From: Minisyncoccota bacterium
Lineage (GTDB): Bacteria; Patescibacteriota; Minisyncoccia; Phycocordibacterales; UBA1550
NCBI GenBank assembly: GCA_023229865.1
Contig: JALNYL010000003.1
Coordinates: 22,109 to 86,108, forward strand
DNA length: 64,000 nt
Direction of reading: 5' to 3'
In this document: piece after piece, positions 1-64,000 of the stretch
How positions within the stretch are numbered: the first letter of the stretch is position 1
Layout of the letters: each line of letters opens with the position of its first letter
Translations under genes and position numbers: made by a program
Notes under the pieces: model-generated
Database searches by the model: none
Seen by the model: the letters and a program-made list of their open reading frames with translations, nothing else
What the model was told of the DNA's origin: nothing

Positions 1-67
1 GTTAGAAAAGAAGAACCCTTGTTGCTGTCCTAAATGGTAGCACCCCAACCGACAATACACAATGATG

Positions 68-96
68 TTGCCAGAATCGCAAAAATCTGGTATTAT
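68..96 (+). promoter_or_regulatory. putative sigma70-type promoter for uvrA (TTGCCA-17nt-TGgTATTAT)
   Basis: ttgcca at 68-73, 17-nt spacer, tattat at 91-96 preceded by tgg (extended -10), ~45 nt upstream of the uvrA ATG. Confidence 0.4.
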
Positions 97-143
97 GGGT
101 CGCCTCGGTAGGGTTTCTCAACAAAATTTTAATACAAAAAAAT

Positions 144-2735
144 ATGGCAGAAAAAAACAATTTACGTCCAAGACGCGAATCAGCTGATTCGAAAGCTTTA
201 AGCACTATCACGGTTCGTGGCGCACGCACCCACAATCTCAAGAACATTGACCTTGAGATCCCACGCGACAAGATGATCGTTTTCACGGGACTCTCTGGAT
301 CAGGGAAGTCTTCGCTTGCGTTTGATACTATTTTTGCCGAAGGCCAGCGTCGTTACGTGGAGTCTCTTTCTGCGTATGCGCGTCAGTTTTTGAATCAAAT
401 GCAGAAGCCTGACGTTGATGAGATTACGGGGCTCTCGCCATCTATTTCTATCGACCAAAAGTCTCACTCATCAAATCCTCGTTCGACCGTAGCAACCATG
501 ACTGAGGTATATGACTACTTGCGTGTTCTTTATGCGCGTATCGGCAAGCCACACTGCCTTGTGTGCGGGACAGAAATCAAGCGCCTCGGCACAGAAGAAA
601 TTTTGAATTTCATTATGGACGAAATCAAGGGGCCAGAAGGGAAGAAGGCTGCTTCGGTACGCATCTTTGCACCACTCGTGCGCGGTCGCAAAGGTGAATA
701 TTATCAGATGCTTTATGACCTCCTTGGAAAAGGATTTTTGATGGTGCGCATCGACGGAGCAATGAAAAACTTGCGCGAGAAGATTGAGCTCTCAAAAACA
801 AAGAAACACGAAATCGATGTTCTCGTCGATGAGATTTTGCTTTCTGATTTTAAGGGGAAAGAGAAGGGAAGAGAGCGCCTCGGCGAAGCAGTAGAAAAAG
901 CAATTGATGAGTCACAGAGCCTTGTGCGCATCGTGCTATCAAATGAGAAGGGCGATATCAAGGACTTCATAATGTCCAACCGTTTTGCATGCCCCAACGA
1001 CGGCTTTTCTTATCCAGAAATCGAGCCACGACTTTTCTCATTCAACTCGCCATATGGGGCATGCCCACTCTGTAACGGCCTCGGCACAAAACACTTTTTT
1101 GGGAAAGAAAACTGTCCCGACTGTGAAGGTGCGCGCCTCCGTAAAGAAGCGCTCAATGTTTTTGTGAACGGCAAAAACATTTCGGAAGTAGTAAATATGT
1201 CCATTCAAGATGCCTCGGACTTTTTTGCTGATCTTAAAATTTCCTCACGTGACAAGGATATCTCCGTACCTGTTGTAAAAGAAATTCAAAACCGTATCTC
1301 GTTCATGCTCGAAGTTGGTCTCAACTACCTCACGCTCAGCCGTCGTGCGGGAACACTCTCGGGTGGAGAAGGTCAGCGTATTCGTCTCGCCTCACAACTT
1401 GGCTCACGTCTCGTGGGCGCGCTCTATGTGCTCGACGAACCAACCATCGGACTTCATCAGCGTGACAACGACCGCCTCATCAAGACACTCAAAGAGCTTC
1501 GTGATATCGGCAACACTATCATTGTGGTTGAGCACGACGAAGACACCATTTTTGCTGCAGACTATATGGTGGACATTGGCCCAGGAGCAGGTGTGCACGG
1601 TGGTAACATCGTTGTCTCAGGCGACCTCGATGAGCTCATCACGAATCCAAAGAAATATAAATCACTCACCCTCGACTATCTTCGTGGAGATGTGGCCGTG
1701 GAGGTTCCAAAGCGACGCGATACCGACAAGGGGCACCTTCGTATTAGAAACGGCAACGTCTACAACATCAAACAACTTGATGCGGATATTCCGCTCGGGA
1801 AATTTGTAACCATTACCGGCGTTTCTGGTTCGGGGAAATCGACATTTATGTACGAGCTTATCCATCGCAATCTCCAAGCGCGCCTTGAATTCAAGTACCG
1901 TACTGCTGATATTTTTAACTGTGAAAGTTTTACTGGCACCGAGTACCTCTCGCGTGTGGTCCTCATTGACCAGTCCGCAATCGGTCGCACACCACGCTCA
2001 AACCCTGCGACATATACAGGCGCATTTACCTTCATCCGCGATCTCTTTGCCGAGACGGCAGAAGCGCGACTTCGTGGCTGGGGCCCTGGACGTTTTTCAT
2101 TCAACGTAAAAGGTGGTCGCTGTGAGACTTGCCAGGGTAACGGCACTATCGCCGTTGAAATGCACTTCTTACCAACCGTGTATGTAACCTGTGATGTTTG
2201 TCGCGGAAAGCGCTTCGACAAAGACACCCTTGAAGTAAAATACAAAAAGAAAAATATCTACGAGGTGCTCGAGATGACTGTAGAGGAAGCGACGGATTTC
2301 TTTATCGACATTCCTGCCATCTATGATCGCTTGAAGACGTTGAACGAAGTGGGTCTTAGCTACCTAAAACTCGGACAATCAGCAACCACCCTTTCTGGTG
2401 GCGAGGCGCAGCGTGTGAAGATTTCTTCGGAGCTTTATCGTCCTCACGTGGAAAAAACAATCTATCTTCTCGACGAACCAACGGTTGGACTCCACTACGA
2501 AGATGTACGCAAACTCATTGAGATTTTGCAAAAACTTGTTGATAAGGGGAATAGCGTCATCCTCATTGAACACAATATGGATGTCATCAAGAGTTCGGAC
2601 TATGTGATTGATATCGGACCAGAAGGTGGTGAAGGAGGCGGGCAAATCGTCGCACGAGGGACTCCAGAGCAAATCGCAGGGGCTGCAGGCTCGCACACAG
2701 GAAAGTACTTGAAGAAAGTATTGAAAAAGAAATAG
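144..2735 (+). CDS. uvrA: excinuclease ABC subunit A (UvrA)
   Basis: 863 aa with two ABC ATPase modules ([16 protein letters not shown] Walker A and LSGGE signatures); N-term [18 protein letters not shown] is typical UvrA; Zn-finger Cys pairs present. Confidence 0.95.
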
Positions 2736-2768
2736 ACCCGCGCATGAAGCGAGGGTCTATGGTAAGGA

Positions 2769-3296
2769 TTACACTTCTTCTCCTTCGAGGAACCAGTGTT
2801 CGAGAGTGCGTTTGATTTGCGAATCATCTCTCAACCAGTCTTTTTTGCCTTTATAGAAAACGAAGTTGTTCTTCATGAGAAGAATCGTGAGGAGAGCAAT
2901 ATCTTCTTCTGTGAGCCCTGGAGCGTATTTTTCCTTGAGAAGGATTTGCTCGCGAACGAACTCGTAGACTTTTGGGTACCTGGTACGTGCGACAGCAGCG
3001 TCGCCATACACACTCACCATAACACCCCATGAATGAAGAAGGTATCCTTCAAGCCTCTCTCCAGAAACCCCGCGGAGCTCCATCAGATTGAGATAAGGAC
3101 TATCTGCCCCACGGCGCTCAGGAAGACGGACCAATTCAAAGGTCAGATCCTCTGCGCAAACTGCAAGTATTTTGCTGGTACAAAAGAGGCAGAAGACAGG
3201 AGTATTGCGTGTTATCACGCTTACCACCATCTGATAAATCTCCGGGAAAAGCATGGAGCACGAGACAAGGCGAGTGCTACTCAATTTCAGGTCCAT
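2769..3296 (-). CDS. hypothetical protein (ORF extends to 3467 but would overlap uvrC start; internal Met at 3296 preferred)
   Basis: longest ORF in the uvrA/uvrC gap, convergent with uvrA and divergent from uvrC; no recognisable motifs. Confidence 0.4.
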   Translation of the reverse strand: MDLKLSSTRLVSCSMLFPEIYQMVVSVITRNTPVFCLFCTSKILAVCAEDLTFELVRLPERRGADSPYLNLMELRGVSGERLEGYLLHSWGVMVSVYGDAAVARTRYPKVYEFVREQILLKEKYAPGLTEEDIALLTILLMKNNFVFYKGKKDWLRDDSQIKRTLEHWFLEGEEV

Positions 3297-3351
3297 GGCG
3301 GCCTCCCTAGGTTGATTAAGAACTAAGCTATAATTTACTATATACTTAGTA

Positions 3352-4569
3352 TTGAAGAACTGCAATATGAACAAACTAACATCTAAACTCCCCGACAATC
3401 CTGGCGTATATATCTTCCGCGGACCTAAGCGTGAGATTTTGTACATCGGGAAAGCCACATCTCTCAAGAGCCGCGTCGCGAGCTATTTTCGACGTGACCT
3501 CATTGCCACTCGCGGTCCTATTCTCCTAGGGATGGTTGAGACTGCAAAAAGCGTGGACCATATTGAGACCGATTCCGTCCTTGAAGCGCTCATTCTCGAA
3601 GCGCACCTCATCAAGAAGCACCTTCCGCCATACAATACCAAAGAGAAGGACAATAAGAGTTTTAATTATGTTGTCATCACCAAAGAAGATTTTCCGAGGA
3701 TCATCACGATGCGCGGACGAGAGATAGAAACTGACGCTTCTAATATTAAGTATTCATTTGGTCCATTTCCACAAGGAAGCGTCCTCCGAGAAGCACTCAA
3801 TATTGTTCGCAAGATTTTTCCATTCAGAGACAAGTGCAAACCAAAAGAAGGGAAGCCATGTTTTAATGCGCAGATTGGGCTTTGTCCTGGAGTGTGTGCA
3901 GGGACTATTTCAAAAACAGAATACGCAAAAACAATTCGTCGCATTAAACTTTTTTTTGAAGGGAAGAAGAAAACTCTCATCAGTGGACTTGAGCGTGAGA
4001 TGAAAACAGCAGCAAAGAATTTAAAATTTGAAGAAGCAAACCGCATCAAGAAAATGATTTTTGCACTCAATCATATTCACGATGTGGCTCTCTTAAAAGC
4101 TGGGTTTGAATCCAGAATAAAGAACGACGAGGGATACAGAATTGAAGCCTATGACGTGGCTCATATTTCAGGCACAAACGTTGTCGGCGTAATGGTCGTT
4201 ACGGAAGGTGGTGAGCCCAAGAAGAGCGATTATCGAAAGTTTAAAATCCGCACAAGCAAAAATGACGACAATGCGTCACTCTTTGAAATGCTCGAGCGTC
4301 GCTTTAATCACAGCGAGTGGCCAATGCCGAAGCTCATTGTGGTGGACGGAGGCAAAGCTCAGGTAAACACCGCGGAAAAAGCTCTTAAAGCATGGGGGAT
4401 TGCAATCCCTGTGGTTGGTGTCGTCAAAGACGAGCACCACCGAGCACGCGAAATAATTGGCGACACCAAGTCGCGTACCACACACGAGCGTGCAATCCTC
4501 CTCGCCAACAGCGAAGCGCACCGTTTTGCAATAGGATTCCACAGGCAGCTCCGAGGGAAGATAAGGTAA
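3352..4569 (+). CDS. uvrC: excinuclease ABC subunit C, short form (GIY-YIG + UVR + RNase H-like endonuclease domain; no C-terminal (HhH)2)
   Basis: N-terminal GIY-YIG (GVYIFRG...ILYIGKA), Cys-rich region, UVR motif (LEREMKTAAKNLKFEEANRIKK), AYDVAHISGT endonuclease motif; 405 aa vs ~600 aa canonical. Confidence 0.88.
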   Translation: MKNCNMNKLTSKLPDNPGVYIFRGPKREILYIGKATSLKSRVASYFRRDLIATRGPILLGMVETAKSVDHIETDSVLEALILEAHLIKKHLPPYNTKEKDNKSFNYVVITKEDFPRIITMRGREIETDASNIKYSFGPFPQGSVLREALNIVRKIFPFRDKCKPKEGKPCFNAQIGLCPGVCAGTISKTEYAKTIRRIKLFFEGKKKTLISGLEREMKTAAKNLKFEEANRIKKMIFALNHIHDVALLKAGFESRIKNDEGYRIEAYDVAHISGTNVVGVMVVTEGGEPKKSDYRKFKIRTSKNDDNASLFEMLERRFNHSEWPMPKLIVVDGGKAQVNTAEKALKAWGIAIPVVGVVKDEHHRAREIIGDTKSRTTHERAILLANSEAHRFAIGFHRQLRGKIR

Positions 4570-4575
4570 GAGAAA

Positions 4576-4612
4576 AGAGCCCGATTGTGCTTTGCGCAAT
4601 CGGGCTCTTTTT
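4576..4612. terminator. bidirectional rho-independent terminator between convergent uvrC and yqeY
   Basis: perfect 12-bp stem agagcccgattg/caatcgggctct (4576-4587 / 4597-4608), 9-nt loop, A-run before and T-run after. Confidence 0.7.
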
Positions 4613-4625
4613 CAGTAATTAATTC

Positions 4626-5081
4626 CTAAGCGAAGAGTGCGTCCACTACCGCCTTCACATCACCACCATCCGCCTTACCTGCAAGGTCTTTCATAATAGC
4701 TCCCGTGAGCTGACCTGCCTTTGCTTTGTCGGTTACGCCGAGCTCATCCTTCTTTGCACGAGCAACGACTTCGATTTCCTCACGTGACATGAGAGTAGGG
4801 AGGTACTTTTCGAGAATTGCGAGTTCAGCCTGCTCACCCTCTGCGAGTTCTGGACGTCCGCCGTCAGCAAACTGCTTAATAGAATCCTTGCGCTGATTTG
4901 AAAGACGCTTGATGACCTTGAGGACACCTTCGTCATCGAGGATAGCGTCAGGAGCCTTGCTTGTTGCAACGAGCTCATTAACGAAAGCTGCGACCATTCC
5001 GCGAACCACCGAGAGGCGCACTGCGTCCTTGGCCTTCATTGCTTCTTTGATCTCACCTTTAATTTGTTCGTGTAGGGACAT
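4626..5081 (-). CDS. yqeY: GatB/YqeY domain protein
   Basis: 151 aa matching the YqeY family over its length (MSLHEQIKGEIKEAMKAKD...EYLP...). Confidence 0.88.
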   Translation of the reverse strand: MSLHEQIKGEIKEAMKAKDAVRLSVVRGMVAAFVNELVATSKAPDAILDDEGVLKVIKRLSNQRKDSIKQFADGGRPELAEGEQAELAILEKYLPTLMSREEIEVVARAKKDELGVTDKAKAGQLTGAIMKDLAGKADGGDVKAVVDALFA

Positions 5082-5140
5082 ATTGAAAATATATTAAATT
5101 AATCCACCAAGTATACGCTGTTTTAACACCAATTTCACCA

Positions 5141-5170
5141 TTGACATTGTATTAATATATGTGGTATTAT
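5141..5170 (+). promoter_or_regulatory. putative promoter TTGACA-18-TATTAT upstream of the GGDEF gene
   Basis: ttgaca 5141-5146, tattat 5165-5170; RBS acggaggt before ATG 5214. Confidence 0.4.
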
Positions 5171-5213
5171 TGCTATAGATGTAATTTCGACAATTTCTCT
5201 TTACGGAGGTCTT

Positions 5214-5825
5214 ATGATGAACGGTCAACGCTCCCAAGATCCGGTAGTTCTTTGGGCTATTATCGATGCACAAGCAGCACAAATCATACGTCTCGAAACA
5301 TTGTATCAAGAAGCAAGCAAAGATGAGCTCACTGGGCTCCCGAAGCGCGCAGAACTGATGGAGGCAACAAACAACGCCCTGAGTAAAGGGCATCTGCCGA
5401 CATCGATGATTTTCCTCGATCTCAATGGATTCAAGAATATCAACGACACCATCGGGCATGACGCAGCGGACTCTCTCTTGATCCAATTCGCACAATTCCT
5501 CAGGGAGCAACGCGAAGGATTAGGGGACGCATCGGTTCTGGTCACTATCGCTCGTCTATATCGCGGAGACGAATTTGCCATTCTTTTGACCCACACAGGG
5601 GCAAAAGATGCAATCGAATTCGCTATGGCAATCAAAGAAGCACTGAAGGAACATCCATTTGCTGTAAACGGCGCGAAGATATCGCTTCGTTCAGCGATAG
5701 GGGTATCGACGACCGGCTTAGGCATTTCTACAGTCGGTGAGCTTTTGAACCATGCCGACAAGGCTATGTACCAAGACAAGCAGGAGATGTCGGAAAGAGG
5801 GGAAGTTACTGAGGTGATGAAATAA
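5214..5825 (+). CDS. GGDEF-domain protein with degenerate active-site motif (RGDEF)
   Basis: DELTGLPKR, LDLNGFKNINDTIGHDAADSLL, LYRGDEFAILL and HADKAMYQDKQ GGDEF-fold motifs; A-site reads RGDEF, no RxxD I-site; short N-terminal helix only. Confidence 0.85.
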   Translation: MMNGQRSQDPVVLWAIIDAQAAQIIRLETLYQEASKDELTGLPKRAELMEATNNALSKGHLPTSMIFLDLNGFKNINDTIGHDAADSLLIQFAQFLREQREGLGDASVLVTIARLYRGDEFAILLTHTGAKDAIEFAMAIKEALKEHPFAVNGAKISLRSAIGVSTTGLGISTVGELLNHADKAMYQDKQEMSERGEVTEVMK

Positions 5826-5837
5826 CCACCTCAAGAC

Positions 5838-5869
5838 ACAGGCTACCAGCAATTGGTAGCCTGTTTTTC
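5838..5869 (+). terminator. rho-independent terminator after GGDEF gene
   Basis: stem acaggctacca/tggtagcctgt with 5-nt loop followed by TTTTTCTTTT. Confidence 0.7.
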
Positions 5870-5899
5870 TTTTGCCTACCCCTGTAGTACAATACATAA

Positions 5900-6097
5900 A
5901 TGGAACAAGAAATTTTAAACCGCTTACAAGCCCAAGAAGAGCTTCTTCAAAAGGTCTACGCGTCAACAGAGAAATCTCGCAAATACCTTATGTGGACATT
6001 CTGGGGGACAGTACTCTTTTTTGTTCTTCCTCTCGTCCTCCTCGCAATCGCCATCCCAACACTCCTTTCTTCATTTAGTACACTCTACGGAATCTAA
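5900..6097 (+). CDS. small membrane protein (65 aa), probably co-transcribed with rmuC
   Basis: single hydrophobic helix (VLFFVLPLVLLAIAIPTLL); TACAAT -10-like 11 nt upstream (near-leaderless); 6 nt before rmuC. Confidence 0.45.
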   Translation: MEQEILNRLQAQEELLQKVYASTEKSRKYLMWTFWGTVLFFVLPLVLLAIAIPTLLSSFSTLYGI

Positions 6098-6103
6098 TCA
6101 ACC

Positions 6104-7228
6104 ATGGAACCAATCATTCTTATTTTCATCGGACTCATCGCGGGAGCTCTCGTTGCTTTCGTAATTGTTTCGCTCCTCCGCAAACAAGCCCCTGCGCATG
6201 ACGCACAAAACGACGCACTTCTTCTCATTCAAAACCAAATCGGTAATTTCCAGTCACAACTCAACAAAGAGCTTGGAGATTTTATGAAGACAGTGGACGC
6301 AAAGGTTGGCTCATCAAACAAAGAAATGCAGCAAGCAGTGCATATGCAATTTAGCGAATCACAAAAGCTCATCCGCGAAATCAACGAGCAAGTGGAGCGC
6401 AATCTTTCAAACGTTGCCAAGGAAATGACCGCGGCCAACGAAACATCGAAGCAGGTTCTCGGCATTACTGACCAGCTCCAAAATCTCGAAAAAGTTCTCA
6501 CGCACCAAAAGCAGAGAGGGAACCTCGGGGAGGCAGCTCTCGAGCTCATCCTTTCAAATATCTTGCCACCGACCGCTTACAAACTTCAGCATCAGTTTAA
6601 GAGTGGCGAGACTGTTGACGCTGTCATCATTACCAAAGATGGCATGATCCCCGTTGATGCGAAATTTTCGCTCGACAATTACAACCGTGTTGTAAACGAA
6701 GCTGATCCTGCGCGCAAAGAAGAACTCGAAAAAGATTTTCGCAACGACCTCAAGAAGCGCATCGACGAAACCGCAAAATATGTTCGCCCCGCAGAAGGCA
6801 CACTTCCGTTTGCTTTTATGTTTATTCCTGCAGAAGGAATTTACTATGACCTCCTTATCAACGAAGTCGGTGCCGTAAAGGTAAACACCCGCAGCCTCAT
6901 CGATTATGCTACCAACGAAAAGAAGGTGATTATCGTATCACCGACGACGTTTGCCGCATACCTCCAGTCGGTTCTATACGGCTTCCGCGCGTTCAAAATC
7001 GAAGAATCAGCACAGCTCATCATTGGGCGCGTCGAGGAGCTCAGGAAGCATTTGGTGGCTTATGAGGACTACATGAAGAAACTCGGCAACACTCTCGGAA
7101 CAACGGTAAACCACTACAACGCAGCCTACAAAGAGCTCAAAAAAGTGGACAAAGATATGGTCAAAATCACCGACGGAGCCGCAAGTATCGACCCTCTCCT
7201 CATCGAAAAACCCTTAATTGAGGAGTAA
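6104..7228 (+). CDS. rmuC: DNA recombination protein RmuC
   Basis: N-terminal TM, coiled coil, RmuC core (GNLGEAALELIL...TAYKLQHQFKSGETVDAVIITKDGMIPVDAKF). Confidence 0.88.
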   Translation: MEPIILIFIGLIAGALVAFVIVSLLRKQAPAHDAQNDALLLIQNQIGNFQSQLNKELGDFMKTVDAKVGSSNKEMQQAVHMQFSESQKLIREINEQVERNLSNVAKEMTAANETSKQVLGITDQLQNLEKVLTHQKQRGNLGEAALELILSNILPPTAYKLQHQFKSGETVDAVIITKDGMIPVDAKFSLDNYNRVVNEADPARKEELEKDFRNDLKKRIDETAKYVRPAEGTLPFAFMFIPAEGIYYDLLINEVGAVKVNTRSLIDYATNEKKVIIVSPTTFAAYLQSVLYGFRAFKIEESAQLIIGRVEELRKHLVAYEDYMKKLGNTLGTTVNHYNAAYKELKKVDKDMVKITDGAASIDPLLIEKPLIEE

Positions 7229-7308
7229 AAAGCTCTATTTTTACGATTTTCGTCAAAAAGTCCCTCTACTATTGCATTTTCTTTTGTTTAGTGTAGAATA
7301 CAAGGACT

Positions 7309-7626
7309 ATGAATTTTGCAGTAATACAGACAGGTGGCAAGCAGTATAAAGTAGCAGCTGGCGAGACTCTCCTTATCGAGAAGCTTCCTGGCGAGCCAAA
7401 AGTAGGGGACAAGATCGTTTTTGATCAGGTTCTCCTCGTTAATGACGGCTCAAAAACTCTTATCGGTGCGCCAACCGTAGCAGGGGCAGCAGTTCATGCA
7501 ACCCTCGCAGAGGAAGGAAAGGGAAAGAAAGTTGTCGTTATCCGCTACCGCAACAAGTCACGCTACTTCAAGAAGAACGGCCATCGCCAGCCTTTTATGA
7601 AAGTAACGATCGACGCGATTAAGTAA
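7309..7626 (+). CDS. rplU: 50S ribosomal protein L21
   Basis: MNFAVIQTGGKQYKV... canonical L21; not followed by rpmA here. Confidence 0.95.
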   Translation: MNFAVIQTGGKQYKVAAGETLLIEKLPGEPKVGDKIVFDQVLLVNDGSKTLIGAPTVAGAAVHATLAEEGKGKKVVVIRYRNKSRYFKKNGHRQPFMKVTIDAIK

Positions 7627-7641
7627 CTCTCAAAAAGAAAA

Positions 7642-7664
7642 ACCCGCAGTAATGCGGGTTTTTT
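7642..7664. terminator. bidirectional terminator (rplU on + strand / Cys-rich operon on - strand)
   Basis: stem acccgca/tgcgggt, loop gtaa, flanked by A-run and T-run. Confidence 0.7.
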
Positions 7665-7685
7665 GTTTATCAACTTATTATTGAA

Positions 7686-8003
7686 TCATTCTGTAATCGT
7701 ACTCCCACCCGGACCACGATAGACTGAACTGAAGCCATCGGCCCCGTGTAGTGGGTCAGGATTTTCTTCGGGCGCTTTTGGCCCCACACGGTCGTAGAAT
7801 GCCCTGGCCTTTTCGCTGGTGGGTTCCGATATCGTGCGCAGTGCCGCTTGAGTATCGCCACAGTCTGACCACGCGTGGTGTTTGAGTGGAACCCCACATC
7901 CGTGTGGACATGATGGCTCTTCTTTTGTTTTTCCACGGAGCATCTTCTTAAGTTTCCATATTAAATACGAAACCTGTGAAGCGAGCCATTTAAGACTAAG
8001 CAT
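7686..8003 (-). CDS. small Cys/His-rich protein, paralog C of tandem family (CPHGCGVPL...C)
   Basis: start at Met 8003 has AAAGGAGAATAACC-ATG RBS 4 nt after paralog B stop; motif EEPSCPHGCGVPLKHH...DCG; G/P-rich tail similar to paralog A. Confidence 0.6.
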   Translation of the reverse strand: MLSLKWLASQVSYLIWKLKKMLRGKTKEEPSCPHGCGVPLKHHAWSDCGDTQAALRTISEPTSEKARAFYDRVGPKAPEENPDPLHGADGFSSVYRGPGGSTITE

Positions 8004-8337
8004 GGTTATTCTCCTTTGTTGGGACATTTACCTCAAACCTTATTGAGCATTCGATATTTACCAAGGCGGGGTCGCCATTTTCAAGATGCACATACTTTAC
8101 ACCACGAAGGTGGTCTGTACTCAGGGGCTTACCACAGTACCCACATCCGCAAACTTTTGGTGCTTGTGAATTTTTGTTATCCAGTTCCTTGCCATAAGCC
8201 GACTCGAAGCAGCTGATGTTCATCACGACCATCACACCTTCGATTTCTTTTTCTCGAACTTGGTTCGGGTCATCGTTCAATGGACAGCCACACTTACATC
8301 CGCAGAGTTTTGGTTCCTGAGAATCTTTCTCATCCAT
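7996..8337 (-). CDS. small Cys-rich protein with two CxCxCGxPL...C modules (paralog B)
   Basis: KLCGCKCGCPL...ISCFES and KVCGCGYCGKPL...IECSIRFE repeats; AAGGAGAACGAG-ATG RBS identical to paralog A. Confidence 0.65.
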   Translation of the reverse strand: MDEKDSQEPKLCGCKCGCPLNDDPNQVREKEIEGVMVVMNISCFESAYGKELDNKNSQAPKVCGCGYCGKPLSTDHLRGVKYVHLENGDPALVNIECSIRFEVNVPTKENNHA

Positions 8338-8355
8338 CTCGTTCTCCTTACTGAA

Positions 8356-8598
8356 TCAATCAACTGGTCCACTGTTTTTCGGTCCATGGACACCAGGGCC
8401 ACCGATGGGGTGTTCATCGATAAATTTGCCTATTTTTTCAAAGTAGCAATCCTCGTTGACAAGCACTCGCCTTTCGCCAATCTTCATCCAGTGCGGACCA
8501 AGGGGGTCATTCATTTCAAGCGGCTTCCCGCATCCACAGCCACAAAGCTCCGCAGGTGCTGGTTCCCTGTTCAGAAACTCAGTTACGCTCATTGCCAT
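8356..8598 (-). CDS. small Cys-rich protein (paralog A; ELCGCGCGKPL...DCYFE)
   Basis: 80 aa, strong RBS AAGGAGAACGAG 0 nt before ATG; conserved module shared with B and C; 70 nt downstream of recR on same strand. Confidence 0.65.
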   Translation of the reverse strand: MAMSVTEFLNREPAPAELCGCGCGKPLEMNDPLGPHWMKIGERRVLVNEDCYFEKIGKFIDEHPIGGPGVHGPKNSGPVD

Positions 8599-8668
8599 CT
8601 CGTTCTCCTTTTGGTTTATTTAGGTACAAAAACTTCCTACAAAAAGATTAACACAACAGGGGAGTAAA

Positions 8669-9280
8669 TCAACCTCTATTCTTGAGTGCGTGACGAAGTG
8701 TGTCACCGTCTGAATACTCGAGCTCGGTCCCTGTCGAAAGCCCGCGCCCAAGGGTTGTGATTGTAATACCGAGTTGTTCTGCAATAGGCTTGAGCGCTTT
8801 GATGACATAATCGCGCGTAAAGTCTCCTTCGGGATTTACTGAGAGGGCAAGGATGATTTCCGTGAGGCCATCAGCTGCATCGCCTTCGATACGTGCGAGG
8901 AGTTCATTGATGCGAATCTTTGAAGCAGGGTCTCGCTCGAGGACGGGGATTGTCCCGCCGAGAATAAAATATCTTCCCGCATAGCTTCCACTGCGACGGA
9001 CACTTTCAAAATCAGTGTCTTTCTCTACTACCATAAGTGTCGCACTGTCAGCATCGTCGATACACACAGAGCAAAGTCTGCCTTCGCCCGCGCGAGGGTA
9101 AAAACGATAACACCCCTCACACTGCACAATCTCACGTTTGAGCGCTGCGATTTCACGCGCGAGTGAGTCTACGAAATGCGGATCTTGTGCAAGGAGAAAA
9201 TACACAAAGCGTTTTGCTTGGCGTGTCCCGATCCCGGGAAACTTCATAAATAATTGTGCGAGAGAATCAATTGAACTCAT
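8669..9280 (-). CDS. recR: recombination protein RecR
   Basis: HhH (FPGIGTRQAKRF), C4 zinc finger (CEGC...CSVC), Toprim domain. Confidence 0.95.
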   Translation of the reverse strand: MSSIDSLAQLFMKFPGIGTRQAKRFVYFLLAQDPHFVDSLAREIAALKREIVQCEGCYRFYPRAGEGRLCSVCIDDADSATLMVVEKDTDFESVRRSGSYAGRYFILGGTIPVLERDPASKIRINELLARIEGDAADGLTEIILALSVNPEGDFTRDYVIKALKPIAEQLGITITTLGRGLSTGTELEYSDGDTLRHALKNRG

Positions 9281-9282
9281 TG

Positions 9283-10704
9283 TTAAAATTCATCAAAATT
9301 ACCCCCCGCCTGACGTGAAGCTCCGCCGTAATCAGCGTGTTTATCAATAGACATAAAGGTCGACTTCTCTTCGTCGAAATAGAGCTCCACCATACCCACG
9401 GGACCATTGCGATGCTTCTCGATGATGATCTCGGCGATATTGGTCTTCTCAAGATTTTTATCCATCTTGTCTTCACGGTGAATAAACATAACCACGTCCG
9501 CATCCTGTTCAATAGAACCCGAGTCACGGAGGTCGGAGAGTTTTGGCTTGCCACCACGAGATTCGAGCGCACGAGAAAGCTGCGAGAGGGCGATCACCGG
9601 CACATCGAGATCCTTCGCAAGCCCCTTAAGAGAGTGCGAAATTTCTGTCACCTGGTTCACCATCGAGTCATAGTGCTTCGACGTATTCATAAGCTGGAGG
9701 TAGTCGACAATGATGAGCCCGAGTCCGTGCTCACTCTTGAGTTTACGCGCAGCTGAACGCATCTTCATAATGGTGTTACCAGACTGGTCATCGATGAAAA
9801 TAGGCGCTTTTGAAAGTCGGTCGAGTGAACCACGAAGTTTGTCGAAGTCTTCATCGAGCGAGAGCTTCCCCGTGCGGAGCTTCCATGCGTTCACACGAGC
9901 CTCAGCAGAAAGCATACGGTCCACGAGCTGCTGTGTGTTCATTTCGAGAGAGAAAATACCAACGGGGATATTGTGCATTGTCGCAGCCTGGCGCGCGATA
10001 TCAAGTGCGAGCGTCGTCTTACCCATCGAAGGACGCGCCGCGAGAATGATGAGGTCAGACTTCTGAAAACCAGAGAGGAGGTTGTCGAGGGCTGCGAAAC
10101 CAGAGGGGACACCGCGAAGCTCGGCGCCATCTTTGTGCATCTTGTCGAGACGCTCCCATGCTTCCTCGAGCGTATCTTTGAGGCTCACAAACTTTTTAGA
10201 AACACTTGAGTTGGTTACCGAATAAATTTTCTTCTCTGCTTCGTCGAGCACGCCTTCAATTTCTTGGGCTTCGTCATAGCCGAGCTCTGATATGTGCGCA
10301 GCTGCATCGATAAGTGCACGCAAAATATATTTACGCTGAATAATCTCCGCGTAGTGTTTTGCATTTGTCGAAGAGGGGACAGAGTCGACAAGCTCCGCGA
10401 GATAACTGCCTCCCCCGACGTTGTCAAACTTGCCACGCTCTTTGAGGCGCGTAGACACTGAGAGAAGATCGATGGGCTCATGACGTGTGTGGAGCTCGAG
10501 CATCGCATCAAAAAGCATGCGATGCTTATCCACATAAAAAGTCTCGCGTGTCACCATATCCGCGATGTCATACATCCCGTCAGGGCGAAGCATGAGGGAG
10601 CCGAGAAGTGCTTTTTCTGAATCGATATTTTGTGGAGGGATGCGGAGCTCGCGTGATTTGAATTGTCGCTCGGGAGTGTTTGATTTGCTGGTCATACGGG
10701 TCAT
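9283..10704 (-). CDS. dnaB: replicative DNA helicase DnaB (start chosen at MTRMTSK; ORF extends to 10800)
   Basis: N-terminal domain (LRIPPQNIDSEKALLG), Walker A ARPSMGKT, Walker B IIVDYLQLM, Arg finger region; 2 nt from recR. Confidence 0.93.
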   Translation of the reverse strand: MTRMTSKSNTPERQFKSRELRIPPQNIDSEKALLGSLMLRPDGMYDIADMVTRETFYVDKHRMLFDAMLELHTRHEPIDLLSVSTRLKERGKFDNVGGGSYLAELVDSVPSSTNAKHYAEIIQRKYILRALIDAAAHISELGYDEAQEIEGVLDEAEKKIYSVTNSSVSKKFVSLKDTLEEAWERLDKMHKDGAELRGVPSGFAALDNLLSGFQKSDLIILAARPSMGKTTLALDIARQAATMHNIPVGIFSLEMNTQQLVDRMLSAEARVNAWKLRTGKLSLDEDFDKLRGSLDRLSKAPIFIDDQSGNTIMKMRSAARKLKSEHGLGLIIVDYLQLMNTSKHYDSMVNQVTEISHSLKGLAKDLDVPVIALSQLSRALESRGGKPKLSDLRDSGSIEQDADVVMFIHREDKMDKNLEKTNIAEIIIEKHRNGPVGMVELYFDEEKSTFMSIDKHADYGGASRQAGGNFDEF

Positions 10705-10897
10705 TCTAACATGTGTGCAAGACAGACGGAACTTGACGCTGTGGGCAGAACAGTGGAAAAACAGTGGAAACAAAATTAGACCACAAAAAATATTTTCCAA
10801 AAAACAAAGTACTTGAAATTATTGACTTTTTATACGATTTGAGAGAGTATGAGCGTAGCGATTTCTGGTCTTTAACTCACATACGGAGGATATTAAA

Positions 10898-11239
10898 ATG
10901 GCACAAGACGGAGCTATGCCCCAAAGTACGGGGCTCATGATTCATCCCGCAGAGGCGCGCCTTGCAATCTTACACAAGGCTGCACAGCAAGAAAAGGGTA
11001 CGGTGAAGCACGGGAGGAAAATCCTTCTCCACAGAGAACCCCCGCACAACCTCAGGGACGTCGTCGAGAGACAAACCCCCTTGGTGTCGTTTCGAGATAT
11101 CGGGATGAACAGCATTCACGAGCTCGTTCACACTTTCAAACAGCTCGATGAAGCAGTAGGAAGGGGCGACAACGACAGTATCAAGAGAAATCTTGCACGC
11201 CTCCTCAATATCAACGAAGCTCACATCGATCTCACCTGA
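10898..11239 (+). CDS. hypothetical protein (113 aa)
   Basis: GGAGG RBS 7 nt upstream; locally higher GC than neighbours; no recognisable domain. Confidence 0.5.
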   Translation: MAQDGAMPQSTGLMIHPAEARLAILHKAAQQEKGTVKHGRKILLHREPPHNLRDVVERQTPLVSFRDIGMNSIHELVHTFKQLDEAVGRGDNDSIKRNLARLLNINEAHIDLT

Positions 11240-11271
11240 GACCATTGCGAGCAGTCAAAGAAAGGGACGAA

Positions 11272-11556
11272 ATGACGAACAGGAAAATCCTAATATGCGT
11301 CATCGGGAGTTTGGGGATAGAATATCTCCTTTCGAGAAGGGACTTGGGAGCACCCACCATACTGCTCCGAGACTACGGGGCGCTCAGTCTCCCTGAACTG
11401 AAACTCGATTTTCTGAAACCAGAGCAAACTCCTCGGCAGCAACTGCCAAAACTTCGCCAAGCACACACAAAGCGTGTACAAGACAAGTTCAGGCGTCAGA
11501 GCCTCAACCCAAGAAAAGTGAGACACCCTCGCGGGAATTTCAAAGCCCGCTATTAA
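11272..11556 (+). CDS. hypothetical basic protein (94 aa from ATG; ORF track starts at TTG 11245)
   Basis: AAAGGGA RBS before ATG 11272; Arg/Lys-rich C-terminus; follows previous ORF by <35 nt. Confidence 0.42.
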   Translation: MTNRKILICVIGSLGIEYLLSRRDLGAPTILLRDYGALSLPELKLDFLKPEQTPRQQLPKLRQAHTKRVQDKFRRQSLNPRKVRHPRGNFKARY

Positions 11557-11562
11557 CAAAAT

Positions 11563-11590
11563 GCCGCACAACTGTGCGGCATTTTTTTTT
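11563..11590. terminator. bidirectional terminator between + strand small ORFs and cysS
   Basis: stem gccgcac/gtgcggc, loop aact, followed by T9; A-run upstream. Confidence 0.6.
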
Positions 11591-12920
11591 ACTTCTTTCG
11601 AATCTCCTGTCCGTTATTTGTGTCGAGGATATCCCAACCAAGAGCATTAATTTCATCGCGAAGACGATCGGATTCGGAAAAGTTTTTAGACGCGCGGGCT
11701 TCCGTGCGCGCAAGAGCGAGTGCTTGAATATTTTCAGGGATGATTTCCGTTTGTTTCGGTGCGAGCCCGAGCCCAAACACTTTATCAAAATGAAGGAGAG
11801 TTGCGGTTTTGTCGGCAGGGGAAACACTGTCGTCCTTTACCAACTCCCAGGCAAGCGCGAGCGCACGCGAGGTATCGAGATCGTTGCTCACTATTTCCAC
11901 AAAACGTTTCTGATAATCAGCGTTTGCAACACCAATTATTTCTCCAACATGACTTTCGAGACGCCCGAGCGCCGTCTGCGCGCCTTCAAGTGCCTCCCAT
12001 GTAAAATTGAGCTTCGAACGATAATGCGATCCAAGTACGAAGTATCGAAAGGCGAGAGGAGAGAACCCGCGCTCGGTTACCGTCTTGAGCGTCGTGTGAT
12101 TACCGAGTGACTTCGACATCTTTTGCCCATCCACCATCACAAATTCTGCATGCACCCACATATTTGCAAACGGCTTACCGCTGTATGCCTCTGACTGTGC
12201 AATCTCATTAGTATGATGAGGGAAGACGAGGTCCACACCACCGGTATGAATATCGATAGTCTCTCCGAGTGTATCGCGGGACATTTCTGAGCACTCGATA
12301 TGCCACCCCGGGCGACCACGACCAAACGAGGCCTCATACGCGACGCCGTTATCTTCTGGTGATTCAAATTTCCACAGCGCAAAATCGCGAGGGTTCTTTT
12401 TATCAAGCGCACCTTCGACGCGCGACTCAGTCTCCGCGTTCAAATCAAGATGTGCGAGTGCGCCGTAATTTTTTGATTTCGCTACTTCAAAATAAACTCC
12501 ATCGGATGCGATGTATGCAAACCCTTCGCGCAAAAGCTTTTCTGTCATCGCGATCATGCCGCCGATGTGCTCCGTAGCGTGTGGCATCTTTTTAGGAGCG
12601 AGGATGTTGAGGGTCTTGAGGTCAGCGAGCAAAAAGTTTTCATACTTCTGCGACAATGCACCGATGGTCGTGCTTTCTTTATTTGCGCGCATAATCATCT
12701 TGTCATCAATGTCCGTGATATTCATCACATGTTCAACGTTGTAGCCTGTGTATTCGAGCGTACGGCGAAGAATGTCGTTCACAATAAACGTACGTAAGTT
12801 ACCAATGTGCGCGTAGTCATACACTGTGGGTCCGCACGAGTACATTCGCACTTCATTATCATGAAGTGGCTTGAGCTCTTCGAGAGAGCGAGAGAGGGTA
12901 TTGAAAAGTTTTACAACCAT
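11589..12920 (-). CDS. cysS: cysteine--tRNA ligase
   Basis: class I HIGN and KMSKS motifs, CysRS zinc-binding Cys; 443 aa. Confidence 0.95.
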   Translation of the reverse strand: MVVKLFNTLSRSLEELKPLHDNEVRMYSCGPTVYDYAHIGNLRTFIVNDILRRTLEYTGYNVEHVMNITDIDDKMIMRANKESTTIGALSQKYENFLLADLKTLNILAPKKMPHATEHIGGMIAMTEKLLREGFAYIASDGVYFEVAKSKNYGALAHLDLNAETESRVEGALDKKNPRDFALWKFESPEDNGVAYEASFGRGRPGWHIECSEMSRDTLGETIDIHTGGVDLVFPHHTNEIAQSEAYSGKPFANMWVHAEFVMVDGQKMSKSLGNHTTLKTVTERGFSPLAFRYFVLGSHYRSKLNFTWEALEGAQTALGRLESHVGEIIGVANADYQKRFVEIVSNDLDTSRALALAWELVKDDSVSPADKTATLLHFDKVFGLGLAPKQTEIIPENIQALALARTEARASKNFSESDRLRDEINALGWDILDTNNGQEIRKK

Positions 12921-13834
12921 TTGCGGAACTTAAAGAAGCCGACGAGAAATACACCAGCGATTGCCATCCCGCTGAGGATTATCCAGAAATCATTTGATAA
13001 ACCAATGATAGGCATCTCGCGGGTATTCATCCCAAAGATAGAAGCAACAAAGGAAAGTGGGAGCATGGTGAATGACATCACCGTGAGCAATTTCATGATG
13101 TCGTTGGTCTTGGTCGTAAGGAGGGAGTCGTTGGTGTCGCGAAGGTCGAGGATTGTTTCGCGGTGACCATCGAGAATCGAGGAGAGTTTATAAAACTCGC
13201 CAACAATCGTGCGCAAGTAGTAAGAAAATTCCTGCCCAAAAAACTTAGTACCGGCGATTTCAAATGACTCAAGCACCTCCTTGTGAGGACGGAGGATTTG
13301 CTTGAAGTTGAGGAGGTCACGATTGATATGCGAAATAGCATTCACCATATCGCGCTCCTTGCCACTAAAAATCTTCGCCTGGATATCATTGAAGTCGTTG
13401 TTGATATGATCAAGCTCGCCATCGAGAACCTTGTAAAGATTTTTAAGAATATAGAAAAGAATGAAACCAGCGTGGTCGCCAATGTTGGACTTGTCGAGAA
13501 TCGAGTTTACCTCAAAAACTTTTGAGAACTCATGAAGCTGGTCGATGTGACCGTAGTGTGTGGTAATGATAAATTTCTTACCAATGATAAAGTCGATTTC
13601 TTGATCCTCTCCGCCATCATGCTTGTGCGTAATGCTTGGGAAGTGAAGAATGAGATAAATAAAATCAGAATAAAGATCAACCTTAGGGCGGAGGGTTGGT
13701 CCCAAAAGCTCGTCCGCGACGAGCGGGTGAATACTAAATTCTTCCATTAAAGAACGTACTTCTTCTTGTGTAGGCGCCTGCACATCAACCCAAACCAAAT
13801 CCTTGTAATTATATCGCGAAATCATTAGAAACAT
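12911..13834 (-). CDS. corA: magnesium/cobalt transporter CorA
   Basis: C-terminal two TM helices with GMN motif (IFGMNTREMP). Confidence 0.9.
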   Translation of the reverse strand: MFLMISRYNYKDLVWVDVQAPTQEEVRSLMEEFSIHPLVADELLGPTLRPKVDLYSDFIYLILHFPSITHKHDGGEDQEIDFIIGKKFIITTHYGHIDQLHEFSKVFEVNSILDKSNIGDHAGFILFYILKNLYKVLDGELDHINNDFNDIQAKIFSGKERDMVNAISHINRDLLNFKQILRPHKEVLESFEIAGTKFFGQEFSYYLRTIVGEFYKLSSILDGHRETILDLRDTNDSLLTTKTNDIMKLLTVMSFTMLPLSFVASIFGMNTREMPIIGLSNDFWIILSGMAIAGVFLVGFFKFRKWL

Positions 13835-13916
13835 TGTACCATTTCAATATTCTATATTCAACATTCCATATTCGGCCACATTGACCAGACTACAAACTTT
13901 TGAGATACTACGTTAA

Positions 13917-15146
13917 ATGAAGCAGGTTATAAATAAATCATATCTCATTACCATCTCAGTCCTCGCGCTTGTAACAGCGTTTACCCTTGGGATACAAGTA
14001 GGAGAGAATAAGACGGCGGACACAAACACCCTCGCGGCGGCCAACACTGAAGCCGAAGCAAGGAGTTTGGATCTCGCGCCACTTTGGAAAACTCTTGAGG
14101 TTCTTGATGCGCGCTTCGTGCCAACGACCGCGTCATCGAGCGTACCAACCAGCCAAGAAAAAGTTTACGGCGCCATCGCAGGACTTACTTCTGCTTACGG
14201 TGACCCCTATACCGTATTTTTCCCACCAGAAGAAGCAGACGCTTTCGAAGAAGAGGTACGGGGGAGCTTTGAGGGTGTTGGGATGGAAATTGCGATAAAG
14301 GACAATGTCCTCACGGTCGTCGCACCTCTCAAAAACACTCCCGCCGAGCGCGCAGGAATGAAGCCCGGCGACCAAATCATAAAAATCGACAAGACGTTTA
14401 CAAGTGGGATGACTGTTGAGAATGCGATTAAAATAATTCGTGGACCACGCGGCACGACGGTTACCCTTGTCGTAAAAAGAAATGGTGGAGTAGAAGACAT
14501 TAAAGTCGTGCGTGATGTTATCAATATCCCCACTATTGATACCAAGCTTCGCGATGACGGTGTTTTTGTAATTTCTCTTTACAACTTCTCCGCAAATTCA
14601 GCGAATCTTTTCCGCGGTGCACTCCGCGAATTCATTCAGTCTGGATCTGACAAGCTCGTTCTCGACCTCCGCAGCAACCCGGGGGGATACCTTGAGGCGG
14701 CAGTTGATATGGCAAGCTTCTTCCTTCCAATGGGAAAGACCGTGGTTATCGAAGACAGCGGCGCAAACACAAAACAAAAGCCAACCCGCAGCAAAGGCTA
14801 TGATGTCTTTACTGAAAATCTCAAAATGGTTGTTCTCCTTGATGGAGGTTCGGCGTCAGCGTCAGAGATTCTCGCGGGTGCCCTTCATGAACACGGTGTC
14901 GCAAAACTCGTCGGAGAAAAAAGTTTTGGCAAAGGTTCCGTACAAGAGCTCATAGAGATCACTCCTGGCACCGCACTCAAAGTCACTATCGCTAAGTGGC
15001 TTACGCCAAAAGGAAAATCAATCTCAGAAAACGGCCTCGAGCCCGATGTGAAAGTTACTATCAGCAAAAAAGACGCTGAGAAAAAAATCGACACTCAAAT
15101 GGAAAAAGCAGTAGAGATTTTAAAAGACCCCGAATTTAAACGATAA
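13917..15146 (+). CDS. carboxyl-terminal processing protease (S41) with PDZ domain
   Basis: signal/TM anchor, PDZ (GMKPGDQIIKID), S41 catalytic region (GGSASASEILAGAL...FGKGSVQ). Confidence 0.9.
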   Translation: MKQVINKSYLITISVLALVTAFTLGIQVGENKTADTNTLAAANTEAEARSLDLAPLWKTLEVLDARFVPTTASSSVPTSQEKVYGAIAGLTSAYGDPYTVFFPPEEADAFEEEVRGSFEGVGMEIAIKDNVLTVVAPLKNTPAERAGMKPGDQIIKIDKTFTSGMTVENAIKIIRGPRGTTVTLVVKRNGGVEDIKVVRDVINIPTIDTKLRDDGVFVISLYNFSANSANLFRGALREFIQSGSDKLVLDLRSNPGGYLEAAVDMASFFLPMGKTVVIEDSGANTKQKPTRSKGYDVFTENLKMVVLLDGGSASASEILAGALHEHGVAKLVGEKSFGKGSVQELIEITPGTALKVTIAKWLTPKGKSISENGLEPDVKVTISKKDAEKKIDTQMEKAVEILKDPEFKR

Positions 15147-15150
15147 TCCC

Positions 15151-15594
15151 ATGAAAATAATATTCCTTAGAGACATCCCAAAAGTTGGTAAAAAATACGA
15201 AACAAAAGAAGTCGCCGACGGATATGGCCGACACCTTGTCTCGCAAAAACTCGCAGAGCCCGCAACCAAAGAGGTTGTTGCACGTATTCAAAACAAAATG
15301 GCAACCGATGCCACGATGAAAAAAGTTCACGCAGAACTTCTTATGAAAAATCTCGACGCAATCTCGGGGACAGGAATCACTATCCATGGCAAGGCAAACG
15401 AAAAGGGACATCTCTTTGCAAGTATCCACAAAGAAGAAGTGCTCACGGAGCTCAAGCGCGCCGCGGGAATCGACATGAACCCGGACTATGTGATCCTCGA
15501 GCGCCCTCTCAAAGAAACTGGTACATACGAAATCCCCGTGATGATTGAAAAGAACAGAGTGACATTTAAGGTGGTGGTGGAGGCACTAAAATAA
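15151..15594 (+). CDS. rplI: 50S ribosomal protein L9
   Basis: MKIIFLRDIPKVGKKYETKEVADGYGRHLV canonical L9 N-domain. Confidence 0.93.
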   Translation: MKIIFLRDIPKVGKKYETKEVADGYGRHLVSQKLAEPATKEVVARIQNKMATDATMKKVHAELLMKNLDAISGTGITIHGKANEKGHLFASIHKEEVLTELKRAAGIDMNPDYVILERPLKETGTYEIPVMIEKNRVTFKVVVEALK

Positions 15595-15609
15595 GGAAAA
15601 ATAAAAAAA

Positions 15610-15636
15610 CCGCGTCTCATCGACGCGGTTTTGTTT
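15610..15636. terminator. rho-independent terminator after rplI
   Basis: stem ccgcgtc/gacgcgg, loop tcatc, T-run. Confidence 0.65.
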
Positions 15637-15642
15637 TTGTGG

Positions 15643-15978
15643 CTACATGAACATCTCCCAATTTGATGAGGCGTACGGGCGCATCATTACATATGCCTTA
15701 TACAGGAGTGCGTGATAACAGTCAGATGTTGCGCGACCGCTAGTAATCAAACGGAGTGCAACCCAGCAAAAATTGTTGCGTGTCTTGCGATGCCCACGAT
15801 GTGCCTTCTTGCATTTGCGATACGCAGGCTGTTTTCTGTAAATTTCCCCAAAAAAGTTCCTCGCAAAATGCAGACGAAAATTATTGTGAACTTTCAAGAA
15901 TTTTTCAAAACTGAGAACGTAGTTTCCCTCCGACATTCGCTTCGCATCATCACCAAGGAACTGAGTTTCATTTTTCAT
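15643..15978 (-). CDS. hypothetical basic protein (111 aa), weak call
   Basis: GGAAGGGG 6 nt upstream of ATG; competing + strand ORF lacks RBS; no domain. Confidence 0.3.
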   Translation of the reverse strand: MKNETQFLGDDAKRMSEGNYVLSFEKFLKVHNNFRLHFARNFFGEIYRKQPAYRKCKKAHRGHRKTRNNFCWVALRLITSGRATSDCYHALLYKAYVMMRPYASSNWEMFM

Positions 15979-16056
15979 GACGTACCCCTTCCGTAATTAT
16001 CCTGAAAAAATTATACCAGTTTTGCTTAAAAAGTCAACCAGACATACTCATAAGAA

Positions 16057-16078
16057 AACCGCCTTTACGGGCGGTTTT
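16057..16078 (-). terminator. rho-independent terminator downstream of rpmA
   Basis: stem aaccgcc/ggcggtt, 6-nt loop, T-run on + strand and A-run/T-run symmetric. Confidence 0.6.
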
Positions 16079-16092
16079 CTTATTCCTACTTA

Positions 16093-16380
16093 TTACTTAG
16101 CTGCAGACTCCTTTACGCTTGCTACCTTACGGCGAGTAGTTGTGCCGTCAAAGTTTTGCTTGCGCTTCTCGCTAAACTCCACGATACCATCCTTGAGAGA
16201 ATAGAGTGTGTGATCCTTACCGATAGCAACATTGGCTCCGGCGAGAATCTTTGTTCCGCGCTGACGCACGATGATTGAACCAGCCTTTGCAACCTCGCCA
16301 GCATAAAGCTTGGTACCAAGGTATTGTGGTCCTGAATCGGTTAGGTTTTTGGCGGATCCGCCGGCTTTTGTATGTGCCAT
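16093..16380 (-). CDS. rpmA: 50S ribosomal protein L27
   Basis: [12 protein letters not shown]...[18 protein letters not shown] canonical L27. Confidence 0.92.
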
Positions 16381-16423
16381 GGTTTAAATTTGGTAAATGT
16401 CTATAAAACGCCTATAATCTAAT

Positions 16424-16858
16424 GTGATGAGCAGTATACAGAGATTAGCAGAAAAAATCAAGGGCTTTAAGCATTTTGAAGCCCAAAATCTCAAGATTAT
16501 CCCTGACGACCTATTTTTAGGGCTTATTATCGTCCTCGTCGCTTTTGGCTCTTTTGGGCTCGGTCGTCTCTCAAAAATCGAAGGGTCCAGGGCTCCTGTT
16601 CGCTTTGAGAACGTCCCAGAAATAACCGCTGAGACTTTTCCGCAAGCAAAAGGGTCCGCCGCGCAAAACCAAGCATCCGTCATCGGGGCTACGGCAGATA
16701 AGGAAGACCTCGTGGCTTCAAAAAATGGCACCAAATATTATTATCCTTGGTGTAGTGGTGTAAAAAATATTTCTCCTGCAAACCTCACCCACTTCGCTTC
16801 AAAATCCGAAGCCGAGGCGAGAGGGTACACTGCATCGGCAACATGTAAGGGGCTCTAA
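16424..16858 (+). CDS. membrane-anchored protein with C-terminal conserved Cys motif (YYYPWC...GY..C)
   Basis: N-terminal TM helix, C-terminal KYYYPWCSGVKNISPANLTHFASKSEAEARGYTASATC resembling a widespread small metal-binding C-terminal module. Confidence 0.55.
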   Translation: MMSSIQRLAEKIKGFKHFEAQNLKIIPDDLFLGLIIVLVAFGSFGLGRLSKIEGSRAPVRFENVPEITAETFPQAKGSAAQNQASVIGATADKEDLVASKNGTKYYYPWCSGVKNISPANLTHFASKSEAEARGYTASATCKGL

Positions 16859-16879
16859 TGGCTGTGCTATACTAAAAAA

Positions 16880-17899
16880 ATGAGTACGATTGAAACCCTC
16901 CACACGCACACCACACTCTCTGATGGAAAACTTTCACACAAAGAAATGTTTGACCTTGCCGAGTCACTCGGTGTTTCAGTGATTGCGTTTACTGACCACG
17001 ACACCGTGCCGACGTCTGCGATTCTCGATGAGCTCGAGACATTTCGCGCGCGCAAAACAAAATGGATCATCGGTTCTGAAATCACTTCATCTCTCCCTAA
17101 AGAACTCGCGCCAAGAGAAGCGACCGTGCACGTCATCGGACTTTTCCTCGACCCCACAAACAAAGACCTTCTCGACCATTGTCATCGCGCACAAAAAGCA
17201 CGCATCAAGAGAATGGATCAAATGGTGTCCAAGCTTCAAAAGTTGGGATTCAAAATTACTGCAGATGATTGCCTCGAGATGTCGGGAGGTGAATCCGTTG
17301 GTCGCCCACACATTATAATGGCGCTCAATAAATATCCCGAGAACAATCTCGTGACAGAAAGGATCCGCCTCGAGATGGCAAATGAAGCTTCGCGTAATCC
17401 AGAAATCCAAGAGAGGTACGCGCACATGATGCAAATAGGGGAACGTCAGTACCCATATGCTCTTTTCCTTTCTCCTGAAGCATACCGCGACGGATACGCT
17501 GAGCACGAATACATGCCCGACCTCGACGAAGCAGCGCGACTCATTCGCGGAGCGGGTGGCGTGGCAATCCTTGCGCACTATTTTACGATTCGAAACAAAA
17601 TGTCCCTCGACGAACTCGAGCATCTCCTCGCAGAAAAAAGAATTGATGGTATCGAAATCGTGTACGGTATGCGCGAATACGGCACTGATGGCGAAAAAAC
17701 AATCATTCGCGAACGAGAAGCGCTCAGAGAAATGGCAAAGCGTCACAACGCAATCATCGCGGGCGGCTCCGACGCACACAGTCGCGAAGATCTTGAGTAC
17801 TACATTACGAACGATTGGTTCTCAGGAGAGACAGCTGGCTTCACTGCAAACATTCTCGCGACAGGACGCGTAGATAAGAAGTTCTCGTCGCTCGAGTAA
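16880..17899 (+). CDS. PHP-domain metal-dependent phosphoesterase
   Basis: LHTHTTLSDG HxH motif, additional His/Asp metal ligands (FTDHD, GGSDAHS). Confidence 0.85.
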   Translation: MSTIETLHTHTTLSDGKLSHKEMFDLAESLGVSVIAFTDHDTVPTSAILDELETFRARKTKWIIGSEITSSLPKELAPREATVHVIGLFLDPTNKDLLDHCHRAQKARIKRMDQMVSKLQKLGFKITADDCLEMSGGESVGRPHIIMALNKYPENNLVTERIRLEMANEASRNPEIQERYAHMMQIGERQYPYALFLSPEAYRDGYAEHEYMPDLDEAARLIRGAGGVAILAHYFTIRNKMSLDELEHLLAEKRIDGIEIVYGMREYGTDGEKTIIREREALREMAKRHNAIIAGGSDAHSREDLEYYITNDWFSGETAGFTANILATGRVDKKFSSLE

Positions 17900-17921
17900 A
17901 GTGTGATACAATTAGGGCACT

Positions 17922-18509
17922 ATGATCGTCGCAGACATTGAAGCATCGGGACTCGATTACAACAAGCACTCGATTTTAAGCATTGGCGCAGTAGATTTTG
18001 AAAATCCGGAGCGTCAGTTTTATGGCGAGTGTCGTATTTGGGACGGGGCAAGTATTATGACCGACGCGCTCAAGGTCAATGGTTTCTCAAAAGAGAATTG
18101 TTTGGACCCAAGGAAACAAACTCTTGAGGAACTTATGAATAATTTTTTGAGGTGGATAGAGGAGAGTGAAGACAAGACACTCGCAGGGCAAAATCCATCA
18201 TTCGATCGTGATTTTCTCAACAACTCTTTCGCGCGCGCAAAAATCGGTTGGCACTTTTCATACCGCACGCTCGATCTCAACTCGATGGCATATATGGACA
18301 TGATCAAGCGCGGGCTCCCGATCCAGCACAAGAACGATCGCGCCGATCTCAGCCTCGACACGATTTTAAAATACGTCGGTTTACCAGAAGAGCCCAAGCC
18401 ACATCACGGGCTCACGGGCGCAAAGATGGAAGCTGAGGCATTTTCTCGAATCCTTTATGGTAAAAACTTATTGCCCGAATTTGCAGAATATCCAATTATT
18501 CATTCCTGA
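17922..18509 (+). CDS. DnaQ-like (DEDD) 3'-5' exonuclease domain protein with atypical motif III
   Basis: Exo I DIEASGLD, Exo II NPSFDRDFL, Exo III region HHGLTGAKMEAEAF lacks the usual Asp. Confidence 0.75.
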   Translation: MIVADIEASGLDYNKHSILSIGAVDFENPERQFYGECRIWDGASIMTDALKVNGFSKENCLDPRKQTLEELMNNFLRWIEESEDKTLAGQNPSFDRDFLNNSFARAKIGWHFSYRTLDLNSMAYMDMIKRGLPIQHKNDRADLSLDTILKYVGLPEEPKPHHGLTGAKMEAEAFSRILYGKNLLPEFAEYPIIHS

Positions 18510-18594
18510 TTCAATTTGACGGCAATAACCCTCAATGCTAGGCTTCAAGGAGGTTCAGAACATTCTAATTAATTATAAAAGAGGGAGGTGCGTC

Positions 18595-19212
18595 ATGTTC
18601 AAGAAACTCAAACTTATGAAGAAGTTGTTTCCCGCAAATAATCCGGCAAAAATACGGAGCTACGGGAAGATGGACACGAAGTTTCTCAAGTCGTTCCTCG
18701 CGCAACTACAAAATTCATTTTCGCAAGAGAGAGAACCTGATGGCCTCATTCTTCTGATTGACTCACAAGGGGGCGAAAAGATCATTCTCGACAATGTTTT
18801 GTGTCAGATCGAACGTCTAGGACTTCCTTGCATGGGGGTTGTGGAAAACCAAGCCTTTTCATGCGGGGCAGAACTTCTTCTTGCCTGCCAATATCGTATC
18901 GCAAACCTTCACGCAAACTTCGTCTTTCATCATGGGCAATATTTGATGCAGGGGCAAGATTTTCTCGATTACGAAACCCTTGAGTATATTGTCAGGAGTG
19001 AAGTAACGAGACAAAATGCGATGATGAAACGCTTTGCAAGGATAACGGGGCAGGGGATAAAGACTGCACGTGCAGTTTATCGCTCTAATATCGCCATCCC
19101 CGCAGAACGCGCCCTCGAGCTCGGTGTTATCCACGAAATAACAGAAGGAAGCTTATCTGTCGACGATGACAAATTCGAGCCCGTGTTCATCTCTCAACCC
19201 CCCGCCAAGTAA
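18595..19212 (+). CDS. ClpP-like (S14 fold) peptidase homolog (start at RBS-supported ATG 18595)
   Basis: aligns with ClpP core: Ser (NQAFSCG) and His (VFHHG) retained, Asp position appears substituted; GGGAGGTG RBS. Confidence 0.65.
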   Translation: MFKKLKLMKKLFPANNPAKIRSYGKMDTKFLKSFLAQLQNSFSQEREPDGLILLIDSQGGEKIILDNVLCQIERLGLPCMGVVENQAFSCGAELLLACQYRIANLHANFVFHHGQYLMQGQDFLDYETLEYIVRSEVTRQNAMMKRFARITGQGIKTARAVYRSNIAIPAERALELGVIHEITEGSLSVDDDKFEPVFISQPPAK

Positions 19213-19230
19213 GGCGGGGGGTTTTCTTTT
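19198..19230 (+). terminator. rho-independent terminator overlapping stop of ClpP-like gene
   Basis: 10-bp stem accccccgcc/ggcggggggt, loop aagtaa, T-run. Confidence 0.65.
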
Positions 19231-19249
19231 GTGCTAAGATAAAAGAACT

Positions 19250-20122
19250 ATGACCAAAACAATAGCAACCATTTTAGTAGCCACGGCAGCAATCTTGGCG
19301 CCACAAGCAGCCTTTGCCCTTACCTCAGAAATGCACGTCACAAAAAACGGCGACGCTTCGATGTCACAGGCAAAAGTTATGCAGATTGCAGGGGGGACAC
19401 TTTTTGCGCGCCTCTACTGGGGAGACGCATTCATTCGCTTCACGATCAAAACTAATTCTTCAACAAAGTTTTATCGCGCGACAGGAGAAGCGACCACAAT
19501 CGCAGAAATCAAAGAAGGGGACATCCTCGACACAGTAGGAACTCTCGAAACAGGCAGTAACACCATAAACCTCATCGCCACCTCTATCAAAAACTCTTCT
19601 GTTCAAAAAGAGCAGGCAGTGCTCGCGGGGACCGTTTCAAGCGTCGACCTCTCGGCGCGACAGTTTACCATGACTTCAAAAGATCGTGGGGAAGTGACCG
19701 TCAAAGTGGGCGCAGCAACTCCTTTTACAAAAGGCAATCGCACGGTCGACATTGGCAATCTTCGTAAGGGTGATTACATTTCAAAAACATCAGGTGACTA
19801 CGATTATGCGACACGCACTCTCGTTGCAGACAAAGTAATCATCTACGTGGACCTCGGCCTTTTCAAAGCGCAAAACTTTGCAGGGAAACTCGTCGAAGCT
19901 CCTACTGTTTCAACTGACGGAACTGCAACATTAAAAATTCTCGTAGGAAGCACGACATATTCTGTACACCTCCAAAAGGGCGCAGCAGTCATGCGCGCAG
20001 ACCGCAGTGTAACGACCCTCCAGCGCTTTGTCGCAGGTGACAGTATTCGTTTCTATGGCATTCGTCGCGAAATCGATGACCCTATCATCGACGCAGAAGT
20101 TCTCCGCAATTTAAATCTCTAA
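19250..20122 (+). CDS. secreted repeat protein (signal peptide, three ~90-aa internal repeats)
   Basis: N-terminal signal (AAILAPQAAFA), repeated GD[IY]..T-G...L segments; no enzymatic motif. Confidence 0.65.
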   Translation: MTKTIATILVATAAILAPQAAFALTSEMHVTKNGDASMSQAKVMQIAGGTLFARLYWGDAFIRFTIKTNSSTKFYRATGEATTIAEIKEGDILDTVGTLETGSNTINLIATSIKNSSVQKEQAVLAGTVSSVDLSARQFTMTSKDRGEVTVKVGAATPFTKGNRTVDIGNLRKGDYISKTSGDYDYATRTLVADKVIIYVDLGLFKAQNFAGKLVEAPTVSTDGTATLKILVGSTTYSVHLQKGAAVMRADRSVTTLQRFVAGDSIRFYGIRREIDDPIIDAEVLRNLNL

Positions 20123-20152
20123 TTTTATTAATTTAATTTACCTACAAAAACT

Positions 20153-22048
20153 ATGTGTGGCATTGTCGGCATCATCACCAGTGAAAAAAGAAATCTTGTT
20201 CCCGAAATCGTATCTTCGCTCATCAACCTTGAGTATCGCGGCTACGACAGTACCGGTATTGCGATCCTCGACAAGGGGGCAATCAAGCGTGTTCGTCGCG
20301 TAGGGGCACCGAGTGACGTTTTTCCTCCTGAAGAAATTTCTAAAGAGCTCGACGTGAGTGAATCTGGTTTTTCTCTTGCGGTCGGACACAATCGCTGGGC
20401 AACACACGGCAAGCCTTCGCTCGAAAACGCGCACCCACACTTCGATTGCACCGGAGAAATCGCCGTCGTGCACAATGGCACCATCCTCAATCACGAGACT
20501 TTAAAACAAGAGCTCGTGAAGCTTGGGCACACATTCACCTCAACCACCGACACCGAGGTCATCCCTCACATGATCGAGCAAAAGATGAAGGAAGGTTTAT
20601 CACTCAAAGATGCCTTCCTCGATACCGCAGCGCTCCTCGAGGGAAGCTTTGGACTTGCTGTCATCTCAACAAAAGAACCCGGGAAACTTTTTATCGTTAA
20701 GCGCGGAAGTCCTCTTCTTTTTGGTATTTTGAAAAACACAATTATCGCAGCTTCGAGTTCAAACGCAATTCTCTCCTACACCAACACATTCATCCCACTT
20801 ACTGATTGCGAATATGCTGAGTTTGCTATCAAGGGCGACGAGGTGACCTATCGTATCGGTACCACGTTCAACAAAAACCAAACAATCAACAAACCAGTAG
20901 AAACAATCACCGATCACTCACTAGCCGATATTTCAAAGGGTGGCTATGAATCGTTTATGAAAAAAGAGATTCACGCACAACCTTCTGTTTTTCGCACGAC
21001 CATCCTCGGCCGCTACGACGAGAAGACAGGGGACGCCGTTTTGGGCGGACTCATTGACCACGAAGATACCTTAAGGAACGCAAAGGGAATCCTCACGGTC
21101 GCATGCGGGACCGCGCACAATGCGTCGCTCGTCGGTGGTGCCCTCATTGAGTCTCTCGCAGGTATTCCTGTACGAAGCGAGATTGCTTCAGAATTCCGCT
21201 ACAAAAAAGTTCCCCTCGACCCTAAAGACACTATAATCTTTGCCACAAGTCAGTCGGGCGAGACAGCAGACACCCTCGAGTCAGTGAAGGAAGCGAAGCG
21301 CAAAGGATATAAGACATTTGGTGTCATAAACGTCGTCGGCAGTGCGATTGCGGAAGAAGTCGATGCGGGCGTGTATGCGCGCGCGGGAGTTGAGGTCGGT
21401 GTTGCTTCGACAAAAGCTTTCACCGCACAGCTCGCAATATTTTATTTGCTCGCGATTAAATTTGCGCGCGAGAGGGGAATGACGGCACAAGAAGGTCGCG
21501 CCCTCATCAGTGAGCTCGAGCAGATTCCCGATCTTATGATGAAAACTCTTGCCGACACCGAAAAAAGAGTAATTGCTCTCACAGAACGCTATACGGCAAA
21601 AAATATTCGCGTGATCAATTTCCTTGGTCGCGGAATCAATGTCCCCGTAGCTACCGAAGCTGCACTCAAGTTTAAAGAGCTCACCTATCTTGAAGCGGGA
21701 AGTTATCCTCTTGGCGAACTCAAGCACGGCCCCATCGCTGTCATTGATGAAAATTCCGTCTCGGTGATCCTCATGCCGCACGACGAACTCTTTGCGCAAA
21801 ACAAAAATTCGCTTGAGCAAATCCTCTCTAAGAACGGCAACGTCATTGTCATCACTGACGAACTCGGCGCGCAAAACCTCAAAGAACAAAACGTCGACAT
21901 CATCACCATCCCTACACTCAAGCATCCGCTTTTGTATCCACTTCTTGAGATCCTTCCTCTCCAACTCTTCGCATATCACTACGCACTCGCGCTCGGCAAC
22001 AACGTCGACAAACCCCGCAACCTCGCAAAGTCAGTGACAGTGGAATAA
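20153..22048 (+). CDS. glmS: glutamine--fructose-6-phosphate aminotransferase
   Basis: MCGIVGI N-terminal nucleophile Cys, two SIS domains, C-terminal ...KSVTVE. Confidence 0.95.
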   Translation: MCGIVGIITSEKRNLVPEIVSSLINLEYRGYDSTGIAILDKGAIKRVRRVGAPSDVFPPEEISKELDVSESGFSLAVGHNRWATHGKPSLENAHPHFDCTGEIAVVHNGTILNHETLKQELVKLGHTFTSTTDTEVIPHMIEQKMKEGLSLKDAFLDTAALLEGSFGLAVISTKEPGKLFIVKRGSPLLFGILKNTIIAASSSNAILSYTNTFIPLTDCEYAEFAIKGDEVTYRIGTTFNKNQTINKPVETITDHSLADISKGGYESFMKKEIHAQPSVFRTTILGRYDEKTGDAVLGGLIDHEDTLRNAKGILTVACGTAHNASLVGGALIESLAGIPVRSEIASEFRYKKVPLDPKDTIIFATSQSGETADTLESVKEAKRKGYKTFGVINVVGSAIAEEVDAGVYARAGVEVGVASTKAFTAQLAIFYLLAIKFARERGMTAQEGRALISELEQIPDLMMKTLADTEKRVIALTERYTAKNIRVINFLGRGINVPVATEAALKFKELTYLEAGSYPLGELKHGPIAVIDENSVSVILMPHDELFAQNKNSLEQILSKNGNVIVITDELGAQNLKEQNVDIITIPTLKHPLLYPLLEILPLQLFAYHYALALGNNVDKPRNLAKSVTVE

Positions 22049-22117
22049 ACCTAGACAGCGACAGAGAGAAGAATATACTTAGAGAAGCAGCTCTTTAATT
22101 ACAGAAGGAGGTTCATC

Positions 22118-22663
22118 ATGGGAACCATCATCTTGCTCCAGAAACCGACGATGTCTTTTGACTCAGCCGTTCTTGAGCCAACAGTCACCGCAACATGGGT
22201 TACCTTTGTAAAAGAAGGTGAGACGCGCGTAAAGCACAATCTCGGCGAAGAACTCGAAAGCTTCCTCGTCTTCACCCTTATGCGCCTCGTGAGACGCACG
22301 GATATTTTTACTCCCGCACTCGGACTCGAGTACTATAAAGCCTCAACCGAATACGTGGGACGCAAAAAAGAAGAAGCTCTCGGCGAAATAGGGGACACAA
22401 GCCTTATTCTCGCAGGACTCTTCCCCGAAAGACACCGTCGGCTCAATGTTTCTTCGTCTTACTTTTCAGAGATAGGGCGTCTCGCGTTCAGAGAACTTGC
22501 TGACTCGCTCAGTGAAAGAAACCGCGTGTCGCTTGCGAAGCTTTACCACAACGTAAACAATGGTTTTATCTCTATGACCGATGTCCTCCTTGCTGCTCGT
22601 GAAAACAAGTTTAGCGAGGCAAGCCCCATCATCAAAAAGCCAGGGTTCTTGTCCTTGCAGTAG
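22118..22663 (+). CDS. hypothetical protein (181 aa)
   Basis: AGGAGG RBS 7 nt upstream; no motif recognised. Confidence 0.55.
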   Translation: MGTIILLQKPTMSFDSAVLEPTVTATWVTFVKEGETRVKHNLGEELESFLVFTLMRLVRRTDIFTPALGLEYYKASTEYVGRKKEEALGEIGDTSLILAGLFPERHRRLNVSSSYFSEIGRLAFRELADSLSERNRVSLAKLYHNVNNGFISMTDVLLAARENKFSEASPIIKKPGFLSLQ

Positions 22664-22680
22664 CACTTCTATAATTCCAA

Positions 22681-22708
22681 ACACCGCGACTTCCGCGGTG
22701 TTTTTTTT
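22681..22708 (+). terminator. rho-independent terminator
   Basis: stem acaccgcg/cgcggtgt, loop acttc, T8. Confidence 0.7.
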
Positions 22709-22746
22709 AAATTGCATATCAAATAGAATCAAAGTACTATAACAAC

Positions 22747-23595
22747 ATGAAGAAACTTTTAGCCATCACTCTCATTGCTCTTGTCGTACCACAGATTGCT
22801 TTGGCATCTTGGTGGAATCCATTTTCTTGGTTTAAGCAATCAGCACAACAAGTGCCCTCTTACACAACAGCGCAAACGCAAAAAGTTTCAACCACAAAAC
22901 CGACCACCCAGGAGACGAAATCTCTTTCAGGTTTTTACCCTGTAACAAAAGTTATCGACGGGGACACACTCAGTGTAAACATGGACGGCACCATCACCAC
23001 ACTTCGTCTCATTGGGATCAATACTCCTGAGACCGTCGACCCACGAAGACCTGTTGAATGTTTTGGAAAAGAAGCTTCAAACAAATCAAAAGAAATGCTC
23101 ACCGGTAAAAATGTGCGCGTCGTTACCGATGCATCACAAGGGACCCTCGACAAATACGGTAGAACGCTCGCGTACGTTTTCACAGAAGACGGCACCAACT
23201 TCAACGAGTATATGATCAAAGAAGGTTATGCATACGAGTACACATACAACACGCCGTATCAATATCAAAAAGAATTCAAACTCGTACAAAGCGAAGCGCA
23301 AAAATCAAAGAAGGGACTTTGGGCTGATGGCGCGTGCGGAATGAAAAATGTAACCACGCAAACGAAGTCGACAACTGCGAGCGCCGCAACAATTTTTACC
23401 GCAACGACCGTGACACCAACCCAGCCCATCATTAAAAATAGTGAGCACATTTGCTCTTATAATGCCTACAATTGCCCAAGCTTCTCAACGCACGCCGAAG
23501 CCCAGGCAGTCTACGAAGCATGCGGTGGCCCATACACTGATATTCACAAGCTCGACCAAGATAAGGACGGGAAAGCCTGCGAAACTTTGCCGTAG
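22747..23595 (+). CDS. secreted thermonuclease (SNase-like) with C-terminal Excalibur Ca-binding domain
   Basis: signal peptide; SNase core (DGDTLSV...LRLIGINTPE...RTLAYVF); C-terminal DQDKDGKACE Excalibur motif. Confidence 0.85.
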   Translation: MKKLLAITLIALVVPQIALASWWNPFSWFKQSAQQVPSYTTAQTQKVSTTKPTTQETKSLSGFYPVTKVIDGDTLSVNMDGTITTLRLIGINTPETVDPRRPVECFGKEASNKSKEMLTGKNVRVVTDASQGTLDKYGRTLAYVFTEDGTNFNEYMIKEGYAYEYTYNTPYQYQKEFKLVQSEAQKSKKGLWADGACGMKNVTTQTKSTTASAATIFTATTVTPTQPIIKNSEHICSYNAYNCPSFSTHAEAQAVYEACGGPYTDIHKLDQDKDGKACETLP

Positions 23596-23616
23596 AAATG
23601 CTAAAATAGGGGAATT

Positions 23617-24447
23617 ATGGCGAAACAGCCCAAACCTAGTCCTAAGCAAATTAAGGCCTTCCAGGCTCAAATTTGGGCCTTTTACGAGGTATCAGGGAGG
23701 CATAATTTGCCTTGGCGAAAGACCAAAAACCCTTACAAAATCCTTGTTTCTGAGGTAATGCTCCAACAAACCCAGGTTTCGCGGGTGCTCGAAAAATACC
23801 CTGAATTTTTAAAGGCTTTTCCAGCCGTCGAAACCCTGGCAAAAGCACCGCTTTCGGAAGTCCTCAAAGTCTGGCAGGGGATGGGGTACAACCGCCGCGG
23901 GCTCGCGCTCAAGCGTATGGCGGAAAAAGTTTTGACTGACCACAAAGGCAAAGTCCCACACGAACGAGGCGAGCTCGAATCACTCCCAGGCGTCGGTCCA
24001 TACACTGCGGGGGCTGTGCGCGCGTTTGCTTTTGATGAGCCAGAAATTTTTATCGAGACAAACATCCGCAGAATTTTTATCCATCATTTTTTCAAAGACA
24101 AAGAGGGAATTGGTGATCGAGAAATTTATCCACTCGTTGAGGCGACCCTTGATACAAAAAATCCTCGCGCGTGGTATTGGGCGCTCATGGACTATGGTTC
24201 ACGCTTGCCAAAAGTCGTACGCAAAAATTCAAACACCCAGAGCAAGCACTATGTGAAGCAGAGCACATTTAAAGGATCTCTCCGCGAACTCCGTGGAAAA
24301 ATAATCCGCACACTTGGAGACAAGCCGCAGACTCTTGTGTCACTCAAACGCGTATGCGACAATGACGAACGAATAAAGGAGGCTCTCGATGCACTAAGCA
24401 AAGACTCACTCATTAAATATGAAAAAAGAAAATACCAACTTGCCTAA
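23617..24447 (+). CDS. MutY-like HhH-GPD DNA glycosylase lacking Fe-S cluster and NUDIX domains
   Basis: LPWRKTKNPYKILVSEVMLQQTQV MutY-type N-terminus, HhH-GPD (LPGVGPYTAGAV); only one Cys in protein; 276 aa. Confidence 0.78.
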   Translation: MAKQPKPSPKQIKAFQAQIWAFYEVSGRHNLPWRKTKNPYKILVSEVMLQQTQVSRVLEKYPEFLKAFPAVETLAKAPLSEVLKVWQGMGYNRRGLALKRMAEKVLTDHKGKVPHERGELESLPGVGPYTAGAVRAFAFDEPEIFIETNIRRIFIHHFFKDKEGIGDREIYPLVEATLDTKNPRAWYWALMDYGSRLPKVVRKNSNTQSKHYVKQSTFKGSLRELRGKIIRTLGDKPQTLVSLKRVCDNDERIKEALDALSKDSLIKYEKRKYQLA

Positions 24448-25045
24448 CATATTGAAGGTGCTGAAAAAGCTCTATCCGCACCCAGCATGCGCACTTCACT
24501 ACACGAAGCCATTTGAGCTTCTCGTGGCAGTCATTTTGTCTGCGCAATGCACCGATAAAAAAGTAAATGAGGTTACGAAAGAACTTTTCAAGAAATACAG
24601 AACCCTCGACGACTATGCGAGCGCGAAATCCGCTACATTTGAAAAAGATATTCATGCGACAGGATTTTATCGCGCGAAGACAAAAAATATTCTTGCTGCG
24701 GCAAAAGTTTTGAAATATGATTTTGATGGGAAAATTCCAAAAACAATGGGGGAGATGATCACGATCCCCGGTGTGGGGAGAAAGACTGCCAACGTCGTTC
24801 TTGGTGAGCTCTATGGCACAGCCGAGGGAATCGCCGTCGACACGCACGTCATTCGTCTCTCAAAACTTTTTGGACTCACTACGCACACCGACGCAAAAAA
24901 GATAGAAGGGGATTTGATGCAGATAGTCCCCAAAAAAGATTGGGTGAGTTTCTCACACATGCTCATCCTCTATGGACGCGAGCATTGCACCGCGCGCTGC
25001 AAGCATACTGATTGCCCTCTCAAGAAATACGTAAACATGCTATAA
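24419..25045 (+). CDS. nth: endonuclease III
   Basis: ELLVAVILSAQCTDKKVN, HhH-GPD (IPGVGRKTANVVL), catalytic Lys/Asp; C-terminal Cys cluster is C-x3-C-x4-C (three Cys); overlaps upstream gene by 29 nt. Confidence 0.88.
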   Translation: MKKENTNLPNILKVLKKLYPHPACALHYTKPFELLVAVILSAQCTDKKVNEVTKELFKKYRTLDDYASAKSATFEKDIHATGFYRAKTKNILAAAKVLKYDFDGKIPKTMGEMITIPGVGRKTANVVLGELYGTAEGIAVDTHVIRLSKLFGLTTHTDAKKIEGDLMQIVPKKDWVSFSHMLILYGREHCTARCKHTDCPLKKYVNML

Positions 25046-25057
25046 TACAAGGACTTT

Positions 25058-26257
25058 ATGGGAAACTCAGACAATCTACTTACCAACAAAGAACTTCGTC
25101 GAGGATTCTTTGGTCTCTACTTCGGTCGTATGGCGATGGCTATCGCAAACGGCCTCATTGGTATATTCCTTCCTATTTTCCTCTACAATCTTCTTGAGGG
25201 AAATGTCTCGCTCATCATGGGATACTACGCACTCGCGGGAATCACATATGTTTTTCTTGTTGCATTTGGTGCACAGTTTTTAAATAAATTTGGATTCCGC
25301 AAGTCTCTCGTACTCGGAAGTTTCTTGGCGGCAGCAGTAAACACGGCATACTACTTCACCACAAAAGAAAATGCTCTGATGCTTCTGTCATGCGCACTCA
25401 TCTCGCTCGTACTTTTCCGTATGTTCTTTTGGATTCCATTCCACGTAGACTTCGCAGTATTTACCAATAAAGGCAAGAAGGGTGGGCAAGTAGGGCTCAT
25501 GCTCGGGACAATGACGCTCGTCGGCATCGCGGGCCCAATGATCGCAGGATACATCATTCAGAGTTGGTCGATGCAGGTACTTTTTTCTATTGCCGTCGTC
25601 GTATATCTCTTTAGTATGATTCCGTTTAGAATGGTGCCGCGCACCAACGAACGCTTCAGCTGGAGTTATACAAAAGTATGGCGTGAACTTTTTGCAAAAA
25701 AGAATAGGGGAATCGTATGGGCATCGGTGGCGGTCGGCGCCGAGGATATCATCGGCTTCACGATTTGGCCTATTTTTATTTTCGTACTTCTCAAGGGGAA
25801 TTACTTCCAGGTCGGCGCGCTCGAAAGTTTTATCGTCGGCATCACCGTGCTCTTACAATTAATGTTTGGACACTACCTCGACCGAATCGGGAAGAAGCAC
25901 AAAATGCTCAAGACAAGCAGTATCTTGTATGCCCTCGGGTGGATCGTCAAAATCTTCGTCGCGACAGCTGTGCAGGTCTTCGTCGCCGGACTTTATCATA
26001 AGATCACCAAAGTCCTTACTGACACCTCATACGATGCGATTTTCTACGAGACCGCAGCCGATCAGGGGCACTACATAGACGAGTATACCGTTTTGAGCGA
26101 AATGGCAATAAACATCGGGAGAGTCATCGGAACAGGGTCGGTGGCAGTATTGTTGATGTTCTTGAGTCTACAGTGGACATTTATCGTAGGCGCACTCGCG
26201 TCGCTCGTATTCATCACGCTTTCAGCGACACACCAGATGAACGAGAAGCGCGCATAA
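25058..26257 (+). CDS. MFS transporter
   Basis: ~12 predicted TM helices, MFS-like loop motifs. Confidence 0.82.
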   Translation: MGNSDNLLTNKELRRGFFGLYFGRMAMAIANGLIGIFLPIFLYNLLEGNVSLIMGYYALAGITYVFLVAFGAQFLNKFGFRKSLVLGSFLAAAVNTAYYFTTKENALMLLSCALISLVLFRMFFWIPFHVDFAVFTNKGKKGGQVGLMLGTMTLVGIAGPMIAGYIIQSWSMQVLFSIAVVVYLFSMIPFRMVPRTNERFSWSYTKVWRELFAKKNRGIVWASVAVGAEDIIGFTIWPIFIFVLLKGNYFQVGALESFIVGITVLLQLMFGHYLDRIGKKHKMLKTSSILYALGWIVKIFVATAVQVFVAGLYHKITKVLTDTSYDAIFYETAADQGHYIDEYTVLSEMAINIGRVIGTGSVAVLLMFLSLQWTFIVGALASLVFITLSATHQMNEKRA

Positions 26258-26440
26258 CCAATCTCGCAGCGCATTCTTAAATTACGGGAGGGGGTAGTGG
26301 GAGAGGGCCTTATTTTATTGGGTTATCGCTATATACACACGTCGCACAATATATCTTTTGCGACGTGCTCATGAACCCCGTAGGGATTGCTTGAGTATGT
26401 CGCAAAAGATCCCTGGATTGAGCCCTTTCCCGAGGAGTGT

Positions 26441-26488
26441 TCCTAGTAATCAAAAAGACCTCACTCTTGAGGTCTTTTTGATTACTAG
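26441..26488. repeat. 22-bp perfect inverted repeat (hairpin, 4-nt loop) between convergent genes
   Basis: cctagtaatcaaaaagacctca (26441-26462) pairs with tgaggtctttttgattactagg (26467-26488). Confidence 0.8.
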
Positions 26489-26504
26489 GCTTTGTTAAAT
26501 CTTA

Positions 26505-26768
26505 TTATTGAACGATTACTGCAGGTGCTGTTGATGATGCTGTCTCGCTTGATGACAATACGAGATTAATAACATTTTCTCGTAGATATTTAATCATCGG
26601 CAAAATGTAGTCCGTCACCGCACCTGTCGCAATCCCCATAACTTTCTGGAAAAGCTGATTTTGTGCCAAACCCTGGAGGTCGACATTAAAATACGCGAGC
26701 CCCGCAATGATAATAACTGCCAAAAACACGATCTGCATAAACCCGCGCTGGTGAGAATTTGTTTTCAT
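26505..26768 (-). CDS. small membrane protein (87 aa) downstream of M23 peptidase gene
   Basis: one TM helix (IVFLAVIIIAGLAYF); 21 nt after peptidase gene. Confidence 0.5.
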   Translation of the reverse strand: MKTNSHQRGFMQIVFLAVIIIAGLAYFNVDLQGLAQNQLFQKVMGIATGAVTDYILPMIKYLRENVINLVLSSSETASSTAPAVIVQ

Positions 26769-26789
26769 GGATAAATTATAGCGTATCTT

Positions 26790-28064
26790 TTACAGATAAT
26801 CCATCGGATCCAAGTACGCGTTGGTTGCCGCTACGGGCATTGTGTAGGTACGGCCACCGCAAGACTTACTTGGGAGATTCTTTACTTCAACCGCCGCTGC
26901 TGCAAAAACAGTCAGGTGCAAGTGCGGACCCGTCGAATAGCCAGTATTGCCACTGTAGCCAATAAGGTCGCTTGTGTTAATGGTCTGCCCTTTTGATACT
27001 TTTATAAGCGAAAAGTGCGCATAGAGGCTCGCGAGCCCGTTTTTGTGCTTGATGAGTACCCACTTACCATACGAAGCTCCTGCGCACGTGAGGTCTGTAT
27101 CCCCTGTGCCGATTACCGTCCCGGAGAGCATCGCCTTCACCGGAGTTCCTACCGCCGCGCGGAAGTCTGTACCATTGTGTGTCCCTGATGCATACAAACG
27201 CCCTGATGAGCTCGTCTTACCAAACTGTTGCGTGATCGTAAGTGGGTTGAGTGGCGCTGCAAAAACTTTTGTACCACGTGGTGGAATCGACGTTGGATCA
27301 AGAATAAATTTCAACGTTGATTCATACTCACGAAGTTCTTTCTCGAGTGCATCCTTGAGCGCGAGCTTGTCTTTCAAAATCTTTTGATACTGTGTCTCCT
27401 GATTTTTTGTTTGCGTGAGAAGCGTCGTCGTTTGCTTCTTGTTGTCCTCAGTGATTTTCTTTTGGTCGCCAAGCTCCTCCTTGAGGCCAAGGAGTTTTCC
27501 TTTCTCAAGTTTCTTTGCTTTGTTTTTTGCCTCGAGGTCAGACTTGAGTGCTTTGATAATCTCAACGTTTGCGGTCACGCTTGAGCTAAACATTTCGAGT
27601 GTTTCAAGATCGTTCCACAACCCCGAAAAACTCTCGTTAGAAAGTGCGATTTGTGCGAGTGATTGTTCATCACTTTCATACACTGAAAGGAGCGCTTCCT
27701 TGAGCGCGGCCTTGCGGGCACTGATTTCGTCCTCCTTGTACGAGATTTCCGAGCCGAGTTGACGAATCTTCAAATCTGTTGTATCAACTTTTGTCTGCGT
27801 GAGACGGATGTCTGCCTCGAGTTTTTTACGGGTTACCTCAAGGGCTGCGATTGCATTGCTGAGTGTTTTCTTCTTTGATGCGAGGGTCGCAATATCCCCC
27901 TGATACTGTGCGATTTCTTTCTCAAGCTTCTCAATAGCGCTCGTCTGCGAGGTGATCTTCTGCTGGAGCTCTTCGATCGTCTGCGCTTCTACGAGTGTAC
28001 TCAATCCAAAGGCGCCGAGACCTGCGGCCAACAAGACACCAAGTTGGATTAAGAAAGTTCGCAT
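26790..28064 (-). CDS. M23 family metallopeptidase with N-terminal coiled coil (EnvC/NlpD-like)
   Basis: signal peptide, long coiled coil, C-terminal HxxxD...HLH M23 motifs (HNGTDFRAAVGTP...GPHLHLTV). Confidence 0.9.
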   Translation of the reverse strand: MRTFLIQLGVLLAAGLGAFGLSTLVEAQTIEELQQKITSQTSAIEKLEKEIAQYQGDIATLASKKKTLSNAIAALEVTRKKLEADIRLTQTKVDTTDLKIRQLGSEISYKEDEISARKAALKEALLSVYESDEQSLAQIALSNESFSGLWNDLETLEMFSSSVTANVEIIKALKSDLEAKNKAKKLEKGKLLGLKEELGDQKKITEDNKKQTTTLLTQTKNQETQYQKILKDKLALKDALEKELREYESTLKFILDPTSIPPRGTKVFAAPLNPLTITQQFGKTSSSGRLYASGTHNGTDFRAAVGTPVKAMLSGTVIGTGDTDLTCAGASYGKWVLIKHKNGLASLYAHFSLIKVSKGQTINTSDLIGYSGNTGYSTGPHLHLTVFAAAAVEVKNLPSKSCGGRTYTMPVAATNAYLDPMDYL

Positions 28065-28079
28065 GCTGAAAATAATAAA

Positions 28080-29426
28080 TTACGACAACAATCGCTGCTG
28101 TGCATTTTCAATACGGCGCATTGTCGCTTCCCTACCGAGAATCCCTGCTAGCTGAAATGGGTCAGGAGACTTCTCGCGACCAGAGAGTGCATAGCGCATT
28201 GGCCAGAGCACACTCCCCCTCCCTACCTCGGTCGCATAATCCCAAACAGAGGCTTTAATGGTCTCAGGAGTAAAAAGTGCGTCATCGATACCTCCGATAA
28301 GGGTAAGAATCTTTTGTAATTTTTCTGAAGCAACCACTGGATCACGTTCGTCTTTCCACAAAAGTTGCTCTACGGGGAATGTTGGATCTTCAAAGAAATA
28401 TGCGATCTCGCCCGCTTCTGCCATCTCAGTGATTTGCCCAAAGTGTGTAATGTGCTCAACGAGGAGCGGGGTGATACGGAGAAGTTTCTCATGAGAATAT
28501 CCAGGAAGTGTTGTGATAGACGCAGGGAGTGCGCGCTCAATGTGCGCACATTGTTCTTCTACACTCAAACGTTTGATGTGTTCCTTGTTAACCCAGTCGA
28601 GCTTTTCGAGATTGAAAAATCCCGGACTCTTTTGAACACGCTCTAGTGTAAAAGCCTGCACGAGCTCTTCTTTGGTAAAGATCTCTTGCTCGGTCCCCGG
28701 GTTCCAGCCCACGAGTGCAAGGAAGTTAAGGATTGCTTCTGGTAAATATCCGCGGTCACGATAGTAGGTCAAAGGCTGTGCGCCACGACGCTTCGAAAGC
28801 TTGGCACGCTTCTCATCAACCACGAGTGGCAAGTGTGCGTAATTTGGGATTGGGTATCCAAGGGCTTCATGGAGCAAGATTTGGCGAGGAGTATTGGCGA
28901 TATGGTCTTCGCCACGCACGATGTGTGTCACCCCCATCGTCGCATCATCAACGACAACCGCGAGGTGGAAAAGTGGCTCGTGAATATTTTTTGCAATAAC
29001 AAAATCACCGAGGTCAGTAGTATCAATCTCGATTGGTCCGCGGATAATGTCGTTGAACATCACGCGCTTATTGGGATTTTTGAAACGCACAATCTCACGG
29101 ATAACCCCTGAGCCATCCTTTGCTTCTTCCTTTGAAATATACGCGTTACCCTCCGCAATAAGATACTCGAGGGCTTTGGTGTGATTTGCGACGAGCTCGC
29201 TTTGACGATGAAACTCATCATACTCGAGACCAAGCCACGCGAGAGATTCAAGAATATTTTCTTCATATTCTTTTTTAGAACGCTCGCGGTCGGTATCTTC
29301 GATGCGGACAATAAATTTACCTCCTTGCTTGCGTGCAAAAAGATACGAGAAGACCGCGGTGCGATAATTGCCTCCGTGAAGAAGTCCTGTTGGTGATGGT
29401 GCGAATCGTGTAACAATATTGGTCAT
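28080..29426 (-). CDS. gltX: glutamate--tRNA ligase
   Basis: FAPSPTGLLHGGN (HIGH-type), KLSKR (KMSKS variant). Confidence 0.93.
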   Translation of the reverse strand: MTNIVTRFAPSPTGLLHGGNYRTAVFSYLFARKQGGKFIVRIEDTDRERSKKEYEENILESLAWLGLEYDEFHRQSELVANHTKALEYLIAEGNAYISKEEAKDGSGVIREIVRFKNPNKRVMFNDIIRGPIEIDTTDLGDFVIAKNIHEPLFHLAVVVDDATMGVTHIVRGEDHIANTPRQILLHEALGYPIPNYAHLPLVVDEKRAKLSKRRGAQPLTYYRDRGYLPEAILNFLALVGWNPGTEQEIFTKEELVQAFTLERVQKSPGFFNLEKLDWVNKEHIKRLSVEEQCAHIERALPASITTLPGYSHEKLLRITPLLVEHITHFGQITEMAEAGEIAYFFEDPTFPVEQLLWKDERDPVVASEKLQKILTLIGGIDDALFTPETIKASVWDYATEVGRGSVLWPMRYALSGREKSPDPFQLAGILGREATMRRIENAQQRLLS

Positions 29427-29433
29427 ACTATTT

Positions 29434-39248: not shown

Positions 39249-40253
39249 TTACTTCTGCGCGAGGGTTGGGGTTGTGGCTGCTTTGACGAGCTTTTGCACG
39301 TCATCAAAACGCTCTTTGTAGCCCGAGCCAAGGACGACAATGACGACGGGATCGCCGATACCGCGGTCAAAAATTACAGTGAGATTCCCTCCTGAGAGCT
39401 CTGTGAAGCCCGTCTTTGAAGCGACGAGTCCGGGGATGTGCCCGACGATTTCATTGGTGTTGGGAAGAATATGTGCGATGTTGTCCTGCGAATAAATACG
39501 AGCATCTTTGTGTGCAGTCACTTCAATAACCTCGGGATATTTACCCCAAAGCTCTTCGAAAAGCATGGCGACATTACGCGCAGAACCATAGCCGCCATTT
39601 TGCGTATCACTCACATCAAGACCTGATTCGTTGAAAAACTGCATCTCTGCAAGCCCGAGCGCTACGGCTTTTTCATTCATCATTTGCACAAACTGCGCAC
39701 GCGCAACTGACATATCGAGAAACTTTTCAGGGTGACCATCGGCTCCCACAAATCCTGCGACAGCGTGTGCGGCGTCGTTTGAAGAAATAAGGAGCATTGC
39801 GTTCAAGATGTCATCGAGGCGCCAACGTTCTCCCGGGCGAAGACCTGAGTCCCCTTCTGCTTTCAAGTCGTCTTTTGTGAGCGTGACCACGACACTCCCC
39901 GACATACGCTCGCGTGCGACGAGTGTCGTCATGAGCTTGGTAATAGATGCGAGAGGAAGCTTTTCGTTCTCATTTTTTGCATAGAGCACTTCGCCAGTTT
40001 TCAAATCAGCCACATACGCCGCGCGTGCTTCAAGTGAAATATTTTCGAAAGGATTTATTTCGCGCTCGATGTTTTCTTTTTCTTGTTTTGGGAAAGAAGG
40101 AAGTGGCTGCTTTTCGATAACAAAAGAAATAAACCCCTGCAAGAGGAGTGTGATAGCGAGGCCGACGCCGAGCACAATCGCAAGCGCGCGCGCCTGCTTC
40201 ACGGTGATATGATTTTTATGATGCTTCGTTAACATGTTCTGTGTCGTCTGCAA
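39249..40253 (-). CDS. D-alanyl-D-alanine carboxypeptidase (S11 penicillin-binding protein)
   Basis: SITK (SxxK), SSND (SxN), KTG motifs; N-terminal TM. Confidence 0.88.
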   Translation of the reverse strand: MQTTQNMLTKHHKNHITVKQARALAIVLGVGLAITLLLQGFISFVIEKQPLPSFPKQEKENIEREINPFENISLEARAAYVADLKTGEVLYAKNENEKLPLASITKLMTTLVARERMSGSVVVTLTKDDLKAEGDSGLRPGERWRLDDILNAMLLISSNDAAHAVAGFVGADGHPEKFLDMSVARAQFVQMMNEKAVALGLAEMQFFNESGLDVSDTQNGGYGSARNVAMLFEELWGKYPEVIEVTAHKDARIYSQDNIAHILPNTNEIVGHIPGLVASKTGFTELSGGNLTVIFDRGIGDPVVIVVLGSGYKERFDDVQKLVKAATTPTLAQK

Positions 40254-40875
40254 CTTCGGTTCCCTCTTCTTCTGAGACTTCCGCCACTACAGTCTCCGAT
40301 TCTTCTAGAGCGACTTCTGGTTCATCCATTTCAGCGTCACTCTCTTTGCTCGACTCCTTAAACTCTTCGACAGATTTTTGTGCCTCTTCGTATCCTGGCA
40401 AATCTTCTACGCGACTAATCCCCAAATACGAAAGGAGCTCGAATGTTGGTTTGTACGCAGTACTACGTCCACCCTGATCTACTTTTTCGATGAGTCCACG
40501 AATGAGGAGGTTACGCAAAATATAATTTGAGTTCACACCACGGAGATAGTTGATCTCACTGCGAAGGATGGGGCCACGATAAAGCACCGTCGCGAGTGTC
40601 TCGAGACCTGCCTTGCCGAGCTCCTTGGTGAGTTCTTCTTTAAGGAGAGCTTCGATCGTAGGTCCCATCTGAGGAGCGGTGCCGAGCGTATATTCTTCGC
40701 CGTTTTGCTGCAAAACGATGCCGCGACCCGAAAGCTCCTGCTCAAGTGTCGCGAGTCCCTGACGCGCGTTTTCCTCCGAGGTGCCGAGGGATTTAGCCAA
40801 AAAAGCCACGGTGACTGGCTCGCCTTTGTAGAAAAGTAGTGCTTCGATTTGTCGAGAAAGTTCCATATTCGTCAT
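40216..40875 (-). CDS. scpB: segregation and condensation protein B
   Basis: tandem winged-helix ScpB signature; acidic C-terminal tail. Confidence 0.88.
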   Translation of the reverse strand: MTNMELSRQIEALLFYKGEPVTVAFLAKSLGTSEENARQGLATLEQELSGRGIVLQQNGEEYTLGTAPQMGPTIEALLKEELTKELGKAGLETLATVLYRGPILRSEINYLRGVNSNYILRNLLIRGLIEKVDQGGRSTAYKPTFELLSYLGISRVEDLPGYEEAQKSVEEFKESSKESDAEMDEPEVALEESETVVAEVSEEEGTEVADDTEHVNEAS

Positions 40876-41624
40876 TATATCACACCTTTATGAGCGCCGT
40901 AATTTGGTGTATCGAGGACGCCTGTTTCGATTTGGATATCATCGCTATTCTCCGCCTGAGTCACCGCAATCATGCCCTGCTTTACAAGCTCGAGCATTGC
41001 GAGAAAGCTCACGATCACATTTACCTTCTCCTCCTTCCCTACTCCTGCGAATTCTCGGAAGCTCATCCTGAGTTTGCTCGTGATGCGTGTCGTCAGGCGG
41101 TCCATCATTTCCTCGAGTGAGACAACTTTTTTGACAACCACTTTAGGAAGCGTAACTTTCTTTGGGAAATGTGCAATCACTTCATGAATGGCGGCAAAGA
41201 TGCTCTGCGGAGTGATTTCCTCACTTGGCGCAAATACCGCCTCGCGTTCGCGGGTCTGACCCTTAGGAAATGAAACCTTGGCACCAAAGCGCGCTTTCAC
41301 ATGCACAGAAAGCTCACGAATCTTTTGATATTCTCTGAGACGTCGCTCGAGTTCGTTGATGTCTTGCGTCTCCTCGGGGGTAAGATCGAGAGAAGGAAGA
41401 AGTGACTTCGACTTGATGAGAATAAGCGTCGAAGCAACAATGAGGAAGTTTGAAACGAAATCAACGGGCATCTTTTCAAACTGTCGCAAGTGAGCGATGT
41501 AATCATCCGCAACCTGCGCAAGCGAAATCTCATTGATAAAGAGTTTGCGTTTTTCGACAAGATCAAGCAGGAGCTCGAGTGGCCCCTCAAACACTTCTGT
41601 TTTTACTTGATAGTCAGGATTCAT
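40875..41624 (-). CDS. scpA: segregation and condensation protein A
   Basis: FEGPLELLLDL...ISLAQVADDY kleisin N-terminus. Confidence 0.88.
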   Translation of the reverse strand: MNPDYQVKTEVFEGPLELLLDLVEKRKLFINEISLAQVADDYIAHLRQFEKMPVDFVSNFLIVASTLILIKSKSLLPSLDLTPEETQDINELERRLREYQKIRELSVHVKARFGAKVSFPKGQTREREAVFAPSEEITPQSIFAAIHEVIAHFPKKVTLPKVVVKKVVSLEEMMDRLTTRITSKLRMSFREFAGVGKEEKVNVIVSFLAMLELVKQGMIAVTQAENSDDIQIETGVLDTPNYGAHKGVI

Positions 41625-41633
41625 TTTGTTGAA

Positions 41634-43031
41634 TTACTTCTTCTTCGTGATGTTGATGCCGAGTTCCTGGAGTTGCTCGTGACTAATCTCTGAAGGCGAT
41701 TCCATCATTGGGTCGCGGCCTTCACCAGTCTTTGCAAATGCAATCACTTCGCGGATATTTGGCTCGTTGTGAAGAATCATCATCAAACGATCAAAGCCGA
41801 ATGCGAGACCGCCGTGTGGAGGTGTGCCTGACGCAAGTGCGGTGAGCATGTGTCCAAAGTTTTTCTCAATACCTTCGAGTGAGTGCCCCATAATCTCAAA
41901 AACTTTCTTGAGTGCTTCTGGATTATGATTACGAATACTACCGCCACCAATCTCGAAACCGTTGAGCGCCATATCGTACTGCGCAGCGAGGATACCCTCG
42001 ATATTTTTCTTCTCCATCAAATCCTGCATAAACTCTGGCTTTGGAGCCGAGAAAGGATTGTGGGTAAATGTCCATGCGCCCGTGTCCGTCTTCTCAAAGA
42101 ATGGGAAATCAACAACCCAAACGAACGCCAAAAGATTTGGATCTTCTTTGTCTTCACGAATATCTGGCTTGTCGTTGCCGTATTTCTCCATCGCCTCTTT
42201 GTAAGGAATGCGTGGAAAAGGCACCTGCTGAATGCGCTTCTCAGGATAAAGCTTGGTCACCATATCGATGATGAGCGCTTCGTTGATCTGCATCACGTCC
42301 TCCTCGGTGACGAAACTCATCTCCATATCGATCTGCGTAAACTCTGGCTGACGGTCACCGCGTGTGTCCTCATCACGGAAACAACGTGCCACCTGCACAT
42401 AGCGCTCAAAACCTGCAGCCATGAGAAGCTGCTTGTACTGCTGAGGTGACTGAGGGAGTGCGTAGAACTTGCCCTGGTCGAGACGTGAAGGGACTACGTA
42501 GTCACGAGAACCTTCAGGGGTCGACTTGGTAAGCGAAGGAGTTTCAATCTCCATAAATCCATGCTGTGCATAAAAATTGCGGAGATGGAGGAGTACGTCG
42601 TGACGCATGCGGAAATTGCGCTGCATACGTGGACGACGGAGGTCGAGGTAGCGATACTTGAGACGTGTCTCTTCACCAATCTCGTGACCATCAGACGATA
42701 CGTCAAATACAGGAGTCTCTGCTTCATTTAATATTTCGATACCGAGAACCTCGAGCTCGATGTCGCCATTGGGAACACCAGCCTTTACATTGCGCTCGGG
42801 GCGCTTGTTGACCTTTGCGGATACACGTACCACCCACTCAGGGCGGACACGCTGTGCAACCTCGAGAGCCTCGGTGTGCATAGGGAGGACCACTGCCTGC
42901 ACCTTGCCTTTTACGTCACGCAAATCAAGGAAAACCATCTTACCCTGATCACGGCGAACATCGATCCATCCCGAGATAGATACTTCTTCTCCAACCTTAT
43001 TCTGCAAATCGTTAATGTATGTTCGTGTCAT
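41634..43031 (-). CDS. aspS: aspartate--tRNA ligase, bacterial-type motifs but lacking the GAD insertion domain
   Basis: OB-fold N-domain, FRDEDTRGDRQPEFTQIDMEMSF motif 2, GGGSIR motif 3; 465 aa vs ~590 aa. Confidence 0.88.
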   Translation of the reverse strand: MTRTYINDLQNKVGEEVSISGWIDVRRDQGKMVFLDLRDVKGKVQAVVLPMHTEALEVAQRVRPEWVVRVSAKVNKRPERNVKAGVPNGDIELEVLGIEILNEAETPVFDVSSDGHEIGEETRLKYRYLDLRRPRMQRNFRMRHDVLLHLRNFYAQHGFMEIETPSLTKSTPEGSRDYVVPSRLDQGKFYALPQSPQQYKQLLMAAGFERYVQVARCFRDEDTRGDRQPEFTQIDMEMSFVTEEDVMQINEALIIDMVTKLYPEKRIQQVPFPRIPYKEAMEKYGNDKPDIREDKEDPNLLAFVWVVDFPFFEKTDTGAWTFTHNPFSAPKPEFMQDLMEKKNIEGILAAQYDMALNGFEIGGGSIRNHNPEALKKVFEIMGHSLEGIEKNFGHMLTALASGTPPHGGLAFGFDRLMMILHNEPNIREVIAFAKTGEGRDPMMESPSEISHEQLQELGINITKKK

Positions 43032-43035
43032 GATG

Positions 43036-43281
43036 TTAGTGGTAAATTTCTTTTTTAACTCTCTCTATTGCTTCATCGTGTGTCCCCTTTTCTGCTAGTT
43101 CTTCAAGAATAAATGGGTCTCGTTTTGTTAGCTCATCAAAATCCTTTGCGTGCTTCTCAATCCAGGAGAGAAGTGGTTCATCTTCCTCAAACGCAAGCTG
43201 TATTTGCGTAAGATTGCGTGTCATCTGAAGAATCTCGTTATTATTTTGCTGCCCGCTACCGAATTGTTCCATCTGTCCCAT
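43036..43281 (-). CDS. hypothetical small acidic protein (81 aa)
   Basis: compact ORF between aspS and trpS, 4-5 nt spacing. Confidence 0.45.
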   Translation of the reverse strand: MGQMEQFGSGQQNNNEILQMTRNLTQIQLAFEEDEPLLSWIEKHAKDFDELTKRDPFILEELAEKGTHDEAIERVKKEIYH

Positions 43282-43286
43282 AATAA

Positions 43287-44258
43287 TTATTTAAGCGTTA
43301 GGCCAACTTTTGCACGCACGTCAATCATCATCTTTTGTGCTTGAGCGCGTGCCACTTCCCCGCCCTCGCGCAAAATCCTCATCACCGCCTCGGGGTCGCG
43401 CGCGATTTCCTCACGGCGTGTGCGCATTGGCGAAATGAATGCGATAATTTTTGCGACGAGCAAATCTTTTGATTCTTTGTAGCCAATACCGCCCTTCTCA
43501 TAGCGTGCGCGGAGTGCCTCGAGTTCTTCTCCGGGGAAAAGTTCGTGGAGTGCAAACACTTTACAGGTTGCAGGATCCTTGGGCTCCTCGACACCTTTTG
43601 AATCGGTCGGAATACTCATCACTGCTTTTTTGATCTCCTCGTCGGTACCAAAAAGTGGAATGGTGTTGTTGTAACTCTTGCTCATCTTGCGACCATCGGT
43701 ACCCACCACGGTCTGCACATTTTCGAGAATAATTGGCTCGGGCATTTTGAATGTCTCACCGAATGCGTTGTTAAATTTCTGCGCAGTGTCACGCGCGATC
43801 TCGATGTGTTGCTTCTGATCAAGACCGACAGGGACCACATCAGCGTTGTAAACCAAGATATCCGCCGCCATAAGAATTGGGTAATCAAAGAGACCGACGT
43901 TTACTTCATGATTTTTTGCTTCTGCGTCCTTGAATGCGTGAGCGCGAGAAAGATATGGCACCGTCGTGAGTGTATTGAAAATCCACGCGAGCTCTGTCAC
44001 CTCAGGCACATCAGACTGAAGGAAGAGTGTCGTCTTCTTGGGGTCGATACCGATAGCGAGATAATCCATCGCGAGGTCGAGGGTGAGTTTCTTCAAAAGC
44101 TCTCCGTCAGAAACGCTCGTGAGGGCGTGATAGTTGGCAATAAAGATAAACTGACGGTAGTCATCCTGACGGTCCACAAACTGGCGCATAGCGCCAAAAT
44201 AATTGCCCAAATGTACGATGCCGGTGGGTTTCACCCCTGAAAGTAGCGTCTTTTGCAT
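43287..44258 (-). CDS. trpS: tryptophan--tRNA ligase
   Basis: GVKPTGIVHLGNY (HIGH-type) and KMSKS motifs, 323 aa. Confidence 0.93.
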   Translation of the reverse strand: MQKTLLSGVKPTGIVHLGNYFGAMRQFVDRQDDYRQFIFIANYHALTSVSDGELLKKLTLDLAMDYLAIGIDPKKTTLFLQSDVPEVTELAWIFNTLTTVPYLSRAHAFKDAEAKNHEVNVGLFDYPILMAADILVYNADVVPVGLDQKQHIEIARDTAQKFNNAFGETFKMPEPIILENVQTVVGTDGRKMSKSYNNTIPLFGTDEEIKKAVMSIPTDSKGVEEPKDPATCKVFALHELFPGEELEALRARYEKGGIGYKESKDLLVAKIIAFISPMRTRREEIARDPEAVMRILREGGEVARAQAQKMMIDVRAKVGLTLK

Positions 44259-44375
44259 CCATCCATATTACCAGAAATCGGCTGTTTTCAAAAGGTTTCA
44301 AGAAATCTGGAAGCTTTTCCCATAAAGACATGGGCCGTTGTGCAAAGCACAACGGCCCATGTCTTATTCAATATT

Positions 44376-46046
44376 CTATATTCCAACCTTCGCATCGAGC
44401 TCCACGTAAAACGTCGAACCATGCCCCTCCCCCTTTGACTCGCCCCAGATGCGACCTTCGTGCTTTTTGATAACCTCCTTGGCTACATAAAGCCCAAGCC
44501 CTGTACCCTCGGTGTACACCTTGCTTACCCCCTCCGCGCGACTAAATTTCTTAAAAATCTTTTCTTTGGTTTCTTCACTCATCCCGATGCCCGTATCAGA
44601 GACACTGAAAAGAATATTCTTTTTGTCAGGGCTCTTTGAGAGAAGGAGTGATACCTCCCCCTTAGGGGTATACTTGATCGCATTATCAATAAGATTTGAG
44701 ACCACCTGGCGAAGCTTACCCTCATCCCCAACCGTAACAAAAGAAACCCCCTGCTCTATCCCCTCGTCGATAATGACATCAAAAATCAAATCCTGATGAA
44801 GCGCTGTCGGCCTCATTTCTTCAGCCAAATCAAGCACAAGCTTTTTTGCATCAACATCCCTAAATACATATTTCATATTCCCACTCTCGATATTTGAAAT
44901 ATTAAGAAAGTCAGAGATCATCGCAAGAAGACGTCCGCTTGAATCAAATATTTTTTCTACTGCCTCACGAGCAGAAGCAGAAAGTTCACCAAGCGATCCC
45001 TCGAGAAGCATGGAAGAGTACCCGCGCACCACCGTGAGTGGGTCGCGCAAATGATGCGAAGTGACCGAAAGAAAATCTGATTTTTTCTTATCGAGAGTTT
45101 TGAGGCGATGTGAAATCAAATTAATATCAAAGAGAAGGCGCGTGATTTTCTCCTTGGACTCTATCTCGCGCTTTACACTTCCGTCCAAAAACGAGGCAGA
45201 GACGACCACAAGGACAGTGATAGCAGTCTTGAGCAAGAGATCTGCAAACGAACTCGCGAAAAATATTTCTGCAATGAGGATAAGGACGATTCCCGAGATA
45301 AACAGCTCGGTCATAATCACTTTTGTGTTCCAAAAATTGTACTTGGTAATAATAAATGCAGAAGCAAACATAAGCAGAGCAACGCTCACATGCCCGCCCC
45401 AAAACAAATCGTGGCTACCTCCAAAAAATATCGGAGAGAGAAGCGAGGTCAGAATAGCAAGCACGTACGCCGCCGCCGTAGCAAGAGCAAGCTCGCGCAT
45501 CGCCACCTTAAAAATCCCCGCGCTCTCGCGATATTTTTTCACAATCACAATGAGCGCCACAATCAAAAAGGCAATGATATACAACGCGTAAACCCAAAAC
45601 AATTCCCCGAAAATTATTTTGTGCGATAAATTAGAAGAAATAGGGGCACTCGTTACAATAACTTGAGGAGAGGTAAGGAGAACCCATGTGATAAGCAAGT
45701 ATGGGGCAAAGAATAAAGCGATGAAAACTGGGTGAATCTTTTTTTGCTCAAATGAAAATACATACAGGAACAGAAAAAGAAAGACGGGAACGGCGGCGGC
45801 GGAAGCATAAAGCGCCGTTACCCCCATCTGTGCAAGGGGGGTCCCGATACTTCCCTCAAAAAATGCGTACGAAGCTCCCCATACCACCGTCATTACTGCA
45901 AGTGCAAGAAAAAAAATACTGCTACGTTTCTTGGTGTCTTGCCAAAAAATAATCCACGCAAGAAGAAGCGAGAAGAGGCTCGCGCCCACGACGATCCAGC
46001 CGTCGACAGAGACATTATTGATGAGTTCAAAGAAAGAGACGGGCAT
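44376..46046 (-). CDS. sensor histidine kinase with multi-TM N-terminal sensor domain
   Basis: ~8 TM helices; HisKA H-box VTSHHLRDPLT; HATPase N, G1 (SDTGIGM), G2 boxes. Confidence 0.88.
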   Translation of the reverse strand: MPVSFFELINNVSVDGWIVVGASLFSLLLAWIIFWQDTKKRSSIFFLALAVMTVVWGASYAFFEGSIGTPLAQMGVTALYASAAAVPVFLFLFLYVFSFEQKKIHPVFIALFFAPYLLITWVLLTSPQVIVTSAPISSNLSHKIIFGELFWVYALYIIAFLIVALIVIVKKYRESAGIFKVAMRELALATAAAYVLAILTSLLSPIFFGGSHDLFWGGHVSVALLMFASAFIITKYNFWNTKVIMTELFISGIVLILIAEIFFASSFADLLLKTAITVLVVVSASFLDGSVKREIESKEKITRLLFDINLISHRLKTLDKKKSDFLSVTSHHLRDPLTVVRGYSSMLLEGSLGELSASAREAVEKIFDSSGRLLAMISDFLNISNIESGNMKYVFRDVDAKKLVLDLAEEMRPTALHQDLIFDVIIDEGIEQGVSFVTVGDEGKLRQVVSNLIDNAIKYTPKGEVSLLLSKSPDKKNILFSVSDTGIGMSEETKEKIFKKFSRAEGVSKVYTEGTGLGLYVAKEVIKKHEGRIWGESKGEGHGSTFYVELDAKVGI

Positions 46047-46078
46047 AATGAAAGTATACTCTACGGAGATTAAAACCT

Positions 46079-47791
46079 CTAGACGGCAGGGGTGCTTGCC
46101 TTGTGGTTTTGAGGAATCTCAACCACGACCGTGACACCACTATTTACTCCAGCTGACTCAAGATAAAGCATCCCGTGATGAGCCTCGATGATTTCGCGTG
46201 CAATGTAAAGCCCGAGGCCAGGAGTCCCCGCACTTGATCTCTCAGAGTCAATACCTTGATCCATCCCAGAATGACGCACTCCCTCATGCTGAGACTGTTT
46301 AGAGAATGCTTCGATTTGAGAAGAGGTCATCCCCGCGCCCGTATCAGAAACAATGAGACGTATCTTGTGCCCAACAGTGTCATTCATAATAAACACATGA
46401 ACAGAACCATGCGGAGGCGTATACTTGAGCGCATTTTCAAGAATGTGGCGCACTACCTGTTTAAATTTTTTCTGATCAATGGCAATGAAAAAATTGTTGG
46501 GGACCTGCGCATCGAAAACGAAATCAATTTTTGCCGCCTGAATACGCGACTTTGCTTCTGCAAAAATACTCTGAACAAAATCTTTAAAATTTGTTGTTTC
46601 AAAATTAAGCGCCCCTCTCCCCTGCTCGATGCGCGAGATGGTAAGCAAATCTTCTACGAGCTCTACTAATTTCATGTTTGAATCATAAAGCTTTTCTACT
46701 GCGCCGCGAGTGACAGGGACAAGCGTGCCAAACGTCCCTTCAAGCAACATCGAAGTGTATCCTTTTATTATCGTAAGGGGTGTGCGAAGCTGATGTGAAG
46801 CGATAGATACGAATTCTGTCTTTTGCTCTTCCATTTTGCGCAAACGTTCATTTGCGACCTCCATCTCCGCCACGAGACCTTCAATCTTTTCGCGGTCCTG
46901 GATGTCTTTGTAGATGCCACGCATCAAAACAAAGCTGAATTCAATCATAAACAAGAACACGAGGATATTGAGGACGAGGTCGATGCTTCTACTTGAAGTA
47001 AAAATATTGAGGAACAAAAAGAGATTGAGGAGAAGGACTGCCATCTCGACAAGGATGAGCTTGATATCAAAAAGTTGATGCTTAACAATCGCGTAGGAAA
47101 TAATGAGCGGGTAGAGGAACACCGTCATGTTCATGTATGGATAAATATCAATCCCATATACTGGCAAAAAGTTGAACGCGCCACCAGCGAAACTCACGCC
47201 CATCCCAAAGAAGAAAAATTTGATTTTATCTTTAATAAATCTATCTTTGCTTTCTTTGAATCCCTCCCATAGAAGGTAATGACTGTACGCCGTCAGAACA
47301 AAAAACATTGTCGTATATAATGGGTAAAAAAGACCCGGAGGAGAGTCGAAGTAAAACTCCCCAAACACGAAGCGCATATTGTCGATGAAAAGTCCGTCAG
47401 TAAAGTCCGCGATCAAGAGAAGACCAGCGAGTACATAAAAAATCACGAGAACTTTTGTTTTTTCTTTCCCTAAAAATTCATATACAAAGTGCAAAAAAAC
47501 TACAGGAATCAAGATTGCTCCAATGTGCCCAATCTTCCACCACAGAGCCGCAACGTCGGGTGTTAAGGCCCCGCCAACGAAGTAGATACCGAGCCCAAAG
47601 AGAAATACGCAAAAACAAAAAAAGGACCAGAGACGATGAAGCTTATTCTTGCCAATGAACAACATGAGCCCCGCCATCAAACCACTCGTGACAGCAATAA
47701 GAAGTCCTGACAAACTATAAATAGTCATGACATATATTATAAGCGAGATATCGTTTATGTCATAGTATTTTTCAGCCAAAAAGAAAAACAA
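46079..47791 (-). CDS. sensor histidine kinase (paralog of preceding)
   Basis: ~8 TM; IASHQLRTPLT H-box; SDTGAGM G-box. Confidence 0.88.
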   Translation of the reverse strand: MFFFLAEKYYDINDISLIIYVMTIYSLSGLLIAVTSGLMAGLMLFIGKNKLHRLWSFFCFCVFLFGLGIYFVGGALTPDVAALWWKIGHIGAILIPVVFLHFVYEFLGKEKTKVLVIFYVLAGLLLIADFTDGLFIDNMRFVFGEFYFDSPPGLFYPLYTTMFFVLTAYSHYLLWEGFKESKDRFIKDKIKFFFFGMGVSFAGGAFNFLPVYGIDIYPYMNMTVFLYPLIISYAIVKHQLFDIKLILVEMAVLLLNLFLFLNIFTSSRSIDLVLNILVFLFMIEFSFVLMRGIYKDIQDREKIEGLVAEMEVANERLRKMEEQKTEFVSIASHQLRTPLTIIKGYTSMLLEGTFGTLVPVTRGAVEKLYDSNMKLVELVEDLLTISRIEQGRGALNFETTNFKDFVQSIFAEAKSRIQAAKIDFVFDAQVPNNFFIAIDQKKFKQVVRHILENALKYTPPHGSVHVFIMNDTVGHKIRLIVSDTGAGMTSSQIEAFSKQSQHEGVRHSGMDQGIDSERSSAGTPGLGLYIAREIIEAHHGMLYLESAGVNSGVTVVVEIPQNHKASTPAV

Positions 47792-47826
47792 GCAGTACCT
47801 AAGTACTGCTTGTAAAGAACGAACGA

Positions 47827-48966
47827 TTATTTTTTTCCGAAATCCACAGACATCGCGTAGTCGAGCATCATGCAGAGCATCTTCTCATCGACCTTGGGAT
47901 GCTTGGGGTAGTTATCCCCCAGCGCATTGACCAAATTATCGCACTTAAAGATGGTGCCGTGCTTCACATACGGTTGGTAGATCCTGATGTTCTCCGTGAC
48001 CCCGCCCTGAATCTTCGCCAAGAATGGCGTCAGTTTGGAATTGTCCGCAGGGCCATACATGACCCCCGCAATGCGCATATGCGCGAGAGAGACTTCGATG
48101 ACCTCCTTGACCCGCATAGGGTTTTGATCGACAAGATGATACGTCCGATCAGAACTCGGCAACGAAAGGAGCTGGGACAAAACGAGAGCGACCCAATCGA
48201 CGCAAACCATGTTGAGAACCGACGTTTCGGAGCAATCGATGAAAAGCGGGATATTCATCACGCCGTGTTCATCGAATGTCACACCCTTGCTCGCACAGTC
48301 CCCCTGGTCTGCATCCCAGCGCCGACGCCAGCTCTTGAGCATGCGCCAGAACGGAATGAAGAAGCCATAGTAGCTGTGAAAGGTCAGGACCTCGCCATCA
48401 GTAGAGCTACCGAGAACGATAGGCAAACGCGAGATAGTGAAATTAATACTCGGCCAAGCGTGCACGAGTTTCTCGGCGGCGATCTTGGAGCGCTCGTAGG
48501 GGTTGAAAAACTCTTGCCCCACGTCGAGATCAGTCTCGCGAAAGATTTCGGATGTCCCCGAGATGTACGCAGTGCTGATGTAATGGAAGTCCGTGACGCC
48601 AAGGGCATCAGCGAGCTCCAACATGTTTTGCGTACCGACAAAATTGGTCTTCCACACGCTGTCGGCGTCCTTCTCTTCGAAGCTGATCGCAGCTGCGGCG
48701 TGCAGAATCTTGTCGACTTTGCCATACCACTTCGCAACATCCTCGACGGAAAAACCACCGATAGGCAGCGTGATGTCGCCTTCGATTGCGATATCCATCC
48801 CTTCGCGAACCACCGGCAAGATTTTCGCCAGACGTGCTTGCGCATCGTCATCGCCAGAGGGGCGAATCAGATAGAGAATGCGATAGTCATGCTTCTGCAA
48901 AACCATGGCGAGCTCGGAAACAACTTGTCCCGTAACGCCCGTGAGCAAAACGGTATTCTTTTTCAT
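47827..48966 (-). CDS. SDR-type NAD(P)-dependent reductase (thioester-reductase / NAD_binding_4-like)
   Basis: LLTGVTGQV Rossmann motif, STAYISG, YERSK catalytic YxxxK. Confidence 0.75.
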   Translation of the reverse strand: MKKNTVLLTGVTGQVVSELAMVLQKHDYRILYLIRPSGDDDAQARLAKILPVVREGMDIAIEGDITLPIGGFSVEDVAKWYGKVDKILHAAAAISFEEKDADSVWKTNFVGTQNMLELADALGVTDFHYISTAYISGTSEIFRETDLDVGQEFFNPYERSKIAAEKLVHAWPSINFTISRLPIVLGSSTDGEVLTFHSYYGFFIPFWRMLKSWRRRWDADQGDCASKGVTFDEHGVMNIPLFIDCSETSVLNMVCVDWVALVLSQLLSLPSSDRTYHLVDQNPMRVKEVIEVSLAHMRIAGVMYGPADNSKLTPFLAKIQGGVTENIRIYQPYVKHGTIFKCDNLVNALGDNYPKHPKVDEKMLCMMLDYAMSVDFGKK

Positions 48967-49088
48967 CTTGAATCTCCTTTGAAAGACCTGCTTAAAAATG
49001 AAAAGAAGTTGACATTAATCAACTTCTTATCTTCTAACTCCGTAAAGAGTTAACCATATTTTTGAGCGAATGTAAATTAACGCCGATT

Positions 49089-50168
49089 TTAAAGGCCTTC
49101 TTTCTTGAGTTCTTCGATGAGTTTTTCTGCAGTGCGAGAAAGTTTCGCAGGGGTTTTCACTTCAAGCTTGATGAAGAGGTCGCCACGGCGCTTGCCATCG
49201 TAGGGTACGCCTTTTTCTTTTACGCGCAAGACTTCGCCTGAAGAAACACCTTTTGGAATCTTGAGTTTAATCTCGCCGTCGAGGGTCTCTACTGAATACT
49301 CTGCACCCAAAATAGCATCGGTGAGTTTTACGGGAAGTGTCATCACAAGACTGTAGCCTTCACGTTTGAAAACCTTGTGTGCGCCTACATGGATGCGCAC
49401 ATAGAGGTCGCCTGGCTTGCCGTTTTGAATAGCTTCCCCTGCTCCCGTAAGACGAACTTGCTCACCGTTTTGGATTCCTGCTGGGACACGAATAGTGATT
49501 TCTTCTTGCTTGCGGATAACGCCCGCGCCCTTACAGGTCGAACATTTTTCTTCGGGCACCTTACCTGCGCCGAAACAAGTAGCACACTCACGCTCTTGTG
49601 CGAATGAGCCAAGGATAGTGCGGACAGTTTCCTGAGTACGACCCTTGCCCTTACACTGCGAACACTCTTTCGTCTTTGTGTTTGGCTTTGCGCCACTGCC
49701 GTTACAAGTATCACACTGCGCTGTTTTTGTAATGCGAACTTTTTCTTCTACACCAAAGACTGCCTCTGAAAATGATATCTCGAGATCAACGGCAACATCG
49801 CGACCGCGACGCGCTTGCTGACGACGTCCACCACCTCCAAAGAAATCGCCAAAGATATCATTGAGGTCAACACCTTCAAAACCTTGTCCGCCGAAGCCGC
49901 CCTGAAAACCACCGAAGCCAGAAGCATCAAAACCTCCCTGCCCGCCAAAGCCCTGATTGGGCCCCGCGCTTCCGTAAGCGTCGTACTGTTGACGCTTCTT
50001 CTCGTCAGAGAGAATGGCGTATGCCTCACTCGCCTCTTTGAATTTCTCGGCATCACCGCCTTTGTCGGGGTGATGTTGGTGCGCGAGTTTACGGAACGCT
50101 TTTTTGATTTCGTCCTGAGATGCGTTTTTTTCAACGCCAAGTGTTTTGTAATAATCTTTTTGTGACAT
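49089..50168 (-). CDS. dnaJ: molecular chaperone DnaJ
   Basis: J-domain with HPD, G/F region, four CxxCxGxG zinc-finger repeats. Confidence 0.95.
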
Positions 50169-50249
50169 GTGTTATTGAGTATACCAGAAAGGGCGCAAAG
50201 GACGGAGTCCTTTGCGCCCTTTCACTTTTTACTTTTTACTTTTCACTTA

Positions 50250-52154
50250 TTACTTATTCTCCCCTTCCTTGTACTCTGCGTCATGCACGGTGCCTTCTGC
50301 GCCTGCTGGGTTCTCACCTGCTCCCTGCGCTCCCGCTGCCTGTGCGCTCTCTGACTGCTTCATCATTTCTTCACCAATCTTCGAGAGTTCATCTGAGAGT
50401 TCCTGTGATGCCTTCTTCATCGCTTCTGCATCGGTCCCTGCGCTTGCAGTCTTTGCTGCAGCAATCTTGCCCTCTACGGCAGTCTTAAGATCAGCAGAAA
50501 CTTTGTCACCGTTGTCACGAAGTGCTTTCTCTGCAGTGTAAACCATCTGCTCAAGATTGTTCTTGGTCTCTACGGCAGCGTGCTTGAGAGCATCTTCTTC
50601 AGCATTCATCTCGGCTTCTTTCTGCATACGAGCGATGTCGTCCTTTGAAAGTCCTGAGCTTGCTTCGATACGGATTGATTGCTCCTTGCCCGTGGTCTTC
50701 TCCTTTGCCTTCACCTGGAGAATACCGTTGGCATCCACATCAAACGATACCTCAACCTGAGGAATACCGCGTGGTGATGGTGGAATACCATCGAGGATGA
50801 AACGACCAAGTGACTTGTTGTCAGCGGCCATTGGGCGCTCACCTTGTACAACGTGGATCTCTACTGAGGTCTGGTTGTCCGCTGCTGTCGAGAATACTTG
50901 TGAACGTGATGCAGGGATCGTGGTGTTCTTCTCAATGAGCTTTGTTGCAACACTTCCAAATGTCTCGATACCGAGTGAAAGTGGAATAACATCGAGAAGC
51001 AAAACATCCTTCACGTCGCCCTGGAGAATACCTGCCTGAATAGCAGCACCGATAGCAACCACTTCGTCTGGGTTGATTGAACGATTTGGCTCCTTACCAA
51101 AGAGCTCCTTCACGGCGTTTACAATAGCGGGCATACGAGTCTGTCCACCAACCATGATGATCTCATTGATGTCCTCCTTCTTGAATGGAGATGCGGCGAG
51201 AGCACGCTTGGTAATCTCAATTGACTTCTCAATGTATTCACGAGCGAGATCCTCGAGTGTTGCGCGAGAAATCTTCATGAGAAGGTGCTTTGGACCATCT
51301 GAGCCTGAAGTAATAAATGGAATGTTGATTTCCGCTTCTGTTGTGGTTGAGAGCTCATGCTTTGCCTTCTCTGCGGCCTCCTTGAGACGCTGAAGTGCCA
51401 TCACATCGGTTGAAACATCAATACCTGACTCCTTTTTGAACTCACTCGCAATGTAGCCAATGATCTTCTGGTCGATATCTTCTCCACCCATGTGCACATC
51501 GCCGTCGGTCGACTTCACTTCGATCACATCGCCACCAACCTCAAGTACTGATACGTCGAAGGTACCACCACCAAAGTCGTAGACCACAATCTTCTCATCC
51601 TTCTTTTTATTAAAACCATATGCGAGCGCTGCTGCGGTAGGCTCGTTGATGATACGCTTCACATCAAATCCTGCGATAGTTCCTGCGTCCTTTGTCGCCT
51701 GGCGCTGTGAGTCGTTGAAATATGCTGGCACGGTAATAACCACCTCAGTGATCTTCTCGCCAAGCTTTGCTTCTGCATCTGCCTTGAGCTTCTGGAGGAC
51801 CATCGCTGAGATCTCTTCAGGACGATACTGCTTGTCGCCCATCTTTACCTGCACGCCACCAGTTGCTGACTTTTCCATAGCAAACGGTACGGTCTTCATA
51901 TCACGCTGAACACCCTCGTCCTCGAAGGTATGTCCGATCATACGCTTGATGCCGTAAAGTGTGTTCTGAGGATTGGTTACCGCCTGACGCTTTGCGAGGA
52001 GCCCCACCAATCGTTCACCACTTTTTGAAACTGCAACAATCGATGGTGTCGTGCGTGCGCCTTCAATATTTTCTACGATACGTGGCTCGCCACCCTCAAT
52101 GATAGCAACCGCGCTGTTTGTTGTACCCAAGTCAATTCCTAAAATTTTTGCCAT
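50250..52154 (-). CDS. dnaK: molecular chaperone DnaK
   Basis: IDLGTTNS, DxGGGTFD Hsp70 signatures, 634 aa. Confidence 0.97.
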
Positions 52155-52222
52155 AATATTTTGTGATTACAATTAATGAGACTATTAAATGATTCGACTT
52201 TCTTCTTTGTTCTAAATATCTT

Positions 52223-52849
52223 CTACTCTGTTGGATGCCCAAACGCTTTTACTTTTGCGGGGCGGATTACTTTATTGTGTAAACGATATCCCTTTTGAAC
52301 AACTTCTGAAATAGTATTTGCTTCTTTTTCAGACGGCGTCGGGATCTCCTCTATCGCAACGTGGAGATGGGGGTCAAACGTCTCGCCTGCCTTGCCAATC
52401 TCCGTGAGTCCGCGCGATTCAAGAATAGAATACATTTGAGCGTAAATATATTCAACCCCCTTGCGCCAGTTGGCATCTACCTTCTCCCACGCCTCTTTGT
52501 TGCCAAAGGCCATTGAGAATGAGTCGAGGACAGGAATGAGATCATCCACGAGTCCTTCTGATGCAAATTTGATCATCTCACCACGTCTCGTCTCCTCCTC
52601 TTTGCGGGCATTTGCGAAGTCCGCGCGCATACGCTGCCACCCATCGAGATAGTCCTTTTTCTCCTTCTCGCAGGTCTTGAGCTTCTCGCGAAGCTTCTTC
52701 AAAGCCTGTGCTGGATTCTCCATTTCTTCATCATCCTCGTATTGGAGGTCATCACTATACACAGCGTTTTCTTTTGTGTCAAGTGTGTCGTTTTCTGCCT
52801 CCAAACCCCCTATTTTCTTATCTTTTTCTTCGTTTTCGTTGTTTGTCAT
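52223..52849 (-). CDS. grpE: nucleotide exchange factor GrpE
   Basis: coiled-coil plus GrpE C-terminal beta-domain motifs. Confidence 0.9.
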   Translation of the reverse strand: MTNNENEEKDKKIGGLEAENDTLDTKENAVYSDDLQYEDDEEMENPAQALKKLREKLKTCEKEKKDYLDGWQRMRADFANARKEEETRRGEMIKFASEGLVDDLIPVLDSFSMAFGNKEAWEKVDANWRKGVEYIYAQMYSILESRGLTEIGKAGETFDPHLHVAIEEIPTPSEKEANTISEVVQKGYRLHNKVIRPAKVKAFGHPTE

Positions 52850-52994
52850 ATTGGATTCTTATCTTACCATATACCCAAAAAATCAAAAAATTGCTTGGCC
52901 ATAACCCGTATTTCACGCCCTATTTTCCGTAGTTCCCTAGTATATACAAAATTTTAGAGATGTAAATTTCAAAAGAAAGGAATCTGATTCTATC

Positions 52995-53423
52995 TTACTT
53001 AGTTTTTAAATACGTTTTTTCTATTTTTAAAATAGATCCAACAATCATTATCGTATAAAATATTCCAAGAACTAGAAACAAGAAATCCTGACCCATACCT
53101 AGATACCCACCTCCCCCACCCATATATTCAAAAAAGAATGTTGTGGCGATAATAATAACAACCCATTTGCGAGCAAAATTCCACCATGCACGAAAAACTT
53201 GTTCTTTCATCCAGTAGGTAACAAGGGAAAGAAACAACAGAGATAGAGACAAGAATCCCACCAGTTGACCAAGTGATTCAGAGAAAATACTCCCATCTCT
53301 ACAATATTCTGTACCACTTGACCAGACTGCAATATTTTTACATAACCCAAAAGCAACAGGATAGCTGGACACGAAAGAATATACAAAGGCTCCAAGGGCA
53401 GTAAGTAGTACGATTTTTTTCAT
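52995..53423 (-). CDS. membrane protein, family member 1 of 4 (true start MKK; upstream MCNGGIMLG is promoter read-through)
   Basis: signal-like N-terminus + 3 TM, G5 run; identical 5' cassette to the three upstream genes. Confidence 0.6.
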   Translation of the reverse strand: MKKIVLLTALGAFVYSFVSSYPVAFGLCKNIAVWSSGTEYCRDGSIFSESLGQLVGFLSLSLLFLSLVTYWMKEQVFRAWWNFARKWVVIIIATTFFFEYMGGGGGYLGMGQDFLFLVLGIFYTIMIVGSILKIEKTYLKTK

Positions 53424-53460
53424 TCCTAACATTATCCCACCATTACACATTAAAAGAAAG
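53424..53460 (-). promoter_or_regulatory. conserved leaderless promoter cassette (extended -10 TGgGATAAT, 7 nt before ATG), copy 1
   Basis: 37-nt block identical or near-identical in four copies. Confidence 0.55.
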
Positions 53461-53492
53461 AGCGGATTGTTTTCGACAATCCACTCTTTCTT
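53457..53492 (-). terminator. rho-independent terminator after family member 2
   Basis: 10-bp stem (one G-U) gagtggattg/caatccgctc on transcript, flanked by A/T runs. Confidence 0.55.
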
Positions 53493-53551
53493 AATTTTGT
53501 CTTTACCAATAGAGTTTGAAAATCAAAGGTACCTGACCGCTTTTCCAAGAT

Positions 53552-53959
53552 TTATATTGCATTTCGACCATGACAAGGTTTCAGATTTTCACAAGTAATG
53601 ACCGCCCCACAAGTAGGGTCAAAATCGCTTATATAATTTGTTGGGATGCTTATTATATAAGCAAGGTAGAGCAGATATTTCCCCAAAACAAACACCACGA
53701 TACCTAATATTATTAATACAAACATCTTAGCCACTCTAACCTCATGCCACAGAATTTGATTCAAACGTTTCTTTTTATACACAAATAGCGACACCAGCCC
53801 CACAGCGAAGAGAGCAAGGGGGGTATAACTTTTTTCAACAGCACACGACTTCAGGTCTATAGTTTTCTCAAGTAGTGGATCCCTGTGATCTAAGAAGGGT
53901 GCACTCATCGCAACCAACGGAAGCAGAAGGAACAAGCCTACTAATAATATTTTCTTCAT
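53552..53959 (-). CDS. membrane protein, family member 2 of 4
   Basis: MKKILLVGLFLLLPLVAMSAP signal-like start; 2-3 TM; C-terminal Cys pair. Confidence 0.6.
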   Translation of the reverse strand: MKKILLVGLFLLLPLVAMSAPFLDHRDPLLEKTIDLKSCAVEKSYTPLALFAVGLVSLFVYKKKRLNQILWHEVRVAKMFVLIILGIVVFVLGKYLLYLAYIISIPTNYISDFDPTCGAVITCENLKPCHGRNAI

Positions 53960-53996
53960 TCCTAATATTATCCCACCATTACACATTAAAAGAAAG
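53960..53996 (-). promoter_or_regulatory. conserved leaderless promoter cassette, copy 2
   Basis: same 37-nt block. Confidence 0.55.
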
Positions 53997-54008
53997 GATC
54001 CTGTCTCC

Positions 54009-54779
54009 CTATCTCACGGCGGTATGATCATCATGATAATGCAGTATTCTGTACCCCGACAAGGGAACGAACAAAGGAGATGCTGTTGCTATTAGTGTGC
54101 TTAGCGCAAGTACTATAATTGCAATAATTAACCTCCAACTAATTATGCTTCTGTGGGTTAATCGCCTGAAAGCCAACACGGCAGACCAAAGGAATAAGAA
54201 CAAAAACTGTATGGTTGAGGCACCGACAGATACTAATAGTGCTACAAAGTCACCAGTATTCAAAATTATCGCCGTCAGGGGCACCACATAAATATTTGAA
54301 AGGAAAAATACGGCACTTGCGAAAGATCCGACATACAAAAAGAAACGCGACATCCAACCAGCCTGCTCCTTGTACAATATACTCAAGACCCCCAGTAATA
54401 CATAAGCATTAAAAACAAAGGACACGGTGACAAATCCAAGGAGTAGGTAATCTTTTAAAATATAATCCCAAAAGAAAAGTGCCGAGGGAATTGAGCAAAG
54501 CAAAAGAGTAAACCCCGCTAACGAAGACTGAATCAATGATTTCTCGGTAAATTTAATTTTAGTTCTTTTATCCACAAATAATAGAACTGCTCCGACAAAA
54601 AGAATAAGTGTCGGAAGAAGTGTAGTGTTAAAGAGAAGATAAACACCCATATTACTAATAAATAACTCTGAACCTGGATGCCCGTACATTGGAATATCCC
54701 CACTATACAAAATAGGAGCTGAGTAAGAGATCAGTGGGAATACAAAAATTGAAGTTAATAGCAATAACAACTTTTTCAT
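54009..54779 (-). CDS. polytopic membrane protein (~8 TM), family member 3 of 4
   Basis: MKKLLLLLTSIFVFPLISYSAP start; highly hydrophobic. Confidence 0.6.
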   Translation of the reverse strand: MKKLLLLLTSIFVFPLISYSAPILYSGDIPMYGHPGSELFISNMGVYLLFNTTLLPTLILFVGAVLLFVDKRTKIKFTEKSLIQSSLAGFTLLLCSIPSALFFWDYILKDYLLLGFVTVSFVFNAYVLLGVLSILYKEQAGWMSRFFLYVGSFASAVFFLSNIYVVPLTAIILNTGDFVALLVSVGASTIQFLFLFLWSAVLAFRRLTHRSIISWRLIIAIIVLALSTLIATASPLFVPLSGYRILHYHDDHTAVR

Positions 54780-54816
54780 TCCTAATATTATCCCACCATT
54801 GCACATTAAAAGAAAG
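54780..54816 (-). promoter_or_regulatory. conserved leaderless promoter cassette, copy 3
   Basis: same 37-nt block (one substitution). Confidence 0.55.
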
Positions 54817-54848
54817 AGCGGATTATCGAAAACAATCCGCTCTTTCGT
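54813..54848 (-). terminator. rho-independent terminator after family member 4
   Basis: perfect 10-bp stem agagcggatt/aatccgctct, 9-nt loop. Confidence 0.6.
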
Positions 54849-54898
54849 AATTTTGTCTCTATCAATAGAGTTTGAAAATAAAAGGTACCTGACCGCTT

Positions 54899-55294
54899 TT
54901 ACTTCTGCAGTGTAATGTATTTTGAAATAATAAGGATGATAGATGTGACGAAAAATAGACCTGAAAGAAGCATCGAGATTGGCTCGATAAACGAAATATC
55001 TCTATTGCTTTTTTCTAAAACAACAAGAATGCTAACAATCAGGAAATAAGCCGGGACAGCAAGAAGAACAAAACGAGTCCAGAAATGAAAGATTTCACCT
55101 CTTAAGGGATATGTAACTAACGAAATAAAAAGCAGAGGAATAAAAATAAAGAAGTAAGAATTTATATTATCTAATGCTTTCCACAGACCCCAGCAGTGCC
55201 CTCCATCCACGCAAAAATTATAAGCCTGTGGTGAATAAATTAAGATTCCAACAGCAAGTCCAATAATACTAAACAATAGAACAGTTTTTTTCAT
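54899..55294 (-). CDS. membrane protein, family member 4 of 4 (closest to member 1)
   Basis: MKKTVLLFSIIGLAVGILIYSP start; SLVTYP... segment homologous to member 1. Confidence 0.6.
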   Translation of the reverse strand: MKKTVLLFSIIGLAVGILIYSPQAYNFCVDGGHCWGLWKALDNINSYFFIFIPLLFISLVTYPLRGEIFHFWTRFVLLAVPAYFLIVSILVVLEKSNRDISFIEPISMLLSGLFFVTSIILIISKYITLQK

Positions 55295-55331
55295 TCCTAA
55301 TATTATCCCACCATTACACATTAAAAGAAAG
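55295..55331 (-). promoter_or_regulatory. conserved leaderless promoter cassette, copy 4
   Basis: same 37-nt block. Confidence 0.55.
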
Positions 55332-55351
55332 GATTCTGACCCCGTTTACAT

Positions 55352-56248
55352 TTATTTTTGAGTACTAATTAGATGGTCTCCCAAACCATCCTCTCTATCA
55401 TTTAAAGCACGTTTAAGCTCGGGGCGTAACCAATCTGGGGTGTCCGCAGGAAGATACCCCAGATTAAAAATTCGATTCAACGATGCGCTTTGACATTTAG
55501 GGGCTCTACCCCTGCCATCAATTGTCAAAAACGAAAAATTAATTTCAAAAAAATTCACAAGACATTCAGTGTCCATTTGATAATCAAATTTTGTATCAAT
55601 TTTTCCCCCATCATCGTGCGTAAGATACTCCATGGTCGCTAAATACTTTTTAGTAGCATTTAGCCCAACAAATGACTTTGTGTCTTTGTTGATGTAATCG
55701 GCACGCATTAGCTTAATTTCCTCGTTCAGTAAAGCTGTTTGCTGGATGTAATACAAGAAAAATCTATACTGGATTAACCCAAAAGTATTTTGAAGTGTTT
55801 TTCTTGCATCATCACTTATACTGTCTTCAATATAAGATTCAGGAAGAGAGGAGATGCCTTCCCCTGCCATTAAATTCATTCTCTCGTTTGAATTTGAAAT
55901 AAATATATCTTGATTCGTAATAAGATTTTTATATACCGCTTCAATTTGCGCACGCTCATTTATCCCTCTTTGGTGGGCTGGCACCCAAACAGCAACACCG
56001 ACGGAAGCAAGCACAGTAAGCAGCGCAACAACAATAGACCTAAAACCTACTTTTTTTGAAATATCTGCTTGCTTTTCTGAGTTCTTTATCTGTTCCTGAT
56101 TCAACAAAAACTGCTTTTGACTTTCTAGGGTATCAATTTCAGCAGAAATTTTTTCTTTATCAAACAAGATAAACTGCCCAAGAAAACCAGCGTTTTCAGC
56201 TAGTAATTTTTTCTTTTCCTGTATTTGTTCTTGGATATCATTGATTTC
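55352..56248 (-). CDS. hypothetical membrane-anchored protein (start at MEINDIQ; longer ORF would include the upstream terminator)
   Basis: coiled-coil N-terminus, one TM (IVVALLTVLASVGVAVWV), AT-rich. Confidence 0.5.
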   Translation of the reverse strand, partial: EINDIQEQIQEKKKLLAENAGFLGQFILFDKEKISAEIDTLESQKQFLLNQEQIKNSEKQADISKKVGFRSIVVALLTVLASVGVAVWVPAHQRGINERAQIEAVYKNLITNQDIFISNSNERMNLMAGEGISSLPESYIEDSISDDARKTLQNTFGLIQYRFFLYYIQQTALLNEEIKLMRADYINKDTKSFVGLNATKKYLATMEYLTHDDGGKIDTKFDYQMDTECLVNFFEINFSFLTIDGRGRAPKCQSASLNRIFNLGYLPADTPDWLRPELKRALNDREDGLGDHLISTQK

Positions 56249-56276
56249 CATAATTATTAAATTCAATGATAACACA

Positions 56277-56298
56277 AAACCACCCAAATGGGTGGTTT
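56277..56298 (-). terminator. rho-independent terminator downstream of rpsI
   Basis: stem aaaccaccc/gggtggttt, loop aaat, T/A runs both sides. Confidence 0.65.
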
Positions 56299-56452
56299 TG
56301 TGAAATGATTTCAAACGTTCAAATATTGGGATGTTACGCTCTAAGGTTTATCTCGAGATGAATACGAGGCACGGAAAAAGCGCCCGCGGAAGGTGTACAT
56401 ATAGTACTCCGACCAAGGGCGCTTTTTTTCGTAACGAAGTAGTCGCTCGAGA

Positions 56453-56908
56453 TTAACGCTTAGACCATTGAGGGGCCTTACGTGCTTTCTTCAAACCGAA
56501 CTTACGTCTCTCCTTCATTCTAGGATCACGCTTGAGGAAGCCGAGCTTCTTGAGACGCTTACGAGTCTCTTCGTCGTACTTCACGATTGCGCGTGCAAGT
56601 CCATGACGAATCGCTTCTGCCTGTGAGTGGATACCGCCACCGATAACCTTTGCGCTCACAGTAAACTTACCAGGAACCTTTGACTTCTCGATTGCATCAT
56701 TGATGATCGCTTGAAGTTCTGCTGTAGGGAAATATGCAGCAACAGTCTTGTCGTTTACGGTCACACCTTCCTTGGTGCCCTCGGTAATACGAACGCGCGC
56801 TGTTGAAGTCTTGCGACGACCAACTGCCTCGATGTAGCGAGCTCCTGTCTTCACTGCCTTTGGTGCCTTTACAGCTACCTCTTCCTTTGTTGTTGTATCT
56901 GTCGTCAT
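56453..56908 (-). CDS. rpsI: 30S ribosomal protein S9 (with N-terminal extension)
   Basis: conserved S9 core ending ...KARKAPQWSKR. Confidence 0.93.
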   Translation of the reverse strand: MTTDTTTKEEVAVKAPKAVKTGARYIEAVGRRKTSTARVRITEGTKEGVTVNDKTVAAYFPTAELQAIINDAIEKSKVPGKFTVSAKVIGGGIHSQAEAIRHGLARAIVKYDEETRKRLKKLGFLKRDPRMKERRKFGLKKARKAPQWSKR

Positions 56909-56909
56909 A

Positions 56910-57257
56910 TTATTCTGTAACTTTTAAATTCTTCATACGAGCCTTATGCAAACGGTTGCGAGGGATCATACGTGAAATAGCGCGAAGGAAAACATCACTA
57001 TAGCCCTTCTTCTCAATAGTGTACGCAACGGTACGCTCCTTGAGTCCTCCAGGGAAACCAGAGAACAACTTGTGATGAACAGTCTTCATCTTTGAAGGCG
57101 CGATTGATGCCTTTGAAGCATTTTCAATCACAACCTCAACATCCGCAACCAAGTTGTTCTGGAATGCAGGTGAAGTCTTGCCCATAAGAATCATTGCAGC
57201 CTCAGTGGCTACACGTCCTACAGATTTTCCTTTTGCGTCAATTTTGTGTGATGTCAT
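56910..57257 (-). CDS. rplM: 50S ribosomal protein L13 (N-terminally short, 115 aa)
   Basis: IDAKGKSVGRVATEAAMILMGK aligns to L13 residues ~14 onward; in-frame stop 4 codons upstream of ATG. Confidence 0.88.
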   Translation of the reverse strand: MTSHKIDAKGKSVGRVATEAAMILMGKTSPAFQNNLVADVEVVIENASKASIAPSKMKTVHHKLFSGFPGGLKERTVAYTIEKKGYSDVFLRAISRMIPRNRLHKARMKNLKVTE

Positions 57258-57305
57258 AGTAGTAATATTTTAGTGCGTATTGGTCATGTCCAAGACATGA
57301 ATTTG

Positions 57306-57668
57306 CTAATTCACGAATTCAATAACGGCCATCTTCGATGCGTCGCCCTGACGACGTGGAAGCTTCATAATGCGTGTGTAGCCACCTGCACGCTCCTTGT
57401 AGCGAGGTGCAATCTCCTCAATAAGCTTCTTTGCACCCTCCTCACCTGACACACCACCGAGGCGTGAGATGATAAGACGGCGAGATGCGAGATCTGCAAA
57501 TCCACCACGAGTCACAAGCTTCTCAACGAATGGGCGGAGCTCCTTGGCGCGAGCCTCGGTAGTCTCAATATGCTCAGTTTTGATGAGAGAAAGTGCGAGT
57601 GAGCGAAGAAGCGCAATGCGTCCTGCGTGATCTCGTCCAAATTTTCGAATCGACTTGTGATGTTTCAT
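57306..57668 (-). CDS. rplQ: 50S ribosomal protein L17
   Basis: MKHHKSIRKFGRDHAGRIALLRSLA canonical L17. Confidence 0.93.
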   Translation of the reverse strand: MKHHKSIRKFGRDHAGRIALLRSLALSLIKTEHIETTEARAKELRPFVEKLVTRGGFADLASRRLIISRLGGVSGEEGAKKLIEEIAPRYKERAGGYTRIMKLPRRQGDASKMAVIEFVN

Positions 57669-57695
57669 AGTAGTAAATGTAAACCTAATAAATTA

Positions 57696-58667
57696 TTAAT
57701 CCTTGAGGGTAATGCTGTGTGCGGCAAGTGCGCGCTTGATTTCCTGGATTCCCTTGTCGCCCAAACCGTCGATTTCCAAAAGGTCCTCTTCAGTCTTGCG
57801 TGCAAGACCTCCAATCGTACGAATGTTTGCGTTTGAAAGCGCATTGTTGGTACGTGTCGAAAGGTCAAGATTTTCAACGCGTGTCTTCAAGAAGTCGTTG
57901 TCTGCAGCGTCCTTCTTTGCAGGCTTGTCTTCCTCCTTGGCCTCAACCTCAGCAATGGCCTCAACCTCTGCCTTTTCTACAAATCCGATAACTGACTTGA
58001 GCTGGTTGATCATAATCTCAATCGATGCTTCGAGAGCACGACGAGGAGAGATAGTACCATCAGTCTCTACGGTAAGGCGGAGACGGTTGTAGTCAGTACG
58101 ATCACCAACGCGCATGTTGTCTACTTCGTAGTTTACGCGACGAATCGGTGTGAAGATTGCATCAAGTGCAATAGTTCCAATGTCTACCTTCTCCTTCTGA
58201 TGAATCTCCTTGGCAACATAGCCGAAGCCCTTTGCAACAACGATCTCAATATTGAGTGATGCGTTCTTGTCGGTAAGGGTCGCAATGTGCTGCTCTGGGT
58301 TCAAAACCTCAACCTGGCCTGAGACCTTGATGTCACCCGCGGTAACATCTTTTGCTCCCTTCACAGAGAGCGTCACGGTCTGTGACTCCATAGTTGAAAG
58401 CTTGAAACGAGCCTTCTTCAAATTGAGAAGAATCGTAATAACATCTTCCTTCACGCCCTCGATTGTTGAGAACTCATGCTGAGCGCCCTCAATCTTTACG
58501 GTTGTGATCGCAGCACCAAAAAGTGATGAGAGGATAATGCGGCGAAGTGAGTTGCCGAGTGTGTGTCCGTACCCAGGGTAAAGACTTTCGATCTCGTAAG
58601 TTCCTTTAAAACCGTCCTCTGAGAGAACTTTTGGCTTCGATGGCAATGTAATGTTGTAGTCGAGCAT
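57696..58667 (-). CDS. rpoA: DNA-directed RNA polymerase alpha subunit
   Basis: N-terminal dimerisation domain and C-terminal alpha-CTD (HhH) motifs. Confidence 0.95.
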   Translation of the reverse strand: MLDYNITLPSKPKVLSEDGFKGTYEIESLYPGYGHTLGNSLRRIILSSLFGAAITTVKIEGAQHEFSTIEGVKEDVITILLNLKKARFKLSTMESQTVTLSVKGAKDVTAGDIKVSGQVEVLNPEQHIATLTDKNASLNIEIVVAKGFGYVAKEIHQKEKVDIGTIALDAIFTPIRRVNYEVDNMRVGDRTDYNRLRLTVETDGTISPRRALEASIEIMINQLKSVIGFVEKAEVEAIAEVEAKEEDKPAKKDAADNDFLKTRVENLDLSTRTNNALSNANIRTIGGLARKTEEDLLEIDGLGDKGIQEIKRALAAHSITLKD

Positions 58668-58727
58668 TGTGGTGTAAATTTAGACGAAACTATAGCTTAT
58701 TTTGATAAAAGCAAACGGGATACTGAA

Positions 58728-59339
58728 TTAACGGCTGTAGAACTCAACAACTGACGTGAGATTAAATGACATCTCGGTCTGTCCCGGCTTTGGCTTGCCC
58801 TGGAACGTTGCAGTAATCTTCTCAGCGTCAATCTTGAACCATGTTGGCACGGTCAAAGTTTTCAAACGCTCACTCAAACCTTCAAAAAGTTTCGTGTTCA
58901 TACTTCCTGGACGAACAGCGATTACGTCGCCAACCTTCATGCGACGTGACGCGATATTGCTGCGGCGACCGTTCACGGTGATGTGACCGTGAGATACGAT
59001 CTGGCGAGCAAGTGCGCGTGAAGTTACAAAACCAGCACGGAATACTGCATTGTCCAAACGTGACTCGAGAGCCTCGAAAAGATATTCTGCAGGATTGATT
59101 CCCTGCTTTCCCGATGACTCCTTTACGTAATTTGAAAACTGCTTTTCGCTCACGCCGTAAGTGTGGCGAACCTTCTGCTTCTCACGAAGCTGGCGGCCGT
59201 AGTCAGTCACGGTTGAACGATGCTTCTTTTCAGAAATCAACTTTCCTGGTGGGTACGGACGCTTCTTAAAAGCGCACTTCTCACGTCCGCAAATGGTCTC
59301 CCCGAGACGACGACAAACTTTACATGTAACTCTGCTCAT
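58728..59339 (-). CDS. rpsD: 30S ribosomal protein S4
   Basis: N-terminal Cys4 ribbon (CKVCRR...CGREKC), S4 RNA-binding domain. Confidence 0.93.
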   Translation of the reverse strand: MSRVTCKVCRRLGETICGREKCAFKKRPYPPGKLISEKKHRSTVTDYGRQLREKQKVRHTYGVSEKQFSNYVKESSGKQGINPAEYLFEALESRLDNAVFRAGFVTSRALARQIVSHGHITVNGRRSNIASRRMKVGDVIAVRPGSMNTKLFEGLSERLKTLTVPTWFKIDAEKITATFQGKPKPGQTEMSFNLTSVVEFYSR

Positions 59340-59364
59340 ATGTGATAATTAATAAATTGATGGT

Positions 59365-59799
59365 TTAAATTCTTCGTGGCTTCTTTGGCTTTGGTCCGTT
59401 GTGAGGAACCGGTGTTACGTCGCGGATTGATGAAATATCAATACCTTTTGAGTTTACGGCGCGAATCGAACTCTCACGACCAGCTCCAACGCCCTTTACG
59501 ACAACATCAACTGATTTCATACCAATCATTGCTGCCTTTTCTCCAACAAGCTCACCTACCTTTGCGGCTGCAAACGGTGTCCCCTTCTTTGCTCCCTTGA
59601 AACCAAGTGAACCTGAAGATGACCACACGAGCGCGTTGCCAGCCTTGTCCGCGAGAAGCACCTTGGTGTTGTTGTATGTTGATTGAACGTAAAGAACACC
59701 CTCAATAATCTTCTTCTTTGCGGTACGTGCAAGAGCGCGAGATACCAATCCCTGATCAACGCTCTGTCCTTCTTTTTTAATAATTCGTTTTTTGCCCAT
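59365..59799 (-). CDS. rpsK: 30S ribosomal protein S11
   Basis: canonical S11 core (GVLYVQSTYNNT...). Confidence 0.93.
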   Translation of the reverse strand: MGKKRIIKKEGQSVDQGLVSRALARTAKKKIIEGVLYVQSTYNNTKVLLADKAGNALVWSSSGSLGFKGAKKGTPFAAAKVGELVGEKAAMIGMKSVDVVVKGVGAGRESSIRAVNSKGIDISSIRDVTPVPHNGPKPKKPRRI

Positions 59800-59826
59800 A
59801 GTAGTTGTGGTCTTGTTGGTAATCTA

Positions 59827-64000: not shown

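What the first reader, a model, noticed from the sequence alone, without database searches (positions are those of the whole stretch)
7686..8598. Tandem array of three paralogous small Cys-rich proteins (CxCxCGxPL module) co-directional with dnaB-recR
Three consecutive minus-strand genes (80, 113 and 105 aa) carry four copies of a ~40-aa module. The consensus is [PA][EK][LV]CGC[GK]CG[KC]PL, then ~25 variable residues, then a hydrophobic run and D/S-C-[FY]-[FI]-E. Examples are ELCGCGCGKPL...VLVNEDCYFE, KLCGCKCGCPL...VVMNISCFES, KVCGCGYCGKPL...LVNIECSIRFE, and the degenerate SCPHGCGVPL...DCG. All three share the same strong RBS context (AAGGAGAA...ATG) and are packed 4-18 nt apart. Conservation at the protein level but not of flanking DNA argues for real coding paralogs. 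The spacing (three clustered Cys plus one distal Cys next to aromatic residues) is reminiscent of YHS/TRASH/FCS-type metal-binding ribbons. It lacks their second CxxxC, so it may be an undescribed zinc-ribbon-like family. Its position directly after the replicative helicase and RecR hints at a nucleic-acid or metal-handling role.
Basis: partly seen in the sequence, partly recalled or inferred. Interest (0 to 1): 0.7.

Follow-up and report, generated by a model that had tools for sequence, protein, structure and literature searches.

The report
Uncharacterised small zinc-finger protein gene array
Three real, adjacent small genes in a Patescibacteria (candidate phyla radiation) genome belong to a small-protein family absent from the curated libraries searched, whose sequence pattern indicates a single four-ligand metal (probably zinc) site; what the proteins do is still unknown.

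Summary
Three minus-strand genes, A (8356-8598), B (7996-8337) and C (7686-8003), carry three clear copies of a ~40-aa Cys module and one degenerate knuckle. They are real genes under purifying selection. Nothing in Pfam, NCBIfam, PHROGs, PADLOC or the PDB matches.

An exhaustive profile search found about 57 small (58-105 aa), mostly acidic relatives. Those that carry a taxon label are mainly Patescibacteria, plus one archaeal and one alphaproteobacterial label. Across the family the ligand count stays at four:
- CxCxC knuckles go with a non-ligand residue (N/R/S/T) three positions before the distal Cys.
- CxxC knuckles go with Cys or His at that position.

So the window's "C3+1" pattern is a ligand-migrated form of an ordinary CxxC...[C/H]xxC finger. 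It is not a TRASH/YHS/FCS or YacG relative.

Gene A is the conserved core. It has its own promoter-like block and lies downstream of recR only in one lineage (Yonathbacteria-like). B and C are a hypervariable, module-shuffling appendage.

Distant members sit in varied contexts, with a weak excess of DNA-enzyme neighbours (recR, gyrB-gyrA, a UvrD/AddA-like helicase, ligA) and a conserved operon with a PRTase-GNAT fusion.

Most likely it is a one-metal finger that acts as a protein-binding adaptor. Function is inferred, not shown.

The parts
8356..8598 (-). Gene A (80 aa), the conserved core member of the family. Ligands are C19, C21, C23 and C51. The N-terminus MA.T..EF and the tail HPIGG.G.HGPK..GP.D are conserved.
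   Evidence: 10 homologues at 54-98% identity; C19, C21, C23 and C51 invariant; family search; dN/dS 0.08 versus L039
8437..8547 (-). Module in A (residues 18-54): knuckle LCGCGCGKPLE, a beta-hairpin, then N-E-D-C-Y-F-E at the start of a helix.
   Evidence: AlphaFold2 models, (pLDDT 68 and 72; bridge residues 18 and 26, strands 36-40 and 43-47, helix 49-62; ligand tabulation)
7996..8337 (-). Gene B (113 aa), an in-frame fusion of two single-module B-type paralogues. In relatives the B gene is 65-66 aa with one module.
   Evidence: L001 B is 65 aa; P0013 and P0062 are 66 aa; BLASTP against A, 2e-7 and 2e-5
8200..8307 (-). B module 1 (residues 11-46): knuckle C12-G-C14-K-C16-G-C18, with N40..C43-F-E.
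   Evidence: domain E 9e-7; dN/dS 0.14 versus L001
8032..8154 (-). B module 2 (residues 62-102): knuckle C63-G-C65-G-Y-C68-G-K-P-L, with N94..C97. A near-identical module sits inside a C-type protein in L006.
   Evidence: domain E 3.6e-4
7686..8003 (-). Gene C (105 aa), a fast-evolving composite of an N-terminal KWLAS helix, a mini-knuckle, a helix (S.KA.AFYD) and a Gly-rich tail. Its start overlaps B's stop by 8 nt.
   Evidence: alignment with C-type proteins and fusions; dN 0.46-0.70
7857..7913 (-). C mini-knuckle (residues 31-49): C32-P-H34-G-C36-G-V-P-L-K-H-H-A-W-S-D-C48. This is a degenerate copy of the module's knuckle with no hairpin.
   Evidence: E 0.011, profile positions 14-45 only; P0075 has CQCGCGTPL at this position
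7689..7766 (-). C tail ENPDPLHGADGFSSVYRGPGGSTITE. In relatives the same tail is fused to the end of A-type modules (P0010, P0030, P0078).
8599..8668 (-). recR-A intergenic region with a conserved block (..GTG.TA.TCT.. then TTTTGTAC/TTAAA, then AAGGAG). Probably gene A's own promoter plus ribosome-binding site.
   Evidence: alignment of 10 loci whose synonymous sites are otherwise saturated; the consensus promoter scan did not call it
7638..7663 (-). Intrinsic terminator hairpin (11-bp stem followed by a T-run) that closes the A-B-C unit. It lies between C and the convergent rplU.
8669..9280 (-). recR, the upstream co-directional neighbour (context).
   Evidence: Pfam labels on the syntenic genes
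9283..10701 (-). dnaB, upstream of recR (context). The likely start is MTSKSN...; the mechanical ORF extends to 10800.
   Evidence: (DnaB/DnaB_C Pfam labels in syntenic loci)
7309..7626 (+). rplU (ribosomal protein L21), the convergent downstream neighbour (context).

Best explanation
A, B and C encode members of a family of small (about 60-100 aa), mostly acidic proteins that has no entry in the curated libraries searched. The family is built around one four-ligand metal site, most probably a structural zinc.

**How the module is built.** In the window's version, three ligands come from an N-terminal knuckle (C-x-C-x-C-G-x-P-L). The fourth is the Cys of a D-C-Y-F motif at the N-terminus of a helix, reached after a beta-hairpin. 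This is a ligand-migrated derivative of the family's ordinary CxxC...[C/H]xxC arrangement, on a treble-clef-like topology.

**Proposed role (inferred).** The folded finger, the conserved acidic helix (DCYFE..G..I[DE].HPIG) and a conserved, probably disordered C-terminal tail are proposed to act as a protein-binding adaptor or regulatory subunit. A nucleic-acid binder or a metal store is less likely.

**The three genes.**
- Gene A is the conserved, purifying-selected core gene. It has its own promoter-like element just downstream of recR.
- B and C are lineage-specific, translationally coupled paralogues that evolve by module duplication, fusion and swapping.
- They probably work together with A-type modules, because their parts are found fused to each other in relatives.

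**Shown:** gene reality, family membership, conservation of four ligands, lack of any known-family match, and locus variability.

**Inferred:** zinc as the metal, the fold details, and the adaptor role.
For: **The ligand count is conserved (59 sequences).**
- All 37 sequences scored with a 3- or 4-Cys knuckle have N/R/S/T three residues before the distal Cys.
- Of the 22 scored with a 2-Cys knuckle, 21 have C (14) or H (7) there.
- The apparent exception, P0067, really has three Cys (CGCPQNC).
- Nine further members fit the rule.
- The His variants favour zinc.

**Fold.** Two independent AlphaFold2 runs (11- and 59-sequence alignments) give the same topology: knuckle, hairpin, helix.

**Family extent.** An exhaustive HMM search of 1.84 billion representatives gave 62 hits at E<=1e-3. 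The 59 aligned family sequences run 61-110 aa. Their median pI is 5.3, and 47 of 59 are acidic.

**No known family.** Pfam, NCBIfam, PHROGs and PADLOC gave no consistent or significant family match. The PDB profile search has a best E of 0.22.

**Selection.** Gene A has dN/dS 0.08. Its dN is 0.17 against L001, compared with 0.047 for recR.

**Rosetta-stone fusions.**
- P0075 is the C head fused to A.
- P0010, P0030 and P0078 are A fused to the C tail.
- The L006 ORF is C head + B module 2 + C tail.

**Coupling to partner enzymes elsewhere.**
- A family member sits 3-4 nt upstream of a PRTase-GNAT fusion in four diverged loci.
- A member sits 2 nt after gyrB and before gyrA in an archaeal contig.
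- Members lie 94 nt after a UvrD/PDDEXK helicase-nuclease and 70 nt after recR.
Against: - No metal-binding measurement exists. In Haloferax, only 9 of 14 purified predicted C(P)XCG fingers actually held zinc, and AlphaFold2 could not tell which (PMC11241148).
- Model confidence is moderate (pLDDT 68-72), and I could not inspect the Cys geometry.
- The covariation is perfect but may reflect only two or three evolutionary transitions.
- No partner is identified for the window's proteins.
- Genomic contexts of distant members are heterogeneous (ribosomal operons, HSP20/PrsW, PFOR, tRNA/CCA enzyme). The adaptor idea therefore rests on acidity, conserved tails, fusions and a few tight operons.
- Gene A is truncated in one Yonathbacteria genome (L022/P0091), so it is dispensable there.
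Confidence: 0.55

Rival explanations
1. YacG-like regulator of DNA-processing enzymes. The finger and its conserved C-terminal tail dock onto RecR and/or DnaB here, and onto gyrase or a helicase-nuclease in other lineages, and modulate their activity.
For: - Gene A lies directly downstream of dnaB-recR throughout the Yonathbacteria-like clade.
- Distant members lie as gyrB-X-gyrA with a 2-nt gap, 94 nt after a UvrD+PDDEXK helicase, and convergent with ligA.
- That gives 4 of about 14 independent contexts with a DNA enzyme as immediate neighbour. My own binomial estimate is p about 0.04, post hoc.
- RecR and GyrB both carry Toprim domains (Pfam labels).
- By analogy, YacG is a small zinc finger that represses gyrase by occluding its DNA-binding site (PMC4083091).
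Against: - hhalign of the family profile against E. coli YacG gives probability 0.7%, and only 9 knuckle columns align.
- Gene A seems to have its own promoter.
- Most contexts do not involve DNA enzymes.
- Each adjacency is a single evolutionary event.
Confidence: 0.18
2. Partner, substrate or antidote of a GNAT acetyltransferase: a two-component system in which the small finger regulates, or is acetylated by, the enzyme.
For: - In four diverged loci (L041, L042, L048, L049) a family member sits 3-4 nt upstream of a 310-320 aa PRTase-like + GNAT fusion that is 34-52% identical between loci.
- In L013/L014 a 154-aa GNAT lies immediately upstream of a member.
- An IS1595 transposase flanks the pair in L041.
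Against: - No GNAT gene lies within about 5 kb of A/B/C in the syntenic loci with Pfam labels.
- In L013 terminator-like hairpins separate the GNAT gene from the finger gene.
- The L013 GNAT is only generically similar to the fused GNAT (E 7e-4).
- The association concerns the CxxC...CxxC subfamily, not the window's CxCxC subfamily.
Confidence: 0.08
3. Ribosome-associated zinc micro-protein, analogous to small zinc-finger proteins seen on archaeal 30S subunits or to zinc-type ribosomal proteins.
For: - Members lie next to ribosomal protein genes in three contexts: convergent with rplU here, between rpsJ and rplC in L013, and just after rplJ-rplL in L052.
- The top, non-significant Foldseek hit (E 1.3) is 9fhl_C, a small zinc-finger protein in a Saccharolobus 30S structure. 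The PDB profile search also lists it (E 3.5).
Against: - All matches are far from significant.
- The family is acidic (median pI 5.3), unlike ribosomal proteins.
- In L013 the gene is bracketed by terminator-like hairpins and looks monocistronic.
- Ribosomal protein genes are a large share of small Patescibacteria genomes, so some adjacency is expected.
Confidence: 0.07
4. Metal-buffering or redox-switch protein, metallothionein-like or with an Hsp33/RsrA-like zinc-thiolate switch. On this reading the paralogue array expands metal capacity.
For: - B has 9 Cys in 113 aa, and knuckles such as CGCKCGC are very Cys-dense.
- Multi-module proteins recur (B; P0028 with three modules).
Against: - Cys content is only 3-8%.
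- Exactly four ligands per module are conserved, together with a hydrophobic core, a hairpin and a helix.
- Many non-ligand residues are conserved (D50, Y52, F53, HPIG). This pattern fits a structural site.
- No metallothionein or Hsp33 HMM match.
Confidence: 0.06
5. Ribosomally made peptide precursors or secreted Cys-rich peptides, with the conserved C-terminal Gly-rich tails as core or recognition sequences.
For: - Small tandem Cys-rich paralogues.
- A hypervariable B-C region.
- Conserved tails ending in [IVL]-x-[DE].
Against: - No modifying enzyme, protease or transporter lies next to the genes in any of about 14 contexts.
- The conserved part is a folded domain.
- No signal peptide or leader-like region.
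- dN/dS is well below 1.
Confidence: 0.03
6. Frame artefacts, or a non-coding region that happens to be open.
For: A 135-aa antisense ORF (8260-8667, +) is also open, and L001 has a similar one.
Against: - Homologues with saturated synonymous but low non-synonymous divergence.
- Strong ribosome-binding sites.
- A family of about 57 representatives.
- The antisense ORF is broken up in L005 and L007.
Confidence: 0.01

Closest known systems
[quoted passage not shown] Haloferax volcanii HVO_2753, HVO_0758; PMC11241148, PMC10716476, PMC6562870)
   Same: - Size class (about 60-100 aa).
- A single small metal-binding domain, usually encoded by a stand-alone gene.
- A CPxCG-type first knuckle in some distant members (e.g. 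P0029 CPVCGE, P0051 CPVCGK).
- The best PDB profile hit, though not significant, is a 'small CPxCG-related zinc finger protein' (8q5b_A, E 0.22).
   Different: - That group is a heterogeneous category, not a homologous family, and no significant sequence or structure match exists.
- The window's proteins have a single CxCxC knuckle plus one distal Cys instead of two C(P)XCG motifs.
- The family has its own conserved MA.TL.EF N-terminus, DCYFE..G..I.xHPIG helix and tail.
TRASH / YHS / zf-FCS / MYM treble-clef fingers
   Same: - A CxxCG-like knuckle, then a beta-hairpin, then a Cys followed by aromatic residues at the start of a helix.
   Different: - No HMM hit to any of these families even at E<=10.
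- The second half-site is [C/H/N]-x2-C, not C-x3-C.
- The structural scores are at noise level.
YacG, the zinc-finger DNA gyrase inhibitor (PMC4083091)
   Same: - A small acidic protein with one zinc finger followed by a tail.
- One family member is encoded between gyrB and gyrA (L044). The window's gene A follows recR, which carries a Toprim domain as GyrB does.
   Different: - Profile comparison probability is 0.7%.
- YacG's second half-site is FCSxxC.
- There is no evidence of gyrase or RecR binding.
- Adjacency to DNA enzymes is seen in only about 4 of 14 contexts.

Membership tests
TRASH / YHS / zf-FCS / MYM-type fingers | Significant match to the family HMMs (Pfam) | tested here: not met
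   hmmscan of A, B and C against Pfam-A at E<=10 gave 0 families. The 59 family members scanned at E<=1 show none of these families among the 25 listed of 49 families hit; the best listed are LIM and DUF7573, 4 members each, E>=0.0027.
TRASH / YHS / zf-FCS / MYM-type fingers | Ligand pattern C-x2-C ... C-x3-C (pattern recalled from my own knowledge of these families) | tested here: not met
   The second half-site is [N/R/S/T]-x2-C in the window's class and [C/H]-x2-C in the others. C-x3-C is never seen.
YacG (DNA gyrase inhibitor) | Sequence or profile similarity to YacG | tested here: not met
   hhalign of alignment A2 against E. coli K-12 YacG (sequence taken from NC_000913.3): probability 0.7%, 9 aligned columns. 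No YacG chain appears in the PDB profile hits.
YacG (DNA gyrase inhibitor) | Binds GyrB and inhibits gyrase | not testable with these tools
   The only lead is gene adjacency: gyrB-X-gyrA in L044.
C(P)XCG zinc-finger micro-proteins (Haloferax category) | [quoted passage not shown] | tested here: not met
   A has one CxCxCG knuckle plus a single distal Cys, and B has the same arrangement twice. Some distant members (P0029, P0051) have one CPxCG. The PDB profile search gives E 0.22 to 8q5b_A, which is not significant.
Treble-clef / zinc-ribbon fold group (structural class, not a homologous family) | Zinc knuckle, then beta-hairpin, then helix, with ligands from the knuckle and the helix N-terminus | tested here: inconclusive
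Four-ligand structural metal site (generic zinc finger) | Four conserved Cys/His ligands, with compensation when one is lost | tested here: met
   There is a perfect association between a third knuckle Cys and loss of the C/H three residues before the distal Cys (58 of 59 as scored; the exception is a scoring artefact). P0050 alone lacks the distal Cys. Nine more members conform.
Four-ligand structural metal site (generic zinc finger) | Metal actually bound, and its identity | not testable with these tools
   This needs ICP-MS, a PAR assay or native MS. PMC11241148 shows that prediction alone is unreliable (9 of 14 bound zinc).
Metallothionein | Very high Cys content and no conserved folded core (feature recalled from my own knowledge) | tested here: not met
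   Cys content is 4 of 80 in A, 9 of 113 in B and 3 of 105 in C. Hairpin, helix and non-ligand residues are conserved.
RiPP precursor | Adjacent maturation enzymes or transporter | tested here: not met
   None appears in any neighbourhood examined.
Phage or anti-phage defence protein families | Match in PHROGs or PADLOC, or presence on viral contigs | tested here: not met
   PHROGs best E is 0.022-0.39 with scattered families. PADLOC gives none. Two IMG/VR scans found no relatives. tblastn against 50,697 phage records gave one chance-level hit (E 0.08) in the first search and none in the second. BFVD Foldseek best E is 0.29.

The most novel reading that the evidence does not exclude
The family is a previously unrecognised class of tail-docking zinc-finger regulators of DNA-processing enzymes in ultra-small prokaryotes (CPR bacteria and possibly archaea; one contig looks archaeal), working in the manner of YacG but not homologous to it.

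- Gene A would bind RecR and/or DnaB.
- The L044 homologue would bind gyrase.
- The L051 homologue would bind an AddA/UvrD-like helicase-nuclease.
- The hypervariable, recombining B-C appendage would diversify partner specificity, or would counter mobile-element or phage-encoded antagonists.
Probability: 0.12. Interest if true: 0.7.

Novelty: new variant of a known kind. Interest (0 to 1): 0.4.

Why it matters
**Size of the unknown.** Small proteins of CPR bacteria are largely unannotated. This one defines a coherent family of about 57 clusters at 50% identity. It has no Pfam, NCBIfam or PDB counterpart.

**A metal-site rearrangement.** The family shows a metal ligand relocating from one half-site to the other (CxxC...CxxC to CxCxC...NxxC) while the ligand total stays at four.

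**A defined target for experiments.** Gene A is under strong purifying selection next to the replication and recombination genes of a minimal genome. Relatives are translationally coupled to gyrase subunits or to a PRTase-GNAT enzyme. If it proves to be an accessory factor of such enzymes, it would add a regulator class for organisms that lack many canonical ones.

**If not.** It would then be one more domain-of-unknown-function entry: useful for annotation but not surprising.

Tried and rejected
1. **Known-family assignment.** Pfam, NCBIfam, PHROGs and PADLOC scans of A, B and C, and a Pfam scan of 59 relatives, gave nothing consistent.
2. **PDB by sequence and profile.** Best E is 0.18-0.22, all chance-level.
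3. **Fold searches.**
   - Foldseek against the PDB: best E 1.3.
   - Foldseek against BFVD: best E 0.29.
   - None is usable. The afdb50 library was unavailable.
4. **YacG homology.** Rejected by hhalign.
5. **Phage origin.** No relatives in IMG/VR or in GenBank phages.
6. **The search for related loci with family alignments on genome contigs.** This failed because no stretch was conserved enough. I replaced it with degenerate DNA patterns. Eleven of 16 genome hits to the CGCGCGxPLE pattern were chance matches.
7. **Antisense ORF 8260-8667 as the real gene.** Rejected. It is not maintained in L005 or L007, and substitutions follow the A reading frame.
8. **Ribosomal-operon membership of the L013 homologue.** Weakened, because terminator-like hairpins lie on both sides of the gene.
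9. **RimI-type identity of the L013 GNAT.** Not supported. Only weak ArsN2 and AAC(6') similarities appear, all below cut-off.
10. **RNA element in the window.** No Rfam family and no tRNA anywhere in the 64 kb.
11. **Consensus promoter scan.** It did not call a promoter in the recR-A spacer. The promoter reading rests on cross-locus conservation only.
Full report
**1. What is in the sequence**

The window region 7686-8598 holds three consecutive minus-strand ORFs:
- A, 8356-8598, 80 aa.
- B, 7996-8337, 113 aa.
- C, 7686-8003, 105 aa from the ATG that follows AAGGAG.

They lie downstream of, and co-directional with, dnaB (about 9283-10701) and recR (8669-9280). They are convergent with rplU (7309-7626). 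A strong hairpin terminator (7638-7663) closes the unit.

Each gene has an AAGGAGAA ribosome-binding site. A and B share an identical 16-nt AAGGAGAACGAGATGG. The A-B spacer is 18 nt. B's conserved C-terminal TKENNHA therefore encodes C's ribosome-binding site and start codon.

A profile built only from relatives of A detects exactly these genes in the six-frame translation of the whole 64-kb window:
- A: E 2e-33.
- B: two domains, 9e-7 and 3.6e-4.
- C: 0.011, covering only the knuckle.
- Next best hit: E 0.45.

BLASTP of A against B gives 2e-7 and 2e-5. The one qualification is that the fourth 'module' in C is a short degenerate knuckle (C32-x-H34-x-C36-G-x-P-L...H42/H43...C48) with no hairpin.

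**2. They are genes**

Gene A has 10 close homologues at 54-98% identity. One is labelled Candidatus Paceibacterota. C19, C21, C23 and C51 are invariant, as are NDPLGP, NEDC.F and the tail HPIGG..GPK..P.D.

The order recR, small Cys gene(s), then convergent rplU recurs in L001, L005, L006, L007-9, L010-12, L019, L022, L031, L033, L037 and L039. The named records are Candidatus Yonathbacteria, 'Minisyncoccia' and one labelled Saccharibacteria. All are Patescibacteria (CPR).

Selection estimates:

| Comparison | dS | dN | dN/dS |
|---|---|---|---|
| A vs L001 | saturated | 0.17 | not computable |
| recR vs L001 | 1.64 | 0.047 | 0.029 |
| L21 vs L001 | 0.63 | 0.045 | 0.072 |
| A vs L039 | 0.13 | 0.011 | 0.08 |
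| B module 1 vs L001 | 0.93 | 0.128 | 0.14 |
| C (vs L001 / L039) | 3.2 / 1.95 | 0.70 / 0.46 | about 0.2 |

An antisense ORF (8260-8667) is open here and in L001 but is broken up in other loci. I treat it as a by-product.

**3. The locus is a variable cassette around a conserved core**

Contents of the recR-rplU slot differ between relatives:
- L001: A + B (65 aa, one module) + C (75 aa).
- L039: A + a 66-aa B identical to P0062 + a different C.
- L005: only A, with a C-type tail fused on (P0010).
- L006: no A, but one ORF that reads C head + a module about 90% identical to the window's B module 2 + C tail.
- L007/L008: A + an unrelated coiled-coil protein.
- L022: A truncated at residue 38 (P0091, seen on three contigs).

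The window's B is an in-frame fusion of two single-module B-type genes. Its second half begins ...DNKNSQAPKVCGCG, which resembles the N-terminus MNKNDSRAPQICGCG of P0062.

Other fusions occur. P0075 is C head + A. P0010, P0030 and P0078 are A + C tail. By Rosetta-stone logic, the A/B modules and the C head and tail act together.

Against the nearest relative (L039, a 784-kb contig), gene A plus its upstream spacer is 92-100% identical in DNA (dS 0.13). The flanking genes are far more diverged: recR dS 1.78, dnaB 1.11 and rmuC 1.36. The B-C region is not alignable by blastn. This pattern indicates a recombination tract carrying A, next to a hypervariable B-C segment.

The 70-nt recR-A spacer contains a block conserved across loci whose synonymous sites are saturated. 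The likeliest reading is that A has its own promoter. That loosens the operon link to recR.

**4. What the module is**

No Pfam, NCBIfam, PHROGs or PADLOC model matches A, B or C.

An exhaustive HMM search of 1.84 billion representative proteins with the A alignment returned 62 hits at E<=1e-3. Three of these (P0020, P0034, P0058) are repeat proteins I judged spurious, and P0049 (2878 aa) was not examined. The rest are proteins of 44-249 aa, nearly all between 58 and 124 aa.

Their consensus is MA.TL.EF...LCGCGCG.PLE...G..VN.DCYFE..G.EI..HPIG, often ending in a basic Arg-rich or GP..[ILV]D tail. The B family is recovered by the A profile (P0062, E 1.5e-4).

The key result is the ligand tabulation:
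- Sequences scored with a three-Cys knuckle (CxCxC; one has four) have a non-ligand residue three positions before the distal Cys: N 31, R 3, S 2, T 1.
- Sequences scored with a two-Cys knuckle (CxxC and variants) have Cys (14) or His (7) there.
- The single apparent exception (P0067, CGCPQNC) really has three knuckle Cys.
- Only P0050 lacks the distal Cys.
- Nine further members found later obey the rule.

The site therefore always has four ligands. The window's 'C3 + 1' arrangement is a ligand-migrated derivative of a conventional CxxC...[C/H]xxC finger. The His variants argue for zinc or a similar metal.

Caveat: the classes may be clades, so the perfect association could rest on only a few evolutionary events.

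Two AlphaFold2 runs (11- and 59-sequence alignments; pLDDT 68 and 72) agree on the topology. A knuckle spans residues 18-26, a beta-hairpin spans 36-47, and a helix spans 49-62 with C51 at its N-terminus. This is a treble-clef-like layout.

- Foldseek against the PDB: best E 1.3.
- Foldseek against BFVD: best E 0.29.

Pfam scans of all 59 members give only scattered sub-threshold hits to assorted zinc fingers. The PDB profile search peaks at E 0.22, to a haloarchaeal 'small CPxCG-related zinc finger protein'.

**5. Where else the family occurs, and next to what**

All true hits among GTDB species representatives to the CGCGCGxPLE pattern were Patescibacteria. Other members carry the labels 'MAG: bacterium', 'uncultured archaeon' and Alphaproteobacteria. 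One contig (L044, 38% GC) carries what I read by eye as an aIF2-gamma fragment and so looks archaeal.

About 14 independent contexts were seen:
- recR->A (this clade).
- tuf-rpsJ-GNAT->X->rplC, with X bracketed by terminator-like hairpins (L013).
- rplJ-rplL->X (L052).
- gyrB-(2 nt)-X-gyrA (L044).
- A UvrD+PDDEXK helicase-nuclease ->X (L051).
- X convergent with ligA (L046).
- SPFH (Band 7) protein next to X, with ruvB one gene further (L045/L050; ruvB identified by eye).
- X-(3-4 nt)-PRTase-like+GNAT fusion in four diverged loci (L041, L042, L048, L049).
- Unrelated settings: PFOR, HSP20/PrsW, CCA enzyme/tRNA, and runs of small unknown ORFs.

DNA enzymes are immediate neighbours in 4 of about 14 contexts. 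I estimate about 1.4 would be expected by chance (binomial p about 0.04, post hoc). This is suggestive, not conclusive.

No relatives were found on viral contigs or in phage genomes.

**6. Most likely mechanism**

*Shown:*
- A conserved one-site, four-ligand small domain.
- A mostly acidic family: median pI 5.3, 47 of 59 acidic; A pI 5.25, B 5.14.
- A conserved N-terminus.
- A conserved low-confidence (pLDDT about 50-60) tail.
- Fusions among A, B and C parts.
- Tight translational coupling to enzymes in some lineages.

*Inferred:*
- One structural zinc holds the knuckle against the helix.
- The acidic helix and the tail form a protein-binding surface.
- The proteins act as adaptors or regulatory subunits.

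The acidity and low Cys fraction argue against generic nucleic-acid binding and against metallothionein-like storage. Which partner A binds is open. RecR or DnaB is the obvious candidate from position, and the gyrase and helicase contexts recall YacG (PMC4083091). But the family is not homologous to YacG (hhalign probability 0.7%).

Metal occupancy itself needs measurement. In Haloferax, only 9 of 14 purified predicted C(P)XCG fingers bound zinc (PMC11241148).

**7. Comparison with known families, and novelty**

*What it works like:* probably other one-domain zinc-finger micro-proteins of the treble-clef or zinc-ribbon class.

*What it is a member of:* none of the families tested.
- TRASH/YHS/FCS fails on both HMM match and ligand spacing.
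- YacG fails on profile comparison.
- The C(P)XCG category fails on motif count for the window's proteins.
- Metallothionein, RiPP precursor, phage and defence families all fail.

I file it as a new variant (a new family) within a known kind.

**8. Verdict**

Its 'undescribed zinc-finger-like family' reading is supported. Its specific TRASH/FCS analogy is not. Its recR-based functional hint is weak but not empty.

Interest is moderate (0.4). The case offers a clean, conserved, unannotated family with a ligand migration, an unusually dynamic locus and testable partner hypotheses. It offers no demonstrated function.

Noticed in passing
window 8358-8637 versus L039 (contig Ga0265297_10000014, 784 kb): Gene A and its upstream spacer are 92-100% identical in DNA to the closest relative (dS 0.13). 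Flanking genes are far more diverged: recR dS 1.78, dnaB 1.11, rmuC 1.36. The adjacent B-C region is not alignable. This looks like a recent recombination tract carrying A next to a hypervariable segment.
   Followed up: partly
window 8599-8668 (recR-A spacer): A sequence block (..GTG.TA.TCT.. then TTTTGTAC/TTAAA) is conserved across 10 loci whose synonymous sites are otherwise saturated. It is probably a promoter or operator for A. The consensus promoter scan did not call it, and no Rfam family matches.
   Followed up: partly
L041 998-2306, L042 141-1430, L048 2460-3783, L049 53-1237: A conserved two-gene operon in 53-63% GC bacteria: a family member sits 3-4 nt upstream of a 310-320 aa fusion of a phosphoribosyltransferase-like domain and a GNAT acetyltransferase domain. 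The fusion proteins are 34-52% identical between loci. An IS1595 transposase lies next to the pair in L041.
   Followed up: partly
L044 3861-8767: In a 38% GC contig that looks archaeal (I read an aIF2-gamma fragment at its end by eye), a family member sits 2 nt after gyrB and 120 nt before gyrA.
   Followed up: partly
L022 2868-3325 (Candidatus Yonathbacteria CG17): Gene A is truncated after residue 38 (P0091, seen on three contigs). It is followed by a 78-aa ORF with a CGCSCG knuckle but no distal Cys. This suggests decay of the locus in that lineage.
   Followed up: partly
window 8260-8667 (+): A 135-aa ORF lies antisense to A and part of B. L001 has a comparable 131-aa antisense ORF, but it is fragmented in L005 and L007. 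I judged it a by-product of codon composition.
   Followed up: yes
L007 5215-5556 and L008 1942-2232: In one relative the B-C position is occupied by an unrelated 96-113 aa protein that looks like a coiled coil and has no Cys module.
   Followed up: no
window 10800-11589 (between dnaB and cysS): This spacer holds only short unannotated ORFs here. Relatives carry two or three Pfam-less genes (52-231 aa) on the opposite strand in the same place, so it is a second variable spot in the neighbourhood.
   Followed up: no
window 1-64000: No tRNA gene and no Rfam family at gathering threshold anywhere in the 64-kb window.
   Followed up: no
L019 (record titled 'uncultured Candidatus Saccharibacteria'): Its DnaB, RecR, L21 and RmuC are very similar to those of the Yonathbacteria-like loci and lie in the same gene order. 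The taxon label may therefore be unreliable.
   Followed up: no

Follow-up and report, generated by a model that had tools for sequence, protein, structure and literature searches.

How can four tandem membrane-protein genes, most of them unrelated to one another, come to begin at one nearly invariant promoter block? This question is raised by a small gene island in the 64,000-nt stretch of DNA analyzed here (the window). The window belongs to the MAG of a Candidatus Pacebacteria (Paceibacteria, CPR). Genomes of CPR bacteria (Patescibacteria) are tiny, few members have been cultured, a life in attachment to host cells is presumed, and the expression and variation of their envelope proteins are poorly known. 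A first-pass annotation of the window had described the locus as four membrane-protein genes, each preceded by an identical 37-nt cassette that would give leaderless mRNAs. In the following, the genes are numbered M1 to M4 by their plus-strand coordinates, and all of them lie on the minus strand.

An island of repeated junctions

The genes occupy an AT-rich, lineage-specific island of ~3.5 kb between rpsI and the promoter region of grpE, delimited by blastn against L027 (the closest relative found), GC and GC3. Its features are as follows:

52976..56449, minus strand: the AT-rich island
52971..52988, minus strand: residual junction motif after M1 (ATCAGATTCC-TTTCTTTT, repeat family D4, from a motif search), abutting the grpE upstream region that is conserved in L027
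52995..53423, minus strand: M1, 142 aa, a typical member of a four-transmembrane (4-TM) family, with the motif FRAWWNFARKW...GGGG...GMGQDF
53424..53551, minus strand: module copy 4, long form, with a hairpin terminator at 53456-53492 and an A-to-G change in the core after the -10
53552..53959, minus strand: M2, 135 aa, a hydrophobic N-terminus plus an internal two-TM, Cys-rich segment of a giant surface protein
53960..54008, minus strand: module copy 3, short form, which shares an exact 44-nt run with copy 1
54009..54779, minus strand: M3, 256 aa, an orphan with ~7-8 hydrophobic segments
54780..54898, minus strand: module copy 2, long form (GTCAGGTACC-TTTTATTTT, a 16-bp hairpin terminator at 54812-54846, and a promoter core with a T-to-C change)
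54899..55294, minus strand: M4, 131 aa, a divergent member of the 4-TM Patescibacteria family
55295..55343, minus strand: module copy 1, short form (GTCAGAATCC-TTTCTTTT, spacer AATGTGTAATGG, TGgGATAAT and ATTAGGA, then the M4 ATG), repeat family D1
55352..56251, minus strand: up320, the first island gene in the ORF list, probably 299 aa from MEINDIQ, with one TM helix and without the promoter module

The block is AT-rich relative to its neighbors, as had been remarked before, with a GC content of 0.34-0.41 against 0.44-0.52 in the flanks and a GC3 of 0.29-0.39 in its genes against 0.41-0.51. When both strands were searched with up to three mismatches allowed, the 42-nt block CTTTCTTTTAATGTGTAATGGTGGGATAATATTAGGAATGAA occurred in exactly four copies, all on the minus strand, while 100 shuffles gave no match (0 expected by chance):

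53419-53460, minus strand: copy before M1, 1 mismatch (A to G just after the -10)
53955-53996, minus strand: copy before M2, 0 mismatches
54775-54816, minus strand: copy before M3, 1 mismatch (T to C in the spacer)
55290-55331, minus strand: copy before M4, 0 mismatches

Since two copies carry a single mismatch, they are better called near-identical than identical; the four shared copies of the first-pass annotation stand, but their strict identity does not, any two copies differing at 0-2 of the 38 nt that precede the ATG. Every copy ends at the ATG of a membrane-protein gene and continues with AAR AAR, and identity among the four genes drops away right after ATGAARAAR.

In an extended -10 promoter of the σ70 type, a TG precedes the TATAAT-like hexamer by one base, and no -35 element is required. 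The TGgGATAAT already pointed out 7 nt before the MKK start codon is indeed present at that spacing in each of the four copies, and L027 has it in both of its own. It has its TG at -15/-14 and matches TATAAT at five of six positions, the first -10 position being G, not T. The -35 region (TTCTTT) is poor, and the module promoter was not listed by a simple -35/-10 promoter scan. The module is predicted to be an extended -10 promoter. Its spacer is AATGTGTAATGG, and the longest run nearby is a T4 in CTTTCTTTT; none of the four copies has a long homopolymer between -35 and -10. As a side observation, CTTTCTTTT, the 5′ end of the 37-mer, also serves as T-tail to the terminator or junction motif before it.

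The junctions alternate short-long-short-long. A terminator scan returned hairpins of 16-17 bp with a T-tract after M2 (53456-53492) and M4 (54812-54846), both inside a 129-nt repeat (D2) that is 90% identical, so the conserved terminators proposed for these two genes are real features of the sequence. Outside the core the long copies differ by ~13%, and the longest exact repeat in the locus is 44 nt. RNA of the short junctions folds no better than shuffled sequence (z = +0.9 and +1.5), while copy 2 (54780..54898) reaches z = -3.2; the long junctions are stable only through the terminator hairpin. A search of the locus against Rfam at E <= 1 gave no family at threshold, only sub-threshold chance matches.

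An assembly artefact is unlikely because an independent Logan assembly (run SRR18595301) matches positions 53970-55319, comprising M4, the intergenic region and M3, at 100% identity. The Logan contig (L001) breaks inside the repeat of module copy 3. Neighboring genes scanned within ~9 kb encode TrpRS/TyrRS, two histidine kinases, an epimerase, DnaJ, L17, RpoA and two ORFs without a Pfam match, while DnaK, GrpE and the adjacent ribosomal-protein genes were named by homology; no recombinase, integrase or transposase was found among the genes scanned.

Start codons and leaderless geometry

An in-frame ATG upstream of each gene yields the prefix MCNGGI(I/M)LG in the ORF list, and the earlier view of this prefix as an artefact is well founded. 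The NCBI annotation starts all four genes at MKK, giving 142 (M1), 135 (M2), 256 (M3) and 131 aa (M4); homologues of the M1/M4 family elsewhere begin (M/T)KKIVL; and L027 has AGT in place of the upstream ATG. On these grounds the upstream ATG was rejected as the true start. For gene calling, such MCNGG... prefixes are typical mis-calls: the 265-aa M3 bearing one sits in a public protein collection, where the exact 256-aa form was unmatched. A profile that included the prefix matched no further prefix-bearing ORF, which argues weakly against further copies in the assemblies containing the organism.

The AGGA at the end of the module abuts the ATG with 0 nt between them, and was rejected as a Shine-Dalgarno sequence for this ATG because there is no spacer. 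Few genes in the window have a Shine-Dalgarno sequence at all. The pattern TGn(T/G)AnnnT, ending 4-12 nt before the start codon, was present at 14 of 56 other window genes versus 10 of 710 internal start-like codons, an enrichment at gene starts of ~18-fold, with distances of 6-11 nt. Given that a quarter of the other genes share this geometry, near-leaderless starts seem to be the usual style of the organism. The predicted transcription start of M1 to M4 at the ATG, with leaderless mRNAs or leaders of 1 nt, fits that genome-wide pattern as seen in the window.

Leaderless mRNAs are common in Actinobacteria and Deinococcus-Thermus, and the 2013 transcription start site (TSS) study of Mycobacterium tuberculosis by Cortes et al. 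is among the references cited by PMC12641261. Like those systems, the locus has a -10 some 6-8 nt before the start, no Shine-Dalgarno sequence and an ATG start codon, but here the phylum is a different one (Patescibacteria) and the start of transcription is a prediction. Searches of the literature library covered here gave no relevant paper on leaderless genes, or on tandem promoters, from CPR bacteria or Parcubacteria. The locus suggests that leaderless-type starts are widespread in a Paceibacteria genome, and its module would be a minimal-promoter candidate for genetic tools yet to be built for this group.

Gene bodies and their relatives

The proteins behind the module are of different kinds. 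M1 and M4 share homology at 22-24% identity (pairwise E = 2e-7), and each matches the same family over its full length; beyond the hydrophobic N-terminus all other pairs are unrelated, with M2 and M3 outside the family. The homology of these two and the divergence of the remainder had been noticed correctly, but the notion of a single protein family applies to M1 and M4 only, since M2 is a giant-protein fragment and M3 an orphan. The 4-TM family belongs to Patescibacteria, has an SL(V/I)TY...F(R/H)xWxxF core and no Pfam model, and comprises 789 clusters at 50% identity with E <= 1e-3. Pfam, NCBIfam and PHROGs gave nothing credible for any of the five island proteins, nor did Pfam for 11 members of the 4-TM family, and sequence searches of the PDB returned nothing.

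M1 is 59-70% identical at the amino acid level to genes of sister MAGs (59% to L002 genes, 70% to an L009 gene), and its nucleotide sequence is 80% identical to the L009 gene, the match beginning right at the A-run that follows the ATG. For M4, identity is 76% to P0004 and 33% to P0009 (E = 3e-11), and the M4 body is 80% identical in nucleotides to a gene of L107 from codon ~7 to the stop. In both cases, then, the A-run or codon ~7 and the stop codon mark the limits of nucleotide homology. In L002, L004/L005, L009 and L107, genes of this family follow giant surface-protein genes, whereas M1 and M4 begin at MKK and are preceded by another promoter at the rpsI|grpE site; the family genes of L009, L107 and L027-B have longer native N-termini (M..ILNWFT..KK). 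These matches suggest that M1 and M4 group with genes of giant-protein loci.

An AF2 model of M1 (pLDDT 78.8) has four helices and a β-hairpin loop, and a Foldseek search of it against the PDB found nothing credible (best E = 1.7). M1 and M4 share four helices with a Cys-containing β-hairpin loop between helices 1 and 2, and this small outer loop is probably disulfide-bonded. The N-terminal segment had been likened to a signal peptide, but the modeled helix at residues 2-20 makes an uncleaved first transmembrane helix more likely than a cleaved peptide, and the Pro after S-A would be expected to block signal peptidase. None of the four has a lipobox Cys, the first Cys being in FGLC (M1), YNFC (M4) and KSC (M2), with none near the N-terminus of M3. 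An A7 run occupies codons 2-3 in two of the four genes, and the L009 and L107 homologues are frameshifted exactly in the A-run; both come from low-coverage or short assemblies (~4x for the L009 contig, by its name), so that the frameshifts may be sequencing errors.

M2 residues 34-133 align to 898-1000 of a 1601-aa protein of L002 (E = 5e-17), and residues 46-135 to 967-1055 of the window's own 1658-aa ORF (E = 1e-11). M2 is clearly a copy of a giant-protein segment. A database-wide search with M2 retrieved only M2 itself. M3 likewise retrieved only itself among 5.8 billion proteins, and had no match in Pfam, NCBIfam, PHROGs or the PDB. The listed TTG start of up320 reads through a terminator hairpin at 56273-56302; the protein has no match in Pfam, NCBIfam or PHROGs and is not homologous to the 309-aa gene at the same position in L027.

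L027 is close in its conserved genes, with GrpE 90% and DnaK 96% identical, and its flanks are collinear with the window at 57281-56450 and 52975-52000 (86-88% nucleotide identity by blastn). Between the flanks it matches only the promoter modules, at 82-86% over 43-57 nt. The further copies that had been anticipated do exist: L027 holds two at the same locus, where the window has four. M4 has 23% amino acid identity to L027-A at the same position, while M3 has no similarity to its positional counterpart, the 253-aa L027-B, to which the same module is joined elsewhere, 15 nt before the native ATG. The spacer bases are AATGTG in all four window copies and AGTTCG in both L027 copies, and modules differ at 4-8 of 38 positions between the genomes versus 0-2 within the window. 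Such lineage-specific bases in all copies of a genome are a signature of concerted evolution or of spread after the split.

In ~60 relatives the gap between rpsI and grpE is mostly 60-230 nt, and most have no island. Copy number and content thus vary among relatives, as had been expected, with four copies here against two in L027 and bodies that are not orthologous. The rpsI|grpE junction has been used repeatedly as an insertion site; some relatives hold defense or mobile-type genes at this hot spot, and the GTCAGGTACC motif recurs in such islands. Exact searches gave no match for a 29-mer of the cassette in GTDB representative genomes or a 24-mer in JGI metagenomes, both patterns being too strict because TTAGGAATGAA within them differs in L027; the 18-nt core had no match in IMG/VR. 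The module was found in two genomes, those of the window and L027, and no donor gene carrying it was seen.

Explanations for a uniform module

The best explanation, to which we give a probability of roughly 60%, is that the gene bodies are exchangeable and are driven by one portable promoter/start module, whose copies within the genome are kept alike. At an accessory island between rpsI and grpE, four small membrane-protein genes would have been fused, at the start codon or a few codons past it, to one module in three parts: a 3′ junction/terminator motif (GTCAGrwwCC-TTTnTTTT), to which every second copy adds a strong hairpin terminator; an extended -10 (TGgGATAAT) lacking a good -35; and an ATG 7 nt downstream. 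With a module before each gene, each probably has a transcript of its own, either leaderless or with a 1-nt leader, presumably at the same strength and control. The two copies in L027 would make the module ancestral at the locus; after the lineages split it may have multiplied and been kept uniform by recent duplication and/or gene conversion, while the ORFs behind it were replaced from 4-TM genes and a giant-protein fragment. In relatives, 4-TM genes and the M2-like giant-protein segment lie in tandem arrays beside giant surface-protein genes. The anatomy, the pattern of conservation and the origin of the gene bodies can be read directly from these comparisons; recombination at the repeated junctions is the engine that we infer for expansion and replacement, and at least some of the fusions must have been illegitimate. 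The alternation of short and long junctions points to duplication of a two-unit block. Of course, since the long copies are ~13% divergent outside the core, part of the core's uniformity could be plain selection on the promoter.

That last point is the kernel of an unlikely alternative, in which a gene and its promoter were duplicated in tandem long ago and the coding regions diverged fast in place, the promoter being held by purifying selection with no conversion or replacement. M1 and M4 are true paralogues, the junction alternation resembles a duplicated two-gene block whose diverged long junctions allow for a duplication that was not very recent, and tandem paralogues in L002 have kept a 23-nt upstream block at 91% identity over bodies at 72%. 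Such a block would, however, make M4 resemble M2 and M3 resemble M1, which is not seen; M2, a giant-protein fragment, and M3 are unrelated to M1 and M4, which have relatives of 80% nucleotide identity at different loci of other organisms, while the syntenic L027 gene has 23% amino acid identity. Moreover, spacer and discriminator bases that a promoter does not need are identical in the four copies and differ in L027. Control by an RNA leader (an attenuator, thermosensor or repressor hairpin) on transcripts starting further upstream is quite improbable. A pyrimidine tract, CUUUCUUUU, might base-pair with AGGAAUGAAAAA and so mask the start codon, the locus adjoins the heat-shock operon grpE-dnaK-dnaJ, and the long junctions give weak L20_leader matches (24-26 bits against a gathering score of 58.7). 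The short junctions nevertheless fold no better than shuffled sequence, the long ones owe their stability to the terminator, no Rfam family reached threshold, and the distance from -10 to ATG matches the genome-wide promoter geometry; in addition, a strong terminator lies directly before two copies and should stop upstream transcripts short of them.

A phase- or antigenic-variation locus, with the 5′ blocks as recombinase targets or slippage promoters, is highly improbable, even though the overall plan is familiar from the surface-lipoprotein loci of mycoplasmas, namely vsp (M. bovis), vpma (M. agalactiae), vsa (M. pulmonis) and vlp (M. hyorhinis) (PMC2268961). As in vsp, vpma and vsa, tandem membrane or surface protein genes with unrelated bodies share a conserved 5′ non-coding block (here 0-2 differences over 38 nt in four genes) in a small genome, the content of the locus varies between close relatives, and the A7 runs, frameshifted in the L009/L107 homologues, could in principle slip. 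The mycoplasma loci, in contrast, encode one protein family with a lipoprotein signal (e.g. AAKC), are conserved through the signal peptide, and have an adjacent tyrosine recombinase that moves a single promoter by inversion among genes in both orientations; in vlp of M. hyorhinis a homopolymer between -35 and -10 sets ON/OFF. Here the members are not one family, conservation ends at codon 2-3, each gene has its own intact promoter and frame, all copies are co-directional with none inverted, and neither a lipobox Cys nor a -35/-10 homopolymer is present. With no recombinase among the neighbors scanned within ~9 kb, no lipobox and no inverted copy, the locus is not a switching locus of the Mycoplasma type. 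Least credible of all is a mobile element or integron-like cassette system, or an assembly chimera of alternative alleles. Co-directional small ORFs, conserved and partly hairpin-forming repeats, a hot spot holding defense or mobile-type genes in relatives and the recurrence of the GTCAGGTACC motif there would suit mobility, but neither an integrase nor a transposase was found among the neighbors scanned, and neither terminal inverted repeats nor target duplications were seen; a MITE was rejected on these grounds as well. An integron array consists of promoterless cassettes with attC sites, with the intI integrase and attI nearby. At this locus each junction carries a promoter-like element unlike attC, only two of the four have a terminator-type hairpin and T-tail, no integron integrase was found among the neighbors scanned, and the core 18-mer is absent from IMG/VR. 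Against a chimera stand the Logan linkage of M4 to M3, the tandem layout independently present in L027 and, by our own reasoning, the 44-nt limit on exact repeats, which longer k-mers would resolve.

The locus is a clean natural example of a short promoter/start unit reused on unrelated genes, and comparison with relatives shows turnover of the genes behind a unit that stays in place. As a tidy and testable case it establishes no new principle and does not overturn current understanding. A bolder extension, which we regard as doubtful, is that the junction modules, with their terminator motif, promoter and ATG, anchor recombination at an rpsI|grpE "landing pad", where Paceibacteria populations could swap, add or delete ORFs from a giant-surface-protein pool, each being expressed at once as a leaderless mRNA. 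If true, this would amount to recombinase-free cassette exchange for envelope variation in episymbiotic CPR bacteria. There is a partial parallel in Helicobacter hop/hom and Neisseria opa, where gene conversion keeps the ends uniform and the conserved ends can act as recombination anchors. As in those genes, copies within a genome are closer in a short end segment than orthologues are between genomes; hop/hom and opa, however, are alleles of one family, whereas here the homogenized stretch is non-coding, made up of the promoter and the start codon, and the proteins encoded behind it are unrelated.

The array and its junctions

Four small membrane-protein genes, numbered M1 to M4 by forward coordinate, lie within an AT-rich insertion, or island, between rpsI and grpE. 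Each stands behind a copy of one junction module comprising a terminator motif, an extended −10 and an ATG (search pattern GTAATGGTGGGATAATAT).

Genes of the array
52995-53423, minus strand, M1, 142 aa
53552-53959, minus strand, M2, 135 aa
54009-54779, minus strand, M3, 256 aa
54899-55294, minus strand, M4, 131 aa

The first-pass annotation had described four genes sharing identical promoter cassettes. Exactly four copies of a 42-nt block, CTTTCTTTTAATGTGTAATGGTGGGATAATATTAGGAATGAA, do occur in the 64-kb window, all on the minus strand, and none of 100 shuffles contained a match; with mismatches of 0, 0, 1 and 1, however, the copies are near-identical rather than identical. Every copy ends in ATG followed by AAR AAR, and nucleotide identity is at background directly beyond. 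The shared-block arrangement is further confirmed by an independent Logan assembly of SRR18595301, which reproduces 53970-55319 at 100% and ends exactly within 44-nt exact repeats, as expected of a k=31 graph. An assembly artefact is an unlikely source of the four-copy array. The gene block is also AT-richer than its neighbours, as had been claimed, with a GC of 0.34-0.41 versus 0.44-0.52 in the surroundings and a GC3 of 0.29-0.39 versus 0.41-0.51. Since the 7-TM histidine kinases of the window have normal GC3, membrane-protein composition does not explain the low GC3.

The MCNGGI(I/M)LG prefix seen in the ORF list arises from an in-frame ATG within the block, and its dismissal as an artefact has held up. 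In NCBI's record for this MAG (Candidatus Pacebacteria bacterium, tags M0P64_01790-01805) the genes start at MKK, homologues of the family in other genomes open with (M/T)KKIVL, and the nearest relative does not conserve the upstream ATG.

The junctions alternate in form, short-long-short-long. The short form (~59 nt) precedes M4 and M2, its two copies being 93% identical with a 44-nt exact run, and the long form (129 nt) precedes M3 and M1 in copies that are 90% identical. Each long junction holds a 16-17-bp hairpin and a T-tract, in agreement with the terminators proposed earlier after M2 and M4. Moreover, the motif (G)TCAGrwwCC-TTTnTTTT lies behind every island stop codon, and its final copy, after M1, has no promoter and adjoins the grpE upstream region. 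The two terminator hairpins (53456-53492 and 54810-54846) have near-identical stems and loops that are mutual reverse complements (TTTTCGATAA versus TCGAAAACAA), so a hairpin-loop inversion has occurred in one copy.

Promoter and start geometry

The module's extended −10 is TGgGATAAT, with a poor −35 region. Because the AGGA touches the ATG without a spacer, it could play no Shine-Dalgarno role for this start. Elsewhere in the window, a TGn(T/G)AnnnT motif ending 4-12 nt 5′ of a candidate start was found at 14 of 56 other genes versus 10 of 710 internal start-like codons. At the 14 genes most −10-to-start distances fall between 6 and 11 nt, 7 and 9 nt being the commonest.

Example genes with such geometry
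16860-16879, plus strand
25038-25057, plus strand
50169-50188, minus strand
52850-52869, minus strand, grpE
63335-63354, minus strand

A spaced GGAGG occurs at only a minority of genes in the window, and operon-internal ribosomal-protein genes have neither this nor the −10 geometry. These counts indicate that a leaderless or very-short-leader promoter geometry is the norm here, genome-wide; a literature search on leaderless starts in CPR bacteria found no paper. An alternative reading of the block as an RNA leader was tested and rejected. The short junctions show no folding advantage over shuffled controls (z = +0.9 and +1.5), the stability of the long-junction fold is due to the terminator alone, and a search of Rfam with the junctions gave no above-threshold match. 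A promoter serving leaderless starts is thus a reading of the module well supported by sequence statistics.

The encoded proteins and the origin of the gene bodies

The homology noted earlier between M1 and M4 stands, the two being paralogues at 22-24% identity, but the four genes do not form a single family. M1 and M4 fall into a small-membrane-protein family that has no name. A profile search for this family gives 789 clusters (50% identity, E <= 1e-3), and its matches in the genome collection come almost entirely from Patescibacteria MAGs (Paceibacterota, Lloydbacteria, Minisyncoccia and bins labelled Saccharibacteria). In the AlphaFold model of M1 (pLDDT 78.8), a beta-hairpin loop separates the first two of four helices, and a conserved Cys pair lies in or next to that loop. 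Searches of the PDB by fold or sequence, Pfam, NCBIfam and PHROGs gave nothing significant for M1 or the family. M2 combines a hydrophobic N-terminus with a duplicate of a Cys-rich, two-helix stretch from the interior of giant surface proteins; it matches a 1601-aa Paceibacterota protein at residues 898-1000 (E = 5e-17) and, in the window itself, the 1658-aa ORF at 34140-39116 over residues 967-1055 (E = 1e-11). M3, which has some 7-8 hydrophobic segments, is an orphan. For the N-terminal segment, earlier taken for signal-peptide-like, a first membrane helix is likelier than a signal peptide that is cleaved off.

The first gene of the island (55352-56251) is without a module, and a search for its relatives found none. 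Two hairpin terminators follow rpsI.

Terminators after rpsI
56273-56302, minus strand, hairpin terminator within the listed 320-aa ORF
56370-56425, minus strand, hairpin terminator

Since the one at 56273-56302 lies inside that ORF, the probable start of the gene is the ATG at 56251 (MEINDIQ..., 299 aa).

The body of M1 shares 80% nucleotide identity with a gene of a sister MAG (locus L009), from the A-run right after the ATG to a few nucleotides short of the stop codon. Likewise, between codon ~7 and the stop, the body of M4 is 80% identical in nucleotides to a gene of another relative (L107). Both homologues sit in tandem arrays of a giant-protein C-terminal fragment plus a small 4-TM gene, and their native N-termini are longer (MIKKILNWFTTKK... 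and MEKINELMTKK...). In L027-B, a module-bearing gene of the closest relative, the module is joined 15 nt 5′ of the native MNNILNWFT start. These differing join points show that one module was fused to different bodies at different junctions.

Downstream of the window's giant surface-protein gene (1658 aa; locus 32864-39116, minus strand), small 4-TM genes are interspersed with partial duplicates of the giant protein's C-terminus, including an 84-aa copy (33351-33602) that is 81% identical. Like arrays occur in relatives (L009:50-6420, L002:199-6450 and L107), with 2-4 tandem units of 155-302-aa fragments. Such loci resemble either a repertoire of alternative C-terminal cassettes or an array prone to duplication. 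The nearest M1 and M4 homologues each carry a frameshift located precisely in the A7 run coding the N-terminal Lys-Lys (L009:5990-6015; L107:440-460), and A7 runs also occur at codons 2-3 of M1 and M4 themselves (53415-53423; 55286-55294). The frameshifts could reflect low-coverage sequencing error or slippage-prone tracts.

The rpsI-grpE site and comparison with known systems

With GrpE as probe, 80 related loci were fetched, and in most of these rplM-rpsI-grpE-dnaK are contiguous with an rpsI-grpE gap of 60-230 nt, as against 3.6 kb in the window (52850-56452). Several other lineages (within the set L027-L106) have independently gained 0.7-6.8 kb of unrelated genes here, including, in L036 and L037, Fic-like, DNA-methyltransferase-like and other defence-type genes, as labelled from their translations. 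This junction, adjoining highly expressed operons, is an insertion hot spot.

The closest relative (L027; 784-kb contig Ga0265297_10000014) is 90% identical to the window in GrpE, 96% in DnaK and 95% in RplM. Its 2.8-kb island holds a different first gene, a 121-aa family member (L027-A) and a 253-aa double family member (L027-B), both family genes behind the same module, CCTTTC(T/A)TTTAGTTCGTAATGGTGGGATAATAT... Two cassette copies thus occur outside the window, at the equivalent locus of this relative. By blastn, the flanks are collinear at 86-88% nucleotide identity, and within the islands the modules alone match (82-86%). The change in content anticipated between relatives is also seen, as position-matched genes are not orthologous: M4 and L027-A share 23% amino acid identity, and neither M3 and L027-B nor the two first genes show similarity. 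Over the 38 nt 5′ of the ATG, copies differ by 0-2 nt inside the window, 4 inside L027 and 4-8 across the two genomes; the lineage-specific bases, AATGTG (window) versus AGTTCG (L027), fall in the spacer and are dispensable for the promoter. Such a pattern points to concerted evolution of the module, or its spread, after the two lineages split. In the 1.14 Mb of sequence fetched from relatives, the 18-nt core is restricted to the window's lineage and L027.

The conclusion, drawn with moderate confidence, is that the junction module itself is the conserved unit. Inherited at the rpsI-grpE site, it would have been multiplied, made uniform across the genome's copies and joined to ORFs taken from the gene pool surrounding giant surface proteins. 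The original fusions may have used microhomology at the A-run and AGGAAT/AGAATT. The repeated 44-129-nt junctions could serve as substrates for unequal crossing-over and conversion, and their short-long-short-long order suggests that the latest step was duplication of a two-unit block. The genes are probably transcribed one by one, each promoter being equivalent to the others and yielding a leaderless mRNA.

The closest analogy is with the Mycoplasma vsp/vpma/vlp loci, where unrelated surface genes share a conserved 5′ untranslated region and N-terminus and either a recombinase lies alongside or a homopolymer governs the promoter (PMC2268961). The array resembles these in its shared 5′ block, its modularity and its variation between relatives. 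Unlike them, its proteins have no lipobox, no recombinase was found among the neighbour genes scanned within about 9 kb, there are no inverted block copies in the window, and, unlike in vlp, the spacer has no homopolymer. Membership in this class of switching loci was consequently rejected, as its defining features other than the shared 5′ block are missing here, and no sign of active switching was seen. Integron and MITE readings of the array were likewise tested and rejected. The first-pass interpretation is thus supported in its main lines, with corrections on copy identity, family unity and the N-terminal segment. Conserved expression modules on divergent surface genes, with concerted evolution, are a known theme, met here in a CPR genome and with a probable leaderless design.

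Downstream of dnaJ, two paralogous histidine kinase genes sit side by side (44376-47791, minus strand), both encoding a 7TM domain (HisKA_7TM) at the N-terminus. Finally, the motif GTCAGGTACCYTT, a small palindrome with a T-rich tail, is confined within the window to the array (53525-53537, 54881-54893) and recurs between genes of related genomes' accessory islands (L036:6654, 7452, 9526; L028; L041); it could serve as a terminator or junction signal specific to the clade.
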